Origin: Oikopleura dioica
Lineage: Eukaryota > Animalia > Chordata
Assembly: GCA_907165135.1 (NCBI GenBank)
Contig: OU015568.1
Location: 16,069,208-16,133,207 of the forward strand
Direction of reading: 5' to 3'
Length of the DNA: 64,000 bases
Part shown: piece after piece, positions 1 to 64,000 of the stretch
Position numbering within the stretch: position 1 is the stretch's first letter
Layout: the number at the start of each line of letters is the position of its first letter
The notes under the pieces: generated by a model
Databases searched by the model: none
Told to the model about the DNA's origin: nothing
The model's input: only the letters and a program-made list of their open reading frames with translations
Made by a program: the position numbers and the translations under genes

Positions 1-1202
1 TTTCAGATTCTCTCGTCCTGAAAAATCTTGTTTAAACTCAGCGACCAGGAGCGAAAGTGAAAAAAAAAGAGTAAAAACGCGTTTCATCAAGACTAGAGCT
101 CTCTTTGATGTGGCGCTCTAGGGCGGCGCTAGTAATTGTAATACAATTCATACTGATGCTCAAAAATCTGGTCAAGTTCTGGTCGATACTGATAATGGCT
201 CCTCCAGGTTGTATAAAAACCACACGGATTCGAAATAACTTTTTAAGGAGAGCGTACTTCTCTGTTTTACCGGATTACCTTCAAATGTCAGAACGAGCTT
301 CGCAGTCCCTCGTTCCTAAAAATCACTGTTGACATGTCCTTGAGCTCAAGCTCTGAGCATTCGCGCAGGTGGATGTGGCTGACATCTGAGTAGTTTATGG
401 CGATCAGCTGGCGAAGGCGATGTCAATTTTGAGCAAGAGTCAATATGCATCTCTTGTTCCGGCTGTATACCGTTCCGTGGCGCCGGATGCATGACAAGTT
501 TACTGCTTTATTTCTCAATCTCTCTTAACTAACCAACTCTCCAAGAACTATATGGCCAGTTTTGATGAATCATCAAGTACGAGTTTCTCGATCTCGAAGA
601 TCAAAGAAAGTGATTGTTGAGTGGACGGCTAATGATTTAAACGATTGCAATTAAAATCTTGAATTTCAATTTTTATCCACTCATCGAGTTATTAGACAAC
701 CAGAGTCCATTTCCTACGACTTTGACGTCAACAAGTTTTCGCCTCTAATAAGACACTGATTTCCCCCTGGAGCCGGAAATAGCAGAATTCAGATCAGAAA
801 TAGAATTTGAAATATGGATCCCAGACACTAATGATTCGTTAATTTTCCTCTGCGATCAAGTAAATATTATGGCACTGAGCGCGCTTAATTCATATTTTTG
901 CACCTGCTTCGGTGGTAATAATTGCTTCAGCGGTTAATGCCAAGCTGAGAAGCATAAAACTATCCTAATTACTCTTCCTTTGCCGACCCTGAGCCCGGTT
1001 TCCTGACAAAATGAGTCCAGTTCTACAAACTAAATTTATTGATTTTGAACAGATATCGGTATTTTGCTTTTGAACTACAGGAAGATGAAGAAATGTACAG
1101 ACGATCGCTCTACTGGCAGATTGTTGGCCAAAGCGCGGCCCGCGGTGGTGGCGTGCGTGATCAAATGCGCTGATCACGACTTTTTCATCATAAAAAGGCT
1201 GA

Positions 1203-4200
1203 TTATTGCTGGCCAAGGTTGCTGAAGAGGTCAGAACGGGCCGAGCTTTCGCGAGTTTTGAGCTGAAATACGAGTTATTTACCCCTTTCTCTGAGAAGGT
1301 TATTTACCTTATCAAAGGACTCAATTTTGTTGACAATTGAGTCGATTCTTGAAGCAATTTTAGAAACATGATGCTCGAGTCGATCGACACGACGGGAGAG
1401 AATCGTGAATTCATCGTTGGAGACAAACATCTAACGATTTTTAATAATATGCTTTCAGTTGTCAATTACCTTGTTAAGTTTTTCAAGCATCAGCTCGTTG
1501 GCAAGTGGATTCGAATCGGATGCGAATCCATGATTTTCTGGCTGGTGCATGTCGAAGCCAAGAGCTTCTCCAACTTCTTGTCGATCCTTGTTTCCGGGTT
1601 CAAAGGAGCGTTCAAAGAGCGAGAGTAATCTCAAGTGATCCACTTTTTGAACCGCGATCCTTAACATCATCGATCTCGTCGTTGATCTCCGCTGTCTGCT
1701 TGAGTAGGTCAGCGCGGAGCCTGTTTCGTTCCTCTTTGTTAAGAACCATGTCCCCATCTTTGTCATATTTGGCAAAGACTGCTTCAATCTCAGCGTCGGG
1801 CACGCCCCGAAGTTTAAGGTCAGAGCGCCACTCATCCCAGTCGACTTGATCATCATTGTTCGTGTCAGCTGAGTCCAGGGCATCTTGAATGTCCTTTTTT
1901 GAATGTTAAAAAAATGATGGATCAGTTTTATTAATTCATTTTTAAAACACGGGCCTTGAGTCGGTCTTTGCGAAGTTTGAGTTTTGTGAGCATGCCATTG
2001 TAGCCCTTTTTGATGAAAGCTCCAAGGTCGAATTCAGATTTTCGCGTGGCCAAGTCTTCCTTGACTTCGGAGTATGTATCGTTGATGATGGCCAAGAACA
2101 TGTTGAGCAAGACGAAGAAAACGAAGAACACATAGCTTGTTTTTTATGTCAATCAAATAAACTTGGCCTTGCTTACGTAATGAAAAAGACGGGTCCGAGA
2201 ATATTGTGGGCATTCTCCAACTGGTGAAAGTTGAAATCACCGAGGATGATTCTGAAGAGCGTGTAGACACACTTGTCGAACTTGCTAAAATCTTCGACTT
2301 GGCTTCCAAAAATCAAGAATCCCAGTTGAGTGTAAGCAAGGAAAACGATCAGAAACATGATCATAAATCCCCCAACATCCTTCGCCGAACGAGAAAGAGT
2401 TTCGGAAAGCTAGAAATTGATGAATGAGACGCAATTATGCTCAAAAATATGCGGTGCTTACTTGATTCATAGTTGTGTTAAAGCTGATGTATTTGAAAAG
2501 TTTAATCCAGGCGAGGAAAACCACAATCGCCATGACGTACATGTACTAGAAAAGGTCAATGAGCGCGAATTTTTGAAAAGAATTTAAATTTTAAAAACTT
2601 ACGACTCCTTCCCAATACGCCAAAGATTGGAAGTCAGCATATGAGTCTTCTTGTTTCATGAGAGCATCGAGTTTGTTTTCGATCTCAGTATGTCGGTACA
2701 AACTGAAGATAAAAAATGAATCTTAAGGGGGTAGAAACAGCTTTTTCCGAAAAGGGCGATTTTTGACCGGCGCTACAGACAAGAGAATCTTAAATTTTCA
2801 AATTTTCTCTTCAGGTTTAGATAGATACATCTTAGATCTAAGAACATCTCTCTCGAAATTTGTTTTAGTCGTCAAATTTTTGAGCAAACGGGCTCAGAAG
2901 CAGCTCATCTCTCCGAAATTCTCGATTTTCGCAAATTTTTAAACACGTATATCTCGAGTCCCCTGATAGTTAAACAAATTTCATTCACATTTTTGTGAAG
3001 CTCAACCCTTTTCTAGGAACATTTATGAGGAAATTTCGTGAACATAAATAAATCTTATGTTTTCTTTTATCTAGCTGCAGTCCAAGATCGACAAAGCTGT
3101 TTCTACCCCCTTAACAATACGAGTCAAGCTCTTACTAGAATGAGAAAGCGCAGAGAGACAGGAATATGACGATGACGTCGACGATATTCCAGAATCCTTT
3201 GAAATAAGCGCCCTTGTGGATCTTGATTTCCAAAAATTCCTCGACGCAGTAGTATACGATGAAAGCAATGTAGATGATCTCCGTGGCGAGAATAAAGTAG
3301 TCATATCCTTCTTTGAGTTTGAGGAGCTTGACGGTGCTGAATTTCTGCGAAGTGATGACGCCACCAGTTGCAGGGAACTCAGCGACGAGCTTTACGACGC
3401 AAAATAGGTTGATGTTCGGGTTGTAAACGGTGAAGTCAATGAAGAGTGCGCGTGTTCCTCGGTCGATCCACAGATCTTTCTTCAGATCATGGAGAATCTC
3501 GGTTGTTTTCGTTTTATTTCTTATCATAGAAACGATGAATCTCTGGAGAAACCTTACCGTCCAAGGTCTTTTGTATATCCAGAAGCGGGATAGGTAAACC
3601 CGAGCTTGTCAGATTTGTAAGTTCGTCCTCCAAGCTCATCTTCGGATCGCCAGGCCCATGGACAATCAGAATTGTACTTCCCCGCAGCTTTCAAGAAGCA
3701 TGCAAAAATTGACGCATTTAGCAATTAGTAGAAACTACGCACTATGCTTTCCCATGAATACTACTGGTAGGAGTAGTCGGCTAATACTTAATTGAATACA
3801 ACACGAGTAGTTCACACGATATCAACGATAAATTCACAGTTGGCATGAGAATGCGCGGGAAATTAAAAATATGTGATCAACGGTAAATCTGCGTAAGCGT
3901 GCCATTCCTTGACAGTCTTGATCGAAAGCCCCAAACGGCTCCTTGTCCTCCGAGTTCTTGCCGTAATTCGAGTGGCAGGCCAAAATGTCATCTTTGAAAT
4001 CTTGGTGAACAGTGCAAGAATCGTTTCGGACCTAACAGTTTTTATTACCGCAAAAATCATAAAAATAAGCACCTTTATCTGTCGAATTCGAGGAGCTCCG
4101 AGAAGCTTGTTCTCGAAAAAGATGTATCCAGTATCTTCTTCAGGAATGGCTTCTCCATTGTACCAGTGCTCCCAGTAGAGACCGTCGACGAGCGAGTTTT

Positions 4201-4746
4201 CAGCGTAATCCCAGAACTGATCCATTTGATTCATGCCTTCCCATGTCTGGGGACCGCTCGAGACGAACAGTCTTGAATTTTTAGTAACGTTGATTGTTGA
4301 TAGAAATCTTACTTTTGGAGAACATTTGTGAAGAAAAAGTGTGTTGTCGAGGTGTTTCCGAGTGTCATGATGATGATGTTCACGAGAAAGATGACATAGA
4401 GGATCAACTCGCGAATCGTCGTCTTTGCATACTTATCGGGATTATCTGACAAGTCCTTTTCGGTGAGCCGTGTGGCCCAAAGACTTCGAAAGCCATTTCC
4501 AATTTTACCGAGGATAGATCTATCCTTTTCAAATTTTTCCTAGACAAAAAATTGGGTAATGTTAAAAGAAAAAATACTAACGATTCTCTGAGCATCTTTT
4601 TGTTTTTCTTTGATGATCGAGTCCGTCGAGTCTTCGCGTTTTACAGCGTCAAAGTCGTCGTATGCGCCATTTTCGACGCCAATGTGGCTTGGTTCACCAT
4701 CGTCCGTGGCTTGGCTTGATCCCCCGGCGGATTGAGCACGACCCAT
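1203..4746 (-). CDS. PKD2: Polycystin-2 (PKD2/TRPP) family cation channel, multi-exon
   Basis: Spliced exons give TRPP motifs: [68 protein letters not shown]-hand region (FAKYDKDGD) and C-terminal coiled coil [35 protein letters not shown]; stop TAA at 1203-1205. PKD2 vs PKD2L1 orthology cannot be settled by eye. Confidence 0.93.
2727..3110. mobile_element. TTAA-flanked MITE (Kolobok-like) in a PKD2 intron
   Basis: 18-bp TIR gggggtagaaacagcttt / aaagctgtttctaccccc; TTAA at 2723-2726 and 3111-3114; no coding capacity. Confidence 0.85.
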
Positions 4747-5257
4747 GCAACGAGCACTTCTTTCCCCTTTAACCTGTTTTTTTACTCTAGGACGGAGGTC
4801 AAAATTTCAAACCTTTCTGCTTTACTCGATCTTGTTGAGGAAGTCTTGTGCGCCTGAAAATATATATTCACTCTCCGGAAAACGTTTGGATGCAGCCTTG
4901 AAATAGCCTTCATAAATGGAGGCATTTACATTACAAAGCGAAATTATGAAAAATTCATCGAACTCACGCTGCATGTCGACAATGGACATGGCGTCATTGG
5001 AAATTTTCAATTCAGGTGTTGAATATTCTGTTTCGGGTAATTTTGGTCGTTGCAGATACTGTCATTATTGCCGAAGAAGGCTTTTCCCTTGCTACGACCT
5101 CGTTACCTTTCTTGAATATATTGACATGAAATCTTCTCCAACTGGAGAAAAGCCACATTTCAATATTTACAGATAAAGATTAAATTTCCCTTTTTTCTTC
5201 GCCTTTTCACAGCCAGCTTCAGAATTTCAGTTGAGAAAAGAGTTTAATTCGAAAAAC

Positions 5258-5689
5258 ATGTCTTGGCATAAAATTTTTTGTTGCTGGGTGTCATGCGAAG
5301 ACCCAACAGAAGCAAAGCAGCCAAACAGAGGACAGAATAACAAGTCCTTCAAAACGACAGTCGTTGCTGAAGTAATGGACGAAGCATTCGATCATCAGCA
5401 TGACGTTAAAAAGTATATTGGTCAAGTCGAAGGATATGCATTCAAGACTGCAGCAGATATCATTCAATCCCAGCATCAACTCATTGAGAATCTAAAGCGA
5501 GAGCGCGAAAATACTGCCTCCCCTTCTGCTCCAACTATGTCGACCCTCAATCGAACATTTGAGGCGGATTTTGAGGAAGTCAACCCGTCAAGACAGGAAT
5601 TCATCGCCTCTGAAACTCGTTGCGAGCTGATAGACCTCCTCAGCTGCAAGAAATTACTCAGATTAGTCGGTCCTACTCATATTTTTTAA
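5258..5689 (+). CDS. Small orphan protein, tandem paralog A (N-terminal FCC, central helical segment, PSAP motif)
   Basis: ORF from ATG 5258 (MSWHKIFCC...); clear similarity to 5867-6274 (YAFxTAADIIQSQHQL...SPSAPxMST). C-terminus uncertain because the two copies differ in frame there. Confidence 0.7.
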   Translation: MSWHKIFCCWVSCEDPTEAKQPNRGQNNKSFKTTVVAEVMDEAFDHQHDVKKYIGQVEGYAFKTAADIIQSQHQLIENLKRERENTASPSAPTMSTLNRTFEADFEEVNPSRQEFIASETRCELIDLLSCKKLLRLVGPTHIF

Positions 5690-5866
5690 CGAAACTTCTC
5701 CACTAATTTCTTATTGCTTACAATAAATTTGATTACAAATGAAAACCTCACTCTGCTTTCCCTCTTCCAACATGGTCATGGATTTTAAGGGCAAATATTT
5801 GTGGATAACAGACTGCTTTCCTTTTTTTACTTGCGTGAAATTTAAACAAGGGCCTCATAAACCAAA

Positions 5867-6274
5867 ATGATTGACCTTTTTTGTTGCTATTTTTCATTCG
5901 GAGATCCTTCAAAAACAGATTCTTCTCAAAAGTACAGAGGAACTGATAACCATGCCTTGAATACTCAGGTTGTTGCGAATGTTGTGGACGAGCAATTGAA
6001 GCATGCTGATAATTTGAAAACGTATATCGCTCAAATTGAAGAATATGCTTTCGTGACTGCTGCAGATATTATTCAATCACAGCATCAACTGAATAGCGAT
6101 CTAAAACGACAGCTCGAGAGATCAGGTTCGTCTCCTTCTGCTCCATCAATGTCGACCTTTGACAGGGTCAACCATTCAAGAGAAGAGTTCATCACTTCCG
6201 GAAACGCGCTGATGAGTTCTGGCAGACCTCCACAGTTGCAACAACTCACTCAGATTAGTTTGTCGTATTCCTAA
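5867..6274 (+). CDS. Small orphan protein, tandem paralog B
   Basis: 135-aa ORF MIDLFCC... sharing TAADIIQSQHQL and SPSAP with paralog A. Confidence 0.7.
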   Translation: MIDLFCCYFSFGDPSKTDSSQKYRGTDNHALNTQVVANVVDEQLKHADNLKTYIAQIEEYAFVTAADIIQSQHQLNSDLKRQLERSGSSPSAPSMSTFDRVNHSREEFITSGNALMSSGRPPQLQQLTQISLSYS

Positions 6275-6399
6275 AACTGCAGATTTCTTCTTATTTATTT
6301 CTGATTACAGTTCCTTAATTTACTGCTGATTGCCATCAATAAATTAAATTGCCGATGAATGTAGGGGTTGGATACTGAGAAAATGAATTTTTAATTATT

Positions 6400-7650
6400 T
6401 TGGTCCCCTGGGCCACTGCTGCCCCTGGACTTATCTCATCAAAAAAGCAAGTATGTGAAGGATGAGAGATTTCTGGATTTTACTAGTCTTGCATTTTTAC
6501 TTTGCGAATTGTGATGATAATTGCTATGTTTTGATTTCCGGTGGCAAAATTGACAGGTAATGGCGAAATAATGAAAATAGATACAAACAAAAACATCTAG
6601 TGAGTTTACAGATGAATCGTTTAAAGTCCTGCTACAGAATAATTCTCATCATGGAAACATAGATATCCGCATAGAAAGAGAGCCATATGAGTCGCTTCCT
6701 TCCAGAAGAGCTGGGCATAAGCTCACTCTTTGGCACAATATTCCAATGCTCACTGGTGGGGAAATTTATTCGGCCCAGCGTGAGTTGAACAGTTCGGAAT
6801 GTTACCTGAAAGACTTTCAAAATATAATCCTCGAGAAAGAAGCTCAAGACCCAGCAGCAGGCGAAGAAGTAAGCGTTTGGCAACTGTTACCAGAAATGAA
6901 AGAGGGCCCTCGACAGTATCATACTATGGTCGTCTTTAGAAACAGTCCGTATTCTGGAACAGCTTGGGTCTGTGGCGGAGAGCTTTGGAAGAAAGCAAAG
7001 GCTTCGGGAAAGATGATGTTGGACGTCGTTTCTAGCTGCGAATGCTTCAACAGATATTACATGAAATGGATGCCGTGCCCGACAATGCTCTTTGAAAGAA
7101 AATTCGCAACGAGCGCGGCGACCTACTTTGGTATTTATATGATCGGCGGCGAAGACAAAAAGGGCAGAATCTTGAGCGCTGTTGAATACGTCGAGCCGCT
7201 GGGAGGAGGGAAATGGACGCGCAAAACCAGCCTGCCTGTGCAAGTAAAGGGGCAGCTGCTGTCTGTATTCATGATGAGCTGTTTGTATTCGGCGGCTTTG
7301 ACGGGGAAAAATCAATTGCAAGTGTCTTCTATTTGAACCGGACTAATTGGGTGGACTTTGGTAATTTGCTCTCGCGACGTTCGGGACATACAGTGACAGC
7401 GATGCAATCAACTGTGCTGATCTACGGCGGGGAGGATGATGGACAAATCAAATCTGCTGAAGTGTTCAATATAGATTCGAAGACCACAGGAATGGATAAA
7501 TATTTCTTGATTCTGCAAAAATCAACAATTCAAAATGGTATCCCGGAAAAGAATACATAAAACTTCCCGGATACAAAAGTCTTCGCTACCACGCTGCGGC
7601 GGGTCTAGGCAAAAGTCAATATAAAATAGGCTTTCTATTATTTTTATGAT
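6400..7650 (+). CDS. Kelch-repeat protein (5' and 3' exons approximate; one apparent frameshift)
   Basis: Repeated kelch blades: LPSRRAGH..MLTGG, IYMIGGEDKKGRILSAVEYVEP..W, LFVFGGFDG, RRSGHTVT..LIYGG; reading frame shifts at a G4 run near 7247-7250. Confidence 0.8.
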
Positions 7651-7722
7651 AATAGAATCCTTTTGAAATTGATTTTGAGGGAGGTGCGAAGTGGAGGGCT
7701 ACTTTAATTCGTGCTGCATAAT

Positions 7723-10700
7723 TAGGGCTTCCGTATAAAAAAATTGTTTCTGATTCCGTTCATTGTTTCCTTAAATAATTATGGGAGGGATAAATCAATA
7801 TAAGAAAAGGTTTTTAGGGGCAAAAGAAATAAAAAAAAATAATGTTTGATATCAAAATTATATAAATAAAAATGGTGATTTTTCATTTGTGCGTTGTCAC
7901 TTGTCGATTTTTTTTATTTTTTGATATGTTATAGAGAAACATCAAAAACATAATATTTCATAAAAAAAATTTTGACTGGCCATTTATATCATCAGAAATA
8001 GTAACTTTTAGTAGAAAAATAACAAAGTTATTGTTAAAAAGTCCTCCGGAGGACTTTTGCTGGAAGAAACTATTTAGAAGAAGACATAGAATTAAATTTT
8101 TCAAAAATATATAATATTTCAATATTTAACGCAAAACCATAATTTGCAAATAAACAAGGACAAATTGAATTTTAATAATCATGGGTGTGGGTGGGGTTGG
8201 GGACATAACTGAGATTGATCAACTCAGAGTTCCAGGCCTTTGTCAAGCCCCTTAAATTTAAAAATCATGGAACGGGGCTGAAACGGCCCGAAGGGCCGTC
8301 AAGCCCCTTAAATTTAAAAATCATGGAACGGGGCTGAAACGGCCCGAAGGGCCGTCAAGCCCCTTAAATTTAAAAATCATGGAACGGGGCTGAAACGGCC
8401 CGAAGGGCCGTCAAGCCCCTTAAATTTAAAAATCATGGAACGGGGCTGAAACGGCCCGAAGGGCCGTCAAGCCCCTTAAATTTAAAAATCATGGAACGGG
8501 GCTGAAACGGCCCGAAGGGCCGTCAAGCCCCTTAAATTTAAAATCATGGAACGGGGCTGAAACGGCCCGAAGGGCCGTCAAGCCCCTTAAATTTAAAAAT
8601 CATGGAACGGGGCTGAAACGGCCCGAAGGGCCGTCAAGCCCCTTAAATTTAAAAATCATGGAACGGGGCTGAAACGGCCCGAAGGGCCGTCAAGCCCCTT
8701 AAATTTAAAAATCATGGAACGGGGCTGAAACGGCCCGAAGGGCCGTCAAGCCCCTTAAATTTAAAAATCATGGAACGGGGCTGAAACGGCCCGAAGGGCC
8801 GTCAAGCCCCTTAAATTTAAAAATCATGGAACGGGGCTGAAACGGCCCGAAGGGCCGTCAAGCCCCTTAAATTTAAAAATCATGGAACGGGGCTGAAACG
8901 GCCCGAAGGGCCGTCAAGCCCCTTAAATTTAAAATCATGGAACGGGGCTGAAACGGCCCGAAGGGCCGTCAAGCCCCTTAAATTTAAAAATCATGGAACG
9001 GGGCTGAAACGGCCCGAAGGGCCGTCAAGCCCCTTAAATTTAAAAATCATGGAACGGGGCTGAAACGGCCCGAAGGGCCGTCAAGCCCTTAAATTTAAAA
9101 ATCATGGAACGGGGCTGAAACGGCCCGAAGGGCCGTCAAGCCCTTAAATTTAAAAATCATGGAACGGGGCTGAAACGGCCCGAAGGGCCGTCAAGCCCCT
9201 TAAATTTAAAAATCATGGAACGGGGCTGAAACGGCCCGAAGGGCCGTCAAGCCCCTTAAATTTAAAAATCATGGAACGGGGCTGAAACGGCCCGAAGGGC
9301 CGTCAAGCCCCTTAAATTTAAAAATCATGGAACGGGGCTGAAACGGCCCGAAGGGCCGTCAAGCCCCTTAAATTTAAAAATCATGGAACGGGGCTGAAAC
9401 GGCCCGAAGGGCCGTCAAGCCCTTAAATTTAAAAATCATGGAACGGGGCTGAAACGGCCCGAAGGGCCGTCAAGCCCCTTAAATTTAAAAATCATGGAAC
9501 GGGGCTGAAACGGCCCGAAGGGCCGTCAAGCCCTTAAATTTAAAAATCATGGAACGGGGCTGAAACGGCCCGAAGGGCCGTCAAGCCCCTTAAATTTAAA
9601 AATCATGGAACGGGGCTGAAACGGCCCGAAGGGCCGTCAAGCCCCTTAAATTTAAAAATCATGGAACGGGGCTGAAACGGCCCGAAGGGCCGTCAAGCCC
9701 CTTAAATTTAAAAATCATGGAACGGGGCTGAAACGGCCCGAAGGGCCGTCAAGCCCCTTAAATTTAAAAATCATGGAACGGGGCTGAAACGGCCCGAAGG
9801 GCCGTCAAGCCCCTTAAATTTAAAAATCATGGAACGGGGCTGAAACGGCCCGAAGGGCCGTCAAGCCCTTAAATTTAAAAATCATGGAACGGGGCTGAAA
9901 CGGCCCGAAGGGCCGTCAAGCCCCTTAAATTTAAAATCATGGAACGGGGCTGAAACGGCCCGAAGGGCCGTCAAGCCCTTAAATTTAAAAATCATGGAAC
10001 GGGGCTGAAACGGCCCGAAGGGCCGTCAAGCCCTTAAATTTAAAAATCATGGAACGGGGCTGAAACGGCCCGAAGGGCCGTCAAGCCCCTTAAATTTAAA
10101 AATCATGGAACGGGGCTGAAACGGCCCGAAGGGCCGTCAAGCCCCTTAAATTTAAAAATCATGGAACGGGGCTGAAACGGCCCGAAGGGCCGTCAAGCCC
10201 CTTAAATTTAAAAATCATGGAACGGGGCTGAAACGGCCCGAAGGGCCGTCAAGCCCCTTAAATTTAAAAATCATGGAACGGGGCTGAAACGGCCCGAAGG
10301 GCCGTCAAGCCCCTTAAATTTAAAAATCATGGAACGGGGCTGAAACGGCCCGAAGGGCCGTCAAGCCCTTAAATTTAAAATCATGGAACGGGGCTGAAAC
10401 GGCCCGAAGGGCCGTCAAGCCCCTTAAATTTAAAAATCATGGAACGGGGCTGAAACGGCCCGAAGGGCCGTCAAGCCCCTTAAATTTAAAAATCATGGAA
10501 CGGGGCTGAAACGGCCCGAAGGGCCGTCAAGCCCCTTAAATTTAAAATCATGGAACGGGGCTGAAACGGCCCGAAGGGCCGTCAAGCCCCTTAAATTTAA
10601 AAATCATGGAACGGGGCTGAAACGGCCCGAAGGGCCGTCAAGCCCCTTAAATTTAAAAATCATGGAACGGGGCTGAAACGGCCCGAAGGGCCGTCAAGCC

Positions 10701-11200
10701 CCTTAAATTTAAAAATCATGGAACGGGGCTGAAACCACCAAAAGTCCTCCGGAGATCTCCAAGAAGTCCTCCGGAGGTCACATGATAGCATTATGTTTTT
10801 ATAAATATACATTATTATTGATTTGTTAAATTATTTTTAATTTTTCCATGTCTTCTTCATAAATGCTTCTTCCAGCAAAAGTCCTCCGGAGGACTTTTTT
10901 AAAACAATAAAATCTTAATATCAAGATAAAATCTTATTTTAGATGTTTTATTGCATATGCAATAAATTTTTTTTAAGAAATCTAGGTTTTTGAGTATGCC
11001 CTTTCACATATCTAAAAATTAAAAAAATCGACAAGGGACGAGACGAGAAAATCAGTTTTGTCATTTTAACAATCACGTGCGTGGATAAAATTTTTTTTTT
11101 CACGATGAAAATTTTTTTCCACTGAAAAATACATTCCCTCCCCGAATTTCAAACAATTCGGTCAGCCCAGTTAAAATTTTGTTTTTATACGGAAGCCCTA
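7723..11200. mobile_element. Non-autonomous hAT-like DNA transposon carrying a 56-bp tandem array
   Basis: 19-bp TIR tagggcttccgtataaaaa / tttttatacggaagcccta; perfect 8-bp TSD tgcataat (7715-7722, 11201-11208); subterminal inverted motif aaaagtcctccggaggactttt near 8037 and 10877; no transposase ORF. Confidence 0.9.
8242..10734 (+). repeat. Tandem minisatellite, 56-bp unit, about 44 copies (variant 1)
   Basis: Unit gtcaagccccttaaatttaaaaatcatggaacggggctgaaacggcccgaagggcc repeated head-to-tail; variation seen only in C- and A-run lengths. Confidence 0.98.
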
Positions 11201-11255
11201 TGCATAATTAATGCTCTCTTTTGTGGCTTGCTGCTAATCATCCTCTTGACCTCTT

Positions 11256-12250
11256 CTATCTATATTGGGTTTTGGCGGAGTGATCTGTGGGTTCCACTAT
11301 TGCAAGAGGTTTGTCGACAAAAAATGACGATAATAAAAAAAAATAAGCACAACGCGGAATGCAGAAGACACGAGGAAGAAGAAAAAATGCTCGGCTGATT
11401 TTTACCAAACACTTGTAAATACAGATTTTGTATATTGTTTTTTTATTGCACCTGATTCTGAACAATCTTCAAGTTTTTAATTTTCGTCAGAATAGCATTC
11501 GTTGCTTCGCTATCTACCAGCCCGGTCGGAGTGAGGCCAATGTCCGTGCCGTCGAGGGCAAAACGCGAGGCAGACTTCGTAATTCTCTCAACAGAGCTGT
11601 GATGTTCATGGCGAGCGGAGTCGATAATGTCGGATGTGAGAGCAAGCCCTTGAGGAAGCAGATTCAGCAGCACTGGGATATCGTCGTCGAGACATTTTCG
11701 CAGTCGCATGTATGCGTCGCGCGCTTCTTGCAGATCCTGGTTCGACTGATGCAGTTTTATTTGCTTTTGGCGGTTGTTTCCTGCTTTGGCCGCCAGACGC
11801 TCGTGCTTGGCTTTCTTTTCCATGTACTGTTGCTCGTGGTATTCACTATAAAAAAAGTTCATTCATGAGAAGCGTTAGATTGATACCATCTAGCCATCGT
11901 ACTTTCGATTTTCTTGTACAAAGTGTCGATTCTTGAATTCGGCTGAATAACACACTCCCTTTCTTGCGATAAAGTTAAATACTCAGGTGAACTTGATCTG
12001 AATCCTTTTTATCCCATTTCCTTAGAGTTTTGTCATAAGCCCTCGTCGCAACAGTAATTGCGTCAAAAGCCTGCTTCATGTTCTGCATCTTGGACTCGTT
12101 TTTATTGAGAGCGCAAATGGCTACGATGTTTGACATCGTCTTGTCGAGAGCGCGACAGTTCTCGATTTCGCGTTCGCTGTTCGCAGTCATTTGGCGGTTT
12201 TGAGCTCTTAAATCCGGGCGCAAAACGGTTTTTCTTGTTTTCAATCGCAT
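11256..12250 (-). CDS. BAR-domain protein (amphiphysin/BIN-like), multi-exon; true 5' end uncertain
   Basis: Helical ORFs 11975-12250 and 11443-11862; KLHQSNQDLQEARDAYMRLRKCLDDDIPVL resembles the third helix of amphiphysin-type BAR domains. Confidence 0.55.
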
Positions 12251-12258
12251 TTATTTAA

Positions 12259-12741
12259 CCCTAAGCGTCTCGGTCAGAGCACCCCCTGTGCGGCTCGCGG
12301 GGGAATTTTTTTCACCCGCCCATCTAGAACAATGTTGTGCATTATTTTACGCTTCTTCGAAGCAAAATGCGCTGACTCTCGTGTTATCACAGTCTGGGAG
12401 ACAGAAAATCTTCAATTTTTGGTGTTTTTTAGTCGAGCTAGAGATTGTTATGTAATAATTTTCATGTTCTCGAGTCGAAAACACACCAACTTCACGCGCG
12501 TTCATTCGATTCTCTAGACAAATTTCATGTTCTCGAGACAAAAAATGGTCATTTTCTACTGTTTTTTACGATTTACTCGATGATGAAAAATACTAACATA
12601 TCATTTTTATGTTTTTAGCAGATAGGAAATCTGACGTAGATTCTTATTCTTTTTGAATTTTCTGATTCAGACAAAAATTGGCCGAGAAATTTGCAAAAAA
12701 GAGGCGCGGGGGAAAAAAGTTCCCCCGCGAGGCGCATACGG
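12259..12741. mobile_element. piggyBac-like MITE
   Basis: TTAA at 12255-12258 and 12742-12745; termini ccctaagcgtctcg / cgaggcgcatacgg are imperfect inverted repeats (3 mismatches); second internal IR pair (ctcgcgggg..ttttt). Confidence 0.6.
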
Positions 12742-13195
12742 TTAAGTATCGTATTTGCGACAGATTTCCTGAGACGTTTGAGAGTCTTCAGATGCTCTTC
12801 TGGGATTAGTTTTGTCGCTCTATAATTCCAGACTTAGAAACTCTTGCTCATTCGACTAATTCAAACCTGCTCATTTTCAGTAAAAACGGTTGTTTTTGAA
12901 AAATAAAAGTTCGAAAATTGCCAAATATCTCTTTTTATTTGCTTCTCGGCGCCAATCAAATCCGACACTTTTCAAGTTGGTGAAACTTTGATCGCAGCAA
13001 TCCTGACTCTTGAAATTCAAGTTGAATATGCATCTAGTTGACCATTCAGGCATGAAACAAATGGAAAACTTCTCAATACGGCTGCAATGGAAAGTTTTAT
13101 CGGAGAAATGAATTGGGGAAGAATATTTATTTACAGAAACAGATGAACTGGGTTCGGAACAGACAGGGCACAGACAGAATTTGAATCAGTTGATT

Positions 13196-15061
13196 TCACT
13201 TTTTCTTATCATTATCATTATTTGCATTTGAATCCTTTGGATCTTTTTTCGTCAGTTTTACTCCAGTGACAATCGTGGCATTTCCATTCTTTGTGACTGA
13301 AGGTTTGTGGGTGGGGATGTCCTCTGGTGGATTTTCGACTGTGTTCAAATTGACAACTTTGCTGTCTCGAGGGGGCACTTCTACTTGTTGCAGGAGCTTC
13401 TCGATTTCGAGCTTTTTCTGGTCGACGTTGAGGTTGAAGCTGGGCAAGGGAAGCATGAATTCTCGGCCACGGTGGTCTTTGATCAGAAGGTTTCCGAAGA
13501 AGAGTGCATTTGGCTGCGGGAGCATCGTTGAAGACGTAAACTAAAATTACTGTAGGTCTCAAGCTGGAAACTACAAAATACCTTGAAGATGGGATTTTCA
13601 GGCGTGAGCGTAATACTGCCAATATTTCTCTTTCTTCTGAGATTTGGAGAGCCAGGAATAAAGTCAGAGCCAACATTCAGCCCAGGTCCAGTCTCGATTT
13701 GTTGGTTAGTGTCGTCGCCTTGCCATGTGAAATTGTGGCGTTTTATTTTGTAGTAGACTCCTTCAAACTGGCTGAGGAGCTCGATACGCAGGTGGTATTT
13801 CCAGCAGAATTGGGGGACGATTTGAGCTAGGATCGACAAGTCCCACCCGACACCCGATCGAAAACCGACGTTTTTGTCGGGTTTTTGTTGGATTCTGCCG
13901 ACCCTACAAAAACCCGACGCTGAAATTCTGGCGAACCTACAAAATCGGGTTTTTCTAGGGTCATTTATCGGATTTTTGTAGGGTATTTTCGTCGGGTTTC
14001 TCCTTGGATCTACTCATCAGTTTGATTAAAGATAGTACCCGAAATTCTGTTAGCCAAAAATTCTGTCTAGTTTCGCCGATTTGGATTCATTTTACTTGAT
14101 TCAACTGTAGTGTTGTGAAAACCCGACAAGAACCCGACAAAGACCCGATAAAAACCCGAAAAACACCCTACAAAAACCCGAAAAATACCATACAAAAATC
14201 CGATAAAAACCCGACAAAAACCCGACGAAAACCCGACGAAAACCCGATCGGAAAAGTCAGACTTCAAGGAAATCCGACGAAAACCCGATCCGGATTTCGG
14301 GGGTATTTGTCGATCCTAGGATTTGAGTCTTTGAATTGTAAGCCTAAAATGGTTGATTAATAAAATCAAGGAAGAAAAAATAGCGTACCAAAAACACGGG
14401 TGAAATCGATACTTTGATCCCTTCAGGCCAGCATGTGCGTTCAAACGTACTCAAAGTCTCGTAATTAAAGTAATCGTTCTTCCATTTAAGTAAGTTGCCG
14501 GTTTCCTAAAGCCAATTGTTTTATAGATAAATTAATTTTTAAAGACCTTGGCTTCGCCGTCGAAATCGTAGATAAACTTTTTGTACCAATAGTTGTCGAA
14601 GTCGAAGGCGTCTTTGCTCCTCAATGGGAGTCCGTTTTGGTCGTATCCTTCAAAAGGGTTGTTGACGAATGGACGGATCTCGCGGGGGTCGACGATGTCG
14701 AAGCCATCAACGTTGCGAAGATTGAGCATCGCGTCTTTGAAGATATCCTGCACGAGATGGGTTTCGTGAGTTGGGATGTCGCGTTGGTCGACAAGCGCCA
14801 TGTATTTCACCTGGGAATAGAGAGATAAGGGAAAGGGGGAAGGCTCACCTCGTCGTTCAAAACGTAGTCTTGGGATTTCTCATCGTAGGTATAGCGCGAA
14901 TGGGGGATTTCAAAGAGCACTAGTCCGCGATAATTCAACTTGTCATGCAAGAAATGCTGCCCAACGCTGTAAGAGTTCGAAGCTTCAGTTTTCTTCCCGA
15001 GTTGAACGAATGTCGTCTGTTTCTTGAACGAGTTGAATCGCCGCCCAACTCGACAAAGCAT
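13196..15061 (-). CDS. POLDIP2: Polymerase delta-interacting protein 2 (YccV-like + ApaG domains)
   Basis: YSVGQHFLHDKLNYRGLVLF (cf. YETGQLFLHSIFGYRGVVLF), YMALVDQRDIP, GIKVSISPVFL, FCWKYHLRIE, FFGNLLIKDHRGREFMLPLPSFNL follow POLDIP2 in order; stop TGA 13196-13198. Confidence 0.85.
13827..14319. mobile_element. MITE with CTAG termini and 8-bp TSD, inserted in a POLDIP2 coding exon
   Basis: 13-bp TIR ctaggatcgacaa / ttgtcgatcctag; TSD gatttgag at 13819-13826 and 14320-14327; many subterminal aaacccga(c/t) repeats in opposite orientation in the two halves. Confidence 0.92.
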
Positions 15062-15108
15062 TCTGAAATGGCGAAAGAGGATAATTTTTAATAAAATGGA
15101 AGATTATT

Positions 15109-16483
15109 TTAATTTTTGGCAGCTATCTTTGCAGACGATTGAATCTTCTTTTCTTTTCGTTCTTTCTTGAGTCTTTCGAATTTCTCTCTCTGGAAGATTT
15201 TTCTGTTCTTTTCCTTCAGCGAGTTTTTGAACATTTTCTTGCTCTGGCCTTTTTCGATCATCTGTATCAGCGACTTCTCTTTGGACATTCTTGCTTGATC
15301 GTGTCGGCCCATCATTTTGTTCCGAAAGTCGACGGCGCTCTGGCAGCGAGAATCGATCTTGTCAACGAACCTGCTGGGCATCGCATGAATCCCACGATCA
15401 TCCGGAAACGCGGTCAACTTTTTCTTCGCCGGTCCTAAAGAAGAATTGAGTAGAATGCTCTCTCAAATTATTCTTACGTTTCTTAGATGCCCATTTTATC
15501 TTTCGCTTTCGAGTATTTTCCGATTTCTCAAGGGCTTCGAATATCGCCGGGTTGAGCTCTTCTGAAATGTGGATTCCTTCATCTTCTGGTGTCGATATTT
15601 CATCGTTGTCACTCTTCTGAAAGATAGAGTAAAACGGAATTGCTAGAAAATACTCACCGTGCAGCTGTCAGCGATATTTTCAGCTTCTTCGCCGTCAGAT
15701 TTGATGGCATCGTTCGTTTCGTCACTTTCTTGAGCTTCTTTGACATTTACTGGCGTGCCTTCCGTATTCTCCAAATCTTCTGCTTCAGTTTCTTTATCTT
15801 GAGCTTTCTGTGAATAACTGTTAGATAAAAGATTTAAAACCCTAACGAACCTTCTCTAATTCCTGATTCTCAGTCGAATCTATCTTCTTTTCTTCAGTAC
15901 TTTTCTTCTCAACATTCTCAACAGGAGATTCTGCTTCACCTGTTTCTTCAGAAACGTTTGGTTCTACCGCTTCTTCTTCAGTCACGTCAGGTTCTTGTTC
16001 CGAGTCGATAATAATCGCCGAAGGTTTAAGGTTGACTTTGATAATCGGACTGCTGGCATTGCTGCTTATCGTTTCGTCGGGTTTCTCTTTTTCTTCTGTC
16101 TCCTCGTCTTCCTCAACAATCGCTTCTGGGAGAGAAGGCAGTTTCTGCGCCTCCTGCTCTTGATCGTTTTCGACACTTTGGTTAGACAGCCGTCTCGATC
16201 GCCGAACACTTGGGGTCGATGTCATTGTCTCAGGAAGTGTTTCTTCTGGCTCTTCTTGAACCGATTCCAGATTCTTCAACAGCTTTCGTCGGACTGGCTT
16301 GCTCTCGGCGTCGGATGCTTCGCCGTCTGAACTTTGTCCGGAAATGCGCCTCGATCTTCGTGGAGTCATCACTGCTGGTGTGTCGTTTCTTTTCGTTGGC
16401 GTCGCTGCTTTCTGCGGCGTTTCAGAAATAGTTTTGTTTGCTTCAAAGTCGTACAAGGAAGAGTCCAGCCCTGACTCGCTCAT
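15109..16483 (-). CDS. Acidic low-complexity protein with basic C-terminal domain (possibly nucleolar), multi-exon
   Basis: Long Glu/Ser-rich ORF 15842-16483 with RRSRR motifs, GT-AG introns, and a Lys-rich last exon 15109-about 15435. Family not recognised with confidence. Confidence 0.7.
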
Positions 16484-16920
16484 CGTCGTTTCTAGCAACT
16501 AAAAATGGAAATAAAAGGGGTATTTTTCGAGCTCAAAATGTACCTGCTTGAGATGTGCCTTTCTCATCTTGGATTCAAACTGAACCCCTCTCGATTTCAA
16601 TTCATCTTTGAGATCTACAACTCTCAAGTCGTCGATTCCCTTCACCATCTTGCGGAAAATTTTCTTAAGAAAAACGAGTTGAAACTAATTATTTGTGGAA
16701 ATTTTGATGGTCACATGAGAAATTGAAAAAGCTAAAGTTGTGAGGTGGCAGTTTGAAAAAGTTGGGAGGTGAGTAAAAATATACAACAACGAAAAAAATA
16801 CTCTGCAATATTTCCAGCAAAAAGATTCTGAATCATCAGTTTTCTACTGGCTCACTTTTGATCATTGCGAGCTGGGTTGAAGAATCCACTGAACAAGATG
16901 GATGAAAACAAATCGAATAG

Positions 16921-17616
16921 CTAATCCTTACGGAGTGCTTCTTCAAATGCATCTTGCTCGTAGGGAACGTAGATGCCACTTTTCATGCCCGAAGATTTCA
17001 CCACGCTCTTGTATCGTCTTTTTGCATCCTTGTTCTTTTGGCACGAGATGATGTGGCTCTTCAAAAGTCCTTCCGAAGCTCTTTCACTTTTCTTCACCTA
17101 AAAAGAGTTCAAATTTTCATTTTCTTTGGTACCCCGGCCTGGCAAACTGTGTAGAAAACCTGCGTCAGGGTTTCTACACAAGTTACCGGGCCCAGCTTTA
17201 GCACAAACCTCAATATGGTAAGTACACCAAGGATTTGGACAGAGAAGTTGCTTAGGTGGTCGTCCATTATCTTCGTATACCGGAGCAGATTTTCGACGAA
17301 CAGGAGTTTTCCGTCGAGCGGAAGTATTTGAAAGTCCTGACTGATAGTTCGAGGAGCCAGAGGAATCTCCAGATGATGCTCTTGAATGAGGCCGTGAGGA
17401 TGGCCCTTCTTCGTACGAATCTTCTTGTGTGACATTTGAAAATCGGTTTTCCAGGGGAATTCGCCAGAGAGTACCGCAGCTTTCGCATTCCACATCTCCT
17501 GAGAAAGAAAAAAATGAATAAAAAAGACAATTTATTTCGTCATTTTTTTAAATAAACTTACGTCCAAATGAGTCCAAATAATGCTTCAAAATGAAGCAAA
17601 CTCCACAGTTCGACAT
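16921..17616 (-). CDS. Small Cys-rich, putative zinc-binding protein
   Basis: MSNCGVCF... spliced to DVECESCGTLW (CxxC pairs); later CPNPWC...H..SC; 3' end uncertain. Confidence 0.5.
17141..17187. mobile_element. TIR-only hairpin remnant of the CTGGG MITE family, intronic
   Basis: ggcaaactgtgtagaaaacctg-cgt-cagggtttctacacaagttacc: the two family TIRs fused with almost no internal sequence. Confidence 0.7.
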
Positions 17617-17927
17617 TTTCGCTTACTTTTCTCTCAATAAAAAATGCGTTTCTCTAATTCGCCGAAAAAAGAAGAATAAAAGTCGAAAAGTTTCGTTCAA
17701 GACGTCTTTCTCGTGACGTCACGGTTGGATAATGACTCAAACCGCGGACGAGAGAGTTCGATTTTTTCCTCCGAGAAGAATTAAAAAAAGAGTTCAAAAT
17801 AGCTTTTGCAGAGAAATGAAATGAAAAAATGGCCAATGAAGAAGATCAGCTGACTTTATTTTTCTCTGCCTATCAGACTAATTTATTTTTGTCTTAGAAT
17901 AATCAACTGTATTCGAAATATTTTAGA

Positions 17928-19485
17928 ATGAGTCTTGAAGAGCTGTATTCGCTGTACGAGAAGAATGTGAACGAACCGAATCGAAAGAAGACCCTCACTG
18001 CCATCTCAAACCATCCGAACGCCAACCTCCTTGCTGAGCTCATTTTCAAACGAATGGATAGAACCGATTATGTGTCCGCGAAGAATCAGCTTCTTCCGAT
18101 CGAGAATGACGAACATGGCCCGTTCGATAATTTGCTTGGGGAACATCAATGCGACTGGATCCTAGAATTAATGGCTCGGGAAGATTATGTGATCAACTTG
18201 ATAAAAGAAGAATTTCAGGTCAAATACGATCGTGAGCCCAGTTCATTGAGCGACATCGTCAAGATTGCTTGCCAGCGAGAAATGATGGTGAAATCCCCTG
18301 TTCCGAAAGCAGTTTTCGAAACAAAAGATTGCCATTGTGACATAGGGAGTAGCTGGATTGTGACTTATCGAAGAATTAATGGTGTGGACGAGCAACAGAG
18401 AGTTGGGACCTTCCCATACATATACAAGATTTTGCGCGCACCTGAAATTCGTCTGGAGAGGCTACGTCTTCCAATCGGTTACCCGAGAAACGTCCATTGC
18501 CTTCTCTTCGAGCCGTTCCTCATCATTTTTGACAGAAAGAAAAGGATTGATGTTTTCAATCTACTTAAACCGAACGAGCAACCAAAAAGCATCACTGGAG
18601 AAGGCGAATTAATAGAACCAAAAGGGTATTACAAAGCTGATCTTCGTCGTAATGGGAAGATTCTGGACAATGTCATCTTCCCGATCGTGCGAAGAGAAGA
18701 TGGAAGAACCATTTGTGTCGACTTTGCGCTCATCTCAAGATCATCTGTAGACGTTATTTTGCACGAAACGATCAAACTGCCTGAAAAGACTGGATACGCT
18801 GAGCAGCCTGAGCTGAAAATTTTAGACCGGGACAATTTTCTTCTTCGTATCGATCTCAGAGACGATGAAGACATGGATGGACTTCGTGGATGCGTTGCTT
18901 TTCTCATTATAACATCCAAGAAGAAGATAATAAGCTACTCTCTCCCCTATCTTTCAGGATTTCCTGAATTTGCAATGATCGATGGGCGTCTTGGAATGAT
19001 CGTTTGGTCGTCACCATTCGACGACTATAATGAGGACAACACTCTTATAAATTTTGCGGCCTTTGCATTCTTGTCGGAGAACAGTGGACTCGAAGTTATT
19101 TGCTTTTTCAAATATCATTACGGCAGAATTTCAATACGACAAGATAGGATTATGCAACTCAACGTTGGGGAGAGTAAAGATACGATAGTTTTTGTTGAGC
19201 CCCTCATCAATCACTTGGAGAAGACGGGTCAAGCGAGGCCTTCTCTGACTAAAGCAGTAAATGGTCACCAAGTTACAAGGCCCATTGTTGAGATAGGTAA
19301 TAATCATCACCACCAGGTTCTTATTTATATTTATGAAATTTTTAGAAAGTCTGCTTTATGAGAAACTTGCAGCAGAGACGGTGACAACAGCATGTCGTAG
19401 CATCACCTCGTCATGTATTGGTCGCGCTGTTCTTAAATCATGGGATATGACGAGCGACCAGATGGAGATCCAAATTTACGTCTAA
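17928..19485 (+). CDS. Orphan protein with possible N-terminal F-box-like motif and beta-rich C-terminal region
   Basis: 477-codon ORF with an AG acceptor 1 nt before ATG; LLAELIFKRMDRTDYVSAK resembles an F-box helix pattern; probable short last exon to TAA 19483-19485. Confidence 0.7.
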
Positions 19486-19689
19486 GAAAATAGTTCTGGA
19501 AAGCTTACTCTTTTTCACCATAGAAATAATGACCCCTTTTTATCGTTCCCTGCTCACGTCGAACACCTGCTATTTTTCACTTCCAATTATTCACAATTTT
19601 GCCTCTCTTTTATCTGCCGTCGTCTATCAGTTTCGACTGCCACAAATAAAAACTAAAAGAAAAAAATGCTTCTCATAAGTTCTACAAGA

Positions 19690-22600
19690 ATGGAGCATGG
19701 CGGAGATATTTATTTGTTAATTCACGAGTGACAAATTTACACTGTATGGAACCATTTTAGAATGGAATCGAGCGAGATAGTCAGCTAGTTCTCAAAAAAG
19801 ATCTTCGAGATGAAGAATTCAATCCGTAGAATTCACCTACTCGTTCGAAAGAATTTTGTCGTACTGTTAAAGCGGCCCAAGACTGTTTGTTTCCAATTCC
19901 TCGTTCCAGGTATACCGAGAAAAGCGCATTATAGTGAACGTTTCAACTTATTCTAGCCCTCCTTGCATCTCTCCTGCAAATCGGTCGTTACAATGTCGAG
20001 CGCGATCTTACCTTCATCAACAAAACTACAGTCTGGCCTTCCTTCCCTCTTGAGCCTATGTACGCAAACTATCTCAAGAAGAACGAGATGCAGAAATTTT
20101 TCATTCCTTATACTGCCCAAAAGAATTCGTCTCAGATTTCATTCATTACGAATAAGCTGGCCGAGATGCTGAATCGTGCACTACCGGAAAAATCATTTTT
20201 TGGATTGTTTGGAAAAACAACGAATCCGTTTAAATTCGAGCCAGTTTTCTTTGAAAGCGAAAAGGATCTAACGCACTTCACGACAAACGAAGTCCAAGAC
20301 GAGCAAGAAGTATTTCTTGCGATAAATTTCCACGAAGTTTCGGCGAAGATGCTCAATTACACTATTCGGCCGCTCGCATCACCCCGCGCCGAACTGAATG
20401 GTGAAAAAGTGCACGGGCAGATTGGATGGATGACAAACCTGCTCTATCCTTATCGATCAGATATTAAACGAAAGCCAATGCTGAATTCTATCAAAGATCC
20501 GAAATTTGGAAATCGACCGAATTACTTCAAAGAAGGGATAGTTTCAACGCAGCATTTTATCGACCTCTTGTGGATGGAAACTTTCAACACGAATTTCACC
20601 GCTTCTGATGTTTCTCTTACTCTCCAGCGATTTCCCTACCCGCCGTTTGTGAAAGACGATTTCATTATCGCGATCGAGCAGAATCTCCCGTTCGTTCTTC
20701 TTCTTTCATTTTCCTATCTGACCCAGCAAATTGGAAAGCAAATCGCGATAGACAAAGAAACAAGGATCAAGGAATACATGTTGATGATCGGACTGGATCG
20801 CTCCCTCCTCTGGATGTCCTACTTCGTCTTCTTCTTTTTGCAATTCATCGTTATTTGTTTTCTCGTGACAATGGCTATCTGTACTCCCTTGAGTCAAAAC
20901 GGAGCGATCATCAACTATTCCTCCTTTTCCGTCATCTTTGCCTTCCTACTTCTCTACTGCGTCAGCCTCATCGGCGTTGGCTCTCTCGTTTCGACCATTT
21001 TCGACTCTTCAAGCTCCACCTCCGCCGCATGTGGAATCGTTATCATGCTTTTCTACATTCCGTTCGGCTTTATTCAGAACAATATCGATGGAATATCTCA
21101 ATTTGTCAAACTTTCCCTTACCATTTCTCCTCCTGTTGCGATGGCGCTCGGCTGCTCGGTTATTTCGGCCTGGGAGTCCTCTGCCTCTGGCGTTCACTGG
21201 AACAATATTTTCCATCCAGTGTCGATCGCTGATTCGATGACTCTTGGTCATATCTTTGCCGCGATGATCCTCGATACAATTATTCTCCTCCTTATAGCCT
21301 TTTATGTCGACCAAGTTCGCCCTGGAACTTGGGGAATCTCCAGACCCTGGTACTTTCCTTTTCAATTCTTGATCAAATCTACTTCTCCTGTCGGCAAACG
21401 CGAGAAACAAGTTGAAAATGCATTTGTTGAGCCACTGCCGAAATCAGCGGAGATTGGATTTATGCTATCTAATGTCAACAAAATCTTTCCTTCAAAAAGA
21501 ACTGGTCGTCGAATGGCTCTCAATAACATGAACTTCATCGCACCAAGCAATCAAATAACTGTTTTGCTCGGGAAAAATGGAGCTGGAAAGTCGACGACGA
21601 TGAATTTACTTTCAGGCATGCTTGAGCCGACATCTGGAACTTGTCGTGTTGGAGAATATGACATCGTTACCCAGACTCAACAAGCGAGAAAGTTCCTTGG
21701 CCTCTGTCCGCAGTTCAATATCTTGATCAAGGAATTGACCGTTCGGCAGCATCTCGAACTCTTTGGTCAGATAAAAGGAGCTTCGTTAGAGGAACTGAAG
21801 AAAGAAATAGAAACTTTGATCGACGAAATTCAGTTGCGAGAAAAGATAGACACGCGTGCTGGAAATCTCTCAGGCGGGATGCAGAGAAAGCTTTCGTTGG
21901 GAATCGCGATTGTTGGAGGATCAAAGTACATCATCTTGGATGAGCCAAGTTCAGGCGTTGATGTTCGGGCTAGGTCGGAGCTTTGGGACATCATGAGCAA
22001 GTATGGACGTGATAGAACTCTCTTGGTTTCGACTCATTACATGGACGAAGCAGAGGCTATTGGTCATCGAATCGTCATGATCAATGAAGGAGAGCTGACC
22101 TGCGATGGCACTATATCCTTTATAAAAGATAAATTCAACGAAGGATACTATCTGAATGTGTCTCTTGCTACAGCTGATTCAAAAATCGACGATTACTTAC
22201 TTGGCAAAGGAATAAATCGGCTGCATTCAAATGATCAATCACTTGAGCGACAATATCGCATCCCTCATCAGTTTCCGAGCATGTCAGGCTTCCTTGAAGA
22301 ATTTGAGGGACAAGCATCTGCGCTGAAAATGGAATCTTTTGGACTTTCTATCATGACAATGGAAGAAATATTCCTTCAACTGTCGAAGGAGAAAAATGAC
22401 GATCAAGTAATCAACATAAGCTTAGATGAAAAAGAAGCATCAGACGAGTGGGATGACTGGCAAAAACCAATAAAGCTGGAAACAGGAAGAACTCTTCTCA
22501 AAGGCCAATTCTTGGGCGCGTTTCATAAGTGCAGACTTTACGCACTAAGAAATCGAAAAATTATTCTTATGCAGCTCCTGACACCAGCTGTTTTGCTTCT

Positions 22601-25114
22601 GCTTTCGCTAATACAGATTCAAGTTATCCCGGAGATCGGAGGCTCTCCGAACCTTGATTTGAGCATGAATCAATATGCTGAGAATGGACAGAGTCTCTCA
22701 ACCCCTGTTCACAATCTGGAAGCTAAATATTTCAACCTTCTTCGGCCGAGTGAAGTTGTACTTGTTGGTAACCTGACAGAATGGATTCCAAATGAGTTGA
22801 CGAAGATGAGAATCGAATTCAACAACAAATATATTTTCGGCTTGGAGAAAGATCAAAGCAGCTACAACGCCTTCTTCAACGCTCAAGCTTACCATGCCGC
22901 TGGAACTGCTGTTCTTTACTCCGATAGAATTGTTGCTAGCGAAGTTCTCCCTGGGTCAACGATTGTGACGAGCAATTTTCCTCTTCCGAAGCATTCATCT
23001 TCACCTGCGGAAAAGAAGCGGATAAATGTCTCGATGCAGGGAGCCATCATCGTGTTCAATACAACTTTTGGAATCATGATCATGTTTGCAGCTTTTGCCA
23101 TGTTGCCAGTAAAAGAGCGAAAAGTTGGAGTCGCGACTTTACAACGAACGTCTGGAGCTTCGATTTCCACACTTTGGTTTGCTCAGTATTGCTGGGACAT
23201 CCTCAACACTTTGCCGAGTTTCGTGCTGCTTTATTTCATGTTCCTTTCGATGAAGAGCTTGAAGGGTATTCAGTTACTGCTCGATTACTCTTCTGGGCTG
23301 TTCTCTTTGTCATCGATGTTCATACTTGTTCAACTGCCAGTAGTTTACTGCCTCAGGTGAGCGAATCTCTTATACCATTTGGTTAATCAAACCTTTCTTT
23401 TTAGCTTCTTGTTTACAGAACCAGCCTCAGCGTTATCCTACATTTCATCAATCAATTTAGTCCTATCAATGGCACCTTTTATCACAACGAGTAAGCTTCG
23501 TCATATTTATCCATCTTAAAAATTTTTAGTTATCCTCCGAGTTCCCGCTTTCGGACTCATGGACACCTCCTGGCTTCTCAACAAAATCTTCCTTATTCTA
23601 CCTCAGTACAACTTCGCGCAAGGTGTCTTCGATTTGTACTACAATGCGAACGTATTGAACTTTTGCACCAAGAATCGAAAGAATGAGCTTCTCTGCGAAA
23701 CAACCGGAATCAAATTTCAAAGGTTTGCGAGTAGAATAAGGGCGTTTTCTAATCTCATTTTCAGGAACATTTGGTCATTGAATGAAATTGGCATCGGAAG
23801 ATACCTCCTCGCCATGTTTATCCAGTTGATTCTTGCGTTTGCGATTCTCTTCCTGATCGAATACTTGCGAGCAAATCACCTTTTAGAAATATGCACCAAT
23901 TTTTTCAAATCACGTCGACGTTCCTCTCCTAAAGTTCCAAGGAATAATGAAAATCCTCTTTTGCCTATCCACTCGAAGAAACACCCCTTACTGTTACAAA
24001 CTTGCACAAAACTTACAAAGACTTCACGGCAGTAAATGACATCTCCTTCGATGTTCAACTCGGCGAATGCGTCGCACTTCTGGGCCCAAACGGCGCTGGA
24101 AAGACGACAACATTCAAGATGATAACTGGCGAGATTCCTATAACAGGAGGAACTGCAGCTATTTCTGGCTTTGACGTCGGGAAGAATAGACTAGGTTTGA
24201 ATAGAGCTTCATCAAGAATTCACGAATTTTTCAGACGCTCTTCGAAAATTTGGGTACTGTCCTCAATTTGATGCTCTTCTTGATGTTCTTACCGGCCGTG
24301 AGCACCTTACTCTGTACTCACGTCTTCGAGGAATCCCCGAAGAAAAGATTGAAGAAGCCTCGAAAGTCTTACTTCGTCTCCTTGGAATTGAAAAGTACGC
24401 TGACCAAAAAGTACTTGGCTACTCGGGCGGGACGAAGAGAAAACTCTCGGTCGGCATCGCAATGATCGGTGGGCCACCTTTGCTTATCCTCGACGAGCCA
24501 AGCTGTGGACTTGATCCTAGTGCTCGGCACAAACTATGGACTGTAATCAAACGAGCGCGAAATGCGAACATCGCCATCTTATTGACCTCCCACTCGATGG
24601 AAGAATGTGCCGCCCTTTGCAATCGTTTAGGAACCGTTCTTTATCTTCCTAGTTAAAGTTCTGAAAAAATAGATTTTGAACGGCAATAGCAATAATTGTG
24701 TCAGGAAATCTGAAAGCGATTGGAACACAACAAAAACTAAAATCAGAATTTTCAAATTCCTCCGAAGTGATGCTCCAATTTGATATCGAAAAATACAACG
24801 TCTACGAAACGAAGATATTTCTACGAAAAGCATTCAAGTCTATTTGTGACATCGAATTGGTCCCACATGGAATGGTTAGTTTCAAGTCCGGCTCTAGAAT
24901 TGTTATTGTTCGATATTGATAACATCCCGCCGTGTCCCCGTTTTTGATCATCTTTCTTTAGAATACGATTCGTTGTAGCTGCCCAAAGAGCGTTAAAATG
25001 TCCTCCTTGTTTTCAGTCTTAGAAAAACTCAAATCAGAAGAAAAAATCACTGGTTTTACTGTCAATCAAGCCACACTTGAGCAGATTTTTATGCAGCTAA
25101 CGCGAACCGCATGA
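19690..25114 (+). CDS. Full-length ABC transporter, subfamily A (ABCA3-like); start approximate
   Basis: Two TMD-NBD halves. NBD1: GKNGAGKST, LSGGMQRKLS, ILDEPSSGVD, STHYMDEAE. NBD2: GPNGAGKTT, YSGGTKRKLS, ILDEPSCGLD, TSHSMEEC. C-terminal ATLEQIFMQL, stop TGA 25112-25114. Confidence 0.95.
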
Positions 25115-25185
25115 TTTAGTAGCACATTTTTACCTTTTACATGTTCTTTATTTCTCATTTAAACTACCATTTATTACAGAAAACA

Positions 25186-28100
25186 TAGGGATGTGATAAG
25201 AAAAATCGCCAATCTCTAGGCTTTCGTAATCCCCAAATTTTGTTTCTAGGGGGATACTAAGTTTGATCTGGGCTTTCCAAAAAAAATAAAATTTTTGAAA
25301 AATTTAAGGGTCTAGCCCCCAAAAACTCATTTTTTCGTCAAAAATCTTGGTTTTTTGGCCAGCGAGGGACGGGAATCAATATTTTTTCGGTTTTTATTCC
25401 ACCAGCATCTTTTTCAGGACCTTCGACAACCCCAGTGAGTGCATCCCCGAAAAAAAGTAAAATTTGCTTAAGAAAATTTTCGACCGAAAAAAATCAAAAA
25501 TTTTCAATTTTTTCAAAAAACATTTTTTCATTATTAGACACTAATAATATAGGGTCGGGCATTAACTAAACTAAATAATTATTAGCGTTGCCAAGTAAAA
25601 AAATCGACTTCTATCCAAAATGAAGACCATAATTAGTCAATAAACCAGAATAATTTAAATTTTTATAACGATGGGTGTGGGTGGGGTTGGGGACATAACT
25701 GAGATTGATCAACTCAGTGTTCCGAGCCTTTGTCAAGCCCCTTAAATTTAAAAATCAAGGAACGGGGCTGAGACGGCCCGAAGGGCCGTCAAGCCCTTAA
25801 ATTTAAAAATCAAGGAACGGGGCTGAGACGGCCCGAAGGGCCGTCAAGCCCCTTAAATTTAAAAATCAAGGAACGGGGCTGAGACGGCCCGAAGGGCCGT
25901 CAAGCCCTTAAATTTAAAAATCAAGGAACGGGGCTGAGACGGCCCGAAGGGCCGTCAAGCCCCTTAAATTTAAAAATCAAGGAACGGGGCTGAGACGGCC
26001 CGAAGGGCCGTCAAGCCCTTAAATTTAAAAATCAAGGAACGGGGCTGAGACGGCCCGAAGGGCCGTCAAGCCCCTTAAATTTAAAAATCAAGGAACGGGG
26101 CTGAGACGGCCCGAAGGGCCGTCAAGCCCTTAAATTTAAAAATCAAGGAACGGGGCTGAGACGGCCCGAAGGGCCGTCAAGCCCCTTAAATTTAAAAATC
26201 AAGGAACGGGGCTGAGACGGCCCGAAGGGCCGTCAAGCCCCTTAAATTTAAAAATCAAGGAACGGGGCTGAGACGGCCCGAAGGGCCGTCAAGCCCCTTA
26301 AATTTAAAAATCAAGGAACGGGGCTGAGACGGCCCGAAGGGCCGTCAAGCCCCTTAAATTTAAAAATCAAGGAACGGGGCTGAGACGGCCCGAAGGGCCG
26401 TCAAGCCCCTTAAATTTAAAAATCAAGGAACGGGGCTGAGACGGCCCGAAGGGCCGTCAAGCCCTTAAATTTAAAAATCAAGGAACGGGGCTGAGACGGC
26501 CCGAAGGGCCGTCAAGCCCCTTAAATTTAAAAATCAAGGAACGGGGCTGAGACGGCCCGAAGGGCCGTCAAGCCCTTAAATTTAAAAATCAAGGAACGGG
26601 GCTGAGACGGCCCGAAGGGCCGTCAAGCCCTTAAATTTAAAAATCAAGGAACGGGGCTGAGACGGCCCGAAGGGCCGTCAAGCCCCTTAAATTTAAAAAT
26701 CAAGGAACGGGGCTGAGACGGCCCGAAGGGCCGTCAAGCCCCTTAAATTTAAAAATCAAGGAACGGGGCTGAGACGGCCCGAAGGGCCGTCAAGCCCCTT
26801 AAATTTAAAAATCAAGGAACGGGGCTGAGACGGCCCGAAGGGCCGTCAAGCCCTTAAATTTAAAAATCAAGGAACGGGGCTGAGACGGCCCGAAGGGCCG
26901 TCAAGCCCCTTAAATTTAAAAATCAAGGAACGGGGCTGAGACGGCCCGAAGGGCCGTCAAGCCCTTAAATTTAAAAATCAAGGAACGGGGCTGAGACGGC
27001 CCGAAGGGCCGTCAAGCCCCTAAATTTAAAAATCAAGAAACGGGGCTGAGACGGCCCGAAGGGCCGTCAAGCCCCTTAAATTTAAAAATCAAGGAACGGG
27101 GCTGAGACGGCCCGAAGGGCCGTCAAGCCCCTTAAATTTAAAAATCAAGGAACGGGGCTGAGACGGCCCGAAGGGCCGTCAAGCCCCTTAAATTTAAAAA
27201 TCAAGGAACGGGGCTGAGACGGCCCGAAGGGCCGTCAAGCCCCTTAAATTTAAAAATCAAGGAACGGGGCTGAGACGGCCCGAAGGGCCGTCAAGCCCCT
27301 TAAATTTAAAAATCAAGGAACGGGGCTGAGACGGCCCGAAGGGCCGTCAAGCCCTTAAATTTAAAAATCAAGGAACGGGGCTGAGACGGCCCGAAGGGCC
27401 GTCAAGCCCTTAAATTTAAAAATCAAGGAACGGGGCTGAGACGGCCCGAAGGGCCGTCAAGCCCCTTAAATTTAAAAATCAAGGAACGGGGCTGAGACGG
27501 CCCGAAGGGCCGTCAAGCCCCTTAAATTTAAAAATCAAGGAACGGGGCTGAGACGGCCCGAAGGGCCGTCAAGCCCCTTAAATTTAAAAATCAAGGAACG
27601 GGGCTGAGACGGCCCGAAGGGCCGTCAAGCCCCTTAAATTTAAAAATCAAGGAACGGGGCTGAGACGGCCCGAAGGGCCGTCAAGCCCCTTAAATTTAAA
27701 AATCAAGGAACGGGGCTGAGACGGCCCGAAGGGCCGTCAAGCCCTTAAATTTAAAAATCAAGGAACGGGGCTGAGACGGCCCGAAGGGCCGTCAAGCCCC
27801 TTAAATTTAAAAATCAAGGAACGGGGCTGAGACGGCCCGAAGGGCCGTCAAGCCCCTTAAATTTAAAAATCAAGGAACGGGGCTGAGACGGCCCGAAGGG
27901 CCGTCAAGCCCCTTAAATTTAAAAATCAAGGAACGGGGCTGAGACGGCCCGAAGGGCCGTCAAGCCCCTTAAATTTAAAAATCAAGGAACGGGGCTGAGA
28001 CGGCCCGAAGGGCCGTCAAGCCCTTAAATTTAAAAATCAAGGAACGGGGCTGAGACGGCCCGAAGGGCCGTCAAGCCCCTTAAATTTAAAAATCAAGGAA

Positions 28101-29101
28101 CGGGGCTGAGACGGCCCGAAGGGCCGTCAAGCCCTTAAATTTAAAATCAAGGAACGGGACTGAGACGGCCCGAAGGGCCGTCAAGCCCTTAAATTTAAAA
28201 ATCAAGGAACGGGGCTGAGACGGCCCGAAGGGCCGTCAAGCCCCTTAAATTTAAAAATCAAGGAACGGGGCTGAGACGGCCCGAAGGGCCGTCAAGCCCC
28301 TTAAATTTAAAAATCAAGGAACGGGGCTGAGACGGCCCGAAGGGCCGTCAAGCCCTTAAATTTAAAAATCAAGGAACGGGACTGAGACGGCCCGAAGGGC
28401 CGTCAAGCCCTTAAATTTAAAAATCAAGGAACGGGGCTGAGACGGCCCGAAGGGCCGTCAAGCCCCTTAAATTTAAAAATCAAGGAACGGGGCTGAGACG
28501 GCCCGAAGGGCCGTCAAGCCCCTTAAATTTAAAAATCAAGGAACGGGGCTGAGACGGCCCGAAGGGCCGTCAAGCCCTTAAATTTAAAAATCAAGGAACG
28601 GGGCTGAGACGGCCCGAAGGGCCGTCAAGCCCTTAAATTTAAAAATCAAGGAACGGGGCTGAGACGGCCCGAAGGGCCGTCAAGCCCCTTAAATTTAAAA
28701 ATCAAGGAACGGGGCTGAGACGGCCCGAAGTGATATATTCGAAAAAATGAAAATAAAAGATTTTGAAAAAAAAGTGAAAAATTTCAAATTTTCAAAAAAA
28801 AAAAATTTCTGTAGTGAAAATTTTTTTTACGCCGGGATGCACTCACTGGGGTTAGAAAATGTGGCGAAGAAGATGCTGTCGCTGAAAAAAGGCCAAAAAA
28901 ATTGTCCAAATTTCCTCGCTGGCCAAAAAACCGATTTTGGCCATTTTTCGGATTTTCAAATTGAAAAATCTCAGCGATGCCCTTAGGTAATCGATTTTTT
29001 TTTGGCCGTCATGTTTTTCGGGGTCCCAAAGAACCTAGAAAAATAGTCGGAGGTACCCCCTTAAGGTATTTCTAGGGGTCGATTTTCTTATCACAGCCCT
29101 A
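25186..29101. mobile_element. Second non-autonomous hAT-like element carrying the 56-bp array
   Basis: TIR taggg(a/c)tgtgataagaaaa; perfect 8-bp TSD agaaaaca (25178-25185, 29102-29109); inserted about 70 bp after the ABCA stop codon. Confidence 0.9.
25732..28730 (+). repeat. Tandem minisatellite, 56-bp unit, about 53 copies (variant 2)
   Basis: Unit gtcaagccccttaaatttaaaaatcaaggaacggggctgagacggcccgaagggcc; two fixed differences from variant 1 (tcaagg vs tcatgg, ctgaga vs ctgaaa). Confidence 0.98.
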
Positions 29102-31384
29102 AGAAAACACTTAAAAATCAATACCTGTAAACTACAATTAGGACTGCCCAAACTATAGCCGTGGATCACTACTAGCGTACTGAACTTTCTTCAAGTCCAA
29201 TTATAATTGTACAAGGTGTAATAAAATTGACTATATATTTAAATAACTGTGTACTCGAAATTATTAGCAGGCAAATGTTGATTAACTACAGTATTATTAT
29301 TCATGATTAATTGAATTCTAAGTATAAGAGTAAAAGATCGTCTCAAGAAGGTAGCCGTCGAATGTGGTCGGTTTCCTGGGGGCAGTGGGGATAACCCCTG
29401 ATCGGTTTATTTTACACCAAATCAGGGCGCTAACTATTTCTCACTGCCTTCTGGTAACCGCCAGAAAAGTAAGTCGGCGTCCGTCGAATTTCACGAGGCC
29501 AGGTAAGTAGTGGGCTCAGGCCTTGAGGCGTGTCAAACTTGCCACAGGGCCTAAACTTGTCCCCACTGCCAGTCTGGCGCTCGTGGTTTCATTTTTCCAA
29601 AAAATGATAAAAGTGATTATTTTTTGAAAACAGCCCCTTATATACCCTCATCCCTAAAAACATCACGTGACTGTCACGTGAGTGTTCTAGAGACGAATTT
29701 TTCACCGAAAAAAGTCAAAAACACCCACCGCGGGGGACGATGGACAATTTTCGCGGAGATGAAAAACAAGGGTTCTAGAACTTTTTTGATGTTTTTTGAA
29801 TGTTCTATCGTCCGATTTTCAAAGAGTTTTATCGGTTTTACTCGTAAAACCGTTGAATTTAGCGTTGATAACGAAGTTCTTTCGACGATTATTTTTAAAA
29901 TTTTGTGTTGATGCTAATTTTGGTTGTTAAAAAACGGGGTTCGGTGATTTTAGACGGTTGAAAATTTGTTTATTGTCCGAAAACAATCGGAAATCGGAGA
30001 TGGGGGCTGTTTCTCTCTCTTTTATGCGAGTCTCTTTATCCCTGTTTTGTCTCTCTCTCGGCGGGGTTCTCTCTTGTCGAGCTTTTGGAGCAGATTTGAG
30101 CAGGAAAGAGCGTCCTGATTCCAAATTTTATTGATCAGGGCGCTAACTTGCGTTCACTGCCTCAACCTTTCCCAAGACATTTGCAGACGTGACCGCGTCT
30201 CAAAAATGAACCTGTTCCTTTAGACATTCGCGGGTTTGAATTTTAGTAATCGAAATTTAAGACGCTCTAATGTTCAAATTTTGACGAAGTAATTTGAATA
30301 CGAAGTGACGTATTGATAAGGGGCTCTTTGGTTGGGTTTGAAGAGGTTATGCAAAAACGCTGAGAATCAAATTTATCAATCTCACTTAGCTGCGGCTCTT
30401 GATTTTTGTAGAAGGTCTCTCTTTTTCTTCGTAAAAAGTGAATGGTGAAATTGGTTGTTGAAATTTGCTGATTGCTAATTTGATGATTGATGGACGGAAG
30501 GGAAGGGCATTATATGGGGGGATATGGGTTTCGCGCACGCCCTCTATGGCCGTCCACTGTCAGTCAGCCGGTGGGCACCCTTTTTTGCCGCCAGGAAAGA
30601 ACCACTGGCAAATTGGGAGATTCCTACTGGTTTAATCCCGGGAAATATACATAAAAATCAATTGATACTCAAAATACTTTCTTTGAACCAGCAAAACTAC
30701 CACTTTCGAATTTCAAAATTTTGGGGAGAGGCTCTCGGAGAGCTCTTTCATAAAGCAAATAACTACAGTAGCAGATGTTCACCCTGGTCACTCTCGAAAA
30801 GTTATTTGGAATGTTGCTTGATAAAAATTTAATTTTACGGCCACGTCGGCCCCTGTCGAAATACAAATTTTAAGATCTAAAAGGGATTTCTCTGGAATTT
30901 CAAGAAAAAAAAGCTGGGGAGGGGGTTTCGCCTAACCAGTGAAACAAACAAATTTAGAAAATTTTCTAGAGAAAAAATGGAAAAATTGAAACTCGCTAGA
31001 TCAAGCCCTGAATTTTATTGAACAGCGACGATAGATAACTCTAAATGCTCAAGTTATGACAGAGGCTGTCCAGACTTGTTAGCTGCGACCACTCAAGCTA
31101 TGTTCTAGCTAAATTGGACATGAGCGACGATCAATTGGGTGGTACGCAAAGTTTATGGCCGTAATAGCATTAGTGCGCCGATCCAAACTCGTCTCCAATA
31201 AATTATTTCCGAAAACTGAACAGTTGGCCTCCCACCTGCTCCTATTTTTAGCTCAGAATTTTACGCTCGAACATTTTTGCTTTTTGAAAAAGAATCATCA
31301 AAATCTCATTTAAGAAATTCTAGTTCCACTGAAAGGTGATTCAGAACACTTGTAATTTTGGCTCTTTTTGTGTAGCATGAAGAT

Positions 31385-31730
31385 TTGGGCTTGGCAACCT
31401 GTGTAGAAATCCTGAGTCAGCCTCCTGAAAGCGGAAAAAAAGATTAGACGGCCAAGTTTTACTCAGTCTTCTTGTGGGCTCGAAAACCTGTGTAGAAAAC
31501 CTGAGTCAGGCTCTGAAAATCTCAAATAAAAAGCGGCATAGCGGCTTTTTTAAAAACGAAGCCGCTTAAGCGGCTTCCAGAAATTACCTTAACAATCAAT
31601 TGCGAAGCCGCTTTTCATTTGAGATTTTTTCAGAGCCTGACTTAGGTTTTCTTCATTGGTTGCCGAGCCCAGAAGAAGACTGGGTAAAACTTCGCCGTCT
31701 AATCTTTATTTCCGCTTTCGGGAAACCTCC
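31385..31730. mobile_element. CTGGG-family MITE, composite (outer arms plus inner copy)
   Basis: ggcaacctgtgtagaaa(a/t)cctgagtcag termini twice, aagccgc..gcggctt core, inverted outer arms (ttagacggc..ttttactcagtcttctt / aagaagactgggtaaaac..gccgtctaa). Confidence 0.75.
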
Positions 31731-31739
31731 AGTTTGATG

Positions 31740-32700
31740 CTCCAATAGTCGATCTTATCATAGAGCAAGTTTTCTATTTGCGATCGGCTTCATCTTTCCA
31801 GGTCCAACAAACACGCGCCCTTCCTGAATCGAGCCACTAATGAGGAATCAACCCACTGCTAAAATAAACATAAACTGCATCCCTTTTTTATGTAATCAGC
31901 TGTCGCCCCGATTTTCGTGTAACTCATACTGTGTCGATAAGAGTTTGAAGATTTCATGGTATCGGGTGTAATCGGCTTCGATTTCATTGTTATCGCCAAC
32001 TGATGTTTGAAAAAAACGGCGCGCCGCCACGCTGGGGGAGGTCAGACAAACTTGTGATCAATCAAAAATCATATGACACCAAGATGATGCTGGGTCAAGG
32101 AACCTGAGCCACGGACAACTTGAGGTGCAAAGAAACAGTACTTATTCTTTCGCAAGTTTTATTGAGTTTTAGATAATATATTCTGTTGCAAAAGTTTCTT
32201 TTTCGATCATATCGGAATTTTCAAACAGCGCTTTCTCCACTCATACCCTAACCCTAACCCCAAACCCTAACCAGAAACCCTAACCCTAACCTTAACCCTA
32301 TCAAAGCCTAATTTATCCGGTCCCTTAGGAGTCACAATTTTATTTGATAGTAAATATAACTTAGAAAAAGCTCTAGGGCAACCATTTGTTAACTCGGGGA
32401 TACCCTTAAATTTTCACAGTTAAATCGTCAAATAGCTACATATAGATACATTCACGGTCAAGGAATCTGCCAAAGTTCTTCTTGATGTGAAAAAAGAGTA
32501 CTGAAGTCATTTTTAATATGATTTTTATTGCGATAGTGTTGGTGGCAGAAGGGCTGTTTTTTTTTGAAATGATCCATGCTTCTCTGAGTCCGGCAATCAT
32601 CGGCAGATTCGTTTTTTTTCTTCTTGAGGCGCATCATATATCTGTTGAGCCTTTTTGGTATCTTACCTGTGCCAGTTTTTTTTATTTTTTAAAACGCCCC
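31740..32700 (-). other. Fragmentary exon-like segments of a possible orphan gene or pseudogene
   Basis: Short open segments bounded by GT/AG (e.g. VGDNNEIEADYTRYHEIFKLL; ISGSIQEGRVFVGPGKMKPIANRNLLYDKIDYWSIKLE) that I could not join into one open frame. Confidence 0.25.
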
Positions 32701-32912
32701 GTGAGGTATACCAACAAACAAATTTTGTCAAAGTATTGTTAATTCAAAATGTTTACTGTTTTTGGGCTCAGAATTGATTGATCATCATAATTGTGATGGC
32801 ACTGGTTTTTTTTAAATTAAAAATATTCGCGAATGAAAGCTGTACAATTTTGGTTTCAACCGACCATACTGAGTTTTATGGTCAAATCGACAAGTCAAAT
32901 GGCGTCAAAAAT

Positions 32913-34182
32913 CTAAAGCGAGACGCTGGCAACGTCCGGGCTTTCGGCTCCTGATCCTTCTCCGCCGTCGCCGCCGTCGCCACCGTCGCATTTGTTGTGG
33001 CATTTCTTGCAGAGGAACTTCTTGTGGAGCCACTTGTTACCGGCGGGTTGGACTTTGCCAGACGATGATTGATGCATCCATTTGAAGCTGTTGCCTTTGC
33101 CCTTTGTGCAGACGAGGTTGAGAGCTTCGAATTTGTCGCCGCCTCGGACGGGAGTTGCGCCGGGACTAGAAATTAACATGACGATGAGAAACTCTTCCAT
33201 AAGCAGCCCATTTTAGAAGCTGGGAGAAAAGCCATCTGCGCGCGCGATTATGCAGCGTCGCGCGTAGCGCATTGTTCATCCTCGCCAATTTCATTAATTT
33301 TACATGCGCAGATTCCTGCAACTCAGTGTTGCGCAGGTGTTTTCTCTTACCCGCATTGGACGGATGTGCCGTCGTCGTTCCACACAGTGTACGCGTCGAA
33401 GCGCAGGCCTTCTTCTTCCCACTGCTTCTTTGTTGGAATTTGTGGCCTATCGCCGCAGATAGCATCTGGGTCCGAAGCGGTGATGACTGGCACGGGGCAC
33501 TTCTTCTTTTTGCTGATTTTTCGGTATTGTTCGAGAGCGTCTGATTTGAAGAAAACGGCGATGCCCTCTATGTTGCTCGATCGAGTCTTAAAAAATCGTT
33601 TTCTCTTTCAATGGAGAGGTTGTTTTCTTACCCAGATGTAGTGCTTTCCTGGTGGTCGATTTCCCTTTCCGACTTTGAAGTGGCAAGTGTACTCCTCGTC
33701 GTCTTCGAAGCCAGAGCAGGAGTAGTCCGAACCGTCGTAAACGCAGTGAGTAGGGCACTGTCGAGTTACCTAAACAGATCAGCTCGATTAAGCTCGCCTA
33801 AAACAACCACTTGGCGGTGGAGGAAGGTCACCATTTCGGATTAACCGGAGACTCTTGATAACCCCCGCGCGCGATTAGAATCCCTCAAGATTGAACCTTT
33901 TTCAATCAAGATTATGACTACTTGTAGCAAAATATTCCCGCAGGTACTTACAATTTCTGCCTCGCTGTAGGGGTTGTCAAGGCCGACGCCTTTGGTAAGA
34001 CCGACGAATCTGGCGAACTCATCGTCCGCGATCGTATGCAAGCCTTGTGGATGAGCACCTTGTTCCGGCCAAATGCAACCATTCAAGTGGACGTTAGCTC
34101 CGTCGACGTGCTGGTTTGCACCTCCGTTTCCGTTTCCGTTATTGGCTGTGGCAAAGGCGGGAATGAAAAAAGCAAGCTTCAT
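32913..34182 (-). CDS. Secreted Cys-containing orphan protein, multi-exon
   Basis: Signal-peptide-like MKLAFFIPAFATA; internal exons RQCPTHCVYDGSDYSC and KKKKCPVPVIT..CGDRP; last exon LNLVCTKGKG...CKKCHNKCDGG; gtaag donors. Confidence 0.7.
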
Positions 34183-35573
34183 TTTTTTTTGTTTCTTCTG
34201 TATTGTTTTTGTAGCTAGAATATTTTGATTACAATGTATAGTACTTGGATTGGCAGCGGCTTTGGTGCTGCAAAACTGTTGTCAAGAGCGAGCGTCAGGT
34301 TGATGACGACGCGTGTTTTTCTTGATTAATTGAGCACTTCGGACATAAGTGACTCGCGCTCTTTCGAAAAGCGAAAATACAGGCGATGTAAGAGGCTGTC
34401 AAAAAACTCGAAAATTTACAGATTTCAACCCAAAAATCACCCCCCAAAAGGACCTCAATCAATTACCGCTCATTCCAAATTTAAAAAAATTACAAAAAAT
34501 ATTTTGGATTTTTTTGAATTAAATAACTATCGTGGGTTTTCGAGGAAGAACGTGAAAATCTTAAATTTCATTAAATTTCATCTGGGACTAGAATGACGTC
34601 AAATTAAGGAGGTGTTAAATCCCGTTCACCTTTTCACAAATTTAAGATTTCACGGACATATACATTTCCCTCCTTTCTTGATTTGCAGGAAGCATTTTTA
34701 TGCTCTGCATTAAAAAGGTTAAGAAATATAACGGTGAAGAGGATTAGAGCTCTTTTATTACGCTAGATGCTCCAGTTTTGAAATAAGACTTGAAATAGGC
34801 CTTATTTCACGTGTTTTTGAATCAGTACATTCATCGTGCTTTTCTCTTTGAATGGTAAAAAAAAAATTAAAAAAATAAATTATTAAAATTATTAAATTTA
34901 GTTTTAAATAATTTAATTTATTAAAAATGCTGAAATTCTAATTTATTAAATTATAATTATTTTTATTATTTATTTAAATTTTATTTAATAAATTAGAAAT
35001 AGCTCTTTTGATTTGCCGAAATTCGAGTCGAAATTATTGTCAAGAACTCAGAGTTATTAATAATTAATTTTAATTTGCAAAGATGAAATATTCTCTTCTA
35101 TGATTTCTTTTGATTTTCAACCCTAACCCTAACCCTAACTTGCTTTTTTTAAAAAATCATTCATCAAAGACCCTTTTATTAATTCAATCGAAATTTCAAA
35201 AAAAGAAAATTTTTATTTTTGTTATATTTTTTATAAAAAAAGTAAATTTTATCATTAAATTTTTCTTCTCGTTTCTCTTGGTTTCGCTTACCTAAAATTA
35301 AGTGCTGAAATTCGCCACTAGAAAAAGTGCGTGTTCTTCTGTGCTTTCGAAAATTTCGAAGTGAGCGTTCTTGATCATGAAAATTTTGAGCATGATGATC
35401 CGCCGCCAGGTGGAGTACGCGAGGAAGAAACGCGGCGCTGAGCGCTATCACCGAGTCGCGCCCAGCGCGCTAGAATAATGCCTGATCAGCGAGAAAGCGC
35501 GTGATGTTTTACCACTTTCAATTTACTGTCGTAATTTTACTAGTACCATAAAAGGATGTTTACAATATTTCAA

Positions 35574-35810
35574 GCTGGGCAGCCTGTGTAAAAAGCCTGA
35601 GTCAGGGTTTGAATATGTAAAATGAAAAGCCGCGTAGCGGCTTTTTTAAGACCGAAGCCGCATAGCGGCTTCGCGAAATTACTATTGCAATTTTTTTTTT
35701 AAATTCGTTTAAGAAAAAGCCGCTACGCGGCTTCGTTTAGGAAAAAGCGCGGCTTTTCATTAAAGATCTATTAGACCCTGACTCAGGCCTTCTACACAGG
35801 TTGTTAAACT
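35574..35810. mobile_element. CTGGG-family MITE
   Basis: cctgtgtaaaaagcctgagtcaggg ... ccctgactcaggccttctacacagg with aaaagccgcgtagcggctttt palindromes. Confidence 0.8.
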
Positions 35811-38295
35811 CAGGGTCAAATTAAAGCCAATTATTCTTTATAGTTTAAAAATAAATCCATCATCATCCTACGTCTAGTCATTTTTGGGACAAGAAACGAG
35901 AGTAATAACCGGTTGCGGCTCTCAAAAGAACAACTCAACAATTATCGAAAGCTAGTTATTGTCAAGAATGCACGTTTTCAGAAATTTAATGAATATTTTT
36001 TTTAGATTATCCGGCCCTAAAATTTCAGTTCATTCTAAAATTCAGAGTTTAAAATTTCTAAACCGAGCCTGAACCGAAAAAACTCGTCCGTAAACACGTT
36101 TTTTTTTCGGATGAAAATGAACCAAAAAACCCATAAATTTCCACCTCCTACAAGAGGATCCATTTCTTCGGATTAAATCCCATGTTACATAAACCTCAAA
36201 AAGCAGCGTCCGAAAACCGAGGCGGGCGAGAAGCTGCGAAAGTGGCGAAATTTAAAATTTGTGGCGGAATTAATCACAAATCCACTTGAATGTGCTCGGC
36301 TGTGTAATTTGGCTCATCTCAGCCTCAAGATCAACACACGGCCAGCGTATTCCAAAAGGCGCGAGGCTGGAGCAACGAGTGGTCCTTCACTGAAACGTAA
36401 ATCATTTTCCCGCCTTAGCACTTTCTAATTCGCGGAGCTCCGCCGTGCCCCAGACGTGCCCAAGAATTTCCGAAAAATGATCTGTTTATTCTTTCTAACG
36501 CAATTTCTAATTCATCATCAAGGTCATTTTTGAATAGATATTTCAAAAAAATACTGGATACGAATTTTTGAACCGCTATTTAAGTTCAATAAAATAAGGA
36601 TATCCCCATTTTAACGGGCAATTTTCTCTGGGATGTCACCATTTTAACGGATTTTTAATTCTTCGATGGGCTCTATTGAAAGGAAAATCGAAGCTTTGAG
36701 CGTAGCGGCTTCTCATAAATCTTTTTTCAGACCCTGACTCAGGCTTTCTACACAGGTTGTCGAGCCCAGCTTGTTAGGGTTAGGGTTAGAGTTTGCCCTA
36801 CTTTATCTTCATAATAATGTAGATCCTCAGTCCTTGGGCCTAACTGAGCTGTCCGAGATATCCGCCGACCGGTTGGTCAGGCTATTGCTTTAGAAAAAAA
36901 TGAAAGCCTTACATAAGCCACGTTTGATCCTAAGACGCGGCTCGAAGGACAATACATCTCTCTCTGAGCTGGAAATTATTGCTTTGCCTTGCAATTGTTA
37001 CGCCATTTTCTTCAAGCGCTTATTTTTAGAAGAAAACGATTTTTTGTTTTTCATTTTACGAAACGCGTTTTTATGACTCATGAGTGTATAATTGGTAGAA
37101 TACGTCAGGCAGACATTTAAACCCACATCCGAAGGAAGTATCAGATGATAAACGAGCTTAAATTTTACAAAAGCTATCTCCGAAAAAGCGAAACTCACCG
37201 GTTGCAGTTTAGTGTTAATTCTTCAGAATACTTGGATCTCAGATCGAAACGTCAGATTTTATAATGAATTGCCTTGCGGGCATAGCCCAAAAGGCGCCGT
37301 TTTTATCGCAAATAAATGTCCTGAACGTGAGCTTTCCAAAAAGGTATTATACGACACCCTATCTTAACGACCAAAAATTGTAAAAATTTTATAATTTCCG
37401 CCGATCAGCAAAAATGCACTAATTTTTTCCACTTTCAAATGCAATTTGTGGGAAAATGGGTTGAGATAGAGTTAATACTCATAAGGAGTTTTTAGGTCAG
37501 AATTTCATGGGGAAGCAGAATATATGGTCAAAAACCGATTCTGAGACTTGACCCTGTGCGCGTACCATACCCTTAAGCAGTGTTTTTTTTTCGTGAACAG
37601 GAAACTCTAAGTTGACAGATTTCGAGGGTTGAACATTTTCGGTTTCAGATATTTTCCGTTAGAAACTTGAACAAAATAAGGGGGAAGTCGTTTCTACGGG
37701 TAATTTTTCTCTCTAACCCTAACCTCTACGAAATCCGCAAAAAAACAACAATGCGCCCCGTTAACCAAAAAATATGCAGAATAGTTCCCTGCACTTTGTC
37801 ACGCTGAAATTAGGGAATTCCTGAGGTGTGAAAATCATAAATTCTACGCAGCTGTACTCTGTCTTGACTCACTCTTGGAATTAGCGAATTGCCACGAAGA
37901 CAGTAATTTTCGCAGAAGTTTGAAAAAAAAGAAGCAACAACAAAAATTTTTCAAGGAAAAAGTTTCCAGCCAAAGATTTCGAGAAGTTTGAGCCCTCAAT
38001 TTGAGCACTTGGATTTAAGAGCCCAAGTGAAACATTTTCAAGAGCTGATTAATGGACTTGAAAAATATCAGAAATGCAAAACTGGTTCTCTTATTCGACA
38101 TATACTTTGAATATGAATTCTGAACTCTCAGGGTAAAATTTTTAAAAGCACGTCGATAGAAGATAGCACTTAAATGAGCCGACCACTGGGCCCTCCAACT
38201 TGGGCAAGATTAAATTCGGCTTCGAGGTTCAATTTTCTTATCAGGAGCGTACATTCATTTTATTCGGAAAACCGAGATTTTCAGCGTGAAACCTA

Positions 38296-38590
38296 GGTTC
38301 GGCAACCTATGCAGAAAACCTGAGTCAGGCTCTGAAGAGTCCAAATGAAAAGACGCGTAGCGGCTTTTTTAAAAGCAAAGCCGCGAAGCGGCTTCAACCT
38401 AATACCTTTCAATCAATATCAAAATTCTCTTTTTTAAGGCTTTTCAGAATCTGACTCAGGTTTTCTGATGAAAAGTCTTAATAAAATGAATCTTGATATT
38501 GATTGAAGGGTAATAAGTTGAAGCCGCTTCGCGGCTTTTCATTTGAGCTTTTCAGAACCTGACTCAGGTTTTCTACACAGGTTGGTACCG
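38296..38590. mobile_element. CTGGG-family MITE (with partial internal duplication)
   Basis: ggcaacctatgcagaaaacctgagtcagg ... cctgactcaggttttctacacaggttgg. Confidence 0.8.
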
Positions 38591-39523
38591 AGTCCAGCGG
38601 TAAATAAAATCACAGCAGCAATTTCTTTTCTACCAAAGAAGAAAACATCTCATCAGAAATAAAAAACGGTTGCTTTAGAAAAAGAAAAGAGCTGCTCCCA
38701 CATTGTCGCTCAATGAAAAGTCCGAGTTGCTCTGAGAAAGGGAGATTCAAAGTCGATTACGGAAGTCGGCATTTCCGGCCCCGCTCATCTCTCCATCGGT
38801 CGTGCCATTTTTACGACTCTCTGAGGTCATCATCATTCTGATTTGAGCTTAGCCCTCTTGAGGCCTCTTTTTGACTCATTTAGATTGAGATAAAGAAGCT
38901 CTTTTTTGTTCAATTAGAGCTCCGAAAGTCCGGTAAGAGTAATATGCGATAAGAAATTCCAGTAGAATGTGAATGTGTGAATGAATATTTCTAGCGCTTT
39001 TTTCCTGTAATTGGGAAAAACGTAACGAGACAGAAAAAAAACGTCATCGCTGGCGAAAAAGTTTCTATGGCAACCTGGGCGCTCCTCGTAACGCTCCAGT
39101 TCAAATCGTAGAAATCAAATAATAATTTGACTCATTGTCACTTGAAGGGTTCCTTTCTTCAGGAAAAGGAGTGACCAAAGGTGTGGCTCAACGAGAGTCA
39201 TCGAGGAGAATTTCCGAATGCGAATTCAAGCAGCGAATTCGTAGCAGCGAGAAATCAAACATTGCCCTTTTTATTTGCCCTTTTTTTATAAAGAGCAAAT
39301 TGTAAAAACAGACAGAAGAATAGAGATAATCCACGAGAGACGTGAAAACGGAAATCAGAATTTTCAGAAGACAGAAAATAGATTTTTATAAGAAGAGAGA
39401 AGAATGAGAAACTCGAAAATGATGAGGACGATAAGGAGGGCAACGAGGAGTATGAAATCTTCAAAAGAAAAAGTTGAAACGGTGAGAAATTATTCACCCG
39501 TAAAAGTCTTTCTACTAAAAATA

Positions 39524-39934
39524 AGGGTGTCTCCATTTTAACGAGCGAGTTCCTTTAGGATATCCCCATTTTAACGGATTTCATTTTCGTCAAAAGAAAC
39601 CCGATTTTAAAGGATTTTTGACAAACAAGCCTGTAACTCAAAAATCCTTTAAAATGAGGTTTCTTTCGAAAAATAAATGAAATCCGTTAAAATGGGGACA
39701 TCGTAAAATAATTCACTCGTTAAAATGAAGATCACCTATTTTTACCAAAAATATGGGAGTCTTCATTTTAACGAGTGAATTCCCCGTGGATGTCCAAATC
39801 TTAACGGATTTGATTTTCCTCAAAAAAAAAACCTGATTTTGACGGATTTTTGACAAGCACGCCTGTAACTCTAGAATCCGTTAAAATAATATTTCTTTCG
39901 AGGAAAATGAAATCCGTTAAAATGGGGACACCCT
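39524..39934. mobile_element. MITE built of ccattttaacg repeats
   Basis: TIR agggtgtctccattttaacg / cgttaaaatggggacaccct; related fragments at about 36600-36660 and 41450-41600. Confidence 0.7.
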
Positions 39935-40730
39935 ACATGAATTCAACCGTTAAAATGAATACCTAACCCTAACCCTAACCCATTGCATGTAGAATTGACC
40001 TATTTTCTGACAATCTTATATTGCGAAATTTCGCGGAACATGACATTTCTCTGAAATGCCGGCTGAACGACAAAAAATTCTTGAAGCGATGTAATGATGG
40101 CCTTAGAAGATTTTTTTGCATCATTCTTCGGTGGCTTCACGCGCCGCCTCGATGACAAAAAAAGACAGAAATCACAGCAGAAATCTGAGAATAAAAAAAG
40201 TTGATGAGTTTCTTGGAAAAAATTTTGGCACTTGCATAACCCTGTTGTGTTTGTCAAACGGTGGATTTCTAATGATAACTTGGGTATGGGAACACTTGTT
40301 TCCGTCTGTCCTTCGCCACGTTTTGAGCAAGGCCAGTGCTGTCAGCGGAAGTCTGTCGCCGACCACCAGCTCGATTGATTACTCAATTGAAAAATGACCG
40401 AGCGGTCTAATTGCTAAAAAATAAAAAAGCCAGGAAATGCAGAATACTGATGCGTTTTTCGTCACTAAATTTTCTCTCAAAAATTTCTTCCAGTTTAATT
40501 CTGATTCATCCCTCTTGTGTTTCTCTTGGCCTGGTGCCGATTATTTCTTGAGCAAATAAAACGTGCACAAAAGTTTTGTTTTAAAAATGAATTCGGCGCG
40601 GGACTCAAAGGCAACGTTCCTAACCGAGTTAGTCATCCTTCGGTTCTTTTTTTACTGTATTTTTCGCATAAGAGAGCCCCCAACCCAAGATTTGAGAGGG
40701 TTCAACTGTTCCATTCACTTTCGATTTAGG

Positions 40731-41007
40731 ACGGCAGCGGTTCGGCAACGTCTTCTTCCCAGAGCTTGACCCGGCAGCTGAGCACGTCGAACCCGGAGCT
40801 AAACTGCAAGGACTCAAATCACCGCCGCACGAATTCATACCCAACGCGCTCCTCAAGACCCACGCCACCAGCTAGGGACCCTCGCCACCACCAAATGCCC
40901 AGAAATTTACATAAAGAATCGCTCGACAACGAAAGTACGCAATTTAAAGACGCAAAGGATTACGTGGAAAGAAGCACGCAAACAGAGAATACGTTGGTTC
41001 TGCCCAA
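40731..41007 (+). CDS. Isolated internal exon of an unidentified gene
   Basis: tttag acceptor, open 92-codon Ser/Pro/Arg-rich frame, AAG|gtgagg donor; flanking exons not identified. Confidence 0.35.
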
Positions 41008-41063
41008 GGTGAGGATTTAAAAATAAAGAAGTCACCTTTTTAGCGGACAAATTTCTCCTTTAA

Positions 41064-41443
41064 GGAGGGGGTCGACGAGAATCGGGATTTCCGTGACCAA
41101 AAATGCGGGAAAACCTGATCAGATAGGCAAAATCTGAATTTACTGGCAAAAAGAAAAGGGCTGAAAAAATTTAACGGCGAGAAGTAGAAAAAATTTTGGC
41201 CAGAAAAAATCGGTCAAAAATGCCGTCAAAGTAGGGGCATTTTTGCGAAAATGCACCAAAAATAGTCATTTTTTTTACATTTTTCTTAATTTTACCCCCT
41301 AAATCATATTTTTATCGAATGATTTTAGGCTCAACAGATTCAGGAGGATCTGAGGATTCCAAAAATATCAGATTCATACACAGACCATGTGTATACGCGA
41401 AATTACGATCACCTCTGAAAAAATTCTCGTCGACCCCCCCCCC
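41064..41443. mobile_element. TTAA-flanked MITE (Kolobok-like)
   Basis: TIR gg(a/g)gggggtcgacgagaat / attctcgtcgaccccccc; TTAA at 41060-41063 and 41444-41447. Confidence 0.8.
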
Positions 41444-42423
41444 TTAAAGACCCTTTTTAACGGATTTTTTTTCCTCAAAAGGTTCCCGATTTTAACGGAC
41501 GGCGGAAAAATCCGTTAAAATATGGTCTCTTTGAGGAAAAATAAATTCGTTTAAAAAAGGTTCCCGAGAATTTGTCCGTTGAAAAGGGTACCCCCTTATT
41601 TTGGGGAGGTGTTAAGAACCGACAAATAATTCGACAATTTTTGCGTGCAAATTTTCAACGAACCAGAAGGCTGGATTCGGCTTACCGGGCAATTAGCAGT
41701 CGAGAAGCCGCCCACGCAAAATTTGTCTAACTTTTTTTGTCGGATCTTGACGCCATCCCCTTATTTTGTACCGAAAAATAGTAGAATTTCAATTTCCCTT
41801 TTAGCCGATGTTTTCAAAGAAGGAACTAAAGATGCCCTACTTTTGCTGCTTGTACTTGCTAATCGGGTTCAACTGCTGCGCTTTTGCTCACAGGATATCC
41901 CAAACGACCGGTTGGTTTAATTTTCAAAACCATTTTTCTAACGCCCTTTTAGTTATTCATCTAATTGCGGATGCTGTTTTCGGGCTAGCAGTTGCCGTTT
42001 TTCTTCGCAGATTCGTCGGATTGAATCTTTTTAAAATTCAAGACAAAGTTACAGAAAGAGCTATTTTGACCATGGTTACTCAGGTATTTCTTTTTCTGGC
42101 GAAACTAAGAAGACAATTTTTTTGTAGATACGCATCGCGTATTATTTCATCGCGGGTGGGTTGGTCTACGACTGGAGTTTATTCCTGTTTGTCCTGTCTG
42201 TCTGCATTCTCTTTCTCGACTATGTGCCAAAATCGTGGCAGAAAATTGTGCTCCCCTTCGAGCTCAAAACGGAATGATTACTTGAAGTTCAATCGATGGA
42301 ATCGCAATAATAGGAATTATTTATTTTCATTTACTCTTTCTTCTGTTCAATTACTGTTCATACTATTCTTCTTCGCAATTTTGCTGTACCTTTTCTTCAA
42401 CGCTCACCAAAATATCTTCAAAC

Positions 42424-44130
42424 CTGGGCTCCGCAATCTGTGTAGAAAACCTGAGTCAGGGCCCTGTGCTAGGATATCTAAGGGGCTAAGGGGGTATAAA
42501 TGTATTTTTGGCGAAGCCGCTTCGCGGCTTCGTATAAAAAAAAGCCGCTTCGCGGCTTTTCGCTTTGCCTCTTTTGGAACCATGACTCAGGGTTTCGACA
42601 CAGGTCGTTGAGCTCGTCTTCAAACTGTAATCACCAAATGACACGTGAAGGAAAAAAACCTACCAATTCTGAACTCCTTCTAACGATGATGATGCACGCT
42701 CACATTTTATAAAATCTTAAATTTAGTTCAAATAAATACTCATCTTCACACTCAAAGACTAAAACTGGAGTTTCAACTTTCTGAAGAAGGGAGCTGCTGA
42801 AGGGAGATTATTCCCTGAGTGGCTCTTGGAATCATGACGTTGGTGTGAGGAAAGAGGATTTCTTTTCCGTTCTTGTTCTTTAAGACTTGAAACTCGGCAA
42901 CCTGTGTAGAAAACCTGAGTCAGGGTTTCAAAAGAGTAAAATGAAAAGCCGCGTAGCGGCTTTTTCCTATTTCGAAGCCGCAAAGCGGCTTCGCCAAGGT
43001 TACCAACTCAATGCTTTGCGGCTTCAGTAAAAAAAAGCCGCTACGCGGCTTTTCAGTTTACTCTTTTAGAACCCTGAATCAGGTTTTCTTCTGAGATTGC
43101 CGAGCTACGCCTGAAAGTAAGGCCCTTTTTTCGCCGCATTTTGTCATTTTCAAAGAACAGGAATAAACCCTAAGAAACTTTGAACAAGTGAAAAGTAAGA
43201 TTTTCATCTGGGAGATTGAGTAAAACCGATTAGTACTCAAACATTTTCGGGCGGTTTAGACGAACGTCAGCAACCTTTTTTTCGACCGTAGTTTTTTCTT
43301 GTTTTCCTGCCTCATCAAAAAAGTCCAACAAAAAGTGCTCCTGCCACAAAGTCCAAACAGAGGCAAAGTTAGACCTCGCATTTTCAGTGGTTCTTTTCTG
43401 GTTTATCTCGTCGGGGAAAAGCTGAGACTCGCGACAGCGTGTTCAAACAGCCTTGGACAGATGCAAAAATATTCGATAAATTGGAAAACACTTTCGAATG
43501 ATAAAAAATTACGCCTGACATCAGTGCTACAAGGGTGCTTATTTTTGAAAAGCAAATGCAGATGGAGTAATGCTGAATTACTGCGAGTTGATAATAAAAA
43601 CATCGCCGGGCTAGGGAGCCTCTGAGTCAGGGTCCTCAAAGCAAGGCTCAGCAACCTGTGTAGAAAACCCTGAGTCAGGGTCTGAAAGAGCTTTAATTAC
43701 TAAAATGATAACTTTGGCGAAGCCGCTTCGCGGCTTTATTTAAGAAAAAGCCGCTGCTTGACTTTCTATTAAAGATCTTTCAGTTTTGGCTCGGCAACCT
43801 GTGTAGAAAAACCTGAGTCAGGGTCTGAAGGGTCTGATATTCAATGAAAAGCCGCGTAGCGGCTTTTTTAAACAACGAAGCCGCAAAGCGGCTTCGCGAA
43901 ATAGGCATTACAATCTATTTTTAAATTTTGGCAAAGCTGCTAAAAAACTTTCGGACCCTGACTCAGGTTTTTTACACAGGTTGCCGAGCCCAGCTTGAAA
44001 TATCTTTGATATAAGGTCGGGCAGCGGCTTTTTCTTTAATAAAGCCGCAATGCGCCTTCGCCAAAGTTATCATCTCAGTCATTAAAGCTCATTCAAAACC
44101 CTGACTCAGGTTTTTGAACAGGTTTCTGAT
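42424..44130. mobile_element. Cluster of four or more CTGGG-family MITE copies (about 42424-42612, 42890-43106, 43615-43992, 44000-44130)
   Basis: Repeated ggcaacctgtgtagaaaa(a)cctgagtcaggg termini and their reverse complements, with aagccgc/gcggctt cores. Confidence 0.8.
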
Positions 44131-44939
44131 CCAGGAAGTAAGGAAACGCAATTTCGTGAATTTTTCGCCTCCACGTTGAAAGATAACCTTGTGGAAACAA
44201 TTATAAGCATCGGGAATGTTTAGTGAGGTGGCGCAGGAATTGGTGCCCATTAAAAACGCGTTTGGGAAGGCTTCCGCCCAGCTCGAAACCACTGCGCCGA
44301 AAATGGCGATCCTCCATCCTCTCACTCGTGCTTCGCCAAAAAAGTCAAAACCGCCACTTTAAAAAAGCAAGGTCACCAATCTCAGTCTGAGATTAATCTG
44401 GACGTGGGTGCTCACTTTGAAGCTTTCGTGAATTAGAGGGCGGACCACTTTAGAACACGAGATTTTAATAGAAAAAAAAAGCTCGTTGAACCAAATTTTA
44501 AGAAATGTGAGAACTAAAAGAAACTGAGGCTAATTCATAACAATTAAGGGAATTCACAGTACTTGTCAAAAATTGAGCTTCTTGAGTTCATAGACTATGA
44601 ATCATAGTCGAAGGTTCAAACTAAGCTATTGAAAATAAAAATTTGCTAAAAAAATACCTAACTAAAAGCACCTTAACGAAACTTTGCTCAAATCGATGTT
44701 GACACCTTTACTTGCAGATTTCGATGCTTTTCTGTTAAGTAATTGGCGAACCCCTCTGTAATAGTTAAGATCTAGGACGGATTTATTTAATTAGCACATA
44801 TGGGCTCCACTTTCATTCATAAGTTCGGAGTTATTCAAGCCTCAAATTGTGGAAATCGAAGATAGTACCCTTAAAAATATAGGCCTTGAAATGGATACAT
44901 GAAAAGTTCTTCTGAGATTTTTTTCAACAAAAGCCACTT

Positions 44940-45065
44940 TTATTTTGATGCATCTTTTACGTATGCTCATTATCGCTAATTTTAAACGTACTCGTTTATT
45001 GAATTTCGAGACAAGTTTCTATCCCTTTCATCATAATTTCTCGCAAGCTGCGCATGTTTCGCAGC
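44940..45065 (+). repeat. Dispersed repeat, inverted copy at about 60205-60325
   Basis: gatgcatctttt..gtatgctcattatcgc..tttaaacgta..ttattgaatttcgagacaagtttctatccctttcatcataatttctcgcaagctgcgcatgtttcgca matches the reverse complement at 60.2-60.3 kb. Confidence 0.85.
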
Positions 45066-46478
45066 TTCAAAAGAGCCTCAAATGTACTCGGACACGTCCC
45101 AGAACAAATTTTTTTCAGAACGGTGACATAATTCCGGTTACTTTACTTTTCGACTGTAGTCATTCTAGGAACCGCCAAGTCATGTTTTCAAAATTTAGAA
45201 TCTTGGTACTTATTTTCCAGCTTTTGGAAGGGTCTATTGTGCCACGTAAAAATTACAACCATGAAAATCAACTTTGTTTCTTCCCGAACAACTATCGGAC
45301 AAAACCTGACATTTTCATCAATAAAAATTTAATCTACTTCCCTTGTTAACCTTCCAAGAGATAATTGAAAACGTAAACTTGTCAGATACTGCGTGTTTTC
45401 ATGCATAAATCATCACTCGGAAGCAAAGTTGGGGCCTCCAACTGGGGCTTTGGATTTAGCATCTTCGTTCAATAACTCTTTAGTTGGCCCCTTATTGTTA
45501 ATTGTACAGAAAAGAGATGTCCAAGAAAGAGACGCAAGAATGCGTTGGATCAAAAAAGAACGCAGCTGTCATGTATGAAAAATGAGTCACCTGTTGAAGG
45601 GGGTCCGACCGCATTCATGTAAACCACTTTTCATTAACGCTTCTTTCTAAAACCACAAGTAAGTCCTCTTTTCGTAGATTCTCGCCTACAGCTGAGACAG
45701 TGGCGCCAGTCTTGATTTCGACTTGTCATTTCTTAGCGATTCGCGAGTGCTTTTTGGAAAAAAATTCTTGAGATTTCGAACTGACGCGACCCAAAAGAAG
45801 CAGCCAAGAAGCTCGTGGAACGGGATAATCGCAGCTAAGTTCTAAAGAGTGTGAGTCATTTAGCCGAAATAGGGTGTCGGTTGTTGAAATTAGCTCCGCG
45901 CAAAAAAAAGTGTGAAAGAGATTAGAACAGGCCTGACCGAGGACCGAGGTGAAATCGTTTTTTAACGATCAGCGCGAGTCAGCAGCGCCAGATCAGATCC
46001 TGAAAATGACTGGAATAAAGGTAAACACAATCGCGACTCTTGGGAGAAAGACGGTAAATCATCGGAATTACGAAAAAATGCTGAGCAGGAGTCAAACATG
46101 AGGATGTCAAAAATCGTGCGCGTCAAAAATTAAATCAAAAGAGGAAGCTTCACCCGTGTTCATGAAACGCTCTAAGCTGATCGCCTGTCAAAATGATTGT
46201 CGAGCCATCCTCACAGCGATTGCTTATCAGATGCTGGCCCGGCTCAAATGCAATTACCCACTTTGCATGTCCCTTCTTTACAGAGGCTCACTTATCCTAT
46301 CGCACGTGTGCAAAAGAAGAAAAGAAGAGACAATATCGAGGAATCAATTTTTCAAATTTGTTTTTGACAGTTTTTATTAGAGTTTTTTTTCGCAAGAATT
46401 TTTTTGTTGTCTGAACCATATTTTTTCTAACTGAACTTCTCAATCTTCGTTTCGATCTAACGACTGGGGCCCAGTCAC

Positions 46479-46615
46479 AGGGCTTGGCAACCTGTGTAGA
46501 AACCTGACTCAGGGTCCTTCTTTCAGGTTTGGGGCTAACCCTAACGCTATCCCTATTCGGCTTTTCAGTCCTCCAGGACCCAGACTCAGGTTTTTACACA
46601 GGTTGCCGAACCCAA
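46479..46615. mobile_element. Short internally deleted CTGGG-family MITE
   Basis: Both termini present around about 50 bp of unrelated sequence containing ctaaccctaac. Confidence 0.7.
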
Positions 46616-47259
46616 TCTAGCGGGGTTGCTGGATGATGCGATTTGTCTGCATGATTCCATGAGGCTTCTGCTTCGAAGGCTGAAATTTTCGATAGTCATA
46701 AAGGCAAGGGATACGGAGGTTACCATGGGCTTGTGTTGCATGTGCTTCATCGCGGAAGTTGGAAAATCCTGCTTTTGGTCTTGAACGGCGCCGGAAATCA
46801 CCCAGGTCGGGTTGAGTTCAACTCCGGACACGGTGGAAGCGGTCGGCTCGCAGGTTTCCCCGGAGCTTTTTCGACTTTTTCCTTAATTAATTAATCAACT
46901 GGCTAATGATCACTGAGCTAGTTACCTGGGATTCGCTTTCCACCGACAGTTTGCGCCCTGGCGTGGCCAGCAATTTGCTCGTTCTCGGCAAAATTGCTCA
47001 TTTTCAACTTCATAAAAATTGCTTTCTCTAAAGTTTGGATTCTTTTCGAATGAAAACAAACGGGCGCGTTTGAAGATCGCAGTTGAAGATCTCTCAATCG
47101 CTGAACTCGCTATTCGCCGCTATTTTCGAGTTCAGCAACAAAAATTGACTCTACTCAATTCTGAATTGAATGGAAGAAAAGGGCGCATGGCTAGCGCGTG
47201 CTTCGATAAAAATCGAAGAAAAAATCGGTTTATCGAACGTCTGCCGTAATGCTACTAAC

Positions 47260-47490
47260 CTGGGCTCGGCAACCTGTGTAGAAAAACTGAGTCAGGTTTT
47301 GAAAAGCTTAAATGAAAAGCCGCGTAGCTGCTTTCTCAAAAACGAAGCCGCGTAGCGGCTTCGCAACATCACCATTTCAGGCTATTTTTAACAACTGGCG
47401 AAGCCGCTTCGCGGCTTCGTTTTTTGAACAAGCCGCTACTCGGCATTTCAAAGCCTGACTCAGTTTTTCTACACAGGTTGCCGAGCCCAG
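47260..47490. mobile_element. CTGGG-family MITE, complete
   Basis: TIR ctgggctcggcaacctgtgtagaaaaactgagtcagg on both ends; flanks ctactaac / ttactaac (7 of 8 bp TSD). Confidence 0.88.
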
Positions 47491-48766
47491 TTACTAACCA
47501 TTACTGATAATTATTGTGGCATCGTAACACAAATTCACGGGGAATGGCAACGATGCAAAATATTTCAAACTTTTAAAGAGCGTTTTCGATTGAGAATTCT
47601 CAGTTTTGTCTAGCCAGCTGAAACTCATCGTAGCCTAAGTTATGGCAAATTTGCACGTTTTTCGCGATAATCGTAAGTCGCGTCGTATTCGGACCTAATT
47701 ATCCTCTTCTTCTTAGAATAATTTTCTCATCTGCCGTCGTTTTAGAAGAGTGCTTGCGCTAGTGTAACAAGTTCAAATTCTATCCATTTTTTGTGAAATC
47801 ATTCGGTTCTCATAAGCTGTTCCACCATTATGCACGTGTTTTTTAGAGACGCATTCACTTCGTTTTTTCTGATAGAGGCACTTTTTCAGGCCACCTGGGC
47901 GTCTCTTTCAAGGGTGCAAAAATTTTAAGTTTTCAAGAAATACCAACCCTTTTTTTTAAGAAAAAATGATCATCACGGAATTCAAAAGAAATGATATATT
48001 TGATAGAAATCGTCACGTGATCGATGTATTCTTCAAATGATCGTAGAAATCGACTCATGATGGCTGGTAATTGTAGGCGCGTATGTCCGGTAGCACTCTT
48101 GCCGATTTTTCCGAAATTACGAAAATGATGAAAATGATGCGCCATAAGGCGGGAATGCCTTCATTTACGCCCCCCCCCGTGACCTTCCACTTACGAGGCG
48201 CCGAAATCAATTACGAGACTCACACTTAAACTACTTTGTATCTCTCGTTTTTTTCCTAACCAAAAAGTACACGTCATAATTTGATAAAGTTTATTTACAA
48301 GCAGGTGTCTTATAAAAGTTGTTAAAAATTTACAAAATATTTGAACAGGCTAAAAGGATCTGATGAGTCCAGGAAAAACGGCCAGAAAAGCGTCACTTTC
48401 ACAGGGATGAAAATCAGTTGAAGAACTACAGTCAGAATTAGGGTTAGGGTTAGGCCTTAACCGTTAGGGTAAGGCAATTTCAGGGCGAGAAATTTGGTCA
48501 TTTTCGGTTGGGAAATCTCGAAATTACCATTTTTTACCCAGAAAATTGCTAAATTGCCATTTTTCTGGCATTTTTAACAAAGGCCAAATGCCAAAAAATG
48601 ATAAAAAATGCCAGAAAAAATGGCAATCTGGCAATTTTTTGGGTAAAAATGGCAATTTCGAAGTTTCCCGACCGAAAAAACACCTAAATTGTCGGTGCTG
48701 ACTGTATTTCTAAATAACATACTGTAATTCACATAATGATTTTTTGAATGATTTTCAAATCGAATT

Positions 48767-49942
48767 TCATCCCTTTCCTAGCGACAAATTCACAAGCTCG
48801 AGTATTTCATCCACCAAATCCACGACAATCAAAACGCTGTCGAAAATAAAATAGGTCCAAAAACTTGCATCAAAATCAATGTCAAGCAAATGAGTCGTTT
48901 CCTTCATCAAAATTCTTGCTTCTCTCTGCAAGAGCTCGATCCATTCTCGAAGATTTCTGGTGATTGCCGTGATGAAGGAAAATTTAAACGGCCGGTTGGT
49001 GAAAATGTTGATCCAGGTGAGGACGTCTTTTGCCATTTTTCTGAGAATCGAGGACATTTGGAATGAAAAATTGCCAAGAATTGTGAAAATTCCAGAAGAA
49101 AAGCCAGTGTATTGAAATATAAACTCGTCCGCGAGCGGTCTTTTTTTGGTTCGAATTTCGAAAGAGAGATTATTTGAAATTTTATGAGAGCTAGAATTTC
49201 GTAAGATGAAGGATAAAACGTGTTTATGAAATATTTTGACGGGCGCAGAGGTTTGAAGGGGATTATTGTGGAACCACGTGACCTGCTTTGATAAACAATC
49301 CAAGGGTAGAGCAAATCCTCCCAGTCGTGTAGAAACCATTCGATGAAGAATTCCAATTCTCTGATCAAAAATACCATGTCCTGAAAAATGTAAGAGTTGA
49401 TTTTGAAAGAGACGTACCATCGAAAACACGTGTAATATTTCCAAATTGACGGATTTGGAGAGCTCAATCCACGTCGGGTACAAATCCATCACTGACTCGA
49501 TGAGATAAAGCGGCTTAAAGAAACACCCTTCGAGAAAGATTGTGATTTGAGAAGCCTTCGTCGCGTATTTTCGAACATTGTTGTCGAACTTTTCCAGCGA
49601 CGGGGGTCCGCCGAAGATCGGCAAGCTCTCTAGCTTCGGAATTGGAAATTCTCTGTCCTGGGCTCGGCAACCTATGGAGAAAACCTGAGTCAGGGTCTGA
49701 ATGAGCTAAGATGAAAAGCCGCGTAGCGGCTTTTTAAATTACGAAGCCGCAATTTTATAATAGATCGAAATGGTAAGTTGGTATTTAAAAAAGCCGCTAT
49801 GCGGCTTTTCATCTTAGCTCTTTCAGACCCTGACTCAGGTTCTCTGCACAGGTTGCCGAGCCCATTCTCTGTTAACAACTGTTATTTCCACGGCGATATT
49901 TCTATTTATTATCGCTAGAAAAAGCAGTTGAAAGTAATTCAT
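48767..49942 (-). CDS. Orphan protein with signal-peptide-like N-terminus and hydrophobic C-terminus; exon 1 interrupted by a MITE
   Basis: ATG 49942 MNYFQLLFLAIINRNIA...; frame is continuous across the empty MITE site (VV[N/D]REFPIPKLESLPIFGG); two GT-AG introns explain the switch between the overlapping ORFs 48767-49624 and 48907-49467. Confidence 0.6.
49658..49865. mobile_element. CTGGG-family MITE inside a predicted coding exon
   Basis: Termini ctgggctcggcaacc / ggttgccgagcccat; flanks tctctgtc (49650-49657) and tctctgtt (49866-49873). Confidence 0.88.
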
Positions 49943-50841
49943 TCATCGGCAATTCTGAAAATATCGCGAAGCAGAGTCAAATCATTCCTTCGTCGTTTTG
50001 GCAGCCACACCTTGCCTCTCAAATATCGGACTCTCTTTATTAATAATCATGAATGACAAAGCAAGGATCTTGAAAATTTACGAATTTATTTGAATTTGAG
50101 ATCAAAGATGCCTTCTTAGCTTTTCTAAGTGATTTTTTCTTAATTTTCATAATCTTTTTTTCATGACGAAAAAAGTTTAACAATTCTTGGTCTGAAATCG
50201 CGTAAACTAGACGACGTAGAAAGTGTCATTTTTAAGATTTCGCCTTGATCGTGTCTTAACTTGAATTAGCTCCGGGTCACTGAAGGAAACTTATTTCTAA
50301 GTCGGGCAGAGATTGACCCCAACTGATGCAAACGCCGCGGCGGAAATAGACGGTCTTTTCGAAACATTGCTTTTTGTAGAAAAAACGAAGCTTACTGTAA
50401 TTCGAGGAGTACGTGTCCGGAAAGGCAGGGACGATTTGTACGCAGATAGAAGGGCGATCGATTATTGGGGCTAGCTTTCCTGATGGAACTTTGATGAAAA
50501 TGACCTTCCGCATTTCCAACAGAGAGAAAAAGAGGGACAAACGTACCAGTTTTCGGTTCTTCCTGGAATTTCCACCTTTTTTTTTTGAATGACGCTCCGC
50601 AGACTTTCCATCTTTATTGTGAATTTTTATGGTCATAAATTTAGATAATTGGACAGAAGCTGATTTTGACCGCAATTGACTTTCCCAAAAGACTTTTTAA
50701 CGATGTGTTTTATGATATTCGATCATGGTTATGCTTGGGCGTGCTCCTGAATGATGACGTTTCTCTCCAATTGTCCTCCTTTTGACAATTCACAGAAGCT
50801 CAAACGCACTTTTATTTGTAGTTTTCAAGAAAGAGAAAAAG

Positions 50842-53698
50842 ATGAAGATTCTTGTTGGGTCCCTTCTTGGGATAGCAATAGGGGAATCAGAGCCGGCATG
50901 TCTGCCAAACTCGAGTTACAATGAATGTGGCACTGCTTGCCCGAGTGTCTGTGGAATCCCAGATGCAGATTTTTGTATAGAAGTCTGTGTCCCTGGGTGC
51001 TTTGTGAGTGTTATTTCGACAGTTGGCGATATTTAATGAGGTTCTAGTGTGATCGTGGGTTTATCCTCGATGAAAAAGACGGAGTTTGCATTTCTGAAGA
51101 TGACTGTAACACGAATGGAACAGTCACCATTCCTCCACTTCCGGAGGAATGTCCAGGAGACCAGGTTTTTCAGACATCATGTTGCTCGACTCAGGGATGT
51201 TCCGAAGACTTTCCCGTTCTTTGCCACAGTATCCTCCCGGGAGGAACTTGCCCGCGAATGTGCGTCTGTCCAGATGACAAGCTTTGGGATGATAAGAACC
51301 AAATCTGCGTGGAAGAGTCTGAGTGCCCTAAAGAATGCCCGCCCGGACTTGAAATGAAAAAAGCTTGCTGCTCTCAACAAACATGTGACAACGATCCTGT
51401 TTTGTGCCTTGATCTCCGTAATCAATAATGAAATTTTAATGAAGCAAAATTAATTCAGCTCCTGGAGGCGAATGCCCCGAAATGTGTACTTGCCCGGATC
51501 AAAGTCAAACCTACGACAAAGAGTCTCAAACCTGCGTCTCCCGAGATGAGTGCCCAAAAACCTGCGGTGAAAATGAAGACTGGAACGATTGTGGAACTGC
51601 CTGTCCACCCGTCTGTGGCGAGCCAGCGCCAGCTTTTTGCATTGAAATGTGCATTTCCGGTAATTTGATGATTTTGATTCTCTTTATCTTCTATCATTAA
51701 TCAAAAGAAAATAATCTGTCAAAATTTAATCTGAACGACGTTGATAAATGAGTAAATAATCGCCTAAAATTTTAATTTTCAAATTTAATTAATGCATCTT
51801 CCGAATCTAAAATAAATGCTGCTGATAGGATGTGAATGCGAAAAAGGCTTCATCAGGGATGGCAAAGGCGGCAACTGTATTCCAGAAGATAGTTGTCCAG
51901 CGGAAAGTGAACAGTCCTGCCCAAATAACGAGCATTTCGTCGACTGCGTCGAAGAGTGCGGTCCTCAGTGTTCCTTTCCTCGGCCCGTTTGCGATCAGCG
52001 CCCTCCCGGTGTTCCGTGCGATGGTGGCTGTACTTGCGATGATGGATTTTTGAGAGACGAGGCCGGAAACTGCCAGTCAGAAGACAAATGCCCGAGTGAG
52101 ATTTGCCCTGAAAACGAGGTCTGGTCACCTTGTGATAGAACTTGCGAGGATACTTGTGAAAACCCGGATTTTTCGAAAGTTTGCAGGCCAATTGCTTGTG
52201 GAAAAGCTATGTGCACATGCGCTTATGGCTATGCGAGGAACGAGGGTGGACTTTGTATTTCAAAGAAGGTACTAAAGCTTCTTTATTCAGTTGTTGAAAA
52301 TATTCTTCAAAGAAATGCGCCGCGTTAGCTGAGGAACAAGAAATGCTCGACTTTGAGGGAGAGGAATTCCCAGGTCTTGAAGAGTCGAAAAAATGTGATC
52401 CCTCAACTCTTCCCTTTGCCTCCCGCTACAACTTCAAAAAGAAACCAGTGAAGCCTGGCAAGAACATCAAACTGACATGCAAAGACGCGAAAAAGAACCC
52501 GAAAAAGACGAAATTCGTGAAATGCAAAGTCGCCAAAGATGAAAGCGGAAATAAACTTGGAGCGTATTTTGCGCTCAATGGCGATGTCCATGAATTTTAT
52601 GATGATTGCCCGGCTGGTTGCTCCTTAGGTCAGTTTTTCAATGACCAAATGTTTGTTTAAGGGTAATGGTATACATCGGCGCGGCGCTGCTCGCTCGATC
52701 TGCGCTCCGCCAGAACCTATTTCTCACGAGGCCGTAAAATCTGAACGGATAAAGATTTTTCAAAATTTAAAAAGATTCTGAATTATCAAAGTCACTTCTT
52801 TTAACACAGCAAAACTGATAATGATTGTCAAAGAGGTACTATCTGAAAATTGCCAGTTTCCTTCAAATGACATTTTCTTCGACATTACTCATCCAAAATT
52901 TTTGAAAATTAGACTGTCTTGTAGAGAATCGTCAGCTCCTGTTTTTCAGATTTTTGTTTTAAGCTCTTCGGATTTTAATATGCGATCTTGAAGTCAGCGC
53001 TGTGAGGTCGTGGCGTGAGAAATAGACAGCGGAGAGGCGCGAGAAGAAGTAGCGCTCTTTACAAATTGCGATTTAAAATTAATGAAAGCCTTAAACAAAA
53101 ATCTGAAAAACAGGATTTGTAGAGCTGACGATTCTCTACAAGACAGTCTAATTTTCAAAAATTTTGGATGAGTAATGTCGAAGAAAATGTCATTTGAAGG
53201 AAACTGGCAATTTTCAGATAGTTCCTCTTTGACAATCATTACGATTTTTGCTGTGTTTATAGAAGTGACTTTGATTATTCAGAATCTTTTGAAATTAAAA
53301 AAATCTTTATCCGTTCAGATTTTACGGCCCCGTGAGAAATAGGTTCTGGCGGAGCGCGGATCGAGCGAGCAGCGCCGCGCCGATGTATACCATTACCCTT
53401 AATATTTTTAGATCAAAAAGAGTCGTTGATCTTTTTGGCACCAGTTTGGAAACAAATTGCGACGAGTTCGGCCCAGGTACTGCTTCTTTTAGACGACCAG
53501 AAGTCCAGCGTATTTTCAGAGAGCAAGTGCAAGTTCTCTTGCATCTCAGGAAACGGAGACCGAATTGGGCCAAAGAACGCTGTCAAATGCGTTTGCAAAA
53601 CGAAGAAAGGAAAAAGAGTTTGCGCATGGAAATTCAAAAAGAACGATGATTTCATCAAAGCGCAACTTGGAAATGATCCATCAAAGAAATGCGTTTGA
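50842..53698 (+). CDS. Secreted protein with about six TIL (trypsin-inhibitor-like Cys-rich) repeats and two Lys-rich Cys domains
   Basis: Signal peptide MKILVGSLLGIAIG; TIL repeats such as CLPNSSYNECGTACPSVC..C..C..GC.C..G and CGENEDWNDCGTACPPVC; C-terminal KKCDP..LTCK..KCK and KCKFSC..KCVC..CAW; stop 53696-53698. Confidence 0.85.
52661..53398. mobile_element. Foldback TTAA-flanked element (Kolobok-like) in an intron of the TIL gene
   Basis: Starts gggtaatggtatacatcggcgcgg, ends with its reverse complement; near-identical arms of roughly 300 bp; TTAA at 52657-52660 and 53399-53402. Confidence 0.92.
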
Positions 53699-53739
53699 TT
53701 TTCTCAATTCTGTTGTTCGTTATTCGCAAAAATAAACTT

Positions 53740-53920
53740 GTATTCTCGCAAAAGACTTTTAAAAGAGCTGTTTACTTGTCTGACACGAACATTGCAACTT
53801 ATCTCAATTAATGTAATAGTGATGCCTTCATTGCAATTGGAAAGTACGATGAAGAAAACGGCAATTGCAACTGCAATTTGTGTGCAACGTGCGAGAGGTG
53901 GTGGGACAGTCCGCCCTAAA
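53740..53920 (+). pseudogene. Decayed small Cys-containing gene upstream of kinase copy 1
   Basis: ..TNIATYLN*CNSDAFIAIGKYDEENGNCNCNLCATCERWWDSPP*; homologous to 60470-60620; in-frame stop. Confidence 0.45.
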
Positions 53921-54003
53921 CTGAATAAACACTTTTGTTCGGAAGATTTCATAGCGTTTTTACGGAGGATTTGTTCTGAGACGTAACATATTTCATTAAA
54001 AAA

Positions 54004-57000
54004 ATGCAAGTTTCAACGCATCCAAAAGGATTAACAAGAGAAGCTGTTGCGAAATGGCTGGAAGATTTTAAAAAGAAATTGAAAAGAACGACGAGCAGAG
54101 ATGATTTGGATAGACTGATTTTGTCGGTGGAGAGATACGATTTTAAATTAGATTTTCATGCTAACTGGGAGGCGGTTATTTTTAAAAATGGAAAAGGAAA
54201 AGTTCTTGGTAGACAGACTTGGTTGTCAGAAGAATGGGAAATAACTTCATTTCAAAAAATGATCCTCGACAAAAATCCGCAACTCGAAGGTCGAATAATT
54301 AAACGCTCAGAACTAATAGAGGAAACCGGACAATGGATTATCGACGAATTTCTTCAGCAAAATTTAATTTCAGCCGGAGGAGAAGCGATTGTTCTTGAAG
54401 ACAAATTTGGAGAATTGGAAGGGGCCGTTCGGGTTCAGGTTTTTGATTCGGCGCTTTTTACGGGGAAAACTGAAGAAATGGAATATGAAATTAATCTTTC
54501 GGAAGGTATTTTTTATTTTTTAAAATACAGTCGTTACGCACGGTTAGCGGACATTATAAACAAACGGACATTATAAACAAACGGACATTATAAACAAAAC
54601 GGACATTATAAACATTTTTTAATTTATGAAAATCAGAACGGACATTATAAACAAAACGGACATTATAAACAAACGGACATTATAAACAAAATAAAAAATG
54701 TTTATAATGTCTGTTTGTTTATAATGTCCGTTTTGTTTATAATGTCCGTTGTAACTTTCAGAAATTCAAGAAATGTTTATAATGTCCCTTTTGTTTATAA
54801 TGTCCGTTTCGGAATTCCATTGGAATCGTTACAAAGGATAAACTATACACATTTAAAGTGACCCTCCCTGGAGAAAACTTTTTCGAAATAAGAATCGAAA
54901 AAATTTAACCTATGATAAAATTTTTGATTAAGAAAGTCTACCCCTTCTAACGCAATGATTTTGCTACTTAAAAATGCAAGTCTACTCGAGGATTTGCTGT
55001 CAGATTGGTGATTCGCGCCTGTCAGAAGGTGAATTTATTCACAGATTCCTGTGCCCCTAACCACGGGGCTACGCCCCTTAGGTCCTAAAATGCCGGGGTC
55101 TAGTCTATGGTTACTTAGGGTTACCTTCGGTATCCCTAACTAACCCTAGCCTATCCCCCTCGGGTGAGTTAGTTCTGTCATTTTGCCCAGTGCCCCTAAC
55201 ACTAACCTCAAATTATAGATAGTACATATTGCTAAAATGATAAAATATATACTATCTATAAATTATAGATAGTACATATTGCAACAAATGGGCGAAAATT
55301 TCTAAGCTTTCGAAAGACTCCTTATATGGCTTATTAAGATGACAATAAAAAACCGAAAAAAATCGGATTTTCATGCTAGCTAAGTACAATTAATATGCAT
55401 TTTTGCAATTTTTGAAGGCCAAAATCTCGGGGATAGATGTTCGTAAGGGGGTCATGTGACACATCAAAATGATCCTCAGAAAACTGGGAATCTTAAAATG
55501 TCAAACATAGACCCTTATCAAAGAGTTGAAAAAACAGGCGGTATCCCTTAAGTGTGTATAGTTTATCCTTTGTAACGATTCCAATGAAATTCCGAAATTG
55601 CAAACGGACATTATAAACAAAAGGGACATTATAAACATTTCTTGAATTTCTGAAAGTTACAACGGACATTATAAACAAAACGGACATTATAAACAAACAG
55701 ACATTATAAACATTTTTTATTTTGTTTATAATGTCCGTTTGTTTATAATGTCCGTTTTGTTTATAATGTCCGTTCTGATTTTCATAAATTAAAAAATGTT
55801 TATAATGTCCGTTTTGTTTATAATGTCCGTTTGTTTATAATGTCCGTTTGTTTATAATGTCCGCTAACCGTTACGCACAATTCCGGACACTTTTTTTTTC
55901 AGCAAAAAGGGCCAAATGTCCGGAATTGTGCGGATTCTAGATGGAAAAAATTTTTGTTTTCAAAATGCTTGTTTTTTATTCAAAACGTAAAATATCGAGA
56001 AAAAAGCAGAAGCCAGAAAAGCCGAAGAAACAAGCAAGCATTCTTAGTTTTTTTGCAAGAAAATGATCAAGTAAAATAAATTTCAGTTAATGTTTCTCCT
56101 TGGATTTTATTGTGACATGTTTCGATCTTTGTTAGATCATTTTCAAACTAAAGAACAGCTACAGTAAGTCACAAATAATAGGGAGGGGCTCGAAACAATT
56201 CTGCATGCAGAACTATTCTGCAAAAAAAAGAACTATTCTGCAAAAAATGGAACTATTCTGCGTTTCGCACAACTATTCTGCCGAGTGCAGAACTATTCTC
56301 AAAATGTAGAACTATTCTGCAAAATACAGAACTATTCTGCACGAAAGCAGAACTATTCTTTATATCCAGAACTATTCTGCAATATAAAGAACTATTCTGC
56401 ATTTCGTGAATATAGCACGCGACAGGCCTTCGGCCCTTACGCGCGCATTTTCTGGTAGGAAACTCATTGGGTTGGCAGGGGCAGTCTTTCTCTACCGCTG
56501 GGACTCCAATCTTTCGGAAATTTGAGTCTTTTTGGTGTTTATTTGTGCTTATATCCGTTTTGGCGGATGCAGAACTATTCTCCGGAAAATGCAGAACTAT
56601 TCTGCATGCAGAATTATTTCGATCGAATAAGGGCGAGATTTGATCGAAACAATTCTGCATTTTGCAGAACTATTCTGCATGCAGAATTGTTTCGATCGTT
56701 TCCCAAATAATAGGAGAAAAGAATACCTTTGAGTTGTTATGAATTTTAAATAGGAAAAACGCAATTGAACAGAAAAAGCGAGGTGCAGTTGTTTTTGAGA
56801 TGGAGCAGCTCCTCGCTTTTTCTGTTCAGTTGCGTTTTTCGTAAATTCATAACGACTCAAGGGTATTCTTTTCTCCTACTACTTGTGACTTACTGTAGCT
56901 GTTCTTTAGTTTGAAAATGACTCTAACAAAGATCGAAACATGTCACAATAAAATCCAAAGAGAAACATTCAATCTTGGTCAACTTATACGATATAAATTT

Positions 57001-59252
57001 CAGTTAATATTTTTTGTCGAATTGTCCGGAATTGTGCGTTTTTTAATTTTTTCCGTTTTCCTCTAAATGTCCGGAATTGTGCGTTACGGAATTGTGCGTA
57101 ACGACTGTAGTTTCTCCTTTTAAAGGTCTAAACCAATTATCGGAAAATTTAATTTTGGAGAAATGAATTTTGAAACGATTAATTTAGGAAAAATGAATTT
57201 TTAAACGATTAATTTTTAAAAAATAATCTAGGACCGACTTATATTGGAAATCCAAATCTCTAGGATCCATTTTTGGATGACCAATAAGATTGCCGTATTT
57301 GGCCTACCGGCCAATCAAAACCCTTCTTCATAAAATCATTTCAAAAATTAGTTCTTCCCAAATTACTCGTTTCAAAATAATTTTATCCCCACTAATTGTT
57401 CCTAAATTATTTTATCCTCACTAATCGTTTCTCTACTAACTTCTCCAAAATTAAATTTTCCAAAAATTGGTTTAACCCCTTTTTAAGACTACGATACCGC
57501 GCAGACCGAGGAAAAAGATGACGCTGAAGTCATCCCTGTTCATCAAAACGTGATCAAAAACTTCTGCAACATCGAAATTTACGCGGTGAAAGACGAAAAA
57601 AGAGAGGACTGCCTCGGATGGATTACGATTATGGAGAAATGCGACTCAGATTTGAGAAGCAGACTGAAAAAGGACGATTTGAGCTTGGAGCAAAGGAAGA
57701 GAATTGCGATGAAAGTGGAAGAAGGAAGAGATTATTTAAAGAGCATTGGAATTTGGCATCAAGATCAGAAGCCGGAAAATATTTTGTTGAAAAATGAAGA
57801 ATGCAAATGGATCGATTTTGGGACAATTGAAGAAGAGACTGGAAGGGAGAGCTACCGAAGGATGGGCTACGCGAGGAAAGGGAGCAAATATCGTGGTAAT
57901 AGCTACTTGTGTAAGTTTTGAATTGAAAATATTTGGAAATAATTTGCTCGCGTTTTTTTTCTCAGATGCTGGATCAGCTGCCTTTTCGGAAAGTTATCAA
58001 CTTTGTGGAAGATTAGGAGGAGATAGATCACAACTTCACGTTTTTATTCTTTGTGATTGGAAAACAGCGTGGAGTCTTCTTTTCAAGCCAATCGAAGAAA
58101 AAGAAAGAAAGAAAATCAAAAAAGAACTAAAGGTAAGAGCTTGTTTCTGCAATTGAATAAATATTTCAAGGCGTACAATGCTGAGTGGCTCTCAAGAGAA
58201 ACTCCATCAACCGAAGAAATCGAAAACTTTTCAAAAATAATTTCTCTTAAAAACCCTTCTTGTGATTTTTGCGTTGACGATCCAAATTTGACAAAATCCT
58301 CAGCAATGGGTAATCTTAAACAAAAGCTGACACGACAGATCAATTTCGACTTCGAGAATGTGACGAAGAATGTTTTAAACCAAAAAGAAAGCAATCTTTG
58401 TGTTCCCATTTCAGTTTCTGTTCTTTTGAGATGGGCAATCAAAAATGATTTGAAATTTGATGATTGGATGATGGAAAATGATTTTACTCTCGAAAAAATC
58501 TTCACAACTCTGACAATGGTAATTTATCCGCGCAGTTTGGCTGGATTTAATCTCAATCCGAAAAAAGAAGAACAAGAATTTCAAGCGAACGAAATCGAAT
58601 TGCTTCTCAGAAGAATGAAATTTGATACTTATCTGAATGAAAGTGGATGGGACAAATTATAATATATCTATTTAGAAGCGAAATTTGATTATGAAAAAGG
58701 TTTTTCAGGAGCAAAACTAAATATTCATTACAATTCTAGTTATCCTGCATCGCAACTTCACCTTTTCCCGCGCTATGACCGTCATCGGCTGTTACCTAAA
58801 TCCCGACGACTCAATAATTTTCCATCAAATGGTGCTGGACCGAATCGAGAACTCCGAATTCATTCTCCAAAACTCTCTCATCGATCATTTCGGCTCTCAA
58901 ATCAGAATCCCTCTTTCTCGCGACTTCTACGCTTCTGAAGAAATGATGAAGGACTGCTTCAACTGCTACAACGATTTTGTTTATTACGGAGAGAACAACG
59001 AGTTTCTTGCTTTGGTCAACGAAAATTTCAACATGGAAAAAGAAAAATGGTACCTCCTACCTCAAGCTTATTCAATAACTCTTACTCCACCTCAAGAATA
59101 CTCACTAAGCTCTCAAAGCTCGGATTCACAAAGCCAGGTAAAATTTAATCCAGCTTTAATATTCTAATTTTAATCTCTAGGCGTCAATTTTTCGAAAAGT
59201 AAAAAAGAAACTTCAATCAGCAGGACGCCGCCTCAAGAAGTTTTTTCATTAA
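54004..59252 (+). CDS. Protein kinase fused to papain-like cysteine protease domain (copy 1)
   Basis: Kinase: LISAGGEAIVL, AVRVQ, HQDQKPENILL, WIDFG. Protease-like: NFDFENVTKNVLNQKESNLCVPIS, FHQMVLDRIENSEFILQNS. Intron 1 (54506-57487) swollen by MITEs. In-frame TAA at 58660-58662 is either a premature stop or lies in a 33-nt GT-AG intron (58643-58675). Confidence 0.8.
54542..55869. mobile_element. GG-ended foldback element with 9-bp TSD (Merlin- or Mutator-like), nested in the Tc1-like TIR
   Basis: Termini ggttagcggacattataaac / gtttataatgtccgctaacc; TSD gttacgcac at 54533-54541 and 55870-55878; arms made of ggacattataaac repeats. Confidence 0.9.
56090..56995. mobile_element. Foldback element with cagaactattctg repeats, nested in the Tc1-like MITE
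   Basis: About 85-bp inverted arms (56090-56175 vs 56884-56970); many internal cagaactattct repeats; 16-bp direct repeat ataaatttcagttaat flanking. Confidence 0.75.
57120..57482. mobile_element. AT-rich MITE at the 3' end of kinase copy 1 intron 1
   Basis: Absent from the homologous intron of copy 2; imperfect termini aggtctaaacc / ggtttaacccct and inverted aaaattaattttggagaa motifs. TSD unclear. Confidence 0.6.
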
Positions 59253-59488
59253 AAGATATTATTGATTAATAAAACACTTATAAAGAAAAAGAATTTTTAT
59301 CCGGCTTTATTATAGAGTAATTGTCAAACGTCATAATTACTTTTTAATTTTGCGTTATATTTTCTCTATTCTGTGGTTCGTTTTTCGCAAAAATAAATAT
59401 TCTTTCAAACGAATTTTTTTAATCATAAATAATATTTATTAAAGATCCGGGAAAGGTAAAAATGCAGCAAAAAGGAATGAACAAAGTA

Positions 59489-59898
59489 CTATCTCCTCAC
59501 ATCGTAGCGTGAAAACTGTTTCGAAAGCTCCAGTTTCGTATTTCGACTGACATCTCCAAGCCGCCTCGAGAGCGAACCCTTCTTGTCCAGCGTAAAGCTC
59601 CGTGCCTCCTGGACGTTACAAACGAGCGATTCTAGCGTCGAAACGGGAACCTTGCGTTCGCTTTGTCGGGGGCGCGTTATTTCGTGGCTTTTGCTTCGCT
59701 GGGGCGGCGCTGGTTTCTGCGCTTTTCCGTCCTGCTCTTTTATCGGGTGCAGCTTGCGCAGACGATGGCACACCGTCGCACTAGATAGAGCATAGTTACT
59801 GTGTAATTTCAAGCCACTGGCACTTACGCTGGCCACTGATGGATGATATTCAAGTTGCCATTGGCGTCGCCCGCCATCTTCGTCTTCGGGGGCAACAT
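59489..59898 (-). CDS. Small basic orphan protein, two exons
   Basis: ATG 59898 MLPPKTKMAGDANG..., gtaagt..tctag intron, second exon in frame with ORF 59489-59836. Confidence 0.5.
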
Positions 59899-60050
59899 AA
59901 CATTACTCTCCTCCTTCATCAAATACTCATTTTAGGTCAAAACATGCTTTTATTCCACGAAAATTGTACATAAACTGCAAGAGCAAAAAATAATTTAGTA
60001 CGTTCTTCGCGTAAGATTCGCCAAGACTTTGTATTTGTTCTGACCCAAAC

Positions 60051-60620
60051 GTGGCTTGGAGTGGATCTCTTTGCTTGTGTGCGATTGCCGTGGCGATTGT
60101 TTTGATACTTTTTCCAGGTAAGAAATTACGGCCTTTATACTGTATTCTGTGCTCGGGAGTTGGAAGTTGTATAGGCCAAATATGCCCAGATTTTCAAAAT
60201 GATAACATGCGAAACATGCGCAGCTTGCGAGAAATTATGATGAAAGGGATAGAAACTTGTCTCGAAATTCAATAAAGAGTTACGTTTAAAATATGCGATA
60301 ATGAGCATGCGAAAAGATGCATCAAAATATAAGTGCCTGTTTTTTGAAGAAAATTTTCTTATCATAAATTATATTTGTTAAAGAACCGGGAAAAGAGGCT
60401 CCTTGTTGAGTCTTCCGAAGACTCGTTTTCCTCCATGAGTTCGCATTGCGAACTTCGCAAGCTCTACTCTAAATAATTGCTTGATACAAATATTTCGACT
60501 TTTCTCAATCAATGGTTTAGTGATGCCTTAATTGAACATGGAAAGTACAAAGATGAAAAAACTGCAATTGCAGTGTGTCCTTCGCGCGAGAGGTGGTTGG
60601 ATGGTCCACCGTTGACTGAG
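60051..60620 (+). pseudogene. Decayed small gene upstream of kinase copy 2
   Basis: Hydrophobic Cys-rich start followed by gtaag; interrupted by the dispersed repeat; 3' part ..TNISTFLNQWFSDALIEHGKY.. homologous to 53740-53920, with a stop at a different position. Confidence 0.4.
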
Positions 60621-60674
60621 TAAATATTTTAGTAACTCTCGGGCTTGGACGTGTATCACATTTTAATTGAAAAA

Positions 60675-62599
60675 ATGCAAGTTTCCTCGCATCCAAAAGA
60701 ATTGACTAGAGAAGCTGTTGAGAAATGGCTGCAAGATTTTAAAAAGAAATTGAAGAGAACGACGAGTAGAGATGATTTGGACAGATTGATTTTGTCGGTG
60801 GAGAGATACGAGTTTGAAGATATACATTGTGCTGGGTGGGAAGAGGTTATTTTTCAAAATGGAAAAGGAAGAGTTTTTGGAAAGAATTGGAAGGGAAATT
60901 TTTCAGAACAATGGGCAATGACTTCATTTCAAAAAATGATCCTCGGCGAAAATCCACAATTAGAAGGACGAAGGATCAAGCGCTTAGAACTCAAAGAAGA
61001 AACTGGAGAATGGATTATCGACGAATTTCATCAGCAAAAATTAATTTCAGCCGGAGGAGAAGCAATTGTTTTGGAAGAAAAATTTGGAGGATTGGAAATT
61101 GCGGTTCGAGTTCAAGCTTTTGATTCGGCGCTTTTTGTTGGGAAGACTGAAGAAATGGAATATGAAATTAATCTTTCGGAAGGTATTTTTATTTTTTTAA
61201 AATAGTTTCTCCTTTTTAAGACTACGATACCGCTCATAACGACGAAGAAGACGACGCTGAAGTTATCCCTGTTCATCCAAACGTGATCAAAAACTTCTGC
61301 AACATCGAAATTTACGCGAGCAAAGACGAAAAAAGACAAAACTGCCTCGGATGGATTACGATTATGGAGAAATGCGACTCAGATTTAAGAAGCAGATTGA
61401 AATTGGAAGATTTGAGCTTGGAAAAAAGGAAGAAAATTGCGATTGGAGTGAGAGAGGGATACAAGTATTTGTGGAACATTGGAATTTGGCATTACGATCA
61501 GAAGCGGCAGTTATCTAATTTTGGAAAAACTGAGGATGGATCGTAACAAAAAGGTTTGGTTAAGGAGGGATCATAACACTAAGGATTTTCCAAGGAAGGA
61601 ACGTAACAAAAATTATTTACTAACGATGGAAAGAATTATTTGGAAACTTCGATTTTTCAAGTGCAATTTTAAGGGTGTTAGAGGCCTAACGGCCGAATTA
61701 AAACCCGCCAAAATGAAAGAGGGGGCCGAGAGCTTCATTTTAATGTGGGTTTCTTTAGGCCGGTAGGCCTCTAACACCCTTAAAATTGCACTTGAAAAAT
61801 CGAAGTTTCCAAATAATTCTTTCCATCGTTAGTAAATAATTTTTGTTACGTTCCTTCCTTGGAAAATCCTTAGTGTTATGATCCCTCCTTAACCAAACCT
61901 TTTTGTTACGATCCATCCTTAGTTTTTCCTATTTTAGATAAACGCCTCAGAAGCCGGAAAATATTTTATTGAAAAATGGCGAATGCAAATGGATCGATTT
62001 TGGGATAATTGAGGAAAGTACTGGAAGGGAGAGCTATCGACGAATGGGCTACGCGAGGGAAGGGAGCAAATATAGATATTGTAAATATTTATGTAAGTTT
62101 TGAATTGAAATTATTTGAAAATAATTTGCTCGTGTTTAATTTTTTCTCAGATGCTGGATCTGCTGCCTTTTCGGTAAGTTATCAACTTTGTAAAAGATTG
62201 GGAGTAGGAAGAATAGACGAGTATTCACCACTTCACGTTTTGATTCTATGTGATTGGAAAACTGCCTGGAGTCTTCTTTTCAAACCGATCGAAAGAGACG
62301 GAAGAGAGAAAATTGAAGAAGAACTTAAGGTAAGAGCTTGTTTCTGCAATTGAAGAAATATCAAGGCGTGCAATGCTGAGTGGCTCTCGAGAGGAAATCC
62401 ATTAACCGAAGAAATCGTAAACGTGTCAAAAATAATTTCTCTAAAGAACACGGCTCCGGATTTTTGCCTGGACGATCCAAATTTAACGAAATCGACGGCA
62501 ATGGCGAGTCTCAAGCAAAAACTGACGAGACAGATCAACTTCGACTTCAAAAATGTGACGAAAAGTGTTTTAAACCAAAAAGAAAGTAATCTTTGTGTT
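60675..62599 (+). pseudogene. Kinase-protease fusion copy 2, disrupted
   Basis: Colinear and highly similar to copy 1 (MQVSSHPKELTREAVEKWL...); MITE in the catalytic-loop exon; LTR element right after QKESNLC. Confidence 0.88.
61506..61946. mobile_element. GGC-ended foldback MITE with 8-bp TSD (Merlin-like) in the kinase catalytic loop
   Basis: Termini ggcagttatctaa / ttagataaacgcc; TSD tcagaagc at 61498-61505 and 61947-61954; about 150-bp near-perfect inverted arms. Confidence 0.9.
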
Positions 62600-62915
62600 A
62601 GAGATGTGCTGAATAAGGGTTTCACCAGCGCATAGGCGCACCCGAGCAAATGTCGTAAACTACATGTCCGCGAGTCCTCGGCACAACTCGACACTCTGAT
62701 TCTGACACTCTGACTTTTGACACTCTGATACAAAGACAACCAAAAGATACTCCTTCTGAAACACTCCACCTTTTGATACACTCTGCTCTCTCCAGAGATC
62801 AATACAATCAACTGTAAACTTAACCGTGTTTGACCATCATGAGGCATGAGCAACTACAGTAGCATAAGGCAACGCCGCCCGGCCAAATATCCAGCACATC
62901 CGTTCAACTTCTATC
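62596..62915 (+). mobile_element. 5' LTR of a Ty3/gypsy-type (Tor-like) retrotransposon; boundaries approximate
   Basis: Homology with copy 1 stops at ctttgtgtt; new sequence starts tgttagag; internal gacactctga repeats; followed directly by a PBS-like motif and a long ORF. Confidence 0.7.
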
Positions 62916-62928
62916 TGGTGACTTCGAG
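62916..62928 (+). promoter_or_regulatory. Putative primer-binding site (tRNA-Trp-like)
   Basis: TGGTGACTTCGAG resembles the Trp PBS TGGTGACCCCGAC, with mismatches. Confidence 0.55.
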
Positions 62929-62937
62929 AAAACAACA

Positions 62938-64000
62938 ATGGTGCCCACAAGTAAGTCAGTAAGGTATGAGATACAAAGACTGAAAATCTATGGAATTCCG
63001 GATGCTCTTATTTCTCAAATAAAAGCTCATTACAAAATCGAATCAAAAAGAAATTTTCAAAGTGGACTCTTTGAATATTTCTTTAACATTCATGGAGAAG
63101 AAATCAGACCGCACTTATTAGCATGTCCTTTTTATCTGAAAGATAAAAATAAAAACGAACCCTACGCGAATCTTTACCTGGCTCTTGCCTTTCCCGACAA
63201 AAATCAAGTAACGGATGACCAATTTATGAAATTATATTCCTATGACGAACTATGGGAAAAAGTTCCGGAGAATATTGACAATATCCCAATATTTGATCCG
63301 AGAAATATTGGAACTGTCGAGAAAAACATCGAAAATTCTTTAGTTTTTCTGTATAAAAGACATATCATTGATAGGAAAACAATTTCAAATTTCAAATTTG
63401 GGCAATCTGATGAAATTTTTGATCCAGCTCAGACAGAAATTAAAACAGAATATTTTGGGGACAAAAGCTCAATAATTTCAATGATTCAATTGACTGATAA
63501 AAACCAATCCAATGCTTCAAAATTTAAGAGAACGAGGGATATTGAAAGTGAAAAATTAGCCAAAATCACAAGGTCTAAAATAAACTCGAACCCCGCGAAA
63601 ATTTCGTATGACATAAATTTTCTTAGTTCTTCTGAAGATGAATCAGATTCTGGGTCATCAGTCATTCAGATGGGAACCGATGGTCCTGGTTCTCGGGGAA
63701 AATATTTTTCAGAAAGAGATGCGTTAGTGAACAACATTGAGCATTCAGAAGAAATGAAAATGAGTCAAATAAAGAAATTTTCGGCTAACGACGATACTGA
63801 TGGCCTGCTCTTGTGGGCGGAAAATCAGATTTTTAATCTAAAATTGCAAAACTGCAATAAGACATTATCTGATAGTGTGATTATAGGCTCTCTTATCTCA
63901 AAAATTGAAAATAGATCAGTAGCAGATGGAATTTCATCGAAATTACAGGATTTACAGAAACGAGGGATGCAAATTACGATAAAGAGATTTACCGCTTTAA
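62938..64000 (+). CDS. Gag-like ORF of LTR retrotransposon, runs off the window
   Basis: Intronless frame open from ATG 62938 (MVPTSKSVRYEIQRLKIYG...) to the window end, 22 nt after the start of the PBS; KKFSANDDTDGLLLWAENQ resembles a capsid motif. Missing from the ORF track because no stop is reached. Confidence 0.75.
   Translation, partial: MVPTSKSVRYEIQRLKIYGIPDALISQIKAHYKIESKRNFQSGLFEYFFNIHGEEIRPHLLACPFYLKDKNKNEPYANLYLALAFPDKNQVTDDQFMKLYSYDELWEKVPENIDNIPIFDPRNIGTVEKNIENSLVFLYKRHIIDRKTISNFKFGQSDEIFDPAQTEIKTEYFGDKSSIISMIQLTDKNQSNASKFKRTRDIESEKLAKITRSKINSNPAKISYDINFLSSSEDESDSGSSVIQMGTDGPGSRGKYFSERDALVNNIEHSEEMKMSQIKKFSANDDTDGLLLWAENQIFNLKLQNCNKTLSDSVIIGSLISKIENRSVADGISSKLQDLQKRGMQITIKRFTAL

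Follow-up and report, generated by a model that had tools for sequence, protein, structure and literature searches.

A non-autonomous transposon of 493 nt, one copy of a multi-copy family, has inserted with exact boundaries into a coding exon of a POLDIP2-like gene on the OKI2018_I69 reference haplotype of Oikopleura dioica, and every other sample that could be read at this site carried empty alleles. We favor the reading, to which we give a probability of about 0.55, that this is a recent and still polymorphic cut-and-paste insertion of a non-coding foldback MITE, tolerated by way of an intact allele and giving transcripts that are processed heterogeneously. Splicing of the element as a new intron may also occur, but the data can be explained without it.

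The locus lies in record OU015568.1 (PAR) of GCA_907165135.1, the Okinawa O. dioica assembly OKI2018_I69, of which a stretch of 64,000 nt was analyzed as a whole (hereafter the window, to which all coordinates refer). The POLDIP2-like gene, public model OKI2018_I69.PAR.g13011, occupies 13196..15061 on the minus strand and was rebuilt as five exons (15061-14849, 14810-14547, 14505-14389, 14343-13582 and 13540-13196), separated by four GT-AG introns of 38-45 nt each whose canonical donors (GTGAGC, GTCTTT, GTACGC and GTATTT) are weak past the GT. Sequence comparison identifies it as a POLDIP2 orthologue: human POLDIP2 (6z9c) was the top PDB sequence match of the Bergen orthologue CBY18960.1 (E 2.2e-05, residues 28-323), a match that is weak but collinear, and the UniRef name of the same Bergen protein is ApaG domain-containing protein. 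Pfam searches with single exons and with full-length proteins of the gene gave 0 matches, and an AlphaFold2 model built on a 9-sequence alignment was discarded (mean pLDDT 33.6). When aligned with human POLDIP2, the insertion site falls in a stretch holding a one-residue gap, just ahead of a conserved strand.

Two observations concern the architecture of this gene. The insertion lies 24 nt downstream of intron 3 (14344-14388, minus strand; 45 nt), which is also present in Bergen-type DNA, where the P0010 fragment reads through it; ORF fragments from more distant Oikopleura lineages (P0003 and P0004) are uninterrupted at this position, and the intron may be lineage-specific. Upstream of the gene (15062-15112, minus strand), a neighboring gene stops ~50 nt short of the POLDIP2 start codon, and tttcag stands ahead of this codon, an arrangement typical of Oikopleura operons, with a putative trans-splice acceptor.

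In line with the original prediction that a POLDIP2 coding exon harbors a MITE, exon 4 (14343-13582) is divided into two pieces, 14343-14320 and 13818-13582, by the 493-nt element at 13827..14319. Its ends form a perfect TIR pair (CTAGGATCGACAA ... TTGTCGATCCTAG; 13/13), the left TIR CTAGGATCGACAA lying at 13827..13839 (plus strand; 13 nt, 0 mismatches) and its perfect complement at 14307..14319 (minus strand), where the gene strand carries the proposed AG|GA donor; when extended to 34 nt the ends still match at 76%, and the observed match count was reached by 0 of 100 shuffles. Outside the TIRs stands an exact direct repeat of 8 nt, GATTTGAG (CTCAAATC on the gene strand), with one TSD copy at 13819..13826 and the other, the same at 8/8 positions, at 14320..14327, and it is at these copies that the empty sites are joined. 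Internally, an 11-nt subterminal motif (AAAACCCGACA) repeated ~12 times in tandem (14118..14247, plus strand) makes up one foldback arm, and inverted, looser copies of the same motif (13870..13999, minus strand) make up the other, as seen in self-matches and in the RNA fold. The longest ORF of the element has 81 aa, and a homologue search with it returned nothing. Altogether, the features by which a MITE is recognized were all found: TIRs, a TSD proven by empty sites, and a small, non-coding, multi-copy body.

Repetition of the element was assessed from contigs of two DNA runs, X25 and X30. Depth was 2000-13700 over the element and ~355 over the flanks in X25, and 1600-8900 and 98, respectively, in X30, values that were summed over contigs and that give copy number only roughly (several- to tens-fold above the flanks). 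Loose contig ends at 13825/13827 carried differing flanks, and several contigs left the element exactly at 13827. Such depth, together with these exits into different flanks, shows that the element belongs to a multi-copy family and that its boundary was placed correctly. Self-comparison of the 64,000-nt window found no second copy in it. TIR near-matches at 1578, 3082, 36757 and 38293 have neither a partner end nor the repeat motif and were rejected as chance; the TIR pattern also had 12 matches of ~18-26 nt in JGI contigs, mostly G+C-rich ones and with the rest of the element absent, which were likewise taken as chance (bacterial).

Other repeats were noted in the window. Two big arrays, 15 kb apart (8242-10735 and 25732-28730) and both G+C-rich with a strong AT skew, are built from one common 56-nt satellite unit (~45 and 54 copies, 98-99% matches), and a short, interstitial and degenerate telomere-like ACCCTA run (~9 units) lies at 32245-32300. 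At 54548-54809 and 55602-55863, ~0.8 kb apart, a 17-18-nt repeat (CGGACATTATAAACAAAA and its complement) forms two mirror-image arrays, which are arranged like the arms of another foldback element, larger than the first.

Both alleles of the POLDIP2-like gene were recovered from X25. The filled allele is represented by a contig (14307-14739) that spans the right junction with 0 differences to the window at a depth of 162, and the empty allele by a contig joined at 13818|14320, from which exactly 501 nt are absent, at a depth of 194. The empty-allele haplotype shows 39 differences in 420 nt (~9% diverged), flank variants stand at ~54% of depth, and linked exonic variants include 13645, 13672, 13786, 14395 and 14401; X25 is possibly a pool and not one animal, which leaves heterozygosity of a single individual unproven. 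X30, which bears another organism label, displayed the empty site only, on a 2541-nt contig that is ~6% diverged and joined at 13819|14321. The empty site, reading CTCAAATT|GTCCCC, was also seen in two wild metagenome contigs of this lineage from ENA (L014 and L015). Sequences of Bergen type, namely genomic fragments (P0010) and a spliced mRNA found in a JGI metatranscriptome (P0007 / L001), run through the insertion site without interruption. The search for empty-site alleles in other samples, which the original prediction had called for, was therefore successful in X30, L014, L015 and, alongside the filled allele, X25; exact look-ups of reference-haplotype ORFs found no filled allele on record elsewhere. 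Since the natural empty sites lack exactly 501 nt, the element must have been truly inserted, with duplication of an 8-bp target site, and since its TSD copies (8/8) and TIRs (13/13) are still identical, the insertion is young. It is also polymorphic, and an intact allele accompanies it in the sole sample that shows it, so that conservation of the gene gives no reason for obligatory splicing.

The POLDIP2-like frame contains 8 in-frame stops if the element is kept. Removing the element and one TSD reopens it (399 aa), as had been anticipated, and so does removing a candidate GA-AG intron at 13827..14315 (minus strand; 489 nt; GATCGACAAA...TCGATCCTAG), which would leave CTAG plus the TSD, that is, 12 nt encoding LAQI, in a predicted frame of 403 aa that reads ...KTQILAQIVPQF... 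across the site. AG|GA and the 3' AG are both present, T stands at +3, and this splice is the smallest in-frame solution that retains every native residue. Of the three phases to which the original prediction extended this arithmetic, barring newly created stops, two proved open: when the scar was simulated over the whole CDS, phases 0 and 1 were always stop-free (396/396 in each), but phase 2 never was (0/397), because a scar made of CTAG plus the TSD reads ..C TAG in that phase. The actual insertion is in phase 0 (chance odds of 2 in 3). Around the element, 340 G*-AG pairs can be drawn, with 115 in frame and 53 stop-free, so that chance alone would be expected to offer a solution in frame, and its existence gives no selective evidence.

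Transcripts were looked for in several collections. Two oligo-dT RNA runs of 2026 with the same species label, X5 and X6, yielded 11 and 6 partial reads, all on the 11-nt repeat only and none 99% alike, and 0 reads at a likeness of at least 90% on the POLDIP2-like gene; these runs are probably from another cryptic O. dioica lineage. The predicted GA-AG junction CAAATCCTAG|CTCAAATCGTC had 0 matches in JGI contigs, and in the protein collection the gene had no Okinawa-lineage protein derived from a transcript, the protein search for transcripts having returned the Bergen-type mRNA, genomic fragments and the public model. A splice-site weight matrix made from the window's ORF-joining GT..AG pairs had flat columns and was dropped as too noisy.

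The public model g13011 deals with the element in another way, with a GT-AG intron of 513 nt at 13772..14284 (minus strand; donor GTTTTC). Of the junctions tried, a skip of 513 nt alone reproduced its deposited protein, P0032 (395 aa), and the sole G*-AG reading of this skip is GT-AG 14284..13772; the protein retains 12 residues from the element end (LGSTNTPEIRIG) and loses 16 native residues, VPQFCWKYHLRIELLS. If the model were correct, this canonical intron would be used and the 12 element residues would replace the 16 native ones. We consider this highly improbable, although the model does account for the deposited protein and comes from an annotation built with RNA-seq hints (PMC8008620): all Oikopleura relatives found conserve the stretch that it removes, this stretch is aligned with the conserved YWWRYCIRLENL strand of human POLDIP2, and its donor GTTTTC is one of many alike within the element. 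Empty-allele reads placed on the filled reference would, moreover, mimic a CT-AG intron of 501 nt and could have led gene prediction to settle on the closest in-frame pair that was permitted. g13011 is probably an annotation artefact in which, as we infer, an allowed splice pair was forced around a heterozygous insertion. That the insertion is itself an assembly or somatic artefact, absent from the germ line, is barely credible; it is seen in one haplotype only, but the independent short-read contig of X25 crosses the right junction without a difference at about half of the locus depth, and an exact TSD and TIR pair is the signature of real transposition.

More weight has to be given to the reading in which the element is spliced as the GA-AG intron 14315..13827, so that CTAG and the second TSD stay, LAQI lies in a loop of a functional protein and the family is an orientation-independent introner. 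The 403-aa frame would be open with all native residues spared, and the site aligns to the human POLDIP2 stretch with the one-residue gap, but the selection argument does not apply to a polymorphic insertion beside an intact allele, and one of the three phases would always bring a TAG stop. GA-AG introns, whose splicing in Oikopleura the original prediction had noted, are common in O. dioica, where they outnumber GC-AG introns, and the CTAG end provides the exonic AG that is conserved before their GA; the +3 position is nevertheless T instead of the conserved A (PMC7072748). Non-canonical introns make up 11% in OKI2018_I69, yet at 489 nt the candidate would be ten times as long as introns of this genome usually are (PMC8008620). 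Also in favor of the splice, the gene's own canonical donors are weak beyond the GT. Rival donors are many, with 38 GT dinucleotides on the gene strand of the element, and in the predicted fold of the element RNA (-216.6 kcal/mol, z -10.4) a long hairpin is closed by a 13-bp TIR stem that covers both proposed splice sites. Considering these GT dinucleotides and this stem, a clean and efficient new intron is less likely. The same arithmetic is found in Aureococcus Introners (PMC9860276, Fig. 2F-G); here, a single exonic copy is known, and the junction is absent from reads and contigs (X5/X6, which do not cover the gene, and JGI contigs). We regard splicing of this kind with a functional product as unlikely, though a serious contender. 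The broader proposal that these CTAG-ended foldback MITEs work as a family of orientation-independent chordate introners, whose phase 0/1 exonic copies would be cut at AG|GA...CTAG| while the genes survive with four extra codons, and that the POLDIP2 allele is an intron birth segregating in a laboratory animal, seems decidedly doubtful to us.

According to our preferred reading of a recent insertion tolerated beside an intact allele, the presence of that allele, in a heterozygous animal or in a mixed sample, would be what makes the carrier allele tolerable, and reliable splicing would not be the cause. Filled-allele transcripts would probably be processed heterogeneously: some of them may be spliced at AG|GA...CTAG| by the permissive spliceosome of Oikopleura, with LAQI added in the loop, and much of the output of this allele would be expected to be non-productive. 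Several points weigh against this reading. Efficient splicing could still take place, the RNA runs being without cover of the gene, and the AG|GA context fits the exonic side of the published O. dioica GA-AG consensus (PMC7072748). The weakness of the gene's canonical donors past the GT suggests that Oikopleura may need no strong donor, and since transcription reaches the 5' site well ahead of the sequence that pairs with it, the stem may leave this site unblocked. In addition, the two alleles of X25 may come from a pool instead of a single animal.

At present, the locus provides a young exonic transposon insertion known from one haplotype only. If carriers do splice the element, it would offer a segregating and datable intron gain in a culturable chordate; filled and empty alleles are both available for allele-specific RNA tests and crosses, and the step from transposon to intron would, if the reading is true, be testable in an animal. 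A practical result is that g13011 very probably encodes an artefactual protein, with 12 transposon-derived residues in and 16 conserved ones out.

Compared with transposons in general, the element resembles foldback or hAT-like MITEs in its short perfect TIRs, its arms made of inverted arrays of short subterminal repeats, its many copies and its lack of coding capacity. hAT transposons create 8-bp TSDs and have TIRs that start with YARNG. The TSD of the element agrees with this class in length, but its TIRs start with CTAGG, which fails the YARNG consensus as generally given, and no transposase partner was found.

Among introns of its own species, the candidate intron is like the published GA-AG class, which has a conserved exonic AG before the GA and an A at +3, in having an exonic AG before its 5' GA and a 3' AG, and unlike it in having T, not A, after the GA (PMC7072748). 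Introns of OKI2018_I69 have a median length of 49 nt (PMC8008620), whereas the candidate would have 489 nt and be strongly self-paired. The closest appendicularian case is Fritillaria borealis, for which MITE-derived non-canonical introns were reported (Henriet et al. 2019, as summarised in PMC11282704). According to that summary, these introns share with the element an appendicularian host and borders marked by TIRs and TSDs, and transposon insertions are neutralised there by a permissive spliceosome of U2 type; the Fritillaria introns are, however, mostly AG-AC/AG-AT and supported by RNA, whereas the O. dioica element is a polymorphic allele with a predicted GA-AG intron (PMC11282704).

The arithmetic itself has its precedent in the Introners of Aureococcus, where 4 nt plus an 8-nt TSD give 12 nt and four residues (Gozashti et al. 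2022, PMC9860276, Fig. 2F-G; cited there to Huff et al. 2016). Like the element, these Introners resemble DNA transposons and have an 8-bp TSD, and the element would likewise supply both splice sites and leave 4 nt plus the TSD. Splicing has been documented across the family of genic Aureococcus Introners, whereas it is predicted for the element, of which one exonic copy is known; moreover, its donor would be a non-canonical GA, and its host is a chordate. Thus, the idea of 4 + 8 = 12 nt and four codons is already known, and it is a polymorphic GA-AG version of it in Oikopleura that would be new.

Follow-up and report, generated by a model that had tools for sequence, protein, structure and literature searches.

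A disrupted copy of an Oikopleura dioica gene family that joins a kinase-like domain to a predicted papain-fold domain

Gene structure of copy A and copy B

The window is the whole 64,000-nucleotide stretch of Oikopleura dioica DNA that was analysed. It carries two tandem copies of one gene, copy A and copy B, both on the forward (+) strand. Exon 1 of copy A (54004..54505), found in the list of open reading frames and covered by tblastn of paralogues, encodes the N-terminal region and the first part of the kinase N-lobe, with an SAGGEA glycine loop and an AVRV motif in which Arg takes the position of the VAIK lysine. Its phase 1 donor (G/GTATTT, 54505/54506) joins in frame to 57488, and the tblastn match of the intact reference paralogue, P0097, likewise has a short gap there, after residue 180. 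Intron 1 (54506..57487) is 2982 nt long and was enlarged by transposon insertions; copy B has a counterpart of 38 nt (61183-61220), the reference paralogue one of about 37 nt. One inserted element, at 54540-55871, has 270-nt perfect terminal inverted repeats, a second lies at 56089-56969, and the transposons total about 3 kb.

Exon 2 (57488..57910) encodes the kinase core, which comprises the hinge, the HQDQKPEN catalytic loop, the DFG motif and the activation segment. Its donor at 57910 (TGT/GTAAGT) leads to the join ...GNSYL-Y-AGSAAF, equal in length to the ...DSSAL-F-AGSPGF of the family, and the position of the following intron agrees with L002. Exon 3 (57966..58132), placed by its frame and splice sites, contains the kinase C-lobe with the alpha-F motif CDWKTAWSLLF and the start of a helical linker, and it aligns with the family consensus FLFCDWKTSWSLLY. 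The rest of the linker, with its conserved DDPNLTKS motif, and the N-terminal half of the papain-like domain are encoded by exon 4 (58171..58699), which includes the catalytic Gln (58381) and Cys (58399) as well as YPRSLAG and SGW, and which is broken by an in-frame TAA at 58660-58662.

Intron 4 (58700..58739; 40 nt, phase 1, GT..AG) was placed by comparison with the annotated reference paralogue, whose 39-nt intron (...DYKK-G/GTAAAA..TTTCAG/TC) has the same position and phase. Its removal restores ...FDYEK-V-ILHRNF, which can be compared with ...CEFKK-V-ILNQNF in the family. Exon 5 (58740..59137) supplies the C-terminal half of the papain-like domain, with His 58823, Asn 58871 and the WYLLPQAYS motif, followed by a Ser-rich tail. 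Ser/Asp-rich tails are also found in some paralogues. Without further splicing after exon 5, the reading frame extends to a TAA at 59165-59167.

The sequence-only reading had closed the gene with a further exon 6 (59181..59252) that encodes the basic helix ASIFRKVKKKLQSAGRRLKKFFH. The helix is present in the DNA (59181-59249), and in-frame splice sites exist for it (CAG/GTAAAA at 59137/8 and TCTCTAG/G at 59180/1). None of the 202 collected sequences, nearly all of which are family members, has a counterpart of it, so its membership in the gene is unsupported.

Copy B (60675..62599) was identified by tblastn and alignment as a tandem paralogue that matches copy A from the N-terminus through kinase and linker as far as the Cys codon, and it is disrupted at two points. 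A 441-nt palindromic MITE at 61506-61946, with the target-site duplication TCAGAAGC, interrupts the catalytic-loop codons DQK/PEN, and the homology ends at 62599/62600, directly after Cys-Val. No further copies of the MITE or of the elements with terminal inverted repeats were found in the window. The reference gene is also flanked by partial copies, and broken copies are frequent in the family.

Selection and the state of copy A

The comparison of copy A with copy B gave a Ka/Ks of 0.32 over 382 codons, and of 0.16 over the 78 shared exon 4 codons that run from the linker to the catalytic Cys. These substitution ratios show that purifying selection acted on the family.

The TAA at 58660..58662 is conceptual codon 528 of copy A; it separates the half of the protease domain that holds Cys from the half that holds His. 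The sequence-only reading, which had itself named this stop as a possible refutation, had relied on an exon join around it. The equivalent of exon 4 is continuous, without an intron, in L002/P0097 and in L001, a close metagenome relative that has AAA opposite the TAA. Because the true intron is 58700-58739, the TAA falls in coding sequence, and the proposed join does not follow the gene structure of the family. L001 itself bears its own TAA at another place.

Copy A could still be intact and working if a donor at 58642/58643 (A/GTGGAT) were joined to the acceptor at 58739/58740, so that the TAA is skipped, and if a last exon added the basic helix. Such a bypass would stay in frame because the donors at 58642 and 58699 are both phase 1; the remaining exons are open with their catalytic residues intact, and the Ka/Ks of 0.32 shows that copies A and B were under selection until recently. 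However, 19 codons would be lost in the bypass, among them those for the Gly-Trp of SGW, a pair with at least 90% conservation across the family, and both the reference paralogue and L001 read through the bypassed segment by using a 58699-type donor. The GTGGAT donor also seems weak in our judgement, the join has no supporting RNA reads, and the basic tail is absent from all collected paralogues. A working copy A of this kind is improbable.

It is also improbable that the TAA arose from an error in sequencing or assembly, or that it belongs to a rare allele of a gene that is functional in most individuals. The stop is one base away from the sense codon AAA aligned in L001, and the rest of the frame is clean, as would be expected of such an error or allele. 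Against this, copy A has further signs of disuse in the 3 kb of transposons in intron 1 and the missing RNA coverage, and broken copies such as L001, copy B and the partial copies beside the reference gene are common in the family.

Four RNA runs gave no reads for copy A over 53900-59350, two of the four being uninformative and the others covering few tissues. An apparent RNA joint at 58298>58390 was an artefact of partial matches; the few reads at 58390-58415 run into paralogue sequence. Because of the nonsense codon, the lack of detected transcripts and the 3 kb of young transposons in an intron that once measured 38 nt, copy A most likely represents a recent pseudogene or a null allele and not a working protease. 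The locus should be marked in the annotation as a disrupted copy.

Predicted kinase-like and papain-like domains

The kinase domain that had been read upstream of the protease motifs was recovered by profile search. Exon 2 of copy A matched Pfam Pkinase (PF00069) with 42.2 bits (E 8e-11), above the curated cut-off of 31.7 bits, and the paralogues scored 31.5-49.4 bits. The full-length model of P0097 (pLDDT 76, pTM 0.79) matched many kinases in Foldseek with a probability of 1.00, and it reached Z values up to 11.4 in VIA-align, with PINK1, ULK4, BRAF, TTK and RNase L among the matches. These matches show a very divergent eukaryotic protein kinase-like domain with a bilobal kinase fold.

Five catalytic positions of this domain are invariant in the 27-28 aligned sequences, namely D273, K275 and N278 of HxDxKxxN and D290 and G292 of DFG. 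The VAIK lysine position is occupied by Arg (R154; AVRV/AVRI) in all 27 aligned sequences. In the P0097 model there is no helix between beta-3 and beta-4, and hence no alpha-C helix in the usual place; a long N-terminal helix appears to pack where the alpha-C helix of kinases normally sits. The pairing of an ATP-anchoring Lys with an alpha-C Glu that marks eukaryotic protein kinases is thus absent. Because the Lys-to-Arg replacement is invariant, a pseudokinase-type regulatory role is at least as likely as phosphotransfer. A kinase with this replacement that keeps the other catalytic residues might nevertheless be capable of phosphotransfer through an uncommon mechanism.

The sequence-only reading had assigned a papain fold to the part of the gene behind the kinase. 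Both peptides that it quoted are present in the sequence, and the spacing of its catalytic set was confirmed, with Gln (CAA, 58381-58383) and Cys (TGT, 58399-58401) six residues apart, and His (CAT, 58823-58825) and Asn (AAC, 58871-58873) sixteen residues apart. An AlphaFold model of a paralogue C-terminal domain had block pLDDT values of mostly 83-96 over residues 61-292. In VIA-align, all of its 50 best matches among solved structures were papain-like (clan CA) enzymes. The scores (xylellain 9.5, the top Z; Der p 1 9.4; cathepsin B 8.8/8.5; PCAT1 8.5; ComA 7.9) are only modestly higher, at Z 8 to 9.5, than the stated background of Z = 7 to 8. Further papain-like matches were IdeS, staphopain, ATG4 and UfSP, and the match ranges begin at model residues 57-59, adjoining Gln57 and Cys63. 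In the AFDB clusters and the ESM Atlas, the nearest matches from outside the family bear the names Peptidase C39-like or C1A; within the family, E4XPZ6 has the automatic name Peptidase C39-like in AlphaFold DB. Language-model features lean towards a papain-like fold too. Foldseek of the same model against the PDB and Swiss-Prot models returned mostly noise (Kir channels, HTT proteins), likely because 60 disordered N-terminal residues were included. The fold assignment uses VIA-align and the cluster searches of AFDB and the ESM Atlas in its place.

The four catalytic residues are kept in nearly all paralogues: Cys in 74 of 75, Gln in 74 of 75, His in 44 of 45 and Asn in 42 of 45. The exceptions include P0008, which has Ser for Cys, and P0086, which has Gln for His. 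Cys63 is the first residue of a helix (63-78) in the C-terminal domain model. In the full-length model of P0097, His580 lies within strand 577-588 and Asn596 right after strand 591-595; His and Asn occupy the two strands of one hairpin. Because the motifs are conserved in paralogues and sit on the right elements of a papain-like model, they are not a chance occurrence. Taken together, the structure models show that the C-terminal domain adopts the papain fold of clan CA and resembles a cysteine peptidase, and we predict an active thiol hydrolase, either a peptidase or an isopeptidase.

Profile searches did not recognize this domain. For the domain, no Pfam match was found in the window exons, the 41 aligned sequences or the long members, and PF00112 (C1), PF03412 and PF13529 (C39) gave nothing at E <= 1 in the 41 sequences (alignment A1), nor did PF00112 in the window exons. 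Searches of NCBIfam and PHROGs profiles gave no match, and a profile search of the PDB gave no peptidase match. EsaI, returned by the PDB profile search with an E of 0.66, was rejected as a chance match. The linker before the protease domain contains no Pfam domain and no recognizable I29-type propeptide. As had been read from the sequence, no prodomain is recognized by any profile, and the start of copy A is not signal peptide-like.

The papain fold is also found in acyltransferases, deamidases, lyases and inactive scaffolds. The domain may be something other than a protease, such as an isopeptidase acting on ubiquitin-like modifiers, a deamidase, a transferase of acyl or amido groups, or a catalytically silent binding module. 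The structural neighbours at Z 6.6-7.8 include UfSP, ATG4, ZUFSP, phytochelatin-synthase-like Alr0975, a CdiA toxin domain, the PeiR isopeptidase and a lyase, and a few paralogues lack Cys (P0008) or His (P0086). The family protein is apparently cytosolic, and cytosolic papain-fold enzymes are often modifier hydrolases. In contrast, the top scores go to true endopeptidases from families C1 and C39, whose peptidase pattern is also the one seen here (Gln-x5-Cys and His-x(16-22)-Asn-Ser/Thr), and the conservation of all four catalytic residues speaks against a silent module. A search of seven long members also showed no UBA or other ubiquitin-related domain. A non-protease function is a possible but rather less probable alternative to the predicted peptidase.

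The family and its relation to known systems

At least 44 long Oikopleura dioica proteins belong to the family, plus marine metagenome fragments, and all of them are without names. A phmmer search with exon 4 gave 57 representative sequences, of which 56 are family members; the remaining one, P0035, is a 1442-residue bacterial repeat protein and a spurious, repeat-driven match. Among the best 120 of 338 profile matches, every source-named one comes from Oikopleura dioica, the others being metagenome fragments without a source name, so that, judged by these 120 sequences, the family is a multigene family restricted to Oikopleura.

Intact members are proteins of roughly 700 residues without recognizable secretion or pro-region signals. 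They consist of an N-terminal segment, the kinase-like domain, the helical linker with its conserved LDDPNLTKS motif, and the papain-fold domain at residues about 440-690, behind the kinase and in the same reading frame. Some members seem to be anchored via a hydrophobic N-terminus.

Both folds are well known; their combination, a kinase fold and a papain-fold thiol enzyme in a single chain, seems to be new. The architecture had seemed unfamiliar from the sequence, and the literature search likewise found no publication on the family and no description of a kinase-papain architecture. At the level of the family, the reading of the locus as a kinase-papain protease gene stands, with both folds in one frame; for copy A it is not supported, as this copy is most likely broken. 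The kinase-gated or self-processing protease that the sequence-only reading had suggested would be a hypothetical mode of action. The joint explanation, to which we give a probability of about 0.8, is that the family is real, undescribed, and composed of a kinase-like and a papain-fold domain, that copy A is a broken member of it, and that copy B is a second, disrupted one.

Dozens of copies are present in a genome that ranks among the most compact of animals. The many copies and the selection on the catalytic residues imply that the family has a genuine role specific to its lineage, which could be in signalling, defence or reproduction. Its members also form a natural set of variants, some active, others truncated or lacking Cys or His, and it merits a profile of its own, as it is now labelled merely as protein kinase domain-containing protein.

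The best structural matches of the C-terminal domain are the C1A peptidases (xylellain 3ois, Der p 1 1xkg, cathepsin B 1qdq and caricain 1pci; Z 8.5-9.5), with about 155-170 aligned residues and 5-14% identity in the structural alignments. As in the family, their Gln precedes by six residues a Cys that opens a helix, and their His and Asn-Ser lie on consecutive strands. In contrast to C1A peptidases, the family has no detectable sequence similarity to them, no signal peptide and no recognizable I29 prodomain; its domain follows a kinase in a fusion and presumably resides in the cytosol, and it has the family-specific invariant motifs YPRSLAGLNLNP, SGW and WYLLPQAYS. The C39 and C39-like peptidases (PCAT1 8vp3/7s5j, ComA 5xe8, LahT 6mpz) share the compact papain-like core (Z 7.9-8.5, rmsd about 3.0-3.5). 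Their third catalytic residue is usually Asp, whereas that of the family is Asn, and the family domain is about twice as large, eukaryotic and not attached to an ABC transporter.

For the kinase part, the second-best structural match is ULK4 (Z 11.3). In mammalian KSR, Arg likewise replaces the VAIK lysine while the other motifs are kept. The family has no sequence relation to pseudokinases of the KSR1/2 and ULK4 types beyond the kinase fold, and it differs from them in having no beta-3/beta-4 helix and in seeming to borrow an N-terminal helix.

A parallel in design is given by IRE1 and RNase L, in which a kinase-fold module is likewise followed immediately, within a single chain, by an effector enzyme. 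RNase L, a nucleotide-binding pseudokinase, ranks near the top of the kinase-fold matches (Z 10.2), and IRE1 gave long Foldseek alignments. In IRE1 and RNase L, the kinase or pseudokinase domain controls the C-terminal effector enzyme. By analogy with this gating, we infer a regulatory role for the kinase-like domain, which may serve mainly as a nucleotide-binding, regulatory or targeting module for the fused protease. A more specific and rather speculative proposal, which we consider unlikely as it stands, is that the intact members are larvacean-specific cytosolic sensor-executioners, in which the kinase-fold module, possibly as a pseudokinase that binds nucleotide, turns the fused papain-fold protease on or off. 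The family would then be expanded and turn over fast in the manner of immune or genetic-conflict gene families. The effector is a KEN ribonuclease in IRE1 and RNase L but a papain-fold thiol enzyme in the family, which also has no ankyrin or lumenal sensor domain. If the proposal is true, the family would correspond to the IRE1/RNase L design with a protease as its output, a kind undescribed in animals.

A kinase fold and a papain fold in one reading frame

The gene at 54004-59252 on the forward strand (copy A) reads as a run of open segments separated by short GT..AG introns. Its kinase domain was matched by Pfam Pkinase at 57550-57918 (42.2 bits, E 8e-11, above the curated threshold), and the approximately 300 residues 3' of that segment matched no Pfam family. 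The sequence-only reading had assigned these residues to a papain-fold cysteine protease, and its catalytic codons are present with the spacing it claimed: Gln (CAA, 58381) and Cys (TGT, 58399) are separated by 6 residues, His (CAT, 58823) and Asn (AAC, 58871) by 16.

Exon joins were taken from the reading frames and then compared with relatives. Both support exons 1 to 5 at 54004-54505, 57488-57910, 57966-58132, 58171-58699 and 58740-59137 (all on the forward strand), while candidate exon 6 (59181-59252, forward strand) is unsupported. The exon 2 donor at 57910 yields ...GNSYL-Y-AGSAAF, equal in length to the ...DSSAL-F-AGSPGF of the family. The intron positions are the same as in the annotated gene of P0097, an intact paralogue from a reference O. 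dioica locus (FN653067.1). A 39-nt phase-1 intron is found there precisely at the site equivalent to 58700-58739 (...DYKK-G/GTAAAA...TTTCAG/TC versus ...DYEK-G/GTTTTT...TCTAG/TT in the window). A single reading frame links the kinase fold to the papain fold, and across dozens of paralogues both sets of catalytic residues, the VAIK lysine excepted, have been kept by selection.

Residues 160-451 of the family protein P0061 were modelled with AlphaFold from a 41-sequence family alignment. The mean pLDDT was 75.6, and within residues 61-292 of the model the block means were mostly 83-96, with four blocks at 51-79. When this model of the C-terminal domain was aligned to 48,161 solved chains by the structure-alignment search VIA, all 50 of the 50 best matches listed were papain-like enzymes. 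They were represented by xylellain (Z 9.5), Der p 1 (9.4), cathepsin B (8.8 and 8.5), procaricain (8.5), the PCAT1 peptidase domain (8.5), ComA (7.9), IdeS (7.6), staphopain (7.2), ATG4A (7.1), UfSP (7.1), ZUFSP (5.9-6.6) and AvrRpt2 (5.3); since best Z scores of 7 to 8 are common even for unmatched models, weight was placed on the uniformity of the list and not on the top score. Non-family matches in AlphaFold DB clusters (probability 0.94-1.00) were named Peptidase C39-like or C1A, and the family member E4XPZ6 is itself automatically named Peptidase C39-like there. The structural neighbours in the ESM Atlas were C39 and C39-like clusters, and language-model features of window exon 4 pointed weakly to Peptidase_C1 and IdeS clusters. 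Within a full-length model, the domain again matched Der f 1 (Z 9.3) and PCAT1 (Z 9.1). Plain Foldseek against PDB and Swiss-Prot was uninformative. The VIA list, AlphaFold DB and the ESM Atlas agree, and the predicted papain fold holds at the level of the family.

A motif census over the collected family proteins found the catalytic Cys in 74/75 sequences (Ser in P0008), Gln in 74/75 (Glu in P0089), His in 44/45 (Gln in P0086) and Asn in 42/45. His and Asn are connected by a hairpin loop of variable length, so that their spacing ranges from 16 to 22 residues, as expected for two residues in neighbouring strands. In the models, Cys opens a long helix, His lies inside a strand and Asn at the end of the next strand, and this modelled placement is the papain arrangement. 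The best-conserved motifs of the family are YPRSLAGLNLNP, SGW, FHQMxLDRIEN and WYLLPQAYS; no counterpart of the conserved motifs of this domain was recognised in the profile libraries tried. Both folds are known and their combination is new; the papain-like domain is an orphan at the sequence level.

The two ends of the protein vary more within the family. A C-terminal basic helix had been proposed for copy A; the helix ASIFRKVKKKLQSAGRRLKKFFH is reachable through a plausible 43-nt intron, but nothing similar occurs in the 202 collected sequences (0/202). Most paralogues end 6-10 residues or fewer past WYLLPQAYS, and some carry Ser/Asp-rich tails resembling SLSSQSSDSQSQ of the window. The proposed lack of a signal peptide is true of copy A, which starts MQVSTHPKG. 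One O. dioica subfamily (P0105, P0106, P0108 and P0062), by contrast, starts with a hydrophobic stretch of about 20 residues, MLEFSILAILATCIAGMIQ, which could be a membrane anchor and is missing from the window copies. In the subfamily of the window copy, neither a secretion signal nor a propeptide can be recognised.

The stop codon and the state of copy A

The conceptual product of copy A has 696 codons, with a sole in-frame stop at codon 528 (TAA, 58660-58662). The P0097 exon is uninterrupted across the equivalent region (...ESGWEIVRTQSWSYPAESTCDYKK), and the frame is also open in the closest relative found, metagenome contig k141_725605 (83% DNA identity), which has AAA opposite the TAA. 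The TAA therefore lies within coding sequence. It had been proposed that splicing from 58642/58643 to 58740 bypasses the stop. This join is in frame, yet it would drop 19 codons, among them the Gly-Trp of SGW, which is conserved in 90% or more of the family, and the bypass is considered unlikely.

RNA reads from four runs, two of them uninformative, were searched over 53900-59350, and none lay over the copy A gene. A few partial oligo-dT RNA-seq reads (runs X4 and X5) match 26 nt at 58390-58415 and then read CACGACGCTGCTTCGATTTGCGATGAAAAA, which encodes ..TTLLRFAMK.., the family consensus. Their source is thus an expressed paralogue, and they show only transcription of the family, in at least one member other than copy A.

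In copy A, intron 1 measures 2982 nt, compared with 38 nt in copy B, the tandem paralogue, and approximately 37 nt in the gene at the reference locus; the surplus is transposon sequence. One transposon-like element (54540-55871) has 270-nt terminal inverted repeats made of 17-18-nt GGACATTATAAACAAA(A)C units, and its perfect arms (100% complementary) make it look very young and suggest a very recent insertion. A second inverted-repeat element (56089-56969) has outer arms of about 95 nt (96% complementary) and 20-nt AACTATTCTGC-type tandem repeats inside. A single-base assembly error or a polymorphism at 58660 is a possible but less probable account of the lone stop in an otherwise open frame. 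Taken together, the exonic TAA, the RNA result and the transposon-filled intron 1 make it most likely that copy A is a recent pseudogene or null allele. The sequence-only interpretation was correct for the family and incorrect on the state of copy A, which is a disrupted member.

Copy B and decaying copies in the family

Copy B (60675-62599, forward strand), the second family copy in tandem, is also disrupted. A palindromic 441-nt MITE (61506-61946; 200-nt arms, 95% complementary), flanked by the 8-bp target duplication TCAGAAGC, separates the DQK from the PEN codons of its kinase catalytic loop. Family homology stops sharply at 62599/62600, two codons past the Cys. The sequence that follows (62600-64000) is unrelated, and has an open frame of at least 378 codons from about 62866 to the window end that gave no Pfam match; it could belong to a larger inserted element or to a separate gene. 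Between copies A and B, Ka/Ks was 0.32 across 382 codons; across the 78 codons of exon 4 that both copies share, which run through the linker as far as the catalytic Cys, it was 0.16. These values indicate purifying selection on both copies through most of their separate history.

Exhaustive phmmer with exon 4 returned 57 cluster representatives, 43 of them at E < 1e-10; one of the 57, the bacterial repeat protein P0035, was a spurious match. Word-indexed searches returned 40, 44 and 338 proteins with P0003, P0008 and the family alignment as queries, respectively. Among the matches listed, all named proteins are from Oikopleura dioica, including an Okinawa-lineage gene model, and the remainder are short marine metagenome contigs. 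The named members are labelled 'unnamed protein product', 'Protein kinase domain-containing protein' or 'Uncharacterized protein'. In all long members (560-795 residues) the N-terminal region is followed by the kinase, then by the linker and the C-terminal domain. Full-text literature searches turned up no paper on Oikopleura that also deals with a cysteine protease plus a kinase domain, or with peptidase C39.

At the reference locus, partial family copies lie on either side of P0097: those upstream (1715-2424) are C-terminal pieces and those downstream (9456-10682) are N-terminal. Tandem arrays that include fragments are thus the rule in the reference genome as well. The contig k141_725605 has a premature TAA of its own (..QEN-stop-IELL.., around column 1137 of alignment A3) where the window has GAA, and an approximately 30-nt deletion in exon 3; this relative is a copy that is decaying independently. 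The partial reference copies and this separate TAA indicate that decay of copies is common in the family. The family is large, confined to one lineage and arranged in tandem, with many dead copies among young transposons; this pattern would fit rapidly evolving gene families of defence, conflict or reproduction.

The kinase domain and its proposed role

The full-length P0097 model (pLDDT 76, pTM 0.79) matched protein kinases with a Foldseek probability of 1.00. VIA gave kinase matches with Z up to 11.4, including PINK1, ULK4, BRAF, TTK and Mnk2, as well as RNase L (10.2). Sequence alignment to solved kinases (TTK, CDK9) covered the catalytic-loop region only, at E about 1e-3. In the column census, H-x-D-x-K-x-x-N and D-F/Y-G are invariant, the CDW..W alpha-F motif is conserved, and an invariant SxGGEA replaces GxGxxG. 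The VAIK lysine position is Arg in 27/27 sequences. Substituting Arg for this Lys is the classic route to a dead kinase; mammalian KSR, which the family resembles in this respect, naturally has Arg here. The P0097 model has no helix between beta-3 (149-157) and beta-4 (205-213), and many kinase alignments start at residues 5-28 rather than about 126; the alignment ranges suggest that an N-terminal helix (15-35) may occupy the alpha-C position. The kinase domain of the family is atypical.

The C-terminal domain is probably an active intracellular thiol hydrolase (roughly 70%), and the predicted activity is more likely that of an endopeptidase than of a modifier isopeptidase. The LDDPNLTKS segment, which is conserved but was modelled poorly, lies some 35 to 45 residues N-terminal to the Cys and might speculatively be a self-cleavage or pseudosubstrate site. 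The invariant catalytic-loop residues would suit a true phosphotransferase; set against this, and slightly favoured with the invariant Arg, the kinase-fold module would mainly regulate or target the C-terminal domain through nucleotide or partner binding. For the proposed regulatory role, the model would be RNase L and IRE1, in which a kinase-fold module regulates an effector.
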